Below, in pieces: positions 1-64,000 of a stretch of DNA of 64,000 bases; positions within the stretch are counted from its first letter, which is position 1, and the number at the start of each line of letters is the position of its first letter. The notes below the pieces were generated by a model. The model had not been told where the DNA came from. It saw nothing but the letters and a program-made list of their open reading frames with translations, and ran no database searches. The stretch comes from Lama glama (taxonomy: Eukaryota). The stretch covers positions 14,882,001 to 14,946,000 of the forward strand of contig CM052816.1 in NCBI GenBank assembly GCA_028534125.1, given 5' to 3'. The translations under genes were made by a program, and so were the position numbers.

Positions 1-860
1 TCTTCAGGGTTTTTCTCCAGAAAATATGCCACTTGGGCGTTGTACCCCTCATCTGCATCAGTGGCGGTCACTTTGAGTATCTGGGTGCCTACAGGCATAT
101 TCTCTGGAACACTTACACGGTACTCTGGCTGTGTAAAGACAGGCGCATTGTCGTTTACATCCTGGACCACCACGCGGATGCGGGAGGTGCCAGATCTGAT
201 AGGGTCGCCCCCGTCCAAAGCCACAAGAATGAGGTGGTGAACGGCCTCTTCCTCACGGTCAAGGGAGCGTTCCAGCACCAGCTCCGGGTACTTGTTCCCA
301 TCCATTCCTCTTCGCACGTCCAGGGAGAAGTGGTCATTTGAATTAAGTTCGTACTTTTGGAGGGTGTTCTCTCCTACATCCGCATCGTGAGCGCTCTTAA
401 GAGGGATGCGGAATCCTGGCGTAGTCGTTTCACTGATTTTTAGCTCCAGTTCCTCTACTCCAAAGCGAGGGACATTATCGTTAATATCTGTTATTTCCAC
501 CTCTACTGAATAAATACTCAGTTTATCTTCCAGGAGTATGTTAAAGTTCACCAAACACCGAGCGCTCTGCGCACAGAGCTCCTCCCGGTCTATCCTCCCC
601 GCGGTAACCAAGCTGCCGCTTCGCGGGTTCAGAGCAAAGAGCTGCGTCCTACCTCTGGAGACGATGCGGATTCCGCGCTCCGTCAAGTCCTGGGGATCCA
701 AACCCAAGTCTTTAGCTATATTTCCCACGAAAGAGCCTTTTTCGAGCTCTTCTGGCACAGAATAGCGCATCTGCCCATCTCCAGACTCCCACAGGGCCGC
801 CAAAAGAAGGCACAGCAGGACAAGCCTTCCGCGGTTTGGCAACTTGAGCAGAGCCGCCAT
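1..860 (-). CDS. PCDHGA2: Protocadherin gamma-A2 variable exon, 5' part (signal peptide, EC1, EC2, start of EC3); runs off the window start
   Basis: ATG at 860 (minus) reads [52 protein letters not shown]...DREELC...DINDN. Resembles human PCDHGA2 (MAALQKLP...) and lies next to PCDHGA1. Absent from the ORF track because no stop falls in the window. Confidence 0.9.
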
Positions 861-1107
861 TTCTTGAGCTGCAATCTTTTCTCCCAGGGAACTTCCAGCA
901 CCCAGTGCAGGATTCCTATCTTTATTCTTCAGGGTCTGAGGTGACCAGCATTGACGGGACCCAGGTCACTGTGGAGAGAACTAATGGGCTGCTGGACTGA
1001 ATGTCTTTGCCTCCCGGAAGCTTGCCGGCCAAATGCCCAGCCCTTTGTGTTTTGGGGGCCGTAATGTTTGGATTGGATGGCTCGCAGGCTTACTTCTTAG
1101 GTGGTCA

Positions 1108-1126
1108 ACAGCGACGCTCAGAGGCC
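1108..1126 (-). promoter_or_regulatory. Pcdh conserved sequence element (CSE, CGCT core; CTCF site) of PCDHGA2
   Basis: ACAGCGACGCTCAGAGGCC, 248 bp upstream of the ATG, with CTGCA module at 1137-1141. Confidence 0.85.
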
Positions 1127-1489
1127 TAAATAATTTCTGCACGCTCTCAGGCCAACCCAAGTTATTTCTTGTTACCTGCTGTGACTTTCAAGCTGCTTTG
1201 AAGAATCTTACAGTTCTATGATACCTTAGAAGCAACTCTTTCAAGCCAGGAGTCTTTTTCTCAGAATGAACAAGAATGGTGTAAACGAATGCAACTTTGA
1301 TAGTAGTTGCTAGGAAAGTATTATTGAACGCTGGAGGCATTAGTCAAGGCAACCTCTACCCTTACTCCAAACGTCTTCAGTCTCTTATTTTATACTCAGA
1401 GACAATAAGGCCAATTTCAAAACATTAGCCATATTATCTTCTAATGTTACATATTTTGAATTTCAGTGCATGATGGCTTAGCGTTAAAC

Positions 1490-1900
1490 TTCACAACCTG
1501 TATATATATGATTGAATTATCACTTAATTGGGTAACTATCATGTGCCTGACACTTTGCCTGACTGATGCTGGAGATAGAAATGCTGAGCCTGATGAACAC
1601 AGTCCCTGTTCTCAGGAAGCTTACAGGATAGGAGAAGACACAGGAAAGTAAACAGAGTATTTCAACAGAGCATCATAACTGTTAGGGTTGTTGCAAACAT
1701 GGGTAATGGGAGAATACATAGGAAGGTTATCCAGCCTAGAATTAGGGGTCAGGAAAGCCTTTTCCAGGACAAGATTGAAACTGGATCCTAAAGGGTATGT
1801 ATGACTGGATCAAGAAAGAGGCTGGAGTAGTGTTCTAGAACCTCAGTACAAGTGCTTGGAGGTGAGAGGCAGCATGGAACATCTAGGAAACAGAAGGTGG
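1490..1900. mobile_element. L2-like fragment
   Basis: Typical L2 3' text (tgtgcctgacact..., agtccctgttctcaggaagcttaca, agcatggaacat); boundaries approximate. Confidence 0.5.
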
Positions 1901-4270
1901 TTTGTTCTTTGTTCTTCTTTTTCAAGATTGTTTTGGCTACTTGAGGTCCTTTGATACTATGAATTTTAGGATGGGCTTTTTTCTATTTCTACAAAAAAAA
2001 AGGCACTGGGATTTTGACAAGGACTGCACTGAGTTGATACATTGCTTTGGGTACTTCTATGAGTTTTTGATAGATACTCTTCATCCAGTTAAGGTTTCCT
2101 TCAATTCCCAGTTTGCTAAAAGGTTTTAATCATGGGTTGAATGTTCTCAAGAGCTTTATTATGTCTCTGTTGAGATGAATATATGGCCTTTTATCTTTAC
2201 TCTCTCAAAATGGAGTTTTACATTATTAGATTTTTTATAATGAAATATCCTTGCATCCCTGTAATAAACTCTACTTAGTCATAAGCTATAAACGATAAAT
2301 ATTAAATATATAGTAGGCAGGATTTGATAATATCTTTAGATATTGAATCAACATTCTTGAGTGACATTGCACACTTCCAGTCTCATTTCAGTCTTTTTTT
2401 TTTTACCTTTTGGCTTCTTCCCCATTGAACTTTTCCCAACTTTAATCCATTCCTCTGAGAACAATGATGGAATATTTATTGGCAACAACTGGTATCAACT
2501 CACCCTGTTTTCTAGTAGAGCTTCTAGTCTGTTTTTTAAAAACTTTTCATCAACATTGTTTTGATGCTTTTGAGTCTTATTAAATAACTTCTTGGTAGCC
2601 TTTACGGCAGCTCTGTGAAGATTTCTGTTTCTTTTTCTTTGACACCTGGTTTTATTCTGTATATTATTTCCCACTCATGCTTCTTTCCTCATACTAAGTT
2701 GTTTCATTTTTTCCCAGTCTTACTTGCCACTTGCTTTTCCTTCTCTTTCCCGTTTTCCAGGTCTTTGTCTCCCCTCTACTCGTGCCTCTAGGTCTTTGTC
2801 TTTAATCAGAATTCTGGGTTTTCTTTTAGGATTTTTAAAATGAATTTTATGCCATCTGCCTAGCCTGTATTAGTCCCAGCAGTGGACTGGACAGAATTTT
2901 AATTTTCTTCCACTGGTGTCAGCTTCCACTGCTTCACCATCAAATTCTTCCTTGTTTGCATTTCAATAATTTATATTCTTCATTACTTTTCCTATTATTT
3001 TGTTTAAGTTTATGCTGATATATATTTTTGCCTTGTTTCTTGAGTGGGAAGTTAAACTCACTTATTTTTAATCATTTGTTTTTTGAAATTATTACAGCTG
3101 TCTATAAATTTACCCTTAAATACTCTTCTAGCTCCATTCCATAATTTTCATAAATAATTTTAATTTTTGTAGTTTTTATTTCCATTATGATTTTTATTTT
3201 TAATTGATTAATTAATTTTAATACATTTTTATTTCATTGTGATTTTTTAAGAGTTGTCGAAAAAGAAGAACAAAGAACTAAGTAATTTAGGGGTGTAGAT
3301 TTAAATGTCTAAACCTTTTTGTTTCTTTTTATTATTTTTAAATGTTTCCTTTGTGATTTTTCCAGCTTTACTGAAGTATAATTTAAAAATAAAATTGTAA
3401 AATATTTGAAGTACACAATCTGATGATTTGATGTGTACACATTGTGAAAGGATTCCTCCTATTGAGCTAATTAATACATCCATCACCTCACATATTTACC
3501 TTTGTGTGTGTGTGAGAGAGCATTAAAACTCTAAGCAAATTTCTTTTATACAATACAGTGTTATCAACCATAGTCTCTACATTATACAAGAGGTCCTCGG
3601 GCTTTATTCTTATTCCTCTTACAGCTGAAAGTTTGTACCCTTTTACTAATCCCTATTTCCCCTGCTAGCCAGCTTTGTGATTTAAGTACATGTTATATGG
3701 TATGTATATTATTGGTACTTTGAAACTAGCTCCGCCTTTTTTGTGTGTGATGACTATGCAGTAAACTACTGTAGATTTCCCATATTTTCATATAAAATGG
3801 CTCTTCTATATATTTGTTGTGTATAGGATTCTATACAGATCTATCAGATCAAGCTTATAGATTCTGCTGTTCAAGTCTTCTGTGTACCTAGTAATCTTCT
3901 GCCTGTGGGGTGTGTTATTTTTTACGGAACTGTGTTAAAATGTCCTGGTATTATTTTCAAAGCTATATTGTTTGGTGATAGAAGTTTGTAATTTTTATAT
4001 CTTTTTGGTTGTCTGTTCAATTATAATTATAATCAGTTCGTTAAAAAAAATGACCATTAATGCTGTTGCCTTAAACACTACTTTGGTGTTATAGTAATAT
4101 TGACATAACTGCTTTCTTGTGTGTGGGTTGTGTGTGTGTACATCTATCCATCTATAACTTTATGTTCAATTTTCCTGTATAATTGTGTTTTAAGCATGTA
4201 TCTTGTCAGCAGAATAGACGGATTTTAAAAATCATCCAAGTTGGTAATCTCCGTGTTTAATAGGTAAAAA
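1901..4270 (-). mobile_element. Old L1 fragments, including an L1MA-type 3' end at about 3360-3670
   Basis: T-rich antisense L1 text (gttctttgttcttctttttcaagattgttttggcta; catcatcacctcacatatttacc). Confidence 0.55.
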
Positions 4271-5907
4271 GTTCATTAATATATCCACAGAAGTAAAGTT
4301 TTAAATTATAAGAGCTGAGAAAATTTTAAATTATAACAACATGTTATTAAGAGTATACTCTTGCTACTAAACAGAAAATAAAAGTAAAAATAAAAACCTG
4401 AACTTAGACATACAGCAAGAATGAGGGAAATTTTTAAAAAGCCATCAGAGAAAACAAAGATTACCTAACAAACAATGACAATTTGTTGACAGAAAATTCT
4501 AATTAGCAACAGTAAGTTCCAGAAATCCCCAGGTCCCAGGCCATAACTAGGACTTCTAATGGCACTTAATGGTGTGCAAGAGTGGTATTTGGAATATCAC
4601 AACTCAAGTCTGAGAGACTTAGTGTGCATTTTCTGAAGACAGTATGGTGTTCACCTCACTCCCTTGGTTTGTAGCTTGCAAAAAGTTATCATAGGAACAG
4701 GTAGGCAACATTTTTTGATTCCTCTCCCCCCTCCACCGCCTTTTTTCTTTTACCACGTGAGGGGCCTTAATTGCTTATTTTGGATCCTAGGCGTAAGACT
4801 GGCTTAGGTCCCTTGTTTAGCCTGCAGACCTTTGTCCCTATTACACTGCTGGAACAATCTTGTGACCTACAATGCCTTCATCTAAATTCAAGACTAGAAT
4901 TCCTACTTTAGCTTTAGCCTGGCTCACCACTTTGTCCCATCTTCAGTCCGTTTAGATATTTATTTTTTATTTGTACCTTACTACGGTACAAAAGAAAGCA
5001 TCTGCTTTCTTCTTTTTATATTTTATGTATCTCTTTAATTTACTGGAGGAGAGTAAGTATATCAAAGCATGGATTCCCCTATGATGCATTTCTTACAAAG
5101 AGCTAACACACGTTAAAACGTGAATATATACTTGATTTTGTTAGTCATCAACATTACAGGCATAATATACAAGTCAGGAGGCTTCAAACTTTTTCTCAAG
5201 TTGCATGGTAAATTTTCTGTCACTCATTTTATTACTTCATTTCATAAGTTACTTAAACATTTGATGTCTTCTTGAGCATGCATAAAATATATCAAAATAA
5301 GTGACTAAACAAAGGGCTTAGATACTCAACAATGGCTTAAATTTGTAGATTACCTAGATGCCCATAATTCATATTAACAACTTAAAATACTACCTTACAC
5401 AGTCTTTACCTCTTCAAATGCCCCAAATAAAACAGCACTCCAACAGATGACATCTACATTAAAGTTAGGAACTAATTAGGCGATCTTTATAACTTAAGGA
5501 TATTTGAGAACAGTATTAGTCACATAAATACTGGTGGACTTTTTCTAGTCAAACTCAATCCTTGCCAGATAAGAGAATGGTAAATCCAGAAAAATTAAAT
5601 TATTTGGCCAGTGGTAAGCAAGAAAATGTTAAAAGCCAAATCTCCTTGTTTCTGATGTGGTGCTTTTCCCACAACCCTTCATGCCACATTACACCTACAT
5701 TATGATTAATTACAATCTCCTTTTCAATGAAAGAACAACTATTAATATACTTGGATATTAACACTTGATAATGATTTCCCAAGATTTGTAAATCGACGTC
5801 TACAAAGACATATGGGATGTAGAGAACTATTAGCAGTAAAGAGTGAAAGCAAGTAAGTAAACGCAGGAATTATTTTTATCTAGATAAACTTACTACAAAA
5901 AGTTTAC

Positions 5908-8322
5908 CTGAGAAAATGTTTCCTTTTTGTCTTCAAGTAAACATTGGGGTGCTGATAGAAAATCCTTTTTCTCACAGCTCTCCTGGCTGATGAGCGTGTC
6001 CGCATAGTTGGGCTGAGGGAAGATCACGTGACTCTTCCGCGAGTCCGCGGTGAGCGACACCTCGTGGGAGTAGGTCTGCAGGAAAGCCCGCACACCGTCC
6101 ACTCCCACGAACTGAGAGGCGGGCAAGCCGGCCAATACACCTGCAGTCTGTATGCGGGATCTGTGCCAGCGCCGCAATCTGAGCGCCAGCAGCACGATGA
6201 CAAAGGCGAGAAAGATGCAGGAGACCGCGGCGACCGCCACCACCAGGTACAGCGTGAGACGTGAGTTGTCAGGGTCGGCGGAGAGTTTGATGCTGCTCAG
6301 GTCGGCCAGGACGTCTGGGATGCTGTCAGCTACAGCTACTGTGAGCGTGGCAGTGGCAGAGAGAGGGGGCTGCCCATGGTCCTGGACCGCCACCACCAGG
6401 CTCTGCTTGAGCGCATCTCTGTCCAGCAGCGCCCGTGCTGTGCGCACCTCGCCCGTGTGCAGCCCCACCGCGAAGAGTCCTGGCTCGCTGGCCTTGAGCA
6501 GGCGGTAGGAGAGCCAGGCGTTCTGGCCTGAGTCTCTGTCCACTGCCACCACCTTGGTCACCAGGTAGCCGGGCTCTGCAGAGCGGGGTGCCAGCTCCAC
6601 GCCCGTGGAACCGTCCGTAGGCAGGGCGGGATACAGAACTTCAGGGGCATTGTCATTCTGGTCCAGCACGAATATGCCCAGTGACACGTTGCTGCTGAGT
6701 GACGGGTCCCCGCTGTCACGCGCCATCACTTTCAGTTTCAGGTCCCGGAACTGCTCATAGTCGAAGGATCTCAATGCATAAAGGACGCCAGTGTCTGAGT
6801 TGATGGAGACATAGGAGGATAGAGGCACCCCCTGGATGGTGTCCTCCGCCAAGGAATAAGTGATTATTGCATTCTCATTGCTGTCAGCATCATGGGCTGT
6901 CACAGAGAAGATGGAAGCACCTCTGGGGTTGTTTTCTGGAATGTAGGTGGAGTAGGAGTCCTGGAGGAAAACAGGGGCGTTGTCGTTGATATCTGTCACT
7001 TCCAGTGAAATGTGTGTTTCAGTAGATAGAGTCGGGATTCCTTGATCTGTTGCTGTTACTGTGATGTTGTACCTGGAGGTAAGTTCTCTGTCCATTGTTC
7101 TTTCTGTCACTAAACGATAATAACTATCATCTAACTTTTCTAGTTTAAAGGGTAGATTTTCAGGAATGGAACACGTAGTGTGACCATTGTCTCCAGAGTC
7201 CTGATCATGCACACTGATAAGAGCAATTATGGCCCCAGGAGGAAAGTTTTCTGGGAGTGCAGTGGTAACAGAGGTGATGGTCACCTCTGGAGCATTATCA
7301 TTTATGTCCAGAACTTTGATCAGCACCTTAGCTCTGGCCATGAGGCCTGCACCATCCTGAGCTTGAATTTCCATTGGATAAATTATGTATTCTTCAAAAT
7401 CCAGAGGTTCTTTATTTGATATTTCTCCTGTGTAAGAATCCAAGTGAAATATTTGCGCCACTTTGTGGTCTATGTTGTGAAATGAGTATGTTACTTCCCC
7501 ATTGGTTCCTTCATCTGGGTCGGTGGCTTTTACTGTGACCAACGGAGTGCCCAGCGACACATTCTCAGGGACACTTGTCTGGTACTGTGCTTGAGTGAAC
7601 GCTGGAGGGTTGTCATTTACATCCACTACCTGAACTCGAATTCGGAGGGTTCCTGAACGGACTGGGTTGCCCCCATCGAAAGCAGTGAGAAGGAGGTGGT
7701 GGACAGCTTCTTTTTCTCTATCTAGTGGACTCTGCAGCACCATCTCTGGCTGCTGGGACCCATCAGGTCCTTGTTGCACATCCAGGGAGAAATGAGGGTT
7801 GGAGCTGAGCTCGTAGCTCTGCAGTGAATTCATATCCACATCAAGGTCTTGCCCAAAAGGCAGAGGAATCCTGGTACCTGGAGTGGTTATTTCATTCATT
7901 TTAAATTCCACTTCCTCTAACTGAAATTGGGGAGTGTTGTCATTAATATCAATTATTTCCACCTCAACAGGGAAAAGCTTCATTTTATCCTCCACCAAGA
8001 TGTTAAAACTCACCAGACACCGCGCGCTCTGCGCGCAGAGCTCCTCCCGGTCTATCCTGCCCGCAGTTTCCAAGCTACCGCTTCGCGGATTCAGAGCAAA
8101 GAGCTGCGTCCTACCTCTGGAGATGATGCGGACTCCGCGCTCGGCCAACTCCCGGGGCTCTAACTCCAGGTCTTTGGAGATGTTGCCCACGAAGAAACCT
8201 TTTTCTGTCTCTTCTGGCACCGAGTAGCAGACCTTCCCAGCATAGGCTTCCAGAAACAGCCCCCGAAAAAGGAACAGCAGAATCAGCCTCCTGCAGCCAA
8301 GCAGCTTCACTCGAATCGCCAT
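5908..8322 (-). CDS. PCDHGA1: Protocadherin gamma-A1 variable exon (signal peptide, 6 EC repeats, TM, variable cytoplasmic part); splices to constant exons outside the window
   Basis: 814-aa ORF 5893..8337 closely matching PCDHGA1 ([25 protein letters not shown], ...[11 protein letters not shown]). Donor CAG|GTAAAC at 5908/5907. Likely start MAIRVK at 8322; an in-frame ATG also exists at 8337. Confidence 0.95.
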
Positions 8323-8550
8323 TGCTCTTTGCTTCATAGTTTTCTTCCAGGCCAGAGCAAAGGGTACTGTTTCTCTGCTATTCTGAGCCTAAATTCACCG
8401 AATTTTCAGGACAATTCAGAGCAGAAAGTGGTCCAGAAGTAGAAACTGGGCAGCCTAAGGGAGGCTGTTTTCAATCTGGCGGTGATGGAGGTTCTAAGCT
8501 TTTCCGCCTCGCGGGGTGGTGCGCGCTGCCCTTCTCTTCCAGACTGGTGA

Positions 8551-8569
8551 ACAGCGACACCCAGAGTCC
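8551..8569 (-). promoter_or_regulatory. CSE/CTCF element of PCDHGA1
   Basis: ACAGCGACACCCAGAGTCC, 229 bp upstream of ATG 8322; CTGCA at 8580-8584. Confidence 0.85.
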
Positions 8570-9364
8570 TACCCATTTACTGCACTCCTAGATAATACTT
8601 GAACTTTCTCTTCTCATTAACAGGGTCTTAATTTATTATCAAGGAAATAGTTAAGCATTACACAATGTAACTATGAAAAAGAGAAATTAGTACGTTCAAT
8701 TAATTATATCTACATATTGCTAAATTGCAACATATAGTAGAATCCCAATATTCCCAAACTATCTGCTTTCCCTGTTTGCTATTCAGGAAACATCACAAAG
8801 GGGACAAAATCATCTCTCCCTTCCTCTGTAATATATCTTGACCACTTGATAATTTCCCAGGCCATATATATGGGCAACTGCCCTCTGACAGGATGATGGA
8901 AAAAACTGAAGGGAAAAATAAACTTTTAGAGTCTAAGCGAGACTTTAAAAAATTGGACTGTCCCATTTCCTATCCATAGTTTCCAATATTTATCAGCAAT
9001 CTTGGAATTCTGAAAGACATGTTTTACCCCATCCTTTTACTCTGTATCTCTGTAATATGGAGCTTAAAAGATCTTTAATATGGACTTTTAAAAGACCTTT
9101 AATTCAGCTGAAAGTAATATATTTTGCATAAAATAACACTGAGCTCTTGGAATTTCATTAGGAAAATGTGACATGAATATCTAATTTAGATTTTATATTT
9201 AAGAGACACAAGAGGTGGTGATATTATTTTTCAAAACTGACAAGAAAAAGGCCACATCTTTATTTTTAGCCAGCCTATATTAGGATAATATATGTATTCT
9301 CCTACATTCACACTTAATATTTTCTCCAAGATAAATTGGTTTTCTAAAATAGGAAGATTTTGAG

Positions 9365-9555
9365 GAGAGGAGGGTATAGCTTAGTGGTAAAGTGCATGCT
9401 TATTAGCATGCATGGGGTCCTGGGTTCAATCCCCAACACCTCCATTAAATATATATATATACATACACACATACACACACACATATATAAATGAACACAA
9501 TTACCTCCCCCTTAAATATATATATATAAATGAACACAATTATATCCCCCCAAAA
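9365..9555 (+). mobile_element. Vic-1-like tRNA-derived SINE with duplicated tail
   Basis: gagggtatagcttagtggtaaagtgcatgc (A box)...gggttcaatcccc (B box); tail unit ataaatgaacacaatta..ccccc occurs twice. Confidence 0.75.
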
Positions 9556-10165
9556 GATATTTTTAAAGTTTTTAAAAATCAAGATTTAAAAACTAGATTG
9601 CTTTCCTTCTTTTACTCATTGCAAAATTAGTAAAAAGTTACTAACATGTCTCAGCCTAGTGTGATTTATTTATCTTTACCCAAAAGTTAGGGAAGAATGA
9701 TCTTTGCATTCCAGAGACTGACATTTTTCAGAAACAAACTGGGCCAGATATTGGCAGCCAACCCATGGGCACGTGAGTGAGAAGGGTCTGGAAAACGATG
9801 AAAGAAAGGAAACAATCGAAGGCCAGAGAACAGTTTTTGGAAAGAGAATAACCAAATCTATTATTTTCTCAGCTTCTCGAAGACAAGTATAATGGAGCCA
9901 AAGAGCAGACACATAAAGATGCAGTGAACCTCCCTCAATATTGCAAGGAAAGAACTCTTTAGCAGGAAACATAACGTTTCAGAACATGCATTATTAGGCA
10001 CAACGTTTGGCCCAAAGGAATTTTCTGGGCCAATGAAACAAATCAAAATACACATAGAAACTAGCAAGTAAACTTGTAGAGCTCCCCCTTTATCCCCAAA
10101 TCCAACAAAAACCAAGCACGACTGCTTACATCAGGATATTTATGAAATAAAGTGTTAAAACTCAC

Positions 10166-12348
10166 ACATAAACATTTGAACCCAATGTAATATTTACAGC
10201 TTCACTGCTGGCACTATGGAAAACATCCAGTTGAAAGATGTTTCTAAGTTACCCTGAAGAAATTAAAGACTGCAATATCTGAAGCCACATATAGACTGTA
10301 GGAATAGGGCAAATCTTTTCCTGAAATGGAAGCAACTACAAATCCAGGCTTGGTCCACGGACCAGGCTGAAAGCAGGGCTGGAGGAACATCACAGGCACC
10401 AGCCAGGTGATGACCAGAATCACTGCCAGGAGGAAGAACACAGAGACCAAGTAAAACTGTAGCTCTGGTGGCAGGTGCCAGATGGTTGCTGAGGTACAAC
10501 TGCAACTCCTGCAAACCACAGGCAAAGACCAGCTGCAGCGTGATGACTGTCGTCACTGAGCATGGTAACCAGCAAGCCCCAGAGAGCTGTGTCTGTCACC
10601 TGCAGTGCCACAGCACGCATCCCATTCTTGCGTATCCTCAGGTTGAAGAGTCAGAGCAGGTGGTGTGAAGCACCTGATAGGACAGTCAGGCATTGCACCC
10701 CACTCAGTACCCACCTTGGCAACCAGGCTGCACAGTATATGGTGCCCATGGAAGAGAGACACAACTTTCGGGTGCAACTGCCAGCATAGCATCTTCTGCG
10801 CATTTTCACAGTGGTAGTCCACCATTACAGGCAGGCCCAGAATGACACCAAGCCCAGTCGAACCCTGGTCATGGTTGCAGTCAGCTCAAAGGTAGGCTGC
10901 GGTAAGCACTGTTGCGCTCTGCACTCAGTGACATGTTGGACAACAGCACCCAGGTTGCTGGTCAGGAAGAAAGAAGAGGCACTCGGGCTCCAAGTTCAAG
11001 GTGGAAGCACTAACACATGCAACAGAGGCTCTTGGTGAGTGTTCCTGGTCTCCAGGACTATAGTAGGCCTGTTGGAAAACTAGAGCATTTTTGTTAATCT
11101 GGGTTGTATGCAGGCTGATGCATGCATCAGAGGAGAGGGACAGCTTGTTCTTGTCGGTGACATGGAAATTCTGATTCTGCTTCCAGTTTAGAATTCCATC
11201 TGTCAGTAGCTTACAAAGAATTCCACAGTAATTCTTAGAGATGAATTGTTGGCTGTCTGTTTGTTACTCTTTACAATATCTTTCACTTGTCCCTTTAAGC
11301 AAGTCTCTTGAGTCCTGTTGTTCTGGTAAGTGCAACCACAGTTCTCATCTCTAATAGGACTAGATACCCAGTTGAAAGTCACCTGCACTGCATTATGTTT
11401 CCCAACCTCCATTTCAACCAGGATTGGGCCCTTAACTGTCTCCTGTCCTCTTCTACATCATAGAAGAGGCTACGATGTAACTGTCACTCTTCAAAATCAA
11501 AGATGGTGCTTGCTGTTATAGGATATATTCTCTATATCCTGTGGGACTGTGTGGGAAGTACAGGAGAACTCTACCTTAAGGGTATCACCTAGGTCAGAAG
11601 GGATCACCTGAAGAATGTAGACAAGGAGGTGGAAAGCACGTGCTCCAGAAGGCAGACTCTGCTGTACTCTTTGTGGTTCAGTATGGGAGGGCTGGCTCTG
11701 GCATCCAAGATCCGTTTCATTCTCTGAGCTGTTCTGCTTCCTTCCCACCACTAAGTGGTGGCAGCTCTGCTCCCCCAGTCCCAATTTCTCTAATAACCAG
11801 GAATATTTACTGCCCTTGTGCTCTCTTCTACTTCTGGCAGTGGGGGAAATGGTTAATTGAAACTAATCTGATAAATTTGTAGAGAATTATTTGCACCATC
11901 CATATCTACTGCAGTTTAGGAGTAAACTTTGCTCCTATTAAGATGTTTTCCCAGAATTTTCAAAACAAAATGGCCGCACTAAAAGCCTTAGGTTATTTAT
12001 ATCCAGGATAAAAATACATTTATATGAAAGGCATTTATAGGATTTCCAGTTAAGTTTTCAGGTTCGAGGAGCCTAGGGACTTCCTTTGGCCTACCAGCTA
12101 GATCTATCCTGTCATTGTCTTGTTCCTCCCTGCTCTCTTTGCTGGCGGTAAAGACAGGCTTCTCAGCACTCACCCATGGTTCTGGTCACTGAGATGTAGA
12201 TCTTTAGCAAAATTGTCCACTTTTAAATCCTTGGTTATCTCTTCCAGAATCGGGAATCTTGCAGCGCATCTACTTCGCAGTTCACTAGAGTGAACATTGA
12301 CAGCAGGAAGGAAAACAGTGCTTCCTGCACTCTTGCGCCCTTCCCAGT
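10166..12348 (-). pseudogene. Decayed gamma-B-type protocadherin variable exon
   Basis: Fragments ILEEITKDLKVDNFAKDL (EC1), SLVAKVG (EC6), PELQFYLVSVFFLLAVILVI (TM) and CFQPG..LPYSYSLYVA..FNFF (gamma-B tail). Many stops and frameshifts. Putative donor GTGAGT at 10165-10160. Confidence 0.85.
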
Positions 12349-12618
12349 GGGAGGACCTCTTTCTGTGTCTTCTTGATGCTGCTTCGTAGGTCTGAATACA
12401 TCTTGCTGCGATTGCTGCCGGGATACCAAAGTGCACTGGAAAGATAAGGCAGCGGCTCACCCAGAGTTGCCAGACCCATATATTTGGAACAGATTCCGGG
12501 AGAGACGGTGTGCAGAGTCCCTTCCTGATGTGTTTCTCGAAAGTCTGCGGGGATCGGGGATCGCTGCGTCAGAAACGCCAGTGGATTCCTTTGTTTCACT
12601 CTAGCCACGGACTGGCCG

Positions 12619-12637
12619 ACAGCGGCACCCAGAGGTC
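12619..12637 (-). promoter_or_regulatory. Intact CSE/CTCF element upstream of the gamma-B pseudogene
   Basis: ACAGCGGCACCCAGAGGTC in a small CpG-rich patch, about 270 bp from the decayed start. Confidence 0.8.
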
Positions 12638-13034
12638 CAGGGCGATATCTACCGCCTGTTATTTCTGAAAGTCCTCACAGGAGACTGGATTTGCTTTATT
12701 TCTGGGACTTCCTTTACAGTACTGGTTGGTTTAGTACAATGGCTACGAGTCACTATTTCTTTTTGACAAAATATGAATAAAATGCTCTTTCTACAAAATT
12801 TAAATCAAAATTTTAATTTATTAAAATTGATATCCACTTAAACATTCTTACAGAATTTCCCTCTTGACATTTCCTTTTGAAGAATACTATTGAAGCTTCC
12901 TTTTCTTAAAAAAACTTTTTTTTGAACCCAGGACTTCGTGCATGCTAAAAATGAGCTCTACCACTGAACTACTGCCACCTCCAACCCACTCCTACCCACC
13001 TATCCATACTGTTAAAAGACAAATATACTTTTTC

Positions 13035-14555
13035 CTGTTTTTATTGTGATAAAATACACATAACATAAAATTTACCAACTTAGCCATTTTTAAGTGTACA
13101 GTTAAGTGGTATTAAACACATTTATAATGTTGTGCAACTATCTCAATCATCCATCACCAGAACTCTTTTTATCTTGTAAAACTGAAATGTATACCCATTA
13201 AGTGGTTACTCCTCATTCTCCCCTCTCTCCAGCCCCTGGCAAACACCGTCTACTAGCTGTCTCTATGATTCTGACCACTCTAAATACCTCATGTAAGTAG
13301 AGTCATACAGTATTTGTCTTTTTTGTAGTTGGCTTATTTTACATAACATAATATCCTCAAGGTTCATCCATATTGCAGCATATGTCATAATTTTCTTCCT
13401 TTTTAAAATAGTATGGAGGTTCCTCAAAAAATTAAAAAGAGAACTACCACAAGATCCAGCAATTTCACTTCTGGGTATGTTTCTGAAGAAAATGAAAACA
13501 CTAACTCAAAAAGATATATGCACCCCCTATGTCCACTGCAACATTATTTACAATAGCCAAGATACAGAAGCAACCTAAGTGTCCATCAATAAATGAATGG
13601 ATAAGATGTATTGTACATTTACACAGCCATGAAAGAGAATGAAATCTTGCCATTTGCCACAATATGAATGGACCTAGAGGGTATTATTATGCTAAATGAA
13701 GTAAGTCTAACAGAAAAAGACAAACACTGTATGATTTCACTTACATATGGAATCTACAAAAGCAAAACAAATGAATAAACATCACGAAACAAAAACAGAT
13801 TCACAGATACAGAGACCAAACAAGTGGGTGCCAGAAGGGAGAGGGGTGAGGGGATGAGTGAAAAAGGTGAGGGATATTAAAAATTTCCAATTACAAAATA
13901 AATGAGTCACAAGAATGTACAGCATGGGGAATATAGTCAACAATATTGTAGTAACTTTGTATGGTGACAGATGGTAACTAGAGATATTGCGGTGATCATT
14001 TTCTAATGTATAGGAAAAGACTATGTGTATACCTGTAACTAACATAGTGTTGTAGGTCAATCATATCTGAAAAGAAAAAAAGGAATTTCCTTCCTTTTTA
14101 AGGCTGAGGAATTAGTTCATCGTATGTACACATGCCACATTTTGCTTATGCCTTCACTGGTTGATGCACACTTGGGGTGCATCTAACTTTTAGCTACTGT
14201 GAACAACGCTGCTAAACATGGGTATACAAGAATCTCCTTGAGACACTGCTTTTAATTCTTTGGGAAATATACCCAGCAGTGGAATTGCTGGATCACATGG
14301 TAATTCTCTTTAATTTTTCTGAGGAAATACTGACTGTTTTCCACAGTGGCTGAACCGTTTTACACTCCCACCAACAGTGCACAAGGGTTTCATTATTCCA
14401 TAGAACACCAATATTTGTTATTTTCCTTTTTTTGGAGAGTAGTCATCCTAATGGGTGTAAGGTGGCATCGCATTGTTGCTTTCATTTGCATTTCCCCAAT
14501 GATTAATAATGTTCAGCATCTTTTCATGGGCTTACTGGCCATTTGTATCTTTTTT
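13035..14555. mobile_element. Antisense old L1 3' end interrupted by a plus-strand L1 3' end (about 13407-14083)
   Basis: Inner element flanked by AATTT(T/C)CTTCCTTTTTAA at about 13389-13406 and 14084-14101 (TSD); A-rich tail before 14083. Confidence 0.75.
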
Positions 14556-14624
14556 GGAGTTACATACATACTATTAAAATCCCCCCAATAATCAGCTATT
14601 TCTTGTACACCATCGGTTACCTCT

Positions 14625-14960
14625 ACAGACTGAGTATTTATGTCCCCCAAAATTCACATGTTGAAACCTAATCAATGTGATGGTATTTAAAGGTAGGGCT
14701 CATGAGAAGTAATTAGGTCATCAAGGTGGAGTTATCACGTAAAAGGGGCTGCAGAGAGCTCCCTCACCCCTTCCACCATGTGAGATTACAGCAAAAAAGA
14801 CTACCATCTACGAACCAGGAAGCCTGCGCTCACCAGACACCAAAGCTGTCAGTGTCTTTATCTCAGACTTCTCAGCCTCCACAGCTGAAAAATTAATTTC
14901 TGTTGTTTATAAGCCACTCAGTTTATGGTACTGTTACAGCAGCCCAAAAAGACTAAGACA
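14625..14960 (+). mobile_element. MaLR LTR (MLT1A-like)
   Basis: tgtcccccaaaattcacatgttgaaacc...ttgtttataagccactcagtttatggta...gactaagaca. Confidence 0.7.
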
Positions 14961-15164
14961 GTTGCCCATGCCCTTTCATCTCTTCTAACACTTTCTTTTT
15001 AGTGTAGTGGGTCCACCCTCCACATACCTAAGGGGAAGGTGAACCCATTCATAGCTGTAGTAGGGTCTGAAACTAAACCAATAGTGGTGATCTCACTCCT
15101 CTTATCAGTGTTTAGTGAGGAATACTGGCTTAAAACAGTTAATAATTTAAAAAATTAGCTTAGG

Positions 15165-15370
15165 GCAAGGTTTCTCAACCCTGTTAATATTTTGAGCCCA
15201 ATAACTTAGTTGTGGAGGGGATGCTCTGTGCATTATAGGATATCTGGCAGCATCCCTGGCTTCTTCCCACTAGATGCCAGTAGATACCACCCCCACAGTT
15301 GCGACAATCAAAATGTCTCCAGGCATCATCAAATGTCTTCTCCTCCCCACCATTTTGAAAATCATAGGCT
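15165..15370. mobile_element. MER20-like hAT DNA transposon
   Basis: ggtttctcaacc...gcagcatccctggc..cccactagatgccagtag...aaaatgtctccag. Confidence 0.7.
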
Positions 15371-15679
15371 TAGGGTATTCCCCTGGTGACTACTATTGAG
15401 CCAGGGATAGGTGTATAGTCTGAGTTAGACCAATCAAGTTGAAAGACAGATTTTGGTTAGGGAGAGACACTCTCTGAACTTACCACAGCCAAGAAAGGAA
15501 GTTCCCCAGTTACTGCTGTCAGATTTCTTATGACCATAGACTCTCGAAGTTTACAAGATGAAGGAAAAGCTGAAAGAATAACAAGTATAAATAAATGTTC
15601 ATTCTCCAAAATTAGGAATTTAAACAATTTGTGCCAGGCCATGATTCTATCACGCCTAGAGGCAGCCATGTTTCTAGAA

Positions 15680-16012
15680 CTGCACTGTCCAATACAGTAA
15701 CCACCAGCCAGCCACACATGGCCACTGAGAACGTGAAATGTTAGTCCAAAATGAAATGTGCTTTCAGTGTAAAATACACACCAGAATTTGAAGATTTAGT
15801 ACAAAATCAGAATGTAAAACATACCATTAATAATTTCTACATTGATTCTATGTTGAAATATTTTTGATAATTAGGCTAAATAAAATGCTACCGAAATTAA
15901 TTTCATGTGTTTCCTTTTGCCATTTTAATGCAGCTACTAGATAATTTAATACTAAATAATTTAATAATGTGGCTTTCATCTATGGGTCATATTATATTTC
16001 TGTTGAACAGAG
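15680..16012. mobile_element. MER33-like hAT DNA transposon
   Basis: gcactgtccaatacagtaaccac...cacatggcc...tatatttctgttgaacag. Confidence 0.65.
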
Positions 16013-18099
16013 CTACTCAAGACTACCTGGTTTTCAAAAACATTTTCTTATTGTTTAAACCAGTGTAAATCAGGTTGGTCTTTTTTCTATAGAAAGCATC
16101 GCACTTAATGCAAGAGACTGCAACATTTTGGCTAACCTGCTTTTCACTGTTTATATACTACTAGAGCAATATATAAGGGTATTTGCTATTTCCTCACTCC
16201 TATAATATAATTTTCTATCTCCAAGATATAAGCAAGGCTTCTCCCATAACCCACAATTTTTTAACACCCACAGTATAAGGAACTTGAAAGTTTATTAAAG
16301 GGAATTTTCAATCATATAGCATTAGCTTGATAGTGCTACTCCTTTATCATAGGTAGGAAGCCTTCTGAGCCTTGTTACTACACTGGAGAATTTACTGCTA
16401 CCCCCAAATCTTTGGTTCACTAGTATCACAGATATTCCATGGGACAATCACAAGAGTATAATTCTTTCATCAACTCAGAGTGTTTCTATATGTCAAATGG
16501 ATTTGATAAACATAAACACACACACACACACACACAACTGGATATATCAACAGACATTAAGGTAATGGTGACCTGGCAGAGCTCTTAGCTTTAGGATCAA
16601 TGTAATTACCCTGCAAAAAAATAACCTTCAGAAAACGTGTCAAACTCAAAAGGAGAAAATATGTTTCAGGATTGAAGGAGGTAGATACTTCAGGGGAAAC
16701 TTCAGTTGATCCTTTTAATTATTCCTGACAATCTTCTACTTAAAGGTTTACTAACTAAAATACATCATAATTTTGGCAAATCAGAATTGCATAGAATTTA
16801 TCTCAGGTTATTTTCTGTGACAAAGATATTTGAACATCATAAAACTCATAGGCAATTAAAATGCAAAGCAATATATGGATAACCTTCTTGTATAAGCTTG
16901 GCCTCAAATTTTATAATCACAAAAACGGATTATGCAGAGACTAGCATGTTAAACTCATATCTATGAAATGCGTAAAATCTGGTACAATGAAGGGATAAGT
17001 ACAGGGGGAAAATTTCATCTTCAAAAAGAGGAAAGAGAGAATCCTGGAAATACATCAGCTAACATTCTTCAACACATTACAGAACAAAGAACTAAAGTAC
17101 AATTATGTGGAAGAGCTTAATTTTTCCTCAGACTTAACATTAAAAAAAATCAGACTGGTGCCAAGCCATTTAAATCCCCCTCATCATACATAGTCTCACA
17201 GTCTACTAAAAGCAAAGGCAACACATTCACACACACACTTTTTGCAAACTTCTCCCCTCATGATAATTGGCACTGTCCCTGACTGGAGAGGAAATGTATA
17301 TAAAGTTGCTGTATCTCATTTTAATGTGACTTGGAATATATTTTCTCTCACAAATTATTAAAGAATTTGGGCTATATTTATATTTTTTTCTGGATGGATC
17401 AATTCTTTCATTCAATTAGCAACTATTTTTTTATCTCCCATGTTTTGATACTAGGCACCAGGACCAGATGAACAAAATATTACATTCCTGATTATCATGG
17501 AGCTTCCAACCTAGGGCACGGGAGACAAGTACATAAAGAAATAGTTAATTTTGTAGATGTTAATCACATTTTTAGTGAGTTCTCTTAAACTTAGATGCAG
17601 ATGTTAATATTTTAGAGGACAGAAATTAAATTTCAAATGACCTTGATGCTCTACCAAACTGATCCTATTAAAAAATAAATGGAAATGAATAGGAAGAAGT
17701 GGAAACTGTTACATAGTTAGGTTAAAATGCTATAAATACATGTTGATGAATACCTGACCACCCATACAAGAGGCAAGCAGAAAATAGTTCTCAAAACAGT
17801 AGAGGTGGAATTTTTAAAATTCCAAACTAATTTAAAAATTACTGGCAAATGACTGACAGGGAGTAATATTTGAATTATATTCTAATCAGACCATTTGTCT
17901 TTCAGATAACTGTCCTAAACGAACATGGGCCTCCAGAAGAACACTTACTTCTCTGTTACCATTTACATCTACGTCGAATACTTTAAAAAGAGGAATCATC
18001 CTTGTTCCTTCTGAGGGCCTTCAAAACAGAAACAGACCCCGAGTCATAGGCCTCCTACGGACATTTCCATAACCAACACACACAGACTTAGAACTACAT

Positions 18100-18803
18100 A
18101 GTGGACAGCAAGTCCTCACTCCACTGATTTGGGTGTTTTAAAATCCACAGCATGGTTAGTTATAAATTCTTAGTTCGGCTCCAAATTGGATACAGCCTGG
18201 GGAGCATCCAGATGTCTCCAGAAAAAGGACGCTTTCCTCACGGACTCCCTATCTCTGGCAATCACCCGGAAGCCAAGGAGCTATCCGGCTTCATGGCGAT
18301 CCGGTAAAAGTTCTGGCTTAGCGGGGGCGGGCCGGAGAATCTACGTCTTTCTTGGTATTGTTTTCTCTAAATATTTCCAAACCAACGTTCTTCACGAGAG
18401 TATCATCTTCATCGCGTATAGCCAACTTCTCGCGAGACAAGTCACGCCGGATAGCGTATTTGTGCGTTGCGCCTGCGCGCGCCGGGGCAGTGAGCACTTC
18501 CGCCCGAGTTGTGCTGTCACTCATAGCCGCCTCCGGTTGCGTAGCGTTTTATTCTCCGCTGGGTCTGCAGCTCTGGACGGAGGTCTGCTGAGCTGCCGAG
18601 CTGCGCAGCTGAGGAGCTGCAGAATCTGGCTCTCGAAGCTGCGGATATCAGCGAGATTTCGTGTTGCCTGTCCTGAGCTGTTTCACTACTAATTAGTAGC
18701 GGATCGCTCCTGATTGCCGCGAGCCGGAAAGAACAAAGGAATCAAGAAGGAGACGCTCGGCCACGGGCCGCCTTGCTCCGGAGTGGCTTCTGCTCGCTCC
18801 TGT
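18100..18803 (-). pseudogene. Highly decayed gamma-B-like protocadherin exon 5' end underlying the TAF7 promoter
   Basis: Minus strand gives, with frameshifts, (ACA)GGAGCGAGC..., GPWPSVSFLIPLFFPARG, ATCCGCTAC (IRY), NLAD, EL..AE, IRDEDD..LEI.E, LSQN, DRE in Pcdh order; CSE 203 bp upstream. Confidence 0.55.
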
Positions 18804-19030
18804 CCGGAGAAACTGGATTTATAATCGTCACTGGATTGTAAGTACCCGAGGCGAAGAGAGCTCACTACGCCCCGCTTTTTGAATATCTTTGTTCCGGGAG
18901 AGTTGTGGATTGGGAGTGTCTGCTGGGCTTTAGCTTTGTGTGCCGAAAATCATTCCGTAGCAGCCGCCATTTGCTTTCCTGCTAGCTAGCTCTCTGCGTT
19001 GTCCTGCAGCGGCATCTAGAGGTTGGAACT
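18200..19030 (+). promoter_or_regulatory. TAF7 CpG-island promoter and non-coding first exon
   Basis: High CpG density; GC box 18323-18332, TCTCGCGAGA palindrome 18428-18437, NRF1-like TGCGCCTGCGC 18468-18478, ETS CACTTCCG 18495-18502, YY1-like GCCGCCATTTG 18963-18973. Confidence 0.8.
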
Positions 19031-19222
19031 TGGCATTGCAGCTAAGATTTAAATGGACTTAATTGAGTAAGGCAACGTGTCAGTAACGACTGGTATTCAG
19101 CCACAGCATACTTAGAAAGACTTGGGGCTTAATTTAAAATAGACGCTTAGCTGCTGTTGTACTTAGAACTGTTTGTAATTAAAATTCCAATTCATAGCGA
19201 ACTGGTCTTTCTGTTGAAATAG
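18838..19222 (+). other. Putative 5'UTR intron of TAF7
   Basis: Donor GTAAGT at 18838; acceptor ctttctgttgaaatAG at 19222 (alternative ttttAG at 19236). Confidence 0.55.
19006..19024 (-). promoter_or_regulatory. Pcdh-type CSE/CTCF element inside the TAF7 5' region
   Basis: GCAGCGGCATCTAGAGGTT, same orientation and pattern as the other CSEs; TTGCA module at 19036-19040. Confidence 0.75.
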
Positions 19223-19280
19223 GTGGAACTTTTTAGTGCAACAAGTGGTTACTAGAGAAGTGAGTCACCAAGAAATAAAG

Positions 19281-20330
19281 ATGAGTAAGAGCAAAGATGA
19301 TGCTCCTCATGAACTGGAGAGCCAATTTATCTTACGCCTTCCTCCAGAGTATGCCTCTACTGTGAGGCGAGCAGTACAGTCTGGCCATGTCAACCTGAAG
19401 GACAGACTGACAATTGAATTACACCCTGATGGGCGTCATGGAATCGTCAGAGTGGACCGGGTCCCACTGGCCTCAAAACTGGTGGATCTGCCGTGTGTTA
19501 TGGAAAGTTTGAAAACCATTGATAAGAAAACCTTTTACAAGACAGCTGATATCTGTCAGATGCTTGTCTCTACAGTTGATGGTGATCTCTATCCTCCTGT
19601 GGAGGAACCAGTTGCTACTGCTGATCCCAAAGCAAGCAAGAAAAAGGATAAGGACAAAGAGAAAAAATTTGTATGGAACCATGGAATTACTCTGCCTCTA
19701 AAAAATGTCCGAAAGAGAAGGTTCCGGAAGACAGCAAAGAAGAAGTATATTGAATCTCCAGATGTGGAAAAAGAAGTGAAGCGGTTGCTGAGCACAGATG
19801 CTGAAGCTGTCAGTACTCGTTGGGAAATAATTGCTGAAGATGAAACAAAAGAAACAGAAAATCAGGGCCTTGATATCGCTTCTCCAGGAATGTCTGGCCA
19901 CAGGCAGGGCCATGACTCATTAGAACATGATGAGCTTCGGGAGATATTCAATGACCTCAGCAGCAGCAGCGAAGATGAAGATGAGACACAGCATCAAGAT
20001 GAAGAAGATATAAACATCATCGACACTGAGGAAGATCTGGAAAGACAGCTACAGGACAAGCTAAATGAATCAGATGAACAGCACCAAGAAAACGAGGGAA
20101 CCAATCAGCTGGTTATGGGAATCCAGAAACAGATTGATAACATGAAAGGCAAGCTCCAGGAGACCCAGGACAGGGCAAAGCGACAGGAGGATCTCATCAT
20201 GAAAGTGGAAAACCTGGCTCTCAAGAACAGATTTCAGGCTGTGCTAGATGAACTGAAACAAAAGGAAGACCGAGAAAAGGAGCAGCTCAGCTCTCTGCAA
20301 GAAGAGCTAGAATCACTCCTAGAGAAGTGA
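19281..20330 (+). CDS. TAF7: TFIID subunit 7, uninterrupted CDS (349 aa), retrogene of TAF7L
   Basis: MSKSKDDAPHELESQFILRLP...LESLLEK; TAFII55 N-terminal domain, acidic region and C-terminal coiled coil; expected synteny. Confidence 0.97.
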   Translation: MSKSKDDAPHELESQFILRLPPEYASTVRRAVQSGHVNLKDRLTIELHPDGRHGIVRVDRVPLASKLVDLPCVMESLKTIDKKTFYKTADICQMLVSTVDGDLYPPVEEPVATADPKASKKKDKDKEKKFVWNHGITLPLKNVRKRRFRKTAKKKYIESPDVEKEVKRLLSTDAEAVSTRWEIIAEDETKETENQGLDIASPGMSGHRQGHDSLEHDELREIFNDLSSSSEDEDETQHQDEEDINIIDTEEDLERQLQDKLNESDEQHQENEGTNQLVMGIQKQIDNMKGKLQETQDRAKRQEDLIMKVENLALKNRFQAVLDELKQKEDREKEQLSSLQEELESLLEK

Positions 20331-20820
20331 GGAGAGCTTTGATACTTAATTTCATTCCTGAGAGTGGTCAGCCTTGAAAGAAAAATTTTTGTTTCATTGC
20401 CTGGACTAGATAGTATATCTCTGCAGTAGTTCGCATTTCCTTCATTGCATTCTGTTTGATTTGTCTAGTAGACAAATGTGAATTTCTAAATCATTTGTCT
20501 TTCAGAACCACTTTGCTAGGTGTTTGCCCTGTAGAAAGTAGGAATGTATAGACAAATGTAGGAAAGTTGTAGAATTAGCGGAGTGAACAGTTCAACTTAG
20601 TAATTAATCGCAGCTTCACTAGAGGACTTTGTTGCTGTTTGTCCATTTACCAGAAGCTGCTGTTGTTCTTGTGTGATGCCATTTGAGATGAGTAAGAGCC
20701 TAGTCTGGGGGCGGGGGAGCTTGTTTGCATATGCTTTCCCATGCTGTAGCTATTTTCCCAGCTATTCAAAGCAATTTTCTACATTTAGCATTGCAAATCA
20801 TTTATAAGGTTGTTTAACAC

Positions 20821-20830
20821 AATAAATAAA
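20821..20830 (+). terminator. TAF7 polyadenylation signal
   Basis: Overlapping AATAAATAAA about 490 nt after the stop. Confidence 0.65.
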
Positions 20831-21349
20831 AGCAAGTAATTTTCACCTCATAATGAGTCTTATTCTTTTAAGGGTAGTGGGTATCAGATCCTCTTCTGAG
20901 GTGGTTTCTTGGTGGGGTTTAATGGACTGACCAGTTGGATTCTGTTTTATAGGAAAAGAAGCTGTTATGCTAGGTTTTAAGAAGAAGAGGAACACAGCAG
21001 GGGCAAAGAAATTTGAGAGATGTCATCTTGCATTATGTTTCCAATCCACCTGCTCCATTTGGAGGTTAGGAAATACAGAACCTCTTAACCTATCCTAAAT
21101 TTTGTTTCAGCCTGATCTCACCACATCCTTTCACTATTTTCATTACACACTAAGCTTATTTACATTTTTCAAGGAATTTAATTACTCCTCTTCCTCTATA
21201 ATAGTGTACTGGGATTAAAAACTCTGTAATGCACCTATCTTACTAGACTGTAAATTACCTGTTGTTCATGTCCTCACTAGGCTGTAAATTCACTGAGATG
21301 AGGCACTTTACCTTGTTAGTCACTAAACTTACTAAAGAATGGTAAAGAG

Positions 21350-21620
21350 ATTAAAATCACAAGGTCAAGAGATGTATTGCCTGGGTTTCCATCGTAGTTT
21401 AGTGACCTATTAGATGAATGATCTTGGGCAAGTAAATTAATCTGCCTCAATTTCCTCATCTCTAAAATGGAGGTGAAAAAAAAAATAAAATGGAGGTGAT
21501 AGTATTACCTACCTGAGGGCTCTTGAGTTGTTGGCTATTGAGTTGATACATATAAAGGTCTTAGAACAATTCCTGGAATAAAAGTAAACTATTATACTAG
21601 AGTCTTTACATAATAGGGGT
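21350..21620. mobile_element. MIR SINE
   Basis: Core tgatcttgggcaagtaaattaatctgcctcaatttcctcatctctaaaatgg. Confidence 0.65.
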
Positions 21621-24319
21621 TAAATAATTATTTGAATTAAAGAGTGATCAAAGTGGTAGGAAAGTGTATAAAGAACTGTGTTTTACATATGGTTGATTTC
21701 AGATTAATCATTCTAAATCAGTTTATAAATGACAGAAGCAGAGTTTGCTTCAAATTCATCTGCAGCATAAGTAAATTGAGTTGGTTTACTACTGTAGCTT
21801 TATTTTTGATTTATTTATGGCTTGGCTTTGCACTAATATTAAAACCTCCATAATGAAGAGTAAATATCTGTTACAATAAACTTCAAAAGAGAAAAGGTTA
21901 ACTGAAGAAGATTGGGATTCATTTCTCTTTAGGTAAATCTAGAGTTAGCAAAAAAGACTTTTTTCCCAGCTCCCTTGCCTGATGAGTATGATGTTCAGTT
22001 GGGCTGCAGTTTTCAGTATTTTTGAGTTGATGAACAGTTGAATTTTCTTTAATTAGTGTTTTAACATACAGGAATAAGAAGAGTAACTGAAAAATTTTAA
22101 GTAATGCAAAAATTTTGCAAAAAATACAAAGTAAAGTTGTCCCTTTCACACCAACTTTCCAGGGTAACTTTTTGAGATGTATTGGTCCAGGCCTTTACTT
22201 GGTGTACAATTAATTGTATACATATATATATAATTTTGTAAAGCAAAAAATATATATTGTTATAGATACTATTCTAAAACTTTTATCACTCAAAAATTTA
22301 TTACGAGTATCCTTCCATATTAGCACATAGATACTTCCTGCTATTTTTCATGATACAGATTTTTTTTTTCCCTTGATTTTATCCACTCCCCTATTGCTGG
22401 TCACTTACATTGTTCCATTTTAAATTTGCTATTACACAGAATGCTGCAATAAGCACATCAGTCTGGCTTCCATTTTGCATTATATCTATAGATTAGGTAA
22501 GTGGGATCTTTGTGTTCAGTTCAAAATGTCATAAAGCCTGACATTTTGAATTTGGAGAGCAAATGTTTATTTGAGATGAGGAATTTGGACAAATAGTGAC
22601 AATTCATGTCTTTGAAGGACTGTGTCTTGACCTCTTGCTTATCTTATTATCCAGTAAGAATTCTGTGTGAAAACAGACTAGGAAGACTGCCCACCAAACA
22701 TCAGCTATACTGGCCTTTCTGTACTTCAAATACCCAGGTCTTTCTCACTACAGAGCTTTATTTAGCATTTACAGTTCCCTTTTCCTGGAACAGTCTCCAT
22801 ATCCTCTCATGGCTAGCTTTTTGTTACTCAGGCCTCAGCTCAAACCTCACTTTCTCTGGTAATCCTACCTGGCCACTCAATCTAATTGCTAGGGAACATG
22901 TGATGTGGGTGTTCACATCTAGTCAAGGGTGGTGGTCTTCACTGAAAAGTTGGAAGTTCCTTTGCCATTATTTTCCATGTATGCTTGGGAGGACATGTGC
23001 TTAAATTCAAAACAGAAGCATAATTCTGGTTAGTTAGAATCGGGGAAAAAATGGTTTCAGATGTTTATGACTGCCCAGTGTCTTGGGCAGTGTTACAGTA
23101 TTTGCTGAAGTGTGTTCTCTCCAAGTCCAGCTGTTTAAATACACTTTATGGAACTCAATCTCTTTCTGTCACTATTTGTGCAACTATGTCCGACAATTCA
23201 ATGAAGGTAAAGACCATTTCCCTATTAATGCCCTACCTGGCCTTCATTATTAGTTTGGTTTCTCCAAAACATACATATATGAACTTAATGCAAAAGCATC
23301 TCTTGTGTGTGTTTTTAAAAAATTAACAATGAACCATATGTAATTAATTGACAGTAGTTAAAACTGAATGCTCCTCTAGAAAACTTGATAGGACCTCCAT
23401 AAGTATTAAAATATGATTTTCCCCCATTGACTTTCCTGAGGGTGATACCAAAACATTTTTAAAAATCCCTCAAATATGATACGAAGAATTTAACATTTTT
23501 TTTCTAGTTTAAAATGGTGCGTTGTTCTCACATATCTTTTCTCTATCAAAAAGCCTGCCAATATAACATAGTAAGCCCCAAAGACAAAGAATAGGAAATG
23601 AGACAACAGTGAATGAGAAATGTCAACCTGTTTTCAGAAGGGCAAAGCAGATGAAGAAATGATAATTGAGAAATCACAGAAAGTTACATGCTAAATGTCT
23701 GCAAGGGGGTATATGAAAGAGAGAGAGAGACACACCCACTTGATAAAGAAACTGTGAGACAATTTTTGCAGGCAAAGTTTCCAAGGAAGACGGAAGTGGG
23801 GCTGGAAACAGAATTCATTAAAGTGTGTTCACAGCTGGATGTGCAGGATCCCTATGTCACTCGAGGAAGCCAGGTAACTCTTACTTACCCATCCCACAGA
23901 TGGAAAGTTTATTTTCTGGATAAATTGAACCAAAGGCTCAAACTCAGAGAAGGCAGGTCCAGATGAAGGCTGGGATGTATAACATTAAACAAGGGGGTTA
24001 TGTGAAAATATGTTTTCTTTACTGCAGGATGTCACCCCTCTTACCCTATTTTGGTCTCATTAAATCAGTATCCAAAGCATACATCACCCCCAAACACACA
24101 CAAACAGAGTCAAGACTGTAAGATTATTCTCTGAAGAAACCATGTGAGCCCAGAGAAAAGAAATCCAAATACTGACATTTGGGTATTATCTACACAAAAG
24201 GCCTGGTCACTGTCTACCACTACACTAAAGTCTACCTATTGACAAACTACCCATGCACAATCTGCTTTTGGGTGCCACACTTTAAAATGTTAACTGGGAG
24301 CCAAAGAATCAGACAAGGA

Positions 24320-24910
24320 AAGCTTCCTGAATGGAAGAATCATTTCAGCACACCTGACCCCTTCCCCATTTTGTTTTTACCCCCAAGGTAAAATACCGCC
24401 TAGAGCTTAGAATGTAAACCTTAAGAAAATTCGTTCCAAAGCTGGAATTATAAGGATCTGGGAGAAAAAGGTGGAGGTAGGCTACAGCGGTACCCACAAT
24501 GATGCCCAAAACCACATCTTGCCTACTAGGCCTATAGTCATTGCTTCCCAGAATTGCTGCTGCATAAAGCTGTATGGCTCCTCAACAAGAACCATGAAGC
24601 GGCGCGAACAGAGCTCTGGAGCCACACAGCTCTCTTCTATCAAGTTTCTTAGCTCTATATAGATACGTTTCCCAACCCGATGGTACAAGGCCTTGTCCTA
24701 CCTCTGGAAATGATGGGGACTCTGCGTCCCACCAGCTCACAGGGATCTAGGCTCAGATCCTAGGCGCGTTGCCACGAAACAGCCTTTCTCTAGCTCCGTA
24801 GGCACCGAGTAGCGGATCTGCCGGCCTCGGGCCTCCTCCAGTGTCGCTAGGCGAGCAAAGGGCGAGACCCAGAGGGGCGCGGCGGGCCGGCACCTTTGCT
24901 GAGCCGCCAT
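24320..24910 (-). pseudogene. Truncated gamma-A-like protocadherin relic (signal peptide, EC1, part of EC2)
   Basis: MAAQQRCR...QIRYSVPTELEKGCFVA, then after frameshifts DLSLDPCELVGRRVPIISRGRT, KLDRRELCG, FMVLVEEP, GTNFLKVYILSSRRYFTL. Confidence 0.85.
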
Positions 24911-25154
24911 TCCTCTCGGGAAAGGATTAAGGGTTTTCTGATTCAAAGGAGCCACGTATTCTCATGTAAACCGCTCCCCTCTCCCCCCAGTAGTTTGTTT
25001 GTTTTCCCTATTTAAAACCTGTTTCTGAGGTTGACCCTTTGACCCCAGTCACGGTCAAACGGGAGCACCCCTCCCCCCCAGCCCCCGCCCAGTTTGATTT
25101 ACCGAGTAGGAAATGCGGGCGGTGGAGGGGCAGGCAGAATAGGAAAGCCGGTGA

Positions 25155-25173
25155 GTAGCGGCGCCTAGCGGTT
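25155..25173 (-). promoter_or_regulatory. CSE/CTCF element of the relic, head-to-head with SLC25A2
   Basis: GTAGCGGCGCCTAGCGGTT, 245 bp upstream of relic ATG 24910; TCGCA module at 25184-25188. Confidence 0.8.
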
Positions 25174-25300
25174 CCCGCCGAAGTCGCAAGAATTTATCGA
25201 ACAGCTTTCAACCGCTGGATTGTAGTCCATTAAAAATGTTTACCTAGTACGCGTCCCGGTCGGGGGCGCGGGGATGGCGGGCGGTGCCCGGCAGGCGGCG

Positions 25301-25352
25301 GGCGGGGCGGGGCGAGGAGGGGCGGGGCGGGGCGAGGAGGGGCGGGGCGGGG
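25301..25352 (+). repeat. 20-bp GC-box tandem repeat (about 2.6 copies)
   Basis: GGCGGGGCGGGGCGAGGAGG exact at 25301 and 25321, partial at 25341. Confidence 0.9.
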
Positions 25353-25530
25353 GCTTGGGCGCTGCGTCCGCGGGGCGCGTGGAAAGGCGCGCGCGGAGGA
25401 CGGCCTAGTCTGGGGTTAAGCGGCTTCTCCCGCGGGGGAGAGAGTCCAGAGTGGGCGGCGGGACATAAGACGCCCGTGTTAGGCTGCAGAGAGTGGCCTT
25501 TCCCGGGGACCAGCAGATCGGTGGGCGAAC

Positions 25531-26436
25531 ATGGAGTCCAATCCTGCCATCCAAGCCGCCATCGACCTCACCGCGGGGGCCCTCGGGGGCACAGCATGCG
25601 TCCTGACCGGGCAGCCCTTCGACACCATGAAAGTGAAGATGCAGACGTTCCCTGGCTTGTACAAGGGCCTCATCGACTGCTGCTTGAAGACGTACTCCCA
25701 AGTGGGCTTGCGGGGCTTCTACAAGGGGACGGGCCCAGCGCTGATGGCCTATGTCGCAGAGAACTCCGTCCTCTTTATGTGCTACGGCTTCTGCCAGCAG
25801 TTTGTGAGGAAAGTGGTTGGATTGGACAAGCAGGCAAAGTTGAGTGATCTGCAGACTGCGGCCGCGGGTTCCTTCGCCTCTGCGTTTGCCGCGCTGGCCC
25901 TGTGCCCCACTGAGCTTGTGAAGTGCCGGCTGCAGACCATGCACGAGATGGAGATGTCAGGGAGGATAGCAAAAAGCCATAATACAGTCTGGTCCGTCGT
26001 GAAGAGTATCCTTAGAAAGGATGGACCCTTGGGCTTCTACCGTGGACTTTCGAGCACTCTACTTCAAGAAGTACCGGGCTACTTCTTCTTCTTCGGTGGG
26101 TATGAACTGAGCCGATCATTTTTTGCTTCAGGAGGATCCAAAGATGAACTTGGCCCTGTTCCCTTGATGTTAAGTGGTGGTATTGCTGGAATTTGTCTTT
26201 GGCTTGTCATATACCCCGTGGATTGTATCAAATCCAGAATTCAGGTTCTTTCCATGTTTGGAAAACAGGCAGGATTTATCAGAACTCTTGTAAGTGTTGT
26301 GAAAAATGAAGGAGTAGCAACCTTATATTCTGGATTGAAAGCTACTTTGGTTCGAGCGTTCCCTGCCAATGGGTCACTGTTTTTGGCTTATGAATACAGC
26401 AGGAAGATGATGATGAGCCACTTTGAAGCATACTGA
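25531..26436 (+). CDS. SLC25A2: Mitochondrial ornithine carrier 2 (ORNT2/ORC2), intronless retrogene of SLC25A15, 301 aa
   Basis: Three carrier signatures ([24 protein letters not shown]); Q179 characteristic of ORC2; synteny next to TAF7. Confidence 0.96.
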
Positions 26437-26941
26437 AGTGTCTTGGTGAACTCTGATCCAAGTACACATCTTTGAGGACTACAGTTTATCTCACGGTTTC
26501 ATGGAGCACCGGACCAATGCGGAATTATTTTTGACTTCATGGAAATTTTGTTTTTGTCTTCTCTTCTTATACTCTAAATCTTAAACTTTATGGAAGCACT
26601 TCTATTTTATGTCATATAGTTTCTGCCTATAATTGTATTGAAATAGAAAAGTTGTTGCTCTTATGTTTAGTGGGATATCAGAGTGAGTGGGTGGCTCTAT
26701 GTACTTAATCTCAAAGGGTAAATATAGTTGTACCGGGACTTTTGCATAAATCTGCACATGTGTCTGCAGTTTGGTTGATTATGTGTTGTGAGTAAATCAC
26801 AGTTTGGTTCCATGTTTAATCTCATGTCCCCGTGAAAACAATTAACTATGATTCATGAAGATGGTTATAAATGATTGCTTAATCCATTCAAGATGTAGGG
26901 TCTCTTTAAAACTCTGCTTAACATGTGCACTATACTAGCCA

Positions 26942-26947
26942 ATTAAA
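26942..26947 (+). terminator. Possible SLC25A2 polyA signal
   Basis: ATTAAA followed by T/GT-rich sequence. Confidence 0.45.
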
Positions 26948-27019
26948 AGTTTTTAAAAAGTTTTTGTGTGTGTGAAAACCAAAATACCCATCTTGATTTT
27001 TTTTGCATCTACAGTGTTT

Positions 27020-27376
27020 ATTTTTTATTGATGTAACATTGTTTCATCTATACATTATTTTTCTACTGTATACCCTATAATGTACTCACCACCAAAAATA
27101 TATTTTTCATCCATCACCATAGAGTTGAGCCCCTTTATCCACTTTGCCCTCTTCCCATCCCTCTCCTCTGATAACCACAACTCTGTTCTGTGTAACTACA
27201 TGCTTGTTTTGTTTGGGTTGGGTTTGTTCATTTATTTTGGTTTTTGTTTGTTTTTCATATTCCAGATGAGTGAAATAATACGGTATTTGTCTTTCTCTGT
27301 CTGACTTACTTCACTTACCATAATTCCCTCAAGGTCCATCCGTGATGTTGCAAATGGCAGGATTTCATCTTTTTTC
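27020..27376 (-). mobile_element. L1 3' end fragment
   Basis: gagtgaaataatacggtatttgtctttctctgtctgacttacttcact...gttgcaaatggcaggatttcatc. Confidence 0.7.
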
Positions 27377-27599
27377 CCATCTAGATTTTAAAGAGAATAT
27401 ACCTACATTCTGATGTTGCTTCCACATTCTTGAGTTAAAGTTTCAGATGAGGCATCCTGAATTTCTCCAGGATCCTCTATTCTTAAAATTATGCTGTTCA
27501 TTTTCAAAGTGGGCTCATATTCCACACTCTTAGTTTAATGTGGCCTAGAGCATTAAGCCTTTGGGACATATCCTGGCCCTTATTGTACCAAGTTTCCTT

Positions 27600-29704
27600 C
27601 CTCTCCTCTCCCAAAGAGCCTCCTCTCTGCTGAACTTTAGACTGAGGAAGAAGTGAGGGATGGGGCTGTGCTATGCTTTGATGAAGACCCATGTAGCTCA
27701 CAACAGTTCTTAGCTTCCAGTCTCTGGGTCCTGGCCCCGGGTAGGATTCTGTGATGTACTGTTGGCCCATTTAGGGGATGTTGACCCACTTTAGATCATT
27801 CACTGTTCTCCCTGTCTTCACCAGTCAGAAACCCAGGGAACACAGGGTGCCAAAGCCAAGAGAATGTTTTGTTCGCTGGTGATGATCAAGTGACATTACT
27901 AGTGGATGAAACCCTCTCCTCTCAGACAGAACTAGACAGAACTTACTGCTTGCAGTCCACAATGATTAATGTTAGGGCTGACCCATCCTTAAGTTTACCT
28001 CAGGGTCCATAACTCCTTGTCATTTTTTTTTTTTTACAGAGTTGGAACCCTCTAACTTTGGTACTGGCCATCAGTGAATTTTATTGATGACTACATATAG
28101 GATATGACTTTATAAATCAAACATAAGAAAAGCCGTTTTATTAAACTATGCTATATGTATGTATATAGGCACGGACAAAAACCAAAACCAAAAACCGTAG
28201 TTCATCTGATCCCCACAGACCTGTGATGAGCACCTGTTCTTTGACCCCATGGTCATTCTTGTCATCATTAAGGTAAGCCTCATCATTCCTTGCTGATCCA
28301 GACCAGTAGAGCTTCTTTCATTAAGAAGTGTTCTTAAGCAGCCTGTAAAGCTGAAAACAGGCTGGCTCCCAGTCTTAATATTCCATAGCATGTCTATCAT
28401 TGCTGGCAGAACATAAAACTGACATGGAATCTCTAGTTCCTTCATCTTTTTGCTATTTGTGATGCCTTTGTGGTAACTCTAGCCACATTGCCAGAGGCAA
28501 GAGGGTCAGGGTAATGAGATGTTGACAAATGGGGGCTGCGGCAGACATTTGTGGGAAAGGATGCTCAGTCTTATGCCAGGTAAGCTCCAGAGCAATAGCT
28601 GGTCTTCCATTTATTTTTTCTTTAAAAGAAAACAATTTTCTACTTTACTTTATTTATACATTTAAGTTATATATTACATACATAAATAGTCAGCAGCTAC
28701 TTAGTGGGGCTTCATTCAAGCAGGCCTGGATTAAAGCAGAATGCAGATGGTATTTATTTCTAAGATTTAAATTGATCAAATCCATATTTCTGATGCCTAA
28801 ATCTGAGCTTTGAAAATCCCTGTTTTCAAAGTCTGTGACTCTCTGGTGTCTCTGATCTCTCCAGGTTCATATGGAATGGTCCAGACATCTTCTCTGAGAA
28901 TCTTTTTAGAAAGCAAATTATTTTAGTGTTGGAATTATCATCCAAATCTGCAGCCTGCCTTTTGAACTCCACCATCCATGGTGTTTTTAGCTCCCTCCTA
29001 ATGCCAGCACTTAAATACAGGCTCCTTGTGAATGATGTCCATGATGTTTAAAAGGCAGACTAGACTCTTCTGGTGTCCCTACCTCTTTAAGGTTGGTGGA
29101 GGTCATTGTTCTGATGTTCTTTTTGTTGCAGCAGATATCATGGCTTTTTCAAAACTAGTTCACAACATTGGGCATTGCTGGCTTTAGTCTGCACCTTGAG
29201 ATGAAAAATTTCACAGGTGGGTAAGTAGTTTTGTAGAAAATTGAGATCTGTTAACAATCCTGCACATTCTGTAAGGGAAAAAATTGTCCCCAGAAAGAGT
29301 ATTATTTCTGCTACAGGGAAGCCAGATTAATTGTCTATATAGTGAGAATTTCTGCACCAGCCTAAGTCAGTTTCACTGGGTCCTCCTCAGCAAATTGGAC
29401 TCTCAGCAGACATTAATCAGGGCATCCTTCCATTTAACTTCTTTGCTGATTGATTTACAAATGGCTTTTTGGGTGTGCATTGGGAACAAAGGGTCCCTTC
29501 TGCCTTTAGAAGAATGGAAAACTCTTCTCCACGCTCTGTGTCCCTGATCTAGGTTTTTGGAGATATCGCCCACAAAAGTCCTCCCCTATCTCCTTGGCAC
29601 CAGTCATGGGAATCTTCTCGGACTCAGGTGCTCATTTAGTCGTGAAGAGGCCTCACAGCAGGGTTAGTCTTCAGTTCTGGGCTCAGAGGCTGTTGCGGTG
29701 CCAT
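27600..29704 (-). pseudogene. Near full-length, very degenerate protocadherin variable-exon relic (subfamily unclear)
   Basis: Minus strand: TFVGDISKNLD (about 29545-29580, EC1), FHLKVQTKASNAQCCELVLKKP (about 29140-29207, EC2), AADLDDNSN, GEIR..DFE, APELT in correct order. 3' boundary approximate. Confidence 0.7.
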
Positions 29705-30089
29705 GACTGTCTTCTGTAATGGATTTAAGGATTTTAGCACACTGCTCTTTATTTTTCTATTCTCTCCTTCTCTTTTTACACTTGCCTTTCCACTTCACTT
29801 TGCCATTTGTAGTCAAAGCTGATGCACGTTGATAAGAGCCTTGCTCTATATACAGGCGTTTTTCCTCCTAGTTGATTCCACTCTCTTACCACCTAGAAGT
29901 AGGCAGGAAGGCTCCTGGGTTTCAGGACTTCCACTCCTTGGAAGTCTAAAGGCTTGTTTGAGTTTAAACATTTTTGGCAGGAATACTTCACTGGAGATTC
30001 AGTGTGCTTTCTATTCTATCACATGTGCTGTTTTGTTTTATTTTTATCCTATTGGACCTCAAGTTCACAGAACTGGATTATGATAAACT

Positions 30090-32310
30090 GTCATCATAGT
30101 CCATACATGATCTGCATTTTTTATGTACTTACCTTTCCAATATCATTTAGCTGCTTATCTATATATGTAATTATCTATCAAAATAGTAACAAGAATTTGT
30201 GAACAAATCACCTCCTCACAAAGGAGGACCTTGGTAGTAATCTACATCTAACCATACAAATGGTCCCTCCCACCTCTCCCTGGTCCCCACCAAATGAGGA
30301 TATCATCCAGAATTCTATATGCATCATTCTTTGCTCTTTCAAATGTTTTTCCTGTATTATATGTTACCCCCCCATATATATTTTTCATCTAGTTGTTTTA
30401 AATTTTATAGTAAGGATAAAATAATGTATATGATTCTTTGGTACTTATATTTTTTCACTTAATATTTATTGTTAAAGTCCAATAATCTTGTATTACTGGA
30501 GTTCATTTATTTAGGCTACTGTAAAACATTCCATTTTGTGAATATACCGTAGTTTATTCGTTCCATTGTCAGGCATATGGAATGTTTCCTGATTTTTGCT
30601 CCTATTGCCCATTGTCAATGGAAATATTCTATCTACCTCCTGATGTAAATGTGCAAGAATTTCTCTTGGGTATACAACTAGAAATATAAATTCTGGCACT
30701 CTCAAGTATTTATCTAGGAGTAATTGTTAAATTTAATAGATAATATTCAACTATTCTGCAAAGTACTTGCACTGATTTTCATACTCACAATATATAAGAC
30801 TGAATCTCTTGTAGCCACATGCTTTCCAATATTTGGCATTGTCAGGCGCTTAAAATTTTGTCAAACATGTGTAAAAAAATCTATCTTATCTTGGTTTTGA
30901 TCTGTATTTCTCTCATTACAGCAAAATAATATCCCTTTGTGTGTCTATTTGGTTATATGTTTCTTCTGTGAAAAGTCTGTTCACATCTTTTATCATTTTT
31001 CAATTGTTATTTTTGTTTACATTAGTTTGCAGGAATTCTTTATATATTCTTCATATTAATTCTTTGTCAGTGTGTATATGGTGAGTATCCTCTCCTGGTT
31101 TGTACCTTTTCACATCTTAAAATGTCTGTTGATGAATGAAAGTTCTTGATTTTGTTACAAATGTACTAATCTTTTATTCTATGGTCATTATCTTTTTAAA
31201 GAACTTATTTCTATCCCAAAGTCTAAAATATATTTACCTGTATTTTCCACCAAGAACTTGAAAGTTGTTTTTGTTTTTGATATTTGAGTCTTAGATCCAT
31301 TTGGAGTTGATTTTCAAATTAAGACCCAGTTTAATCTTTTCCTGTATGGATAACCGTTTTTAATTGAACATTTCTCCTTTTTTTCTCCCTATTCTATGGT
31401 AGAATTTGTATAAGATTGGAATTATTTCTTCCTTGAATTATTTGTAGTACTCACAATCAGCTAGTCCACAATTTAAACTTACTTAATAGTTATCATACTC
31501 TTCTGTTTTTTCTAATCTTGATGAATCAGTTTGGTTAATATATTATTCCTAGGAGTTTGTTTATTCCAGTTAATTTTTTAGCTTGTTGGCATAGTTGTGT
31601 GTATAATATTTTATTATTACCTTTTTATTGCCTGTGTCTACAATATTTGAGTTGCTATTCCCATTTCAATTTATGATATTGGTTATTTGTGTCTTCCCTC
31701 TAGTTTTATTGTATATTGCCAGAGATTTGGCAATTTTATTAATGTTTCAAAGAATGGACTTTTAGATATTTTGATTCTCTCTTTTGGATATTTCATTACT
31801 TTCTTTTTAATTATTTTCTTCCTTGTCCTCTTTTGGGTTTATTGTCTTTTGTTTTTTTCATTCTTTGAGTAGGATAATTAACTCATTAATCTTCAGCCTT
31901 CCCCTTTTTCTAATGTATTTATTCCAGGTTATTGGCTTTTCTCTAAATACCGCTTAACTGCATCCTACATGTTTTGTTATGATATATCAAAATAATTCAG
32001 TTCAAAATAACTTCTAATTTGAGTGTGATGCTTTCTTCAACCCACAGGTTATTTTTAATTGAATTTTAACATTTCCAAACATAGGGATATTCTAAACATG
32101 TTTTTTGTTATTAATTTCTAGCTTAATTTCATTGTGGTCAGATTATATGCTCATATAATTTCCCTCTTTAGCTATTGGTTGAAACTTTTTTTGCATACAA
32201 TATAGTCAATTTTTATAAATTATGAAGAAAATAACATGCATTTTATACTTGCTGAATTTGATCCTTATATTTGTTCAGTAAATCAGTTTTCTTGTCTCTA
32301 ATATAATGAT
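30090..32310 (-). mobile_element. Old L1ME-type fragments
   Basis: T-rich antisense L1 3' and ORF2 text. Confidence 0.55.
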
Positions 32311-34637
32311 TGTGCTAAGCCACAGGCTTCCAGGTGCTAAGCCAACCAGCAAATTCATTTGCCACTGCTCAGCTCCTATACCTACCTAACCTTATGTTTA
32401 AGGTTAAGGCTCTGATGATACCAGCCCACGATGAGCACCTCTGATGGCATGATGATCATTTAGTGTCCCATAGTCAGCCACTCAGTCTCTACTAGGGCTC
32501 AGGAGCATGACAGCATCTATATAAACACAGAGAAGTTAATTGCTATAGAAGGCATGGATCTCCACTATAATGTTTGCATTATAATTCTCCTACTGTGGCT
32601 TCCTGGAAACTCCACACAGCATCCTTAACCACCATGGGCATTTCTAGCAACTTCAGATTGACTAGGTCACATTAGATTGGCTAGTATTATAGCCTTGATC
32701 TCCTACATATCTTTTTTCTTACTCCAGGCCCTGCTTAAACCTTGCAGCATTTTGAGTTCCACATATGATATATATTGCCTCTAAAATCTAAAGAGGTCCC
32801 CCAAAACAGTGCCTCTTCCTTAGTGGCAGGGGATGCAAGCAATAACTTGTATTTTACCTCAGGGGAATTTCCTGGCATGCCCAGGCCCCTAGCATCATCT
32901 CTGATGGGGCAGGCCCCTTAATTTTCATGGGGCTAATCTTTTACTCTTTGACATACATGGGCCTGCTAAGTCATCCAGGGTCCTTTTTGTTTACTGCTCA
33001 TTAGGCCCAATTAGCACAATGTCATCAATACAGTAGTCTAACATTATGTTCTGCGGAAGGTTCAATGTTGAGGTCTTTGTGGAGTATGTTACAAAAGAAA
33101 GTGAAAGAGTTCACATAGCTCTGGGGCAAGACAGTGAATGTGTTTTGCTATCCTGTAATGAGTAGATGAACTGCTTCTGACTTCATTCACTGATGGATTT
33201 AAGATGAATGCGTTCATCAGGAAAACAGCCACCTACCAAGTGCTAAAGGTCATATTGATCTACTTCAGTAAAGATAACCACTGGTATGGCAGCTGTAATT
33301 GGAGCAACTAATTGGTTCAGTAAATTGCAGTCCATTGTCATCACTATGAGCCATCATAGTCGGGGTGAATAGGTGAAGTAAATGCGGATATGATGCAGAC
33401 TATTACCTCTGCATGCTTTAAGTTTTAGGATGTAGTGCTAATCTCTGAAATTCTTATTAGGATGCAGTGTTACTTATGATCTACTATCTTGGTTAGGGAA
33501 AGGGAAATTTCAGGTTTTCTGCTGTAATGTTTCTTACTCTACCGGTCAGGGAACAAATGAAAGGGTTTGGCCTTGGAGGTCCCTAAGACCATCCCCAGGT
33601 TTGGTGATTTGCTAGAAAGACTCCTGAGACTCAGCATGTAATCATACTCATGTATATGAGTATGTAAAGGAATACAGTAAAAGGATACAAAGAAAAATCA
33701 GCAAAGGGAAAATGTGCACAGGAGAAAGTCTGGAGGAGAGTAGATACAAACTTCTAAGAATCCTCTCCCCTTGGATTCACATAGAATGTGCTAATTCTTC
33801 CAGCATCAAATTTTAACAATGTATATGAAGTGTTGTCTACCAGGGAAGCTTACCTGAGTCTAGAAATCGAGGGGTTTTATTGGGTGCTGGTCATATGGGC
33901 ATCCCCTGCCTAGCATAAACTACATCGTCTGTATATACAGTTAGGGCACAATAAACCACCTACATCAGTTATGAAATGTTGGGGACACTCCTAAAATCCA
34001 AATCCCAGATGCAAACAAAGGGCCAACCTTGCCAGAAGGTCTTTCTAAGTACAGCAGTTGCAGGTCCTAGATTTGGCCAGTTAAACAAATCTCACTAACC
34101 ATAAAGGCCTATCTTAGAAAGCCAGGTATCTTCCTGCTTCAGTTTTTGTTGTAACCTTTTTACCTGGCCCAAGGCATCAACTCAGACACAGCACAACTCT
34201 GGTTGGTACGTTGAAGCTGACTCAAATGCCTTGTAGGGCAGAGGCAGTATCATGATAGTTCAGTCCAAACAATCCAGTCTGAAAGGGACCTCCCAAGACA
34301 GTCAGTTCCAAGCTGTCTTGCTTGTCTATAATATCAGTTTCTCCACCTCCTGTGTACGGACGACATCTGGAAGCATTCTGCATGGGAAGTGCGGGAGCTG
34401 GAGCCATTCTCTGCTGCCTCATAGTCAGTGCCGCCTGGTGTGGTTGTGGGCTCAGCAGTCCGTTTGAATTCAGAATGCTCACAGCAGTTTAGGAAGGCAG
34501 CCTGTGGAGTTTACCTTCAAGAAGAGAGGGAAGCTTCCAGGAACAGTTCTGAAAAAAAAAAAAGATCATTAATGTCCTCTGAATCTGTGCCTCCCCAGGT
34601 ACTAGATGTATTTTCTTCATTGTTAAAAAACCAGTGT

Positions 34638-34771
34638 GGGGAGGGTATAGCGCAAAGTGGTAGAGCTTATGCTTAGCATGCATGAGGTCCTGGGTTCAAT
34701 CCCCAGTACCTCCCCTAAAAAATCAATCAATCAATCAAATTAATTCCCTCCCCTAAAACAAACAAACAAAC
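34638..34771 (+). mobile_element. Vic-1-like SINE
   Basis: ggggagggtatagcgcaaagtggtagag..gcatgcatgaggtcctgggttcaatccccagtacc; TSD aaacca(g/a)tgt at 34628 and 34772. Confidence 0.85.
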
Positions 34772-34944
34772 AAACCAATGTGTCCCACTCAGCAATTATA
34801 ACTTGATTTTTTTTAGTCATCCCATAGACTTACTCAGATCTTTTGTCTGGAAGGGTTGTATGCAAAAGGGTCAGAGGCATTTTCACAGAAAACATTTTTA
34901 TGTAACTTAACTTATTAAGAAATTTGTATTGAAGTATAGCTGAT

Positions 34945-35085
34945 TTTCTTTTCTTTCTTTTTTTGTTTGTTTTTTTTGGGGGGGTGGTAATTAGGTTTAT
35001 TTATTTAATGGAAGTACTGGGGATTGAACCCCAGGACCTTGTGTATGCTAAGCACGCAATTTACCACTGAGCTGTACCCTCCCCA
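34945..35085 (-). mobile_element. Vic-1-like SINE
   Basis: Reverse complement of the same family: gtactggggattgaacc...ccactgagctgtaccctcccc, T-rich tail. Confidence 0.85.
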
Positions 35086-36949
35086 CTTATATAACTTAAT
35101 TTAGAAAGTCATATTGTGTTAAGGAATTGGTCATGATGATAGACTAAATTTTCAAAGGATTTCAAAATGGATTTACACAGATCAATCTCTTTCTGGAAAC
35201 AATTATATTTAAAAGTCAAATTGCCTTAATAAGATGTGTGTGCCAGGAAAAAGGTAAGGGAAATAAGTCACACTATCAGTTCACTGAGGGAAACTGCAGC
35301 CAATCTAGAAATCTGAACCTAAGTCAGCAGCACTAAAACATCCCCCCCATTAGGGGTCCAGAGTCTGATCTGTCCGTACTGGGTGGAGGGGTCACAGTTG
35401 TTGTGATGTGCCTTCCCTTAGCTTGCAGCTTTCCACAGTACTCACAAGTTAGAAATGCAGTCTCTGTATCTCCCTCTACATCAGAAACATAGAGATAATT
35501 AGCAACTTGATTTCAGACGGCTTCATCAGAAAATTAGCCCTTTCCTGTGGGCATCTATAAGTGGCTCAAATGGTCCAGGCAGCATCCATGATATTGTCAC
35601 TGTTTAAGGCCCCACAAAGGGGTAACCTCAATCTGCAACAGTCACAGAGTCCATGATCCCTTTATTGACCCTGGGCCTGCTTTCCATTTAGCACAGCTCA
35701 TACTAAAACTGAAATGGCTCTTAGAAGGTAGTATCAGATTTTAGCTTAGGGTCAGGCCCAGGCAATTAGGATCTGTGAATTCAGAATTCCAAGAAAGCCA
35801 GTGAGTAGTGAGGGACAGTGGAAATGTTCCTCAAATTCAAGTTTCCAGATAACAGCCAAGGCCAATCTTGCAAGCATGGTTTTCTAGGGTTAGAGTATTA
35901 GGCCTGCCACAGTAACTCTTTTTTGCACAGGGTTCTTCCAGCTGATGAGTGTATCTATTCCAATTGAACACTCAGGGACCTGGGAAATAATCACATGGCA
36001 GGTCTGTGGATTCTTTGAACCCATTTTGAAATGGATATGGGCCTAAATTCCATTCATCTCTTGATCTATATAACCCTCTGTTATAACTGGAGGACCATTA
36101 TGGTATTTTAGGTCACCTCTTATCAGAGGCTTCTCAAGAACTGTATGTCACCTGCCTTGAGATGTCTGGGTAATCCACTTTCCCAAGTGCAGTTACCCAG
36201 GCAAAAGGTATAAAATCTCAGTAAAATGGAATCTCTGACCCAAGGGTGAACTTAGTTTGACCGTGTTCTTCCCCTGAGTGTATAAGAGTGCCCTGGGTAA
36301 ACCCAAATTCACTCAGGTTGAACCTAGGCTGAAAAGTAGAAATACTTCATGTTTAAAGTATGGAGGCTAAGAAATGCTTTGAACTTCGGCATATCTAACG
36401 TGCATGTAAAAGCTATAGATTCTTAATGAAAATGGATTCATTATAAATAACTTGAGACAAGATTTTGCATCTTAGGTATATCCTTGAGGATCACAGGAGG
36501 TAGATTTTCCAATCTCAATGAACATATCCTGAAGATATAAGAATATGCTTGTGGAAATACTGATTGAAGAGTCTTAAGGACTCTTAAGGTAAACAGAAAG
36601 TGCTACGTGTCAAAGTTCTTAAGAAATAAAAGTGGCATATCTGTCCCCAGAGAACTCCTTTACATATGCATACTCATCTAGCAAAAAAAAAAAACCAGGA
36701 TTCTGATCAGAAGATGGCAGGAGGTATTATAGAATTTAAAATTCAGAGTTAATTACAACTTTAAGTTTTTTTATCTATGTTTATTCTGTATTTATCATGT
36801 TAAAATTATAATGTATTTTAATATGTGTAAATCTGTACTTAAAGACAAGAATTTGATTCTTCTAAGAGTTATGACATTTGAGTTCTATATTTATGTAAAT
36901 GGATTATCAACTAGAGAAAGTTATAAAAGGATGTTTAATTTGGTCTCAA

Positions 36950-37447
36950 TGTATTATAGGAAAGGAAAAACACCTTTTCCTCTATAATTCTAAGTTCTTA
37001 TCTGCGACCCATGTAACAAAGACACATTAACAAGAATAAAGCATAAAAACTTATTTAAGTTTTATGTGACTTGGGACCTTCATAAGGAAATGCACACTGG
37101 AAGAAATAGTTAAACCTGAGTGTTTTTATATTAGTTTTGACGAAGAAGGGAAAGTCATGGGAAAACACATTAAGATGAAAGGTTTGAGCTGAGTATAATA
37201 AACTGGAGGAATTTAGCAAGGCCTCTTTGTTCAGATTCCTCTCTATGTCCCTTTGTCTTCAGAGATAAGGATGCACTTTTCCTCCAGGTATAGAGGAACC
37301 CCCACCTCGGCCAAATTGAGGGTTTTATGACCTGCTTCAGGGGAGGGCCAGAAAGTCCTTCATGCACATGCCATTTCTCAAATTCCTTCAGCTTAAAATA
37401 TTCAGTATGCTAAGGTGTTTTGGGGTAGTGTATCCTGAACCCCATCA
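36950..37447 (-). mobile_element. Solo ERV1-type LTR (MER34-like)
   Basis: Minus strand begins TGATGGGGTTCAGGATACACTACCCCAAAA...tattttaagctgaaggaatttgag. Confidence 0.6.
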
Positions 37448-38288
37448 ATATATTTGGAAAAGATATACTCCAAGCAGCCAATTAATTAAAGCCATTTAAA
37501 ATTATTTGATTAATTTTAAAATATAAATCTTATGTTGATAAAAGACATAAAACAACTTATTTTGAAACTTGTATTTGGAAGAATGGCTACATGTGTTTTT
37601 ACATGAGAAGCTAAAATGTAATGTATTTATCTATTTAAAGATAAATCTCTAAGCATTAAAGCTAATATGCTTTCATGAGTTAAAAAGTTTTATCTAACCA
37701 TTTTGCTTTTCAGTAATTTTATAGAGGTGGTGCTGGCTCAGGCACTGAGGGCAGGAAGGCAAATCCATGTCCAGAATAAACGTCTATGTCAATGAGGTCA
37801 AATCACTGCCTTGGCCATGAGTCCAGGGTAATTAACCTGACATCCAGTGGCTGGCTATCTCCCTAGGGTATGGACTTGACATTGGTCTCTGCTGATGACA
37901 GATTGGCACACAGCAATGTTGGTGGTAACCACATCTCTTGGTGAAGAGATGTTCATTTTGTTGAACCTATCTATTGTATAATGTCCTTCCCCCCGCCATG
38001 GTCACTTTGTACATGGCCCATCAAATGCTAGCATAGTGGGGAAGGGCTGTTCAATATCTTATGGATTAAACATTTAATATTTGTAAAGTGCTAAGAACTA
38101 TGCTTGTCACATAGTAAGCATTATGTAAGTGTTTTTAAAGCACAAAGCCACATAATTGAACTTTCTAATTTCAGTTTTAAAATTCACAACTGTGGTGTTG
38201 AGCATTTAGGGAGCATTCATATGAGGCACATATATCTACACACTCTGCCCCATTCTGAGACAGTTCTATAAACATCTCTCTCACCCAG

Positions 38289-41200
38289 TGTGATATTATG
38301 ATTTATAATAGGAAATATATGTTTGGTTTTTGTCCTTGGTTTCTGACACAGAGCTCCCGTGGAATTTCCTAAGTGGTGAGAGCAATAAAGGTGTCTCTTG
38401 TTATGTTAATGAGGTGATTTTGGGACCAGCACCTAAGGATGGGATGATGGTTGCCAGAAGAACCAACCATATGATTAGAGGGTTGGAACTTTCAGTCTCA
38501 TGCCTGCCCTCTGGGGAGGGAAGAGGGGCTAGAGATTAAGTTTAATCGCCAACGACCAATGATTTAATCAACCATGCCTGTGTAATGAAGCTGCCATAAA
38601 AACCCAAAAGGATAGGGCTCAGAGAGCTTCTGGGTGGGTGAACACATGGAGATTTGGGGAGAGTGGGACACTAGGAGAGGGCATGGAAGCTCTGTGCCCC
38701 TTTCCCCATATCTTGCTCTGTGCATCTTTTCCACCTGGCTGTTTCTGAGTTATGTCCTTCTATAATAAACCAGTAATTTAGTAAGTAAAATGTTTCTCTG
38801 AGTTCTGTGCTGCTCTAGCAAATTAACTGAACCCAAGGAGGTGGTCATGAGAACCTCTGATTTATAGTCAGGTGGTCAGAAGTACTGGTAGTAACCTGGG
38901 CTTGCCCCTGGTATCTGGAATCTAAGGGGGGTGGTCTTGGGAACCTCCAACCTGTAGACAGTTGGTCAGAAGCACAGGTAACAACTCGGGCTTGCAATTG
39001 GCATCTGAAGTTGTTGGGGGGAGCCGTCTAGTGGGACTGAGCCCTCAACCTATGGAATCTGATGCCATCTCTGGGTAGATGGTGTCAGAATTGAGCTGAA
39101 TTGGAGGATAACCACCTGGTATCAGAACAGTGCTTGTTGGAGGTGTGGAGGAAAAGCCCCTCTCCCTGCACTGAAATTGGGTGCTCAGAACACAAAAGAG
39201 TTGGTGTCAGTGAAGTGGGATTTGCTAGAATTAGCCCTGGCTTAGGGAAGCATGTGGTTTGGGAAGAGAAAGGATGAAAAGGTCAGGGGATGAAGAACCT
39301 TGGATTCCTGGGCCACACGGTCACCCAGGGTATGGAACAGCAGCTGTGCTGCAGTCAGTTACTAAAGGTAATAGTTACTAATAGAATTTAGAGATGAATC
39401 CAAATCCTGGGGAGCTGAATCACTGGGTATATAAGGAAGTGCAAAATAACAAGAAGCATGCCAAACATACAGTCCCTTGGTTATCGTTACCTGTAATAGC
39501 TAAACAGTAAAAGAGAATGCTGAGTTAGACCTGGATGCTGGTCCAAACTCAGATTTCAGTGAATCTGAGCTTGGGCTACTAGCCTCAAAGCTGTCCCCAT
39601 TGTAAAAATTGTGCAGGGACAACAGAAAGTACATCTAAGACCTCTGGTCACCAAGAAAGTAGTCAACATGGGGGAAGGACAAAACCAAGAAACTCCTGGA
39701 ACCAGGGTTATAAAGAAATTGTTACACTTTGTAGATCAGTATCATCAGCTTTCTGAAGAACCTTTACTGAAATGGATTGTGAGAGTAACTCATTTGGGGG
39801 CTATGTCTTTGGTTTTGAGTGCTGCAAAGTAGCACAGCATGTTTGAGCCCATGGCTCACTATGGAACAATCACAGTTGACAACATGTGATTCAGATACAC
39901 AGGAGGTTATTCCTAAGGGAACAGTCAGTCTGATGGACTGGATAAAAGTAAGGTTTGTTTACCCTGAGGGGACTGTTCATCTTCCCCCATGAATGCCAAG
40001 TGGAAGACTTCAGATGAAGCAGTTGATATGCTTCATATGCAAGCCAAGTGGGACTGGCTTTATGTTAACCAGCATATTTGGCCGCTGCCCAGGTCATGGT
40101 AAATTTTGTGGTTAAAGAGGCCCCTTTCACATGGGCATCCCGTATAATCCTATCGTTGCAAAATCAAAAAACAGTTCGGGAAACCTCACCAAATTTGTTG
40201 TCTCTGCTTCTCCTCACTGGGCCTTACAGATGCTAATAAAAACATTAAGTTAATTAACAAGAGAATAGGAGAGGCCAAGGGTGGAGTCACAGGACTCTTT
40301 ACAACAATGTGGAAAGTTTTACACTGTTATTAGGGAATAAGATGAATGAAGTGAGTATTGATAGGAGCAAACAAAGAGGAAACAGAAGAAAAAGAGTCAC
40401 AGGACTCATCCCAGCAGGGAAAAAATCCTTAGATGGTTATTAAAAAATGGGATGAATGAAATGGACACTGATGGGGTTAAAACAAAAGTTTTAATACAGC
40501 ACTACCTAAGGTTGGTTGGGCCAAAGGGACCTCCTCATTGGTCTCCTAACATTAAAGGGCCCCAAACAAATCTACTCTATTTACCCGTTTGAAGAAATTT
40601 AAAAAGTCAGAAGGTAGAAATTACAGTGAGAAACCTGACCAGCAATCATATGGGGCAATGGCAGGCAAATTTACAAGACTGACAAAAGGGCCAGTGTCCC
40701 TTGGCTCGACTCCTCACCAGGGACCCGAAGTCTTTTGCACTGGAGTGGGCAAAATGGTCAGGGACTGGAGAAGAGAAGTTTCCAGGACTCAACTGTGGTA
40801 CCAAATTACCCATTGGTGAAGCCCCAACTCAGGTTACAATTAGATTAAGATTATTTCAAAACGTAATCGTTGATAGGGTTACAAAAGTTGGAATTATGTG
40901 CTATGTAAAGACTTGTGTTAACTTTACCTGAATGTTTTATAGGAATGTATATTACGTACGGCTGAGGAATAATTCCTTTACCTAGTATTGTAAAATTAAA
41001 ACCTGTGGATGCAGTCCTACTAGAGTCTACACTAGGAACATGTAAGTTCCTGGAATTACAGTAAAAATTTATAGGAGAATTGGTATGTTTGAACAGGCTT
41101 TATGTGAAGTGGTTGCATCTCTTTTACCAGATTGTATTTTGAGAATGGACACTGTATCTGACAGAGAACATTTCTCCTACCTAGAATTACAAAACAGAAG

Positions 41201-43230
41201 GCATGTACATCCACCCCTTCAAGCAATATTAATTGGAGATACTAAATGGGAATCAGTAAGACTGCCTGAACCACACAGTGTGGAAGGGAAGCTGAAACGC
41301 TGGTGGGGACAAATTCCCTGTGTGAGAGCCCTGTGTTCAGTGTATACTGGGGCTTATGGCAAGAGCCTGTGAGTGCCTCCCTGTGATGACTACTGGGACT
41401 CTGGACAAGAGAATTACCATTTGAGGGGTATTTACTCCCTTGCTATCAGATATTAATTGGTGAATGAAGGACATAAAATGATCTGAAACCTGAAACACTC
41501 ATAATGTCTAGGGTGATATCAGAGAAAAGCTCTAATGGGGATGGCAGTGCCCAGAAGAGTTCCATTATAAAATGGAAATGGTTTATACAGGATCACGATG
41601 CCTGGGAAATGCAGGAGATACTCACCAGCAGGGAGCCTCTTTTCTCCTAGTATTGACTCTGGAACTGCATGAGGAGTTGCTGGATTCTGTTGTCACATGG
41701 GCTGTGCCCTATAAAGAGCCCTTGACTGACTGACAAAGAGCTGCTGGGTTTGGAGGTGATAGTTCCAAGGTGAATGGACAACATCCTGTTCGGAAGGCCA
41801 CCGCTCTGATGATAGAAGGTAAAAACAAATCAGCTTGGAGGGCTGAATTGCATTCTGTTACCCAGCAGTGTTGGAAGAATTGAACAGTGGAAAGAGATTT
41901 TTCCTGACTTATGCACAGTGACCAATGGCCTGGCCATAGGTTAGGCAGGAGGGCAGTGGACACCTGGCCTATTAAAGGGATGCCCTATGGAAACTTGAGG
42001 GGTGGATTAAAGTAGGACACGTTGATGTCCATCAGAAGAGCTCCCTTCCAGGTTTAGAAGGTTACTGTAATCAACAAGCAGGTATCTCCGTGTGCTTGCT
42101 TCAGGTGGCCACATGGGCCCATGAGTTTGAGGGTCTGCAGCTATGCAGAGATGGGTTGAATCTAAACATATTTCTCTTGCACCCTCTGAGGAACAAAATG
42201 CTAGTAAGAACTGCCAATAAAATACACAAAGACTGCAGGTAGCTGTGTGACCAGCTTCCTGGTGGGAAGGCCCTTGAATATAGCTGGCTGATACTGGTAG
42301 CCCTGTGGGGTTTGTAAATGGGTCCTGACATGAATAGATACTGATTCTGGTCTGGGCCTTGCTTACCTGGTGGTTAGAATACTGTGAAAGAACTGGAACA
42401 GAAGATATTCCATCAATTTGGATGGCTGATCATCATTTCTTCAGACCAGTGACCTCAGTTTACAGCCCATAGTGTCCAACGATGGGCAGAGATATATCCT
42501 CCTCAGAGTAATAGTTTGGTACAGAATTAGAACAGGCAATTAAAACACTGGTTGTCTAAAACAGGGAGAGATAAAAGCATGAGGGGCTTGCTTACACGCC
42601 TTCACCACTGTGTGCTCACACTCAACATGAGGGGGTCTAAAGGAGTGTCCCCACTGAATAGATTTCTCTTGTTTTCCTGGTGGATCTGGAGCAGGAAGGT
42701 TGGGGAAGGTGCTGGTATACCTTCTTCTCCACATAATCTCAGCTTTTTCTATTTCCCCTCCTGCTTGATGCATTGGTCATAGGACCAGGGCTGCAATTAA
42801 AAGGGCAGGAAGCATGAATGGATTCCTAAGCAAGGAACTATAATTATGTTTTTAACTTTATGTCAGAATTCTCAAGGGCCTAATGGGGCAGGATGTACCT
42901 TCACCCCATCTGGTAAAATTGGGATTAACAGTGAATGCAGCTATATTGCCTGGTGGTAGAGACAGCCCACTAGTTCTGCATCTATGTACCTTACTCCATG
43001 GGAACAAGAGAGGACAGAGGAAGAAGCACTTGCTAGACTAGTATTGCTGTCTGCAATCTGCATGAGCCTAGTGGCTGAATCTAATGTTCCTCCCAAAGGT
43101 GGAAAAGTTTGGGATTAAATGGAGAGAAGAAAAAATACTAGTTATTGGTAAAGGAATGAATAAATGGATAATGTAATGAGGGAAATTTAATATGACATTA
43201 ACACCTCATAAGAGGCTCAGAGCAAGAGAT
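38289..43230 (+). mobile_element. ERVL provirus remnant: MER21-like 5' LTR (about 38289-39195), Leu-tRNA-like PBS, degenerate gag/pol/integrase; no 3' LTR seen
   Basis: LTR starts TGTGATATTATGAT; AATAAA at 38764; TGGTGTCAGtgAAGTGGGAT at 39202-39221; IKWKWFIQD near 41566; FGW...ISSDQ..QFTAHSVQRWA near 42416-42490. Confidence 0.75.
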
Positions 43231-43291
43231 GATACCCAGATTTTCTTGTTACTATCCTTCTAATCTTATTCCTTTTTATTCCATGAACAAA

Positions 43292-43710
43292 TGCTGTTTG
43301 AATTGTGTCCTCGCTGAAAAAGATATATTGACATCCTAATCCCTCGTACCTCAGAATGTAACTTAATTTGAAGATACGGTCTTAATAGAGGTAATCAAGT
43401 TAAAACAAGGTCATTGGGATGGGTCCTAAACCAGTAGGGTTGATGTCCTTATAAAAAGGGGAAATTTAAACATAGGAACAGATACTCATAGAGAGAAGAC
43501 CATGTGAAGAGATACAGGGAGAAGGTGGCCAACTACAAGCCGAGGAAAGAGACCTGGAACAGATTCTTCCTCTCAGTCTTCACAAGGAACCAACTCTGCT
43601 AACACCCTGATTTCAGACCTCTGGCCTCCAGAACTGAGACAATACATTTTTATTATTTAAGCCACCCAGTTCGTGGTACTATGTTATGGCAGCCCTAGAA
43701 AACGAATACA
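43292..43710 (+). mobile_element. MaLR LTR (MLT1-like)
   Basis: gaattgtgtcc...taagccacccagttcgtggtact..atggcagccctagaaaacgaataca. Confidence 0.75.
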
Positions 43711-44029
43711 AATGCAAATCCATACCTCTGGCCATCTTTGTTTCCAGGAAAAGTGAACAGTCAGATGTACCACTCAAAATGCTTTCTTACCAAGTGGGAG
43801 GGGCAAGGTAGGTGAAGGGGATTAAGCAGTACAAACTACTAAGAGTAAGATAAATAAGCTACAAAGACATAATGTACAGTAAAGGGAATTTAGCCAATAT
43901 TTTATAATAAAATTATATGGAGTACAATCTAAAAAATATTGAATCACTATGTTGTACATCTGAAAGTAAAATAATATTGTAAGTCAACTATACTTCAATT
44001 AAAAACCAAAACCTAAAAACACCCTACAA

Positions 44030-45940
44030 AGTCCTTTCCTTCATGAGGGGTTCCCTTCCCTTTGGCCCTTCTGAGCCAGTCCTGTGGGATATAACACTCT
44101 AGTACCCTCCTTATAGTTTGTGCCAGATTTCTGTGTGGAAATATTTTTAAATTAGGCTCAGATTTTCCCTCTTTAGTGATCTGATCACCAGGAACTCCCC
44201 ATGAGGCCATAGATGTAAAGTGAAAGAGCAGAGGTAATGCAGGAGCATTAGGTGTATTGCCAATGTAAACCTTCCACTCCTGAAACATATTTATGCTCTC
44301 CAGACCTGCTCACATATGATCTTGTATTAATACTTCCACTTGAAGATGGAGTGCTGCTACACATACTGCAATTTTATGGTTTGATCAATCAGGTAACATC
44401 CAGTAAATTACAGGCATCTGAGATGACATGATCACTTTATGTCCTACAGTCAGGGGTTCAGCCTCTATCGTGGTCCAACAACAAGCCAGGAGCTATGTTA
44501 CTTTGTTAAGATCTCTGGGAAGCAGACTGTGGGATAGAGTGTAGGGTGTTTGCTAGTGTGTTCTTTGAGATTAACACCTGTGGGGTGGAGGTGATGGAAG
44601 CAGGATTCAGCAGAGAGAGAAATGGAGAATTCTGAAGCTAAAATGGCCCTTTAGAGCTGTGCTGTGTTAGGCTGAAATGGCTGGGTCTTTACATTTCCAC
44701 CTTAATCAGTCATTGGATGTGGCCTGCCCTGGTAAGGATGTGACAGCTGAAGAGTGCCCACTGACAGCACCCCTGGCATTCCCAGCAGCATCCCAGAAAC
44801 AAGTCTTTCATGGAAGTGGAATCTGAGTGGTGCATGTCCATGTCCTTACAATCTACTCTCTGTGCTGCTCAGATCCTCTTCATACATATTCAGAGAGCAG
44901 CTCCTTCATGGTTCTGCTGGGCCTTTCTTCCTGGGGGATACTTAGAGGAGAAAGTTTAATGGGATGACCTATAGTCCCTACCACCGAAAATGGTTTCAGG
45001 GTTAGAACTGATAATCATTGTCTCATTTCTCTACTATCCATTCTAGGTTTCTCCTCACCTTCACTAGCATGTCTGCTGGTGTCAGTGGATTATCTGGTGG
45101 TATAATCCGCACTTTCATGCCCAAGAGATACGAGCCCTTGTCATCATGCCCTTCTCAAAATGGGATTGTTGCATATATCCAATTACCAAAGTAATGGGTG
45201 AGTGTGTACCAGGAGGCACTCAAGTTGGTCATCTGGGTGCCAAACATATTTTCCCTTGGGCCCAGTGTGTCATAGCAGCCCTACTTCCTCCTGATGATCA
45301 GGGTCACTTTCTCCTGTCAAGTTGGTGGCTCCGCTCTTGTCTGTTGGACCTTAGTCAAATGGAACCCAAAGGACTGAGGTTACAGCTTTAGCTTATTATA
45401 TAGTGGGAATTTGCTATGTCCCCTGGTGGAAATGTTTTCTTTTAGGGACAAAGTCTAACTCTGCAGACCCCAGAGTTTCTGAAATGGGAAGCACAAATTT
45501 CCCAAGCAGGTCATTGTGAGCAATGTTAACTGAAGCCGTTCCTACCATATAAAGGGTTTAGTGTTTGTCTTTACTGCTGGCATATTGTACATTTGGCTGT
45601 GGAAGCAGCTAGATCAACCTTGATAAGTGAGGTACGTGAATAGCTTTTATCTTTGTCACTGCAGCCTCTTTGTTCATGTGTTCATCATGCTAGCAGTGGT
45701 CTGGCTGATGAAGGAAGCTGTCTGATGTCAAATGGATCAATAATTTTGTCTATTTCAGTGTTTAGTGACTCTTCCTTGGTGGAATGCCCTCTGGTGGCCA
45801 TCAACTTAACACATAAAGGTCTTCACACTTCGAGTTTACTTGTATATATTCAACATGCTTCCAACTCATTACTACTTATACTCAATCTTCCAGCTTTCCA
45901 GGACCCCAAGATTTTGTTCTCTAACACCTTTATTCAATGG
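44030..45940 (-). mobile_element. ERVL internal fragments plus an ERVL-type LTR (about 44500-44850)
   Basis: pol-like SMASWGVP text on minus; LTR text aagcagactgtg..aacacctgtggg..ggaagcaggatt. Confidence 0.5.
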
Positions 45941-46058
45941 GAAAAAATAAGGCTCTTTTAAGGAATAGTTAGATACACATCTGGATTATTAAAAATAGAA
46001 TAATTTTGTGACTTCTTATATTTCCAGAAAACAAGTATGTTTCAAAATTATAGGTTGG

Positions 46059-47313
46059 ACACCACACACAAAAATAAACTCAAAATGGCTTAATGGCTTA
46101 CACATAAGACAAGACACTCTTAGAAGAAAGCAGGCAAAACATTATTTAACATAAATCTCAGAAGTGTTCTCCTATGGCAATTTACCCAAGCAACAGAAAT
46201 AAAAGCAAAAATAAACAAATGGGACGTAATTGAACTTATAAGCTTTTGCACAGCAAAGGAAACCATAAGCAAAACAAAAAGACAACCTACGGAATGGGAG
46301 AAAATATTAGGAAAAGATGAGACTGACAAGAGCTTAATTTCCAGAATATATACACAGCACATACAATAAGAAAAAAACAAATAACCCAATTCAAAAATGG
46401 GCAGAAGACCTAAACAAGCAATTCTCTAATGAAGACATAGAAATAGCAAATAGGCACATGAAAAAATGCTCAATATTGCTAAATATCAGAGAAATGCAAA
46501 TCAAAACTACAATTAGGTATCACCTCACACTAGGCAGAATGGCCATCATTCAAAAGCCCACAAACGTTAAATACTGGAGAGACTGTAGAGGAAAGGGAAC
46601 CCTCCTACACTGTTGGTGGGAATGTAGTTTGGTGCAGCCATTATGGAAAATCAGTATGGAGATTGCTCAAAAGACTAAAAACAGACTTACCATATGATCC
46701 AGCAATCCCACTCCTGGGCATATATCCAGAGGGAACCTTAATTCAAAAAGATACATGCACTCCAATGTTCACAGCACCATGATTTACAATAGCCAAGACA
46801 TGTAACAACCTAAATGTCCATTGACAGATGACTGGATAAAGAAGTAATGGAATACTACTCAGCCATAAAAATAACAAAATAATGCCATTTGCTGCAACAT
46901 GGATGGACCTGAAGATTCTAAGTGAAGTAAGCTAGAAAGGGAAAGAAAAGTACCATATGATATCATTTACATGTGGAATATATATATGAAAAAAGACAAA
47001 TGAACTTATTTACAAAACAGAAACAGACTCACAGACATAGAAAGCAAACTTATGGTTACCAAGGTGGAAGGGAATGAGAAGGGATAAATTGGGAGTTTGA
47101 GATTTGCAGATACTAACTACTATATATAAAATAGATAAACAACAAGTTTATACTATATAGTACAGGGAACTATATTCAATATCTTGCAGTAACTTATGGT
47201 GAAAAAGAATATGAAAATGAATGTATGTATGTTCTTATATGACTGAAGCATCATGCTGTACACCAGAAATTGAAACAACACTGTAAACTGACTATACTCC
47301 AATAAAAAAAAGA
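46059..47313 (+). mobile_element. 5'-truncated, relatively young L1 (ORF2 3' end, 3'UTR, A tail)
   Basis: [21 protein letters not shown]; 15-bp TSD AAAATTATA(G/A)GTTGG at 46044-46058 and 47314-47328. Confidence 0.9.
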
Positions 47314-47529
47314 AAAATTATAAGTTGGGTGAAAAGCCCGCAGGAGCCAGTTTGAGAAGTCTCCTGCTGGCCAAATTGGGATAGGTTAATTGCAAAACTG
47401 GACCAAAAATGTACACTTGATTAAAACAAGTTAAGTCCATAAATGCCACAAGTATATAATGATACTAGAAAGTAAAAGTTGATTATTTTCTTTTAAAATA
47501 ATTTAGTTTTCTCTTTAAATAATTATTTA

Positions 47530-48220
47530 TTGATCCTTTTGCCAATACTACTGTGTCTTGATGCAAGATCTCTTGAAAATATATACATTTGCTCATCACT
47601 TGCCAATTTCTACAAAACAGTCTATGTGGATTTTGATTGTAGTTGCATTTCTGTTGAGCTCATTCTGGTAATGAACATCTTAATTCTGAGTCTTGAATCT
47701 ATGAACATAGTACCTCTCTCCATTTACTTAAATCTTCTCAATTTCTCTTTGCAATGTTTTATAATTTTCAATGTAGAAGTCTTGCACATCTTTAGTTAAA
47801 TCTATTTCTAATTATGTATCTTTCCAATGCTACTGTACATGTAAAAATTCCAATGCTATTTTTATTACTTGCAATTATACAGAAACATAACTGATTTTTA
47901 TATATTAATTTATATTCTGCAACCTTGTTAAATCTATTCATTAGTCCCAGTAGTTTTCTTATAGATTCTTTAAGATTTTAAACATACACAATTATGCCAT
48001 CTATAAATAAAGACAAATATTTAAAATATCTGTGTGTTTTATTTATTTTTCCTGGCTTTTTATATTGACTAGATCTTCCATTATAATGTTGAACAGGAGT
48101 GAGAACTTTCTGATCTTGTCTGCAATATTACAGGGAAGCATTCAATATTTTACCAGTAAGTATTATGTTAAGTTTTAGGATTTTTGTAGATTTTTTTGAA
48201 CCACAATGAGGATGCTCCCA
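47530..48220 (-). mobile_element. Old L1 ORF2 fragment
   Basis: Degenerate IYEKP..NIIL.G..LNAFP-like segment near 48130-48200 on minus. Confidence 0.6.
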
Positions 48221-48329
48221 TTGTGGTTCCATAACTGGGAGCAAGAGTATTACCATAGAGGTTTATATTAGAAAATAAAAAACTACAATTTGTGAGCTAG
48301 TAATCACTTCAAAGATCAGTCAATGATAA

Positions 48330-49790
<1,461 letters not shown>

Positions 49791-49849
49791 TAGACTGATC
49801 TATGCCATGAAAGGATGATGATTATATAATAGGAAGTTTTTCATATTCT

Positions 49850-51500
49850 AGATGAAGTAGTATAATACTAATATAAAGCAGACTGTGGTAAGTTAAGGTT
49901 GTGTATTCTTATCCTTAGAGGAAATACACCCCGAAATGTTATAGGTAAAAAGTCAATTTAGGATATAAAATGAAATACCAAAAAAATACAGAATTAAGCC
50001 AAAAAGAAAACAGAAAATGAGAAACAAAGGAATGCAAACAGAGGGTATGAATAAATAATAGACAGAATTATATAAATAATTGTATTAAATATAAATAAAA
50101 TGAACTCCCCAGTTAAAAGGCAGAAGTGATAAGACTGGATAAAAAAGCAAGATCCAATTCTATGTAGTTTACCAAAGAGGTATTTAAAATATAAATACAG
50201 GATGAAAGCAAAAGGATGGAAAAAGACACATCATGCAAATCCTAAGCGTAAGAAATATCAAGTGACTCTATTAACATCAAATTTAAAGTATTACTAGAGA
50301 CTAAAAGGGATGTTTCATAATGATTGGTGTTAATTCATCAAGAAGATACAATATTCCTACTTATGTGCACATTTTAATAACAGAGCTTCAAAATAGATGA
50401 GGCTTACAACAATGCTAGAACTGAAAGGAGAAATAAACAAATTCATAATCATTGAAGAATTTAACATTTTCCTCTCAGTAATTGATAGAACGTGCAGGAA
50501 AAAAATGGTAAGAATAGAGTATTTCAATAACACTATCAAAGCAATTCAGTTTAATTGATATTTATAGAACACTATACACAACTGTACAACACATATTTAT
50601 TTCAAGCACACATGAGCTCATCAGGATAACCCATATGTTGGATAATAACAACAAAACAACAAAACTCAATAAATTTTAAAGGATTGAAATTGAACAGAAT
50701 ATGTTCTCAGACCAAAACAAATGATAGCCCTGGATATTTGGAAATTGAGCAATACTTCTAGCTAAGCAATGGGTCAAATGAGAAATCAACAGGGAAATTA
50801 CAGATAAAGTCAAGCAATGGTAATAAAATCACCATGTATCAAAATTCATGAAGTACAGCTTAAGTAGGTATAGGAAAAGAAATAACATATGTGTGGAAAT
50901 CAATGAAACAGAAAAGAGAAAGTAATAGGAAAATAACAAAGACAAGAATTGGTTTTTTTTAAAGATTAGTAAAATTGATATACTCACAGCACTACTGATA
51001 AAATAAAAGGAGAGAAGACATACTTACTAATATTCAGAAAGAGGGGCACCACTATAGATCTTAAATATATTGAAAAGATAATAAAGGAATAGTATCAATA
51101 ACTTCAAGCCAAAATATTAACATCTTAGATAAAATGGACAAAATGTTAAAAAAAAAAAACACGTTACCAATTGGCACAAGAAACAGAACACTGGAATTGT
51201 AGCATACCTATTCCAGAAATTGAATCTGCAATTCAAAATTTCCCCACAAAGAGAATGTTAGCCACTGATGGCTTCTGTGGCAATTTCTATCATATACACA
51301 AAGAAGAAATAATAAACATTATACACAAACTCTTTCATAAAAGAGAGGTGGAATAAATAATTGTTAACTCAATTTATGAGACCAGTGTAACCATGAAACC
51401 AAACCTGACAGGGGATTAAAATGAAAAAATATAGAGACCAATATCCCTCATGAACATAGAGGCAAAAGTTCTCAACAACGTAGCAACAAATTGAATCTAC
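49850..51500 (+). mobile_element. Old L1 (inter-ORF region, ORF2 endonuclease to RT start)
   Basis: aactccccagttaaaaggcaga..gactggataaaaaagcaagatcca; ends at RPISLMNIEAK-like text near 51435-51480. Confidence 0.75.
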
Positions 51501-53690
51501 TGAACAGACATTTTTCACACTGCGTATGCCGCCTGGGAGAAAAACATAAATAGCTTGCCTGAGGAATCACAGCCACACAGGTGCCCTTCCATCCCCAGCC
51601 TGCAGGACTCCAGTTTCTCGGATCTCCTTGGATTTTTGTATCCTTCTATTGCTGCTGCTTCTGCTGTCTTGTGTTTGAAATGAAGAGGGACCTGATTCAG
51701 ATCTCACCACTCAGATTTCAGCTGTGAATACCATCACTACTGCTATGATCCCCACTTGAACTTACAAGTTAGAAACTACCAACAGGACCAGGACCACGGT
51801 AAGTCATGTGTCTCAGAAGCAAAATTAGTATGTCACCCAAAAACTTACTAGGAAAGATAGATATCATTTAATGCAATAGTCTAAAAAATCATGCTTAATG
51901 AAATAATTAATGGTGAACAAAATATCAAAATTTTAAATAAAAACACGATCCAATTCCACACTTGTACAACTTGGCCTCACCCTAATTACAACCCTGTTAC
52001 ATCTTGATGTCAACTTTATTGTTTCCTGAGGTCACTGGGGAAAAAAATGACTGTATCTGCTTTACAGTTCCCTCTTCTGGGCTGCTCCTTCAAAATCAAG
52101 AGGGCTACCAAACTTCTTGATCCACAAATGCTGGCATTGATAAATTTACACAGAGAAAATTTACACAGAGAAAATTATGTTTAGTTTGCAAATACAATCT
52201 ACTTTAGAATATGTTACTAATGGCAATTTTATTACACACACTTATACATTAAATGAGAACTATCTTTACAATGTGAAAAAGGTATGGAAAACCAATGTTA
52301 TTCTAATATATATCTGTGCATGCGTGCACCTCCACCATCTACTAGAGCTACCTTCTCCACCACGCCACACCCCGACATGCTCAAATGCACACACATATAC
52401 ACACAAATACACAAACACTGAGTGCAGCTGAGGAGTTCTAAAATTTCTTGAGGCATTACCATTCATGTATCATAAGGTTTTTTATTTATTTTTCATATAA
52501 CTGGAAGTAATGCTCTTTTCAAGGTATTCCAGATGAATCCAAGAAAGGTATAAGTAGTAAGCCTTTGGAGATGCCTTTAAATTCTACATATACCAATGAA
52601 GTATTTGTAAAGTCAGACTGGAGAGGAGTAATGGCTACTGACACAGTGGGGTCTCAAAACACATCTCTCTGTATATTGAAAAAGCTGTTAGGAATTTCTA
52701 TTCCTTCCACCAGGCATTTTCTACCAAAACATGTAGATTGCTGATCTCCTCTCAAAGATTTTTAGGACTCATAGTCAATTTATTTTACTAAGTAAAAATT
52801 TTGGCCCTGCTACTTCCCTGCCTGAGAGGGAAACCAGTGTTCTGGATTGCTGCATTGCTGGTCAGAACACCACTAGTGCAGGTTTAAAAGGATAGCTAGC
52901 ATTTATCAGCTCACTTTCTCATTCTATTCTCCAAAACTCAACTTTTTGGGTTGCTACTAGCCAAGAAGGTTTCTTTGAAAGTTCAATTATTTGTGTATAT
53001 TTGTATTAGCCAAATTGAGAGATGACTGAATGAAGACAGAAGGTCAGCCACAGTAACTCAGAGAACCATCCCTTGATAACAGCTAAGGGAAAGCAAAACT
53101 ACTTTTCTGACAAGCATCTCATACATCTTAAATAGAAAATCTGGGACCTTGTCAGACAACTGTATAAATCAACCTTACTCATGAAGAGGAGAGATGTGTC
53201 AGTTTGGAATGCATTTATCTGTAGTCAACAGAAAACCTGACTATAGCTGTCTAATGACATAGGAGTTTATTTATAAGATGCAACATAAAGCCTGGGAGAA
53301 GGTGGTATAGAGATGCTGCAGCAGCTTAACAATGCTACAAGAAGTCCAAGGGCTTTCCATATTATCATAATTAGTATACAGACCTTTGTTTTATGGTATT
53401 CATCTCATGGTTGCAAGTTGGCTGCTTCAATTCTAGGCTTACTTGCAATATCCATGCCAATTAAGAAAAAGAAAAATGGGCAAAAGTCCTAAGGAACATG
53501 CTACCCCAGACTAGCCTTCCAAAAATATTTCCCTTAAGCCCAGTTCCTGTCTGCACTTTCACATCACTAGCAATAACAGAGTCATATGACATTCCTACCT
53601 GCAAGGGACTACAGGACTATTAATATTTTGGCCTAGCGTAGGGGAAGGCAAAGAAAAACTGGCCAGGAGATGGTTTTGTTGATAGTCATT

Positions 53691-54210
53691 TGTATTCATG
53701 TCCTATTGCTGCTGTAACAAATTACTACAAACTTAGTGGCTTAAAAACACAAATTTATTATCTTACTGTTCTGGAGATCAAAAGTTAAACTGGGCTAAAG
53801 TTAAGGTAGAGCTACATTCCTTTCTGGAGGCTTTAAGGAAGAATACATTTTCTTGCCTTTTGTAGCTTCTGGAGGCTGCCTGCTTTCCCTCACTTGTGGC
53901 TCCCTTCCATCTTCAGACTCAGTAATGGCTGGTTCAGTCTTTAACATCACTCCCACACTGACTCTTTTCTGCTTCCCACTTCTACTTCTTATTAAAGACT
54001 CTTGCAATTACACTGGACCCACCTGGATAATCTAGGGTAATCTTATCTTAAATCAGCTAATTATCAACCTTAATTCCATCTGCAACTTTAATTCCCCTTT
54101 GTCACATACTATAAGATATTCACAGGCACAGAGATTAGGACATACTTTGTGGGGCTATTATTTTCCCTATCACAGTCCACTCTATGGTCCCCAAAGATCC
54201 ACATCCATTC

Positions 54211-54255
<45 letters not shown>

Positions 54256-55461
54256 TATAATTATATATATAATTATATATATGGCCCTGCTACTTATATA
54301 TATTACTTTATAATATAATTATATATTATATATATATAAAATCCAAAAGATCTCATCTCTATCAACTACTCAGTGTGTATGCCTAATACAAATGGTGTAC
54401 ACCTGAGACACCCTGGCTTTTTCTCAAGAAAAAGAATATGCTTTCTTAATAGTAAATCTCCTAATTTTAGCATCTTTTATAACCTAATTAAGCTTAGAAT
54501 TTCTCAAATCATCATATTCTGGTTCCTTTTTGCTTAACAGTCTATCTCATTCCTTTCACATTCTACTATAAGCAGCAAGAAGAAACCAGGCTGCACTTCA
54601 ACCCATGCCTGGAAATTTCCTCAGCTAAATATCCAAGTTCACTGTTTACAAGTCCTCCCCCCCCACCATATTTCCCCTGCAGGACACAATTCAGCTAAAT
54701 TTTCTACCATTATATAGCAAAGATTCCCTTTCCTTCAGTTTCTAATAACATTTTCCTCATTTCTTTCGGAACCCTCATCAGCAGTGACTTTAACATCCAT
54801 TTTTCTACTAAGTCTCTTTACGCTTTGATTTAGGTATTCTATAAGGCAATATATTTTCTCTACCATGCTCCTTATTTCCTTCTGAGTCTTCACTAGCAGA
54901 GTTGCTAACATCTGTATTTCAACTGTGTGTCCAAAGCAATCTACGCTTTTTGTAACATGCTCTTCAGAATTCTTCCAGTCTATGCCTACTACCCACTTCC
55001 AGAGCAATTTTGACATTTTTAGTTATTTTTTACAGAAGCACTCCAATTCCAGGTACCAAAATCTGTATTAGTCAGGGTTCAATCAGTCAGCAGGAGATAA
55101 ATATATGAAGAGATTTATTCCAAGAAAGTGACTTACAAGGTTGTAGGAGCTGGCTGGCTAAGTCCAAAATCTGTAGAGCAGGCAATTAGAAAGGGCCAGC
55201 TGGAAGTCTGGGGCATGAGCTGAAGCTGCTGCCCATAGTCGGAATTTCTTCATCTCAGGGAAGAGTCAGTTCCGTTTTTAAGGCCTTTCAACAAGGCCCA
55301 CCCGGATCACCTACGATATTCTCTCTAGTTTAAGACTAGCTGATCAGCAACCTTAATTCCTCTGAACCTTAACTCCCATTTGCAATACAACATGGCATAT
55401 TCACAGGTTCCAGACATTAGGATGCTGATGTCTTTAGGGGGCAATTGCTCTGCCTACCACA
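53691..55461 (-). mobile_element. MaLR complex (MLT1-like LTR pieces, internal sequence, nested LTR fragment)
   Basis: ttgctgctgtaacaaattactacaaacttagtggcttaaaa; LTR-like ends at about 54170 and 55461. Confidence 0.65.
54218..54340. repeat. (TA)n / AT-only low-complexity tract
   Basis: Direct reading. Confidence 0.9.
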
Positions 55462-56484
55462 GCATTCTATAGTATCCACAAAGTTATGAGGCTCCTGGAG
55501 ATAGACAAGTCCAGACAACAGAGCTGATTACTTCTTCAAGTATTCAATCCCTTCACCAACATATCCTTTAGTAAGTTTTCTTTAGTTAGTATTAATTCTA
55601 CAATGTATTTTCTTTCAAATTCCTTATCAACCAGAACAACGTCACCCATAGGCAAGTAGATTGGCATGCTGTGTCATCAAAAGCTCCTCTAGGCCCAGAA
55701 TTTGGAACCTGCTTGAGAATCTATCTGCAATATAGCAAGGGACATTGCAGGCAACATATTACTTGGTCCTTTAGAGTATATAAAAACACCTTAGACACAG
55801 TCAATCTGAGTATCATTAAATCTGTCTAGAACTCTTATCAGGATCATAACTTCGTAAGTTACGATATAAGGAAGAACCCATAAGTCTTTTCAACATTAAC
55901 TTAGATAAGAAAGAATAGATGACAGTTATATTTTCATGAGACGGCATATGTATTTTAGAGCAAAAGTCTAATGATTTACAAGCTTAATTTTGAAATAAGC
56001 AGCACAGAATTATACATGTTGCTGCCTAATAGTAAAATAAAAATCCAAACAAAGCTTAGAAGAAATTGGATATAGGTAAACATAAATTGATTCCACCCCC
56101 AAAGAGAAAAGAGGTTATAGAAAAGTCATAGCTGCGTAGATAATAAAAACTAACAAGGAATCAGATATTATTAGGTGGTGTCATATAGTGAGAAATTAGT
56201 TTTAAAAGTAAAATTATGTTTGTACTGAGAGGTTAACTTTCATATTATCCTTTAGGAATAAGTACTAAACCTTAATCAGGAATACGAAATTTCCTGATGT
56301 AAAATTTTTTACTAACACAATAATTGGAAAAAAATTACACAGCAACAAGGCCAACAAAACAATGAGTAACGTTACTAAGGAAAATATTAGAGAAGAACGA
56401 AAATAAGAATTAAACATTATTACAGGCTGAAAAAAGAAAGGGAAAAGTGAAGGAGACAAAGCTAATGTATACAGTGGGGAAGTT

Positions 56485-58793
<2,309 letters not shown>

Positions 58794-58984
58794 TCAGCTC
58801 GGGCTCACGTTGTCGTTGATCTACCTCCCAGTATCACGCAGTTACTGGGATAAGTGGAGATGCCTAGGGCCTTGATTTCCCCGAGCGACAGCCTTAGAAA
58901 GCCCCCTTCCTGCTTGCTCCTTTAAACAAGCATCTGGCTGAAGGAGCGCAGGCTGGTAGCTTTCTTCCTTCTACTTCTAATGCT

Positions 58985-59003
58985 GCAGCGCCACCCCGCG
59001 TCT
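58985..59003 (-). promoter_or_regulatory. CSE/CTCF element of the PCDHB gene
   Basis: GCAGCGCCACCCCGCGTCT, 219 bp upstream of the ATG. Confidence 0.8.
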
Positions 59004-60289
59004 TTTCTGAGTGTTTATTTTCTCCAAAACATTAAGGAAATCCCACTCCTTTATTTCAGACTGATGGCAGTCTAAACGGAATATTTTCAAATAGGGTCTC
59101 CCAATGTACTGAAGTAACAGTAATTCCATAATATTATCTAAAATCCAGTCCCTATGAAATTTTATTAATTACACTTCCATTATCTTCCCTGATTTTCTTC
59201 AATTTAAACAAGAATTCATATTTACTCTTGAGTTCCTTTTACAAACGCACTTATTTTCTTAACCACTTGTTATAAGCAGTGTCTTAGAAAATTTGTTTTT
59301 TAACCAAGTTTCATGATTCTGTTGGGTGTTACCTCTCTTTGTTCTAAAATAATCCCCTGTATTTTATTGATACTGAATTTTTTGTAATGTCCAGACCAGT
59401 TTTCTTGTAAGTAAGATCAACATACCTAAGGCATCAGTACACCATTGTTTAGAGCAATAAAACAACAATGATAATATTCAGAAAGGGGATGTTTTCCTCT
59501 GCTTTTTACCCAGAGCTCAAAAGCATGAATGCCAAGGGTGATAGCTGTCTCCAAGTAATGCCTTGTTGTCAGCTTCAAAGAACCTAATTTCACTGGAGAT
59601 AAAAGTGATGTGATGGAGATGTATTTCTCATCTCTCTGTCCTGCATTAGGTTGGTGGAATATGGAATTTTCTTTTTACATTCAGTGGAAAGAAAACTCTG
59701 GAAGGAAGGGCCAAGGCATTTTCTTTTTACTCCACAGTGCTGAGATAATCCTTAAAGAGGTGAAGTCTGTTTCTGGAAGTACTGTAGGATGAGCAGATAA
59801 GTGTCAGCATGACCAACTTTATGGAATTGTCATCCAATGGTATTGTCACAGCCAACATCTTCCACGTGAAGAAAAATATTTCTGAAACTGTTTCTGCTGT
59901 AAATTGCCTTGCCACATAGCCATGAAATTGCCTGGTAATTTTCTTGCAGTGGATGTTTATAATGCAAAGATACGTGTGATACTTAAAATGTTTGGTGGGT
60001 ACTCTGCAGAGGCTAGAGAATTCAATGAGCCTGGAGAATTTGGTGACCTTTCCTTAATTTTCTGAGACTAAATCTTTAGCAGACTTTGACAGTGAGGTTG
60101 CTGAAAAGAACACATCTCAAAGGTTGTCACTGATTGTCACAATTTGGACCTTAAGAGGTTCCAAACTACTTTGATACCTACCATTCCTTTCTGTGAAATT
60201 AAACTTACCTTGGGTTGTTCTTCATCCAGTGATTTTTCCCCCTCACAAATGAACAAATTACTTACCCCACTATTGCATCAAACATTACT

Positions 60290-60778
60290 GTGAAAATGGA
60301 AATTGAACTCCCAGTATGCTTTCCAGTGATGGAAAACACCCAAATCTCATGCATGTTCCTGTGCACATTCCAGAACATTTAGAAGAATTTTTCAAAGGGG
60401 GAACATCTCAGATTCATAGATTTTTCTCAGAAAACAAAAAAGAAGTTTATGGGTAACACTTGGAAATGCATAATTTCTATAGCTCTGACTTCCTATTTGG
60501 AAGTAAAGGCTATTCTGTGAGTGGATCTAAAATATTCCCTGATCTCTTAATAAGAACCTTTGCTCACGAATCTTTGGTCTCTTTGGAAACAACCTTACAC
60601 GGATTTGTCCTCCCGCTGCTAAGGACACACTCCCCTTACCACTGCCAACGCCAAATCTCCAGAAACTGGCTATAAGAAGCAGGTTTCCTTTTCCTGGGCT
60701 GCCTGCACTACGCCCAGAAGGAAAAGGAAAACTCACCAGTTGCCTTTTTCTGCCAGATTTTCTCTCGGTTTCTGACAT
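60290..60778 (-). pseudogene. Beta-type protocadherin relic (signal peptide to EC2 fragment)
   Basis: MSETERK...KRQLVSF, KVVSKE, MHFQVLPIN, ILLNVLE-like pieces; CSE 224 bp upstream. Confidence 0.7.
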
Positions 60779-61001
60779 AGCCTCCTTGCGTTGTCTTTAA
60801 TAAAAGAAGCCTTCCGAAGTCTTCCAAGAGGGATAACATCAGTTTATGTCTAGACCCCACTCGTTTGAAAAAAGGTCTAACATCTGAATTCGGTGCCGCT
60901 GTTTTCCAAGCCGTGTGCATCCCCAGTACCTTTCAGATTTTGTCTTTTCTAAAATGGAGTCAGTCTGCAGCAAATGCAGGGCCCCTCCTACTTTTTAGCC
61001 T

Positions 61002-61020
61002 GTAGCGCCGTCAAGCGTCC
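61002..61020 (-). promoter_or_regulatory. CSE-like element of the beta relic
   Basis: GTAGCGCCGTCAAGCGTCC. Confidence 0.7.
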
Positions 61021-62269
61021 GAACTGAAACCCTGGTATGTACAGCGCTTTCCCTCAGAAACTGTCAAAATCTGTTTCAGTCATGTCATCTAGTGGCACAA
61101 TTCTTACGTCCTGATACTTCAAATTACTTCTCTGATTTTTGGTTTAGCTAGTTACAACTGTTAGTAAGTATCTGGCTTTATTATCAGTCATCTGTACAAT
61201 TTCTTTTGAGAGTAACTTGAACTTGATTTCTTCCATTTCACACAGGCCAGTCATTTCACTGTACATCTATTGAATTTTTGTAATTCATCAGCAGGTGTTT
61301 ATTACACACAGATTAATTTTGGGCATTGTGAAAGGCATTAGGGATATAAAATTGAATAAAACCTAGTATCTGCGCCCCAAGATGTCACAGACTAGAAGGA
61401 TGACACAAGTAAAGCGACAGTTTCTGTAGTGAGTGGTAAGTGCTCAGATGAGATTTGCACAGGCACATGCAGTACTCAAACAGATATTTAAGAAAAGAAA
61501 TGGCATTATCAGGAAAGGTTCCCAGAGGAGGAAGCTTGGGCTAAGTTGAATTTTATGGTGCCAGCTTAAACACAAATCCATTGAAACGATTTTCTACTAC
61601 AGATAAAGTATTTCTGATTTTACAGGAAATAAGATTTTCTCAAATGATGGGAAGCTCTTGTGGGATGCAGTATTTTACTAAGTCATTCAACAACACAGAC
61701 CATTCTATGAAGTATTGGAGGGTGACAACTAACTAAAAGACTAGGGCTGGGCCCTTTTTTTCTATTTGAATTTGGCTCATCTATCTAATACTCAATTTAA
61801 AGAGAGTCCTGTAGCTTGAGTATGAGCATGTGTGAATGGTTTGTTCTGTTAACAGTATTTTAGGAGATATTTTTGAATGGTGATTAAGAGCATAGATTTT
61901 TTTGTCAGGAAGATTCGTATTTCAGCCCAGGCTTTGTTACATCATATATGTTAAGTTAGGAAAACTATTTCCTCCTCCAGACTTCAGTTTTTTTTTTTTT
62001 TGGAAAGCAAGAAGTAAAACTATATTCACAGATCAGACTTCAGTTTTAAGTTTCCTCATCTGAAAAAAAAAATATACCGATGGTATCTACTTCATGAAGT
62101 TGCAATAATTAAGTGAAACAATGCTTATGAAATGTTCAGCCTAGTGCTTAGGACATCATAGTGTTTTATGAATGGTATTTTAAGTAGCGATACACTGAAA
62201 GCAAGAACTTATCTACACAGTCCTTTTTACTCCTACAAACAAATGTAAGTCTAAATGACTCCTAAAAGA

Positions 62270-62535
62270 GAACCCTTGTACATTGTTGGTGAGAATGTAA
62301 ATTGGTGCAACCAGTATGGAAGACAGTATACAGGTTTCTCAAAAAATTAAAAATAGAATTATCATATGATCCAGCAATTACATGTCTGGATATATACCCG
62401 AAGGAAATGAAACTACTATCTCAAAGAGATATTTGTACCCCCATGTTCATTATAGCATTATTCACAATAGCTAAGATGTGGAAAAAAACCTAAGTGTCCA
62501 TTAGCATATGAATGGATGAAGAAAATGTGATATCT
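62270..62535 (+). mobile_element. L1 3' fragment followed by (CA)n(CT)n
   Basis: [26 protein letters not shown]2 C-terminal text. Confidence 0.8.
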
Positions 62536-62558
62536 GTCTCATAACACACACACACACA

Positions 62559-62591
<33 letters not shown>

Positions 62592-62714
62592 GGGATTAGC
62601 AGATACACACTACTGTATATAAAATGATATGGAATATCAGGAAAACAATGTGTTAACTAATCTTATTGTGGTAAACATTTTGCACCTGAAAGGGGAGCAA
62701 CAGAGTAGTGACCC

Positions 62715-62989
62715 AAGCAAGGTGGTTTCCAAAGAAATCAAAGAATATCTTAGATCCAACCACAGAAGAGCCTTTGCTCTCAAATAGGAAGCCAGATGCA
62801 TAGAAGCTTGACATTTCCAAGTATTACTTGTAGACTTCTTTTTTGTTTTCTGAGAAAAATCTATGTATCTGAGATGTTCCGCCTTTGAAAATTTCTTCTT
62901 AAAATTCCAGAATGTACATGGGGATGTGCATAAGATTTGGCTAAATTTTCCATCACTGGATACTACACAGTCAGTTCAATTTCCACTTT
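62715..62989 (+). pseudogene. Inverted partial copy of the beta relic
   Basis: Aligns by eye with the reverse complement of about 60293-60598, e.g. shared acttcttttttgttttctgagaaaaatctatg and atctgagatgttcc. Confidence 0.85.
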
Positions 62990-63039
62990 GTTGTTGTTGT
63001 TGCTATGGTGACATTAAAGCTCTACTCTCATAGTAACTT

Positions 63040-63487
63040 TTTTTAAAAAACTGAAGTATAGTTAATTTACAGTATTGTGTTTCAGGTGTGCAGCAAAGTG
63101 ATTCAGACATATATATAGACATATATGTACATACATAATATTTTTCAGATTCATTTCTATTATAGGTTTTTACAAGATATTGAATATAGCTCACTGTGTC
63201 ATACAGTAAATCTTTGCTGTTTATCTGTTCTATATATGGTAGTATGTATCTGTTACTCTTAATCCCTACCCCCTTCTCCTTTAGTAACCATAAGTTTGTT
63301 TTCTATTTCTGTGAGTCTGGTTCTGATTTGTAAGTTTATTTGGATTTTTTTTAGATTCCACATATAAGTGATATATAATACTTGTCTTTCTCTGTCTGAC
63401 TTACTCATTTAGTATGATAACCTCCAGGTCCATCCATGTTGCTGCAAATGGCAATATGTCATCCTTTTTATGGCTGAGTAATATTCC

Positions 63488-63534
<47 letters not shown>

Positions 63535-64000
63535 TTTCTTGTCTGGTTGCTGTGGCTCACAGCAGTTTTTAAGTGTATCACATGGTATTGTTAACTACAG
63601 TCAAGATCTTCTTTATCCAGTCATCTGATGGACAGTTAGTTTGTTTCCATGTCTTGGCTATTGTAAATACTGCTGGCTGTGTTGCTTTTGGAGCACCTGG
63701 TATCTTTTCAAATTATTAGAGTTTTCGTCTTTTCCAGATATATGCCCAGGAATGAGACTGCTGGATCATATGGTAGCTCTATTTTTAGTTTCTGATGGAA
63801 CCTCCAAAATGTTTTCCGTAATGGCTGCACCAATTTACATTCCCACCAACAGTGTACAAGGGTTTCCTTTTTTTCTATACCTTGTCCAGTATTTATTATT
63901 TTTTTGATAATGGCCATTCTGACTGGTCAGAGGTGATACTTAATTTTAGTTTTCATTTGCATTTCTCTGCTAATTAGCGATGTTGAGCATCTTTTCATGT
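63040..64000 (-). mobile_element. L1 3' end containing a (TG)n tract; continues past the window
   Basis: HCWWECKLVQPL...KIELPYDPA on minus; (TG)n at 63490-63532. Confidence 0.85.

Follow-up and report, generated by a model that had tools for sequence, protein, structure and literature searches.

Introduction

Retrocopies can be expressed from the promoter of a head-to-head neighbor or from CpG islands unattached to other genes, as described by Carelli et al. 2016 (PMC4772013), the main text of which contains no occurrence of TAF7 or SLC25A2. The promoters of protocadherin (Pcdh) variable exons carry a CSE, or CGCT box, that is a CTCF site, and the alternate exons of Pcdh-alpha have antisense lncRNA promoters at a CTCF site within the exon, some 700 bp away from the CSE (Canzio et al. 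2019, as summarized in PMC7811963). According to PMC2764143, the anole and non-tetrapod clusters lack Taf7 and Slc25a2, which arrived in the mammalian lineage.

We analyzed a stretch of 64,000 nucleotides of Lama glama DNA (the window, contig CM052816.1) in which TAF7 and SLC25A2 lie among Pcdh genes. TAF7 is an essential subunit of the general transcription factor TFIID, and the middle of a protocadherin cluster is an odd place for it. An earlier note on this DNA had proposed that the TAF7 promoter is built on the antisense strand of a dead gamma-B Pcdh exon. No printed description of a link between such a relic and the TAF7 promoter was found in the literature covered, a scope that lay outside Wu et al. 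2001 and Wu 2005.

Results

The features of the TAF7 region are as follows.

19281..20330, plus strand: TAF7 coding sequence, a single uninterrupted open reading frame of 349 aa (ORF listing)
19269..19345, plus strand: first DNA homology between TAF7 and TAF7L, in the TAF7L exon with the same start codon (blastn, 76.6% over 77 nt, E 1.9e-11)
18695..19054, minus strand: gamma-B-type Pcdh relic with upstream module, CSE, 5'UTR, signal peptide and IRY codons (nhmmer, gamma-B profile)
18997..19026, minus strand: CSE-like element (CGCT box, CTCF-type) of the dead Pcdh promoter (CSE matrix, blastn, nhmmer posterior)
18695..18752, minus strand: signal-peptide end and IRY block, the best-preserved part of the relic (blastn, block profile, tblastn)
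17922..18330, minus strand: what may be faint remains of the dead exon's cadherin-repeat body (colinear tblastn pieces)
18200..19000, no strand: TAF7 CpG island (CpG observed/expected 0.86-1.48)
18420..18560, plus strand: predicted TAF7 core promoter and start zone (housekeeping-type motifs read from the sequence)
18838..19222, plus strand: candidate leader intron, GTAAGT ... AG (inferred from splice-like signals)

TAF7 is a processed, intronless copy of a multi-exon gene of the TAF7L type, as the earlier note had held, because its coding sequence is one open reading frame, whereas TAF7L in the same genome (contig C37) is multi-exon, with at least six separate matching pieces spanning about 8.3 kb. 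The detectable 5' edge of the retrocopy is at 19269. Upstream of it, in 17800-19268, we found no significant similarity to the 30 kb TAF7L locus, CpG island included. The possibility that the CpG island of TAF7 derives from the TAF7L promoter or 5'UTR was rejected, as homology to TAF7L begins only at 19269. The retrocopy runs antisense to the relic, and its head-to-head neighbor, within 2 kb, is a dead gene. When metagenomes were scanned for orthologues of the TAF7 leader, the only matches were distant TAF7 homologues, with 44-58% identity.

On its minus strand, the TAF7 5' region is a decayed gamma-B Pcdh promoter with the first codons of its exon. Positions 19054-18695 formed a single colinear nhmmer alignment (E 1.1e-5, 17.1 bits, model positions 13-384) with a gamma-B 5' profile, the source of which was five gamma-B 5' regions located elsewhere in the same genome. 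Dinucleotide shuffles (2000, maximum 4.8) never reached this score, nor did 2000 shuffles of 40-nt blocks, which keep local composition (maximum 3.9), so that the comparison with shuffled controls called for by the earlier note came out at 0 of 4000. The relic was retained in 5/5 jackknifes of the profile. As real-sequence controls, the top plus-strand score of the gamma-B profile within the window was -2.8, and its top score over 30 kb around TAF7L, including the CpG island there, was -7.8.

Since the gamma-B profile alone matched the relic at E<0.05, with none of the gamma-A, beta, alpha-like and C-type profiles doing so, the relic is of gamma-B type, in line with the resemblance noted earlier, although this subfamily call depends on a profile of five genes only. 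The three top blastn matches of its signal peptide were gamma-B genes, and the block profile gave it a better rank than the window's live gamma-A and beta genes. It lies on the array strand and shares the orientation of all Pcdh units of the window, as had been remarked for the Pcdh CSEs. Within 18100-19281, the span given in the earlier note, Pcdh derivation is demonstrable for 18695-19054 only.

The CSE-like element was detected with a 30-nt CSE matrix, iterated from 23 promoter instances that all lie outside the window; an earlier matrix from a MAFFT block, which covered just 4/30 promoters, had been dropped. The site at 19026-18997 on the minus strand scored 21.2 bits and ranked sixth among 126,884 scored window positions, and it covers the Pcdh-type CSE placed by the earlier note at 19006-19024. 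Ranks 1 to 7 were all Pcdh promoters or relics on the minus strand, the next score being 14.8. The element lies 322 nt upstream of the IRY-type codon triplet (18704-18696), and in most live genes the matrix site lies 313-380 nt upstream of the IRY anchor. By blastn it was in register with the CSEs of loci L022 and L018, and the nhmmer posterior was high across the block. It is on the opposite strand to TAF7, 255 nt from the TAF7 ATG, and lies within the TAF7 5' leader, or in the leader's intron if the leader is spliced.

The state of this element raises the possibility that the CSE block was kept for CTCF binding in the TAF7 leader, where it could serve TAF7 as a regulatory element, or could separate or anchor the beta and gamma arrays as a boundary element in forward orientation. 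The block scored 21.2 against 21.5 for the own CSE of the last live beta gene by the same matrix, in a unit whose exon body has decayed past detection, and an unmethylated state is permissive for CTCF. PMC7811963 identifies CSEs as CTCF sites, and PMC2776977 reports the human TAF7 island to be constitutively unmethylated. Against this, one strongly conserved G of the CTCF core consensus appears to be replaced, and the profile of the promoter block alone was weak (E 0.27). We regard retention for CTCF as possible but doubtful; it is compatible with the capture of the Pcdh promoter by TAF7 (see Discussion) and does not exclude it.

In the best-preserved part of the relic, 18749-18696 was in register by blastn with the signal-peptide end and IRY codons of gamma-B genes. 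Locus L017 matched with 72.7% over 55 nt (E 0.034), and L025 and L019 matched at the same place, the pairwise E-values being 0.03-0.09. A profile of this block alone gave E 0.01 (11.1 bits), the second-ranked match in the window, and residues 14-28 of L025 gave E 0.11 by tblastn. Of the signal peptide running to IRY in the earlier reading, the end and the IRY codons were present. The alignment to the gamma-B profile contains no ATG, the start codon being lost; one frameshift is required, as FLIPLFFPA is read in another frame than the IRY codons; and a stop follows IRY. The PEE part of the IRY-S-I/V-P-EE start of EC1 was not recognizable in the relic.

The exon body could not be followed further. 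Beyond 18695, all-Pcdh and gamma-B exon DNA profiles gave no match in 16000-18720 and three-frame protein profiles gave at most 0.5 bits, so that the NLA, EL..AE and DRE segments, read as exon body in the earlier note, received no support from profiles. There is no open reading frame at the relic for an exon of about 2.4 kb with six cadherin repeats and a transmembrane segment, and we consider the feature to be a relic, not a gene. Pfam cadherin models matched 0/17 stop-free minus-strand candidate fragments in an insensitive test, which matched 1/39 fragments of known relics (Cadherin_2, E 0.14); because the other 38 were missed too, this null result was not counted against the relic. A weak tblastn chain at 17922..18330 comprised colinear pieces corresponding to residues 242-258, 265-312 and 367-392. 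Shuffles reached the chain in 7/400 cases without a spacing rule and in 0-1/400 with the rule, which was picked after the data had been seen. Other relics probably contaminate the real-sequence controls, which come from the same cluster; the best-scoring ones are minus-strand pieces, one of which overlaps the candidate chain. When the window's three Pcdh proteins were used as tblastn queries, the relic region gave only an off-register match (E 0.95), and other relics were exposed. Further decayed Pcdh units in the window are a pseudogene of gamma-B type (12639-10848), two relics of gamma-A type and one of a beta promoter.

The modest scores of the single blocks (E 0.27 for the promoter, 0.01 for the signal peptide), the T/C-rich composition of the signal-peptide block and its pairwise blastn E-values of only 0.03-0.09 would fit a leader, rich in CpG and pyrimidines, that mimics a CSE and signal-peptide coding sequence with no common descent. 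However, no shuffle of either kind reached the score of the whole, the two blocks are correct in order, strand and spacing, the match is specific to gamma-B, the real CpG-island control scored below zero, and the site lies inside the Pcdh cluster amid relics on the same strand. Chance resemblance is disfavored by these data, and we consider it very improbable.

We then considered the promoter of TAF7 itself. The CpG island spans -400 to +400 of the IRY anchor of the relic, which is the position of the CpG peak in 19 live Pcdh genes. The predicted core promoter contains a palindromic TCTCGCGAGA at 18428-18437, which we take to be a housekeeping-type motif, and ACTTCCG at 18496-18502, presumably an ETS-like motif. 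RNA-labelled runs contained 0.70-0.73 of the words from 18300-20400, a share that fits either initiation near 18540 with splicing or initiation near 18890 without it. The candidate intron, if used, would take the CSE out of the mRNA. A genome search with the core-promoter segment (18150-18700) returned the self match alone, so the segment is single-copy; that it is repetitive, or was copied from some other promoter, was therefore rejected. Homology ends at 18695, and the predicted core promoter sits in 365 nt without Pcdh similarity detectable by DNA exon or protein profiles, so it could be inserted or newly evolved sequence.

A comparable arrangement was found at SLC25A2.

25531..26436, plus strand: SLC25A2-like intronless open reading frame (ORF listing)
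24337..25175, minus strand: gamma-A-type Pcdh relic, head-to-head with SLC25A2 (CSE matrix, gamma-A profile, exon profile)

This relic consists of a CSE (25175-25146; matrix rank 7, score 20.8), a 5' region (24986-24695) and exon sequence (24817-24337), and was matched by the gamma-A profile at E 4.3e-38 and by the exon profile at E 1.7e-26. The SLC25A2 ATG is 356 nt from the CSE, which is on the opposite strand. SLC25A2 is a processed copy too, its parent-type paralogue on contig C13 matching in five pieces with 73-85% identity. This second case suggests that Pcdh promoters, when dead or dying, were twice used as landing pads.

The Pcdh fragment could be real and yet a bystander, with the TAF7 promoter having arisen independently, either de novo or from the non-Pcdh sequence at 18331-18695. 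The predicted core promoter has no Pcdh similarity, and relics are frequent in the window: with at least five relic 5' ends, we roughly estimate that one would lie near TAF7 by chance in about 1 in 10 cases, which is not negligible. In addition, most robustly expressed retrocopies gained new promoters or used proto-promoters, according to PMC4772013. On the other hand, the fossil is inside the TAF7 leader, beyond mere proximity, the CpG island falls on the peak of CpG seen in Pcdh genes, and the head-to-head layout recurs at SLC25A2, which would be unlikely to happen twice by chance. An independent origin of the promoter seems unlikely to us on this evidence.

Discussion

We prefer the hypothesis that TAF7 took over the CpG island of the dead gamma-B unit as its own promoter, which we consider probable, because the relic is solid, its CSE is spaced as in live genes and TAF7 has no TAF7L 5' sequence, and also because the CpG island falls where CpG is maximal in live genes and SLC25A2 repeats the layout. 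Under this hypothesis, a gamma-B-type variable-exon unit would formerly have stood here on the minus strand, in a gamma array extending upstream of today's first gene. The processed copy of a TAF7L-type mRNA would have inserted about 215-255 bp upstream of the CSE of this unit, in the opposite orientation. Transcripts initiated in the 5' CpG island of the Pcdh unit could then have crossed the CSE in the antisense direction and entered the retrocopy, which would thereby have been expressed without a promoter of its own. Selection may subsequently have made the island a constitutive, unmethylated housekeeping promoter, while the Pcdh exon decayed. The order of these events, the position of the transcription start inside the former Pcdh unit and the descent of the island from the Pcdh island are inferred.

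A broader and more tentative proposal, which we would not expect to hold in full, is that Pcdh variable-exon promoters are repeated landing pads for retrogenes, that the promoters of TAF7 and SLC25A2 both come from dead gamma-type units, and that the TAF7 leader carries a working, forward-oriented, CSE-derived CTCF site. If promoter capture is true, it would explain the survival of TAF7 and SLC25A2 at exactly these spots, and would provide a concrete case of an "orphan" CpG island that is the fossil promoter of an extinct gene. It would also predict a CSE-derived CTCF site at the beta/gamma boundary, which could affect loop extrusion and promoter choice. If the landing-pad and CTCF proposals hold, an essential TFIID gene may be wired into the beta/gamma enhancer-loop system, or may insulate it, and a neuronal promoter that is chosen stochastically and controlled by methylation would have become a constitutive housekeeping one. 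The gamma array would once have reached upstream of today's first gamma gene. Promoter capture would also matter for the design of cluster deletions, in which Taf7 must be spared or replaced.

In comparison with known systems, TAF7 is like the retrocopies of Carelli et al. 2016 in that it is intronless, lies head-to-head within a few hundred bases of the promoter and CpG island of another gene, and has no parental upstream sequence. It differs from them in that the donor is dead and nearly erased, leaving an island that looks orphan, and in that the predicted TAF7 start is inside the donor unit, so that the transcript would overlap the donor promoter rather than diverge from it.

As in the Pcdh-alpha antisense lncRNAs (PMC7811963), transcription would start inside a variable exon (a prediction in the case of TAF7) and run antisense through the CSE-bearing promoter. 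This link to exon-internal antisense promoters is an analogy only: they are described for alternate alpha exons, the relic is of gamma-B type, and the product here is the mRNA of a TFIID subunit. No second CSE-like site in 17900-18700 was among the 14 top matrix matches listed, with a matrix that models promoter CSEs, not exonic sites.

Like live Pcdh units (PMC7811963), the relic has a CSE at the usual distance and in the array orientation, followed by gamma-B-type signal-peptide and IRY codons. Unlike them, it has no ATG or open reading frame, carries a frameshift and a stop, has an exon body decayed past detection, and is embedded in the leader of a gene that is unrelated to it and encoded on the opposite strand. 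The maps of Wu et al. 2001 reportedly marked Pcdh pseudogenes and relics, and the relic in the TAF7 leader resembles such mammalian pseudogenes and relics in being a decayed variable exon on the array strand between live genes.

Organization of the window

The window (G000:C1:14882001-14946000) lies within a 2.35-Gb mammalian assembly and carries all of its protocadherin (Pcdh) units on the minus strand. The ORFs of TAF7 and an SLC25A2-like carrier are flanked by these units of the opposite strand.

Features of the window (CSE, Pcdh promoter element)
860-3, minus strand: gamma-A gene, cut by the left window edge
8337-5893, minus strand: gamma-A gene
12639-10848, minus strand: gamma-B-type pseudogene, nearly full-length, between TAF7 and the first gamma-A gene
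19281-20330, plus strand: TAF7, intronless ORF
25175-24337, minus strand: gamma-A relic with its own CSE (exon and 5' profiles, CSE matrix)
25531-26436, plus strand: SLC25A2-like carrier, intronless ORF
29714-28814, minus strand: second gamma-A-type relic (5' profile, E 2e-8; exon pieces, E 3.4e-5 and 0.0048)
58766-56607, minus strand: beta-type gene with a 500-N gap inside
61033-60701, minus strand: beta-type promoter relic with CSE (matrix score 22.7, rank 4)

The pseudogene at 12639-10848 matched the gamma-B exon profile (E 6.5e-94) and 5' profile (E 6.9e-33), lacked any ORF of at least 150 aa, and had a CSE with a matrix score of 35.6, as high as those of live genes; it looks like a dead exon behind an apparently intact promoter. 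The beta-type promoter relic lies some 2 kb further upstream than the promoter of the live beta gene, and no exon was detectable behind it. These further fossils on the array strand show that the gamma array formerly reached upstream of its present first gene. The assembly gap (56772-57271) breaks the beta-type variable exon. Short unplaced contigs hold a large number of the genome's Pcdh variable exons, so the cluster assembly is incomplete.

A gamma-B-type relic upstream of TAF7

The earlier note had read a Pcdh CSE and a gamma-B-like signal peptide on the minus strand of the TAF7 5' region. We compared the minus strand of 19100-18000 by blastn with 30 Pcdh 5' regions taken from other parts of this genome, anchored on the IRY-type motif (first EC1 codons). 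The best matches were in register with the Pcdh 5' regions: 18749-18696 matched the signal-peptide end and IRY codons of the gamma-B genes L017, L025 and L019 (72.7% over 55 nt, E 0.034, for L017), and 19024-18999 matched the CSE of the Pcdh loci L022 and L018. The CSE-to-IRY distance was 320 nt in the relic, as compared with 326-329 nt in the latter two.

A gamma-B 5' profile (five genes, -380 to +300, none taken from the window) gave a single colinear match at 19054-18695 on the minus strand (E 1.1e-5, 17.1 bits), with posteriors high at the CSE and the signal-peptide/IRY block and low in between. Dinucleotide shuffles (2000, maximum 4.8 bits) and shuffles of 40-nt blocks (2000, maximum 3.9) never attained this score; on real sequence, the best scores were -2.8 for the plus strand of the window and -7.8 for 30 kb round TAF7L, including its CpG island. 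The match was retained in all five jackknife profiles (E 4.8e-4 to 4.5e-3). Taken alone, the signal-peptide block gave E 0.01 and ranked second in the window, and the promoter block gave E 0.27 and ranked fifth, behind four true promoters. An all-Pcdh 5' profile matched the relic at E 0.0035; among the subfamily profiles, it was found by gamma-B alone, with no match at E<0.05 for the gamma-A, beta, alpha-like and C-type profiles. With a 30-nt CSE matrix derived from 23 promoters, none of them in the window, 19026-18997 ranked sixth of 126,884 window positions. The top seven were all on the minus strand and all in live Pcdh genes or relics, and the score fell from 20.8 at rank 7 to 14.8 at rank 8.

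Taken together, the blastn matches, the profile with its controls and the CSE matrix indicate that both elements of the earlier reading are real, but the signal peptide requires a frameshift, is followed by a stop after IRY and has no aligned ATG. We regard a Pcdh relic upstream of TAF7 as very probable.

The sequence beyond the IRY codons

The residues NLA, EL..AE and DRE, which had been proposed to continue the exon, found no support beyond 18695 in DNA or protein exon profiles. Even with the threshold at E 1000, the all-Pcdh exon DNA profile detected nothing in 17000-18720; its gamma-B counterpart had no match in the colinear part, the sole matches of this second profile (16446-16131, E 0.11 or worse) being out of order; and no three-frame protein profile exceeded 0.5 bits. 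Pfam matched none of 17 fragments and likewise missed 38 of 39 known-relic fragments. A tblastn search with gamma-B proteins gave weak colinear pieces, at most putative traces of the exon body (residues 242-258 at 18330-18277, 265-312 at 18268-18137 and 367-392 at 17999-17922). Of 400 shuffles, 7 reached the score of this chain when spacing was left free, and 0-1 did so under a spacing rule picked after the data were seen. Two minus-strand stretches of real sequence from this cluster, used as controls and themselves possibly relics, scored about equally.

The minus-strand control piece at 22602-23702 had a high chain-test score. It contains a weak Pcdh exon-profile match (23174-23234, minus strand; model positions 722-782, E 0.024), which may derive from a downstream portion of the gamma-A relic that has been displaced.

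TAF7 is a retrocopy of TAF7L

On contig C37 of the same genome, the matches of TAF7L to TAF7 are split into six or more separate pieces spread across about 8.3 kb, as compared with the one ORF of TAF7, which bears out the statement that TAF7 is a TAF7L retrocopy. The DNA homology starts at 19269, 12 nt before the TAF7 ATG. An origin of the island from the TAF7L promoter or 5'UTR was considered and rejected, since nothing reached significance when 17800-19268 was compared with 30 kb of the TAF7L locus, a stretch that takes in its CpG island; the best remaining match (E 0.054) was off register. The segment 18150-18700 is single-copy in the genome.

Within the TAF7L locus (L061-L063, G000:C37:63794001-63824000, with the gene on the minus strand), the start-codon exon aligns with the TAF7 start (MSKS...), and a CpG island is located about 2.2-3.7 kb upstream of this exon. 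In one TAF7L tblastn piece, a stop interrupts the aligned frame, which probably reflects an exon edge. In the available text of PMC2764143, Taf7 and Slc25a2 are missing from the anole and non-tetrapod clusters, with entry in the mammalian lineage.

Anatomy of the TAF7 promoter

The TAF7 CpG island spans about 18200-19000, with a peak at 18300-18600. It covers -400 to +400 relative to the relic's IRY anchor, matching the CpG peak of 19 live Pcdh genes, and the +200 to +399 bin contains 20 CpGs, as compared with a median of 6 in those genes. Motifs read at 18428-18437 and 18496-18502, putatively of housekeeping type, suggest a predicted TAF7 start near 18500-18560, and a candidate leader intron could extend from GTAAGT at 18838 to AG at 19222. 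In RNA-labelled runs, 0.70-0.73 of the sampled words of 18300-20400 were present; this share agrees with initiation near 18540 followed by removal of the intron and, equally well, with an unspliced start near 18890. With either start, the transcript would initiate within what was once the Pcdh unit and run antisense across that unit's CSE. On balance, and with distinctly less confidence than for the relic itself, we favor the hypothesis that the TAF7 promoter descended from the island of the dead unit, firing antisense through that unit.

SLC25A2 as a second case

SLC25A2, too, is a processed copy, since the matches to its paralogue on contig C13 fall into five pieces (73-85% identity). The gamma-A relic on the opposite strand has its CSE 356 nt away from the SLC25A2 ATG, a head-to-head arrangement like that at TAF7; thus, both non-Pcdh genes of the cluster (2/2) are placed head-to-head on dead Pcdh promoters. 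According to the available text of PMC2776977, the two islands differ in human tissues, that of TAF7 being constitutively unmethylated and that of SLC25A2 constitutively methylated. Should both be Pcdh-descended, they would have met differing fates.

Comparison with known systems

A full-text literature search, with the papers likeliest to list relics outside its reach, found no description of the TAF7 relic. As described in the available text of PMC7811963, CSEs are CTCF sites, and exon-internal antisense promoters belong to alternate alpha exons that have a CTCF site within the exon. The TAF7 relic is, in contrast, of gamma-B type, so the link to Pcdh-alpha antisense promoters drawn in the earlier note holds as an analogy but not as membership.

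Retrocopies in the available text of PMC4772013, the main text of which does not mention TAF7 or SLC25A2, use the promoter of a head-to-head neighbor or CpG islands untied to another gene. Compared with these, TAF7 appears to be a further case of a promoter taken from a neighbor, but one whose donor gene has died, so that an apparently orphan island would be a fossil promoter. The case bears on how an essential gene came by its promoter and gives clear predictions; it is well supported and, as far as searched, undescribed, yet lies inside a known principle.

What the first reader, a model, noticed from the sequence alone, without database searches (positions are those of the whole stretch)
24320..25531. 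SLC25A2 sits head-to-head with a gamma-A relic and shares its CSE/CpG island
Seen: a clear gamma-A-like relic (ATG 24910), an intact CSE at 25155-25173, and the SLC25A2 ATG only about 360 bp away on the opposite strand. The relic 5' end stays CpG-rich although its reading frame is ruined. This is the same geometry as at TAF7, so two independent retrogenes each lie just upstream of, and antisense to, a dead Pcdh promoter. Inference: Pcdh variable promoters acted as promoter donors for retrogenes.
Basis: partly seen in the sequence, partly recalled or inferred. Interest (0 to 1): 0.75.

Follow-up and report, generated by a model that had tools for sequence, protein, structure and literature searches.

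The report
Retrogene beside a dead protocadherin promoter
The ornithine-carrier gene copy SLC25A2 sits back-to-back with the remains of a dead protocadherin gene, but the CpG-richest part of their joint promoter island lies outside the protocadherin part and partly came with the gene copy, so borrowing of the protocadherin promoter is possible but not shown.

Summary
The anatomy is real. The minus strand holds a broken gamma-A-type protocadherin exon (ATG 24910; 71-74% identical to the window's two gamma-A exons over 128 nt). Its CSE/CGCT box lies 250 bp upstream, and SLC25A2 starts 371 bp beyond that on the plus strand, all in one CpG island.

The 'promoter donor' reading is only partly supported:
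(1) The CpG-densest block (25246-25460; 81% GC, 8 GC boxes) lies on the far side of the CSE, where the six other CSE-like sites are AT-rich.
(2) The 69 nt before the ATG are the parent SLC25A15's 5' leader; weaker homology runs further up.
(3) Two other dead units keep their CSE with no retrogene beside them.
(4) TAF7's geometry differs: its CSE lies inside the leader.

Best reading: a fused island. The retrocopy brought its own GC-rich leader/core promoter and landed about 85 bp upstream of a protocadherin CSE, which gave open germline chromatin at most. In favour of a link: both retrogenes lie within 400 bp upstream of a CSE (naive chance about 0.0005). The start site is unmapped. The scan noted the TAF7 half on this window, and nothing on other DNA.

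The parts
24350..24910 (-). Broken gamma-A-type protocadherin variable exon (signal peptide, EC1, start of EC2); stop after 57 codons, then frameshifts
24911..25150 (-). Relic's leader between CSE and ATG; 54% GC, 10 CpG; faint likeness to the leader of the gamma-A gene at 860 (z 2.2), none to the one at 8337
25151..25171 (-). CSE-like site with CGCT box at 25160-25157, same orientation as the cluster's other CSEs; presumed CTCF site
   Evidence: rank 5 of 127,960; 1 of 2000 shuffles; CSE as CTCF site from PMC6881428, PMC7811963 passages
25223..25242 (+). Left copy of a 20-nt imperfect direct repeat (16 of 20) in the AT-rich spacer, ending just before the GC block; candidate target-site duplication, not canonical
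   Evidence: 2 of 200 shuffles at length 20; not significant at lengths 12 and 15
25246..25460 (+). GC-box block: 81% GC, 35 CpG, 8 GGGCGG, a 20-nt tandem unit at 25300-25359; likely SLC25A2 core promoter/5' leader; weak homology to GC-rich SLC25A15 first-exon sequence
25462..25530 (+). Parent-derived 5' leader: the 69 nt shared by differently starting SLC25A15 isoforms (inferred exon-2 UTR)
   Evidence: 0 of 300 shuffles for 7 of 12 parent-type extensions
25531..26436 (+). SLC25A2 (ORNT2) intronless ORF, 301 aa, mitochondrial carrier
26936..26955 (+). Right copy of the 20-nt repeat; contains the only AATAAA/ATTAAA hexamer between the stop and 27400 (ATTAAA at 26942)
24581..26120 (.). Composite CpG island: relic 5' exon + leader + CSE + GC block + first half of the SLC25A2 ORF

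Best explanation
A fused island. A spliced SLC25A15 mRNA, with its GC-rich 5' leader, was retrocopied and inserted antisense about 70-85 bp upstream of the CSE of a gamma-A protocadherin unit. The copy's own GC-box/CpG block (25246-25460) is the core promoter, and SLC25A2 most likely starts inside it, about 100-300 bp from the CSE. The protocadherin promoter supplied, at most, an open, unmethylated, CTCF-bound setting in germ and early embryonic cells that favoured insertion or early expression. The protocadherin gene died (order of events unknown). Its 5' end stays CpG-rich because it lies in the same germline-unmethylated island, and its CSE persists as other dead units' CSEs do, probably as one of the cluster's tandem CTCF sites. 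In body cells the island is methylated like a germline-gene island. SHOWN: anatomy, parent origin of the last 69 nt, asymmetry around the CSE. INFERRED: parent origin of the GC block, start site, CTCF binding, germline state, order of events.
For: At 100-350 bp upstream of the CGCT box, 6 of 6 other CSE-like sites have 29-38% GC and 1-3 CpG; this one has 78% GC and 35 CpG. The block shows no likeness to the DNA upstream of either gamma-A gene (z 1.3 and -2.1). GC boxes: 8 in the block, 0 in 1-kb stretches at four other protocadherin promoters, 2 at TAF7. Parent leader at 25462-25530: 7 of 12 extensions beat all 300 shuffles, four more p 0.007-0.033, one p 0.27. The window has no pyrimidine tract/AG at the inferred junction, and reads Ala-Ala-Gly there like the langur and vole isoforms. 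Above the junction, vole P0195 (13 of 600 shuffles), Psammomys P0156 (8 of 600) and langur P0154 (43 of 600) align over their full length, the vole one up to about 25294. A candidate duplication brackets 25243-26935. Dead units at 12624 (matrix score 22.2, above the relic's 18.1) and 61007 keep a CSE and 15 and 8 CpG with no retrogene. Literature passages: the human SLC25A2 island is methylated in normal kidney and tumours alike, unlike the PCDH islands (PMC2776977); mouse Slc25a2 is shown as a DNMT3B-dependent island (PMC13138329 legend); SLC25A15 exon 1 is non-coding (PMC4358699).
Against: Homology above the junction is weak and read from back-translated gene predictions. Ten upstream parts were tried; the four GC-rich ones were retested after I saw the first result, and one of them (macaque P0245) fails at full length (427 of 600). 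Low-complexity G-rich DNA inflates such scores. The direct repeat starts 9 nt before the A-run where a LINE-1 duplication should start (recalled rule), and only one of three lengths tested was significant. Parent-inherited promoters are rare (about 3%; PMC4772013). The two-for-two adjacency to CSEs argues that the protocadherin promoter did matter. The relic's 5' exon is better kept than those of the other dead units (19 CpG against 5 and 5 at 250-500 bp), which fits either direction of cause. No start site, expression or CTCF data for this species were obtained.
Confidence: 0.5

Rival explanations
1. True donor. The gamma-A promoter fires divergently; SLC25A2 starts just beyond the CSE (about 25200-25250), the GC block is only 5' leader, and CTCF at the CSE, perhaps with the cluster enhancers, is needed for expression. 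Selection on SLC25A2 then keeps the CSE and the relic's 5' end.
For: CSE only 85 bp from the GC block; both retrogenes within 400 bp upstream of a CSE, antisense (naive p 0.0003-0.0008). The relic's 5' part is nearly as like its paralogues (71-74%) as they are to each other (78%) while its 3' part has decayed (52-62% against 71%). Head-to-head borrowing is known for 11 of 230 human retrocopies (PMC4772013).
Against: CSEs survive at dead units without retrogenes (12624, 61007). The GC-box block is a sufficient promoter type and is not protocadherin-like. The SLC25A2 island's methylation does not follow the PCDH islands (PMC2776977). A 20-kb transgene holding Slc25a2 and Taf7 raised Taf7 more than threefold and rescued its loss (PMC5179546; speaks to Taf7 only; that it lacks the cluster enhancers is my inference). 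The chance figure assumes random insertion and CSE survival independent of the retrogenes.
Confidence: 0.27
2. De novo core promoter. Only the last 70-90 nt came from the parent; the GC block arose in place from the protocadherin unit's upstream DNA by GC-rich drift and tandem duplication once transcription had begun, seeded by the neighbouring island.
For: The block contains a tandem 20-nt unit whose duplication is not evident in the desman orthologue's translated upstream region (P0265). Parent homology above 25444 is marginal. About 86% of expressed retrocopies have novel promoters (PMC4772013).
Against: GC content changes abruptly at about 25246. Three rodent and primate SLC25A15 first-exon pieces align at p 0.01-0.07. 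The candidate duplication brackets the block. The desman region is collinear up to about 25229 (whole leader 0 of 300 shuffles; upstream part alone 16 of 300), so the block may be old.
Confidence: 0.13
3. Pure bystander. The copy carried a complete promoter and landed beside a CSE by chance or because AT-rich DNA upstream of these promoters is a good LINE-1 target. The CSE never influenced it and persists only for cluster architecture.
For: TT/AAAA motif at about 25230; seven CSE-like sites in 64 kb; each tandem CTCF site acts as an insulator for the cluster (10.1101/525543 passages).
Against: Two independent insertions next to CSEs are unlikely under random insertion; the island is continuous across the CSE.
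Confidence: 0.1

Closest known systems
Retrocopies transcribed from a head-to-head neighbour's bidirectional promoter (Carelli 2016, PMC4772013; e.g. HTR7P1 from HEBP1)
   Same: Divergent layout within 2 kb, one shared CpG island
   Different: The neighbour is a dead protocadherin unit, not a protein-coding gene, and the CpG-densest part lies on the retrocopy's side and is not neighbour-like
Retrocopies with parent-inherited promoters (Okamura and Nakai 2008, PMC2386082; Carelli 2016 class I)
   Same: Spliced parent leader carried along; GC-box/CpG block directly above it
   Different: Homology above the exon junction is weak, the start site is unmapped, and the copy abuts a foreign CTCF-type promoter
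Clustered protocadherin variable promoters with a CSE/CGCT CTCF site (PMC6881428, PMC7811963)
   Same: Motif, orientation, 250-bp spacing to the ATG, CpG-rich downstream exon
   Different: Exon is dead; upstream side carries a 78% GC block found at no other unit in the window
Protocadherin-alpha antisense lncRNA promoter (as reviewed in PMC7811963)
   Same: Antisense transcription near a CSE; TAF7's layout (start inferred in the dead exon, reading through the CSE) resembles it
   Different: SLC25A2 is predicted to start beyond the CSE and move away from it, so it would not read through it
CpG-rich intronless germline genes methylated in body cells (PMC3428356, seen in search listing only)
   Same: Intronless gene, island reaching into the ORF, somatic methylation reported for SLC25A2 in human and mouse
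   Different: Germline state not tested here; ORNT2 mRNA is also reported at low level in liver and other organs (PMC4358699, PMC7764698)

Membership tests
Clustered protocadherin variable promoter (CSE) | [quoted passage not shown] | tested here: met
   250 bp against 219-253; rank 5 of 127,960; 1 of 2000 shuffles
Clustered protocadherin variable promoter (CSE) | Same orientation as the cluster, followed by a variable exon | tested here: met
   Minus strand like the intact genes; broken gamma-A-type exon follows
Clustered protocadherin variable promoter (CSE) | Methylation-sensitive CTCF binding and enhancer looping | not testable with these tools
   No chromatin data available
Head-to-head promoter-sharing retrocopy (Carelli 2016) | Within 2 kb and divergent from another protein-coding gene | tested here: not met
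   Divergent and 621 bp ATG to ATG, but the neighbour no longer codes; may have been met at insertion
Head-to-head promoter-sharing retrocopy (Carelli 2016) | Start site lies in the neighbour's promoter; the two are co-expressed | not testable with these tools
   No read-level start-site data obtained; one search lists holders only
Parent-inherited-promoter retrocopy | Sequence upstream of the retrocopy's start site aligns to the parent locus | tested here: inconclusive
   Last 69 nt firm; above the junction 8, 13, 43 and 427 of 600 shuffles for four pieces; start site unknown; no parent DNA available (one search returned no mammal-level match, best segment 73% identical)
Retrogene | Intronless ORF and leader from a multi-exon parent | tested here: met
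   Single ORF; parent has 7 exons (PMC4358699); leader homology
Retrogene | Target-site duplication and poly(A) remnant | tested here: inconclusive
   16 of 20 repeat, 2 of 200 shuffles at one of three lengths; non-canonical start; no clear A tail

The most novel reading that the evidence does not exclude
Protocadherin variable promoters acted twice as landing pads and starter promoters for retrogenes, in two different ways. TAF7 took over a unit's island from inside its exon; SLC25A2 docked just upstream of a CSE and is still driven or tuned by that CTCF site. The insertions may have killed their host units, and the essential or germline retrogenes now preserve orphan CTCF sites that shape beta/gamma enhancer sharing. 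Deleting them would alter both SLC25A2 and protocadherin choice.
Probability: 0.22. Interest if true: 0.68.

Novelty: new member of a known kind. Interest (0 to 1): 0.4.

Why it matters
It gives a concrete, testable origin for the promoter of the back-up ornithine carrier (thought to soften HHH syndrome, PMC4358699), and a reason why two unrelated genes sit inside the protocadherin locus. It also points to orphan CSE-like sites between the beta and gamma clusters (12624, 19011, 25160, and 61007 among the beta units) that could count as insulators in enhancer-sharing models. If the CSE is only a neighbour, it is an ordinary retrogene with a tidy history.

Tried and rejected
No whole genome is held for this window, so the parent gene's DNA could not be compared. 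A metagenome scan with the SLC25A2 protein gave 50 loci, none at mammal-level identity (best segments 31-73%); not used.

No reads were laid, so start site, strand and relic transcription are open. One search listed 24 runs: 19 hold part of 24300-26500. Five RNA-labelled runs, from two studies of reproductive-system samples, hold 0.45-0.52 of its words. That is about the ORF plus up to 200 nt, but the held part was not located, so I use it only as a hint.

The first round of N-terminal extensions gave nothing above noise except the residues next to the ATG. Six of 10 parent upstream parts (P0160, P0197, P0244, P0251, P0253, P0259) showed no homology (p 0.43-1.0); I read them as other first exons or mispredictions, which is an assumption. 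CpG fate counts (6 kept/3 decayed/3 other and 3/2/2 in the 5' part) are too few to show slowed decay. The Pfam hit for the relic piece is below cut-off (E 0.098). The matrix hit at 39331 has no CpG and no exon: rejected as chance. A TAF7-side piece gave no protocadherin hit.

Literature: ten searches found no paper describing this relic, its CSE or the origin of the SLC25A2 promoter. Wu et al. 2001 is not held; I recall that it reports relics and both inserted genes. The supplement of PMC4772013, which classifies retrocopy promoters and may list SLC25A2, could not be read.

Full report
SETTING. The window is a mammalian protocadherin beta/gamma junction read on the minus strand. It holds two gamma-A-type exons (ATG at 860 and 8337; the first matches gamma-A PDB chains best), TAF7 (19281-20330, plus), SLC25A2 (25531-26436, plus) and a beta-type exon (ATG 58766; the beta label is my reading). 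The SLC25A2 protein falls in a 90% cluster with sheep, deer and whale ornithine transporter 2. Both inserted genes are absent from the anole cluster and so are mammalian insertions (PMC2764143, passage).

THE RELIC IS REAL. From ATG 24910 the minus strand gives a decayed signal peptide and the start of EC1, a stop after 57 codons, and further pieces in other frames. DNA identity is 74% and 71% over 128 nt to the two gamma-A exons, against 78% between them; over the next 345 nt it is 62% and 52% against 71%. The beta exon scores far lower (48 against 112-124; shuffles at most 35). Two stop-free pieces hit only gamma-A-type structures in the PDB, though at E 0.6-1.7. No gamma-B exon lies in the window, so that comparison rests on the PDB searches.

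THE CSE IS REAL AS SEQUENCE. A matrix from the three intact promoters ranks 25171-25151 fifth of 127,960 positions. The top three are the training sites and the fourth is an orphan at 12635. One of 2000 local shuffles reaches the score, and the spacing to the ATG (250 bp) matches 219-253 bp. That CSEs are methylation-sensitive CTCF sites comes from passages of PMC6881428 and PMC7811963; binding here is untested.

THE ISLAND IS COMPOSITE. Island windows run from 24581 to 26120. CpG per 100 bp: relic 5' exon 7.7, leader 4.2, CSE zone 8.4, block 25246-25460 16.3, first half of the ORF 6.0. Protocadherin units carry their CpG downstream of the CSE. At 100-350 bp upstream, 6 of 6 other CSE-like sites have 29-38% GC and 1-3 CpG; this one has 78% and 35. 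The block holds 8 GC boxes; 1-kb stretches at four other protocadherin promoters hold none. So the part that looks most like a core promoter is not protocadherin-like.

PART OF IT CAME FROM THE PARENT. No parent DNA was available. I therefore used SLC25A15-type gene predictions whose N-terminal extensions translate the 5' leader. Extensions with different starts converge on a shared stretch of about 23 residues in primates and marsupials (about 20 in rodents), which I read as the exon-2 leader; exon 1 is non-coding per PMC4358699 (passage). A frameshift-tolerant back-translation profile places that stretch on 25462-25530: 7 of 12 extensions beat all 300 shuffles, four gave p 0.007-0.033 and one 0.27. 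The 12 are not independent: two come from one species and two are SLC25A15-like partial copies. Above the junction the window lacks a splice-acceptor tract and matches the Ala-Ala-Gly that ends the langur and vole pieces. Ten upstream parts were tested; six showed nothing. The four GC-rich ones, retested with 600 shuffles, gave 8, 13, 43 and 427 at full length. This is suggestive, chosen after the fact, and in low-complexity DNA. A 16-of-20 direct repeat at 25223-25242 and 26936-26955 brackets block, ORF and 3' UTR (2 of 200 shuffles at length 20; 135 and 60 of 200 at 12 and 15). It may be a worn target-site duplication but does not begin canonically. A desman orthologue's extension is collinear to about 25229 (0 of 300 overall; 16 of 300 without the last 20 residues).

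CONTROLS WEAKEN 'KEPT BECAUSE USED'. Two dead units keep a CSE and nearby CpG with no retrogene. One is at 12624 (15 CpG in the next 250 bp; exon remnant at 11242-11006, E 6e-6). The other is at 61007 (8 CpG; beta-like remnant, score 51 against 28+-2). A further faint relic at 29.1-29.6 kb (E 0.004) shows no minus-strand CSE among the top 25 hits. The SLC25A2-side relic does keep more exon CpG (19 against 5 and 5), which fits protection by the retrogene's island as well as use by it.

TAF7 DIFFERS. Its CSE-like site (19011, rank 8) has the island on the exon side. Splice motifs suggest that TAF7 starts near 18500 and reads through the CSE in a leader intron (inference). That is overlapping antisense, whereas SLC25A2 is divergent. 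Still, both ATGs lie 270 and 371 bp upstream of a CSE, antisense. With seven CSE-like sites in the window, random placement gives 0.0003-0.0008, assuming CSE survival is independent of the inserts.

EXPRESSION EVIDENCE. From passages only: the human SLC25A2 island is methylated in normal kidney and in tumours while PCDH islands change (PMC2776977). Mouse Slc25a2 is a DNMT3B-dependent island (PMC13138329, legend). A 20-kb transgene with Slc25a2 and Taf7 expresses Taf7 and rescues its loss (PMC5179546). A Pcdh-alpha duplication did not change Slc25a2 (PMC4151104). RNA runs from reproductive samples hold about half of 24300-26500, position not determined. The start site remains unmapped.

MECHANISM AND ODDS. 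Fused island with the copy's own core promoter and a permissive CSE neighbour 0.50; true donor 0.27; de novo block 0.13; pure bystander 0.10.

KNOWN KINDS AND NOVELTY. It works like a retrocopy with a CpG-island promoter. In PMC4772013 (passages) about 3% of expressed retrocopies inherit a promoter, about 11% piggyback on a neighbour (head-to-head or within a host gene) and about 86% gain a new one. PMC2386082 (passages) argues that parents with CpG islands often pass promoters on; neither main text names SLC25A2. PMC10100218, PMC7764698 and 10.1101/525543 were also read as passages. Ten searches found no description of this relic or CSE (listed under Tried and rejected). The unread Wu 2001 paper and the Carelli supplement may already contain parts of it. 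Verdict: a real and apparently little-noted arrangement, a new member of known kinds; interest 0.4.

Noticed in passing
window 12635-12615 (minus), remnants 12440-11000: Orphan CSE, the best non-training match in the window, with 15 CpG downstream and a heavily decayed protocadherin exon; no retrogene next to it.
   Followed up: partly
window 61018-60998 (minus), remnant 60235-60124: Orphan CSE with a beta-like exon remnant upstream of the beta-type gene at 58766.
   Followed up: partly
window 29576-29117 (minus): Faint protocadherin EC1/EC2 remnant (tblastn E 0.004) with no CSE or CpG island seen.
   Followed up: partly
window 18380-19281: TAF7 leader: likely start near 18500, splice donor about 18838, acceptor about 19223, CSE-like site at 19011 inside the presumed intron; layout resembles the Pcdh-alpha antisense promoter.
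   Followed up: partly
window 25300-25359: Tandem 20-nt GC-box unit; the duplication is not evident in the desman orthologue's translated leader.
   Followed up: partly
window 27014-27380: LINE-1-like 3' fragment just downstream of SLC25A2 (recognised from memory; part of it recurs elsewhere in the window).
   Followed up: no
window 56772-57271: 500-base assembly gap inside the beta-type exon; the ORF listed across it is not reliable beyond the gap.
   Followed up: no
P0209-P0222: Horse records list many 'ornithine transporter 1-like' truncated products, hinting at SLC25A15 duplicates in equids.
   Followed up: no
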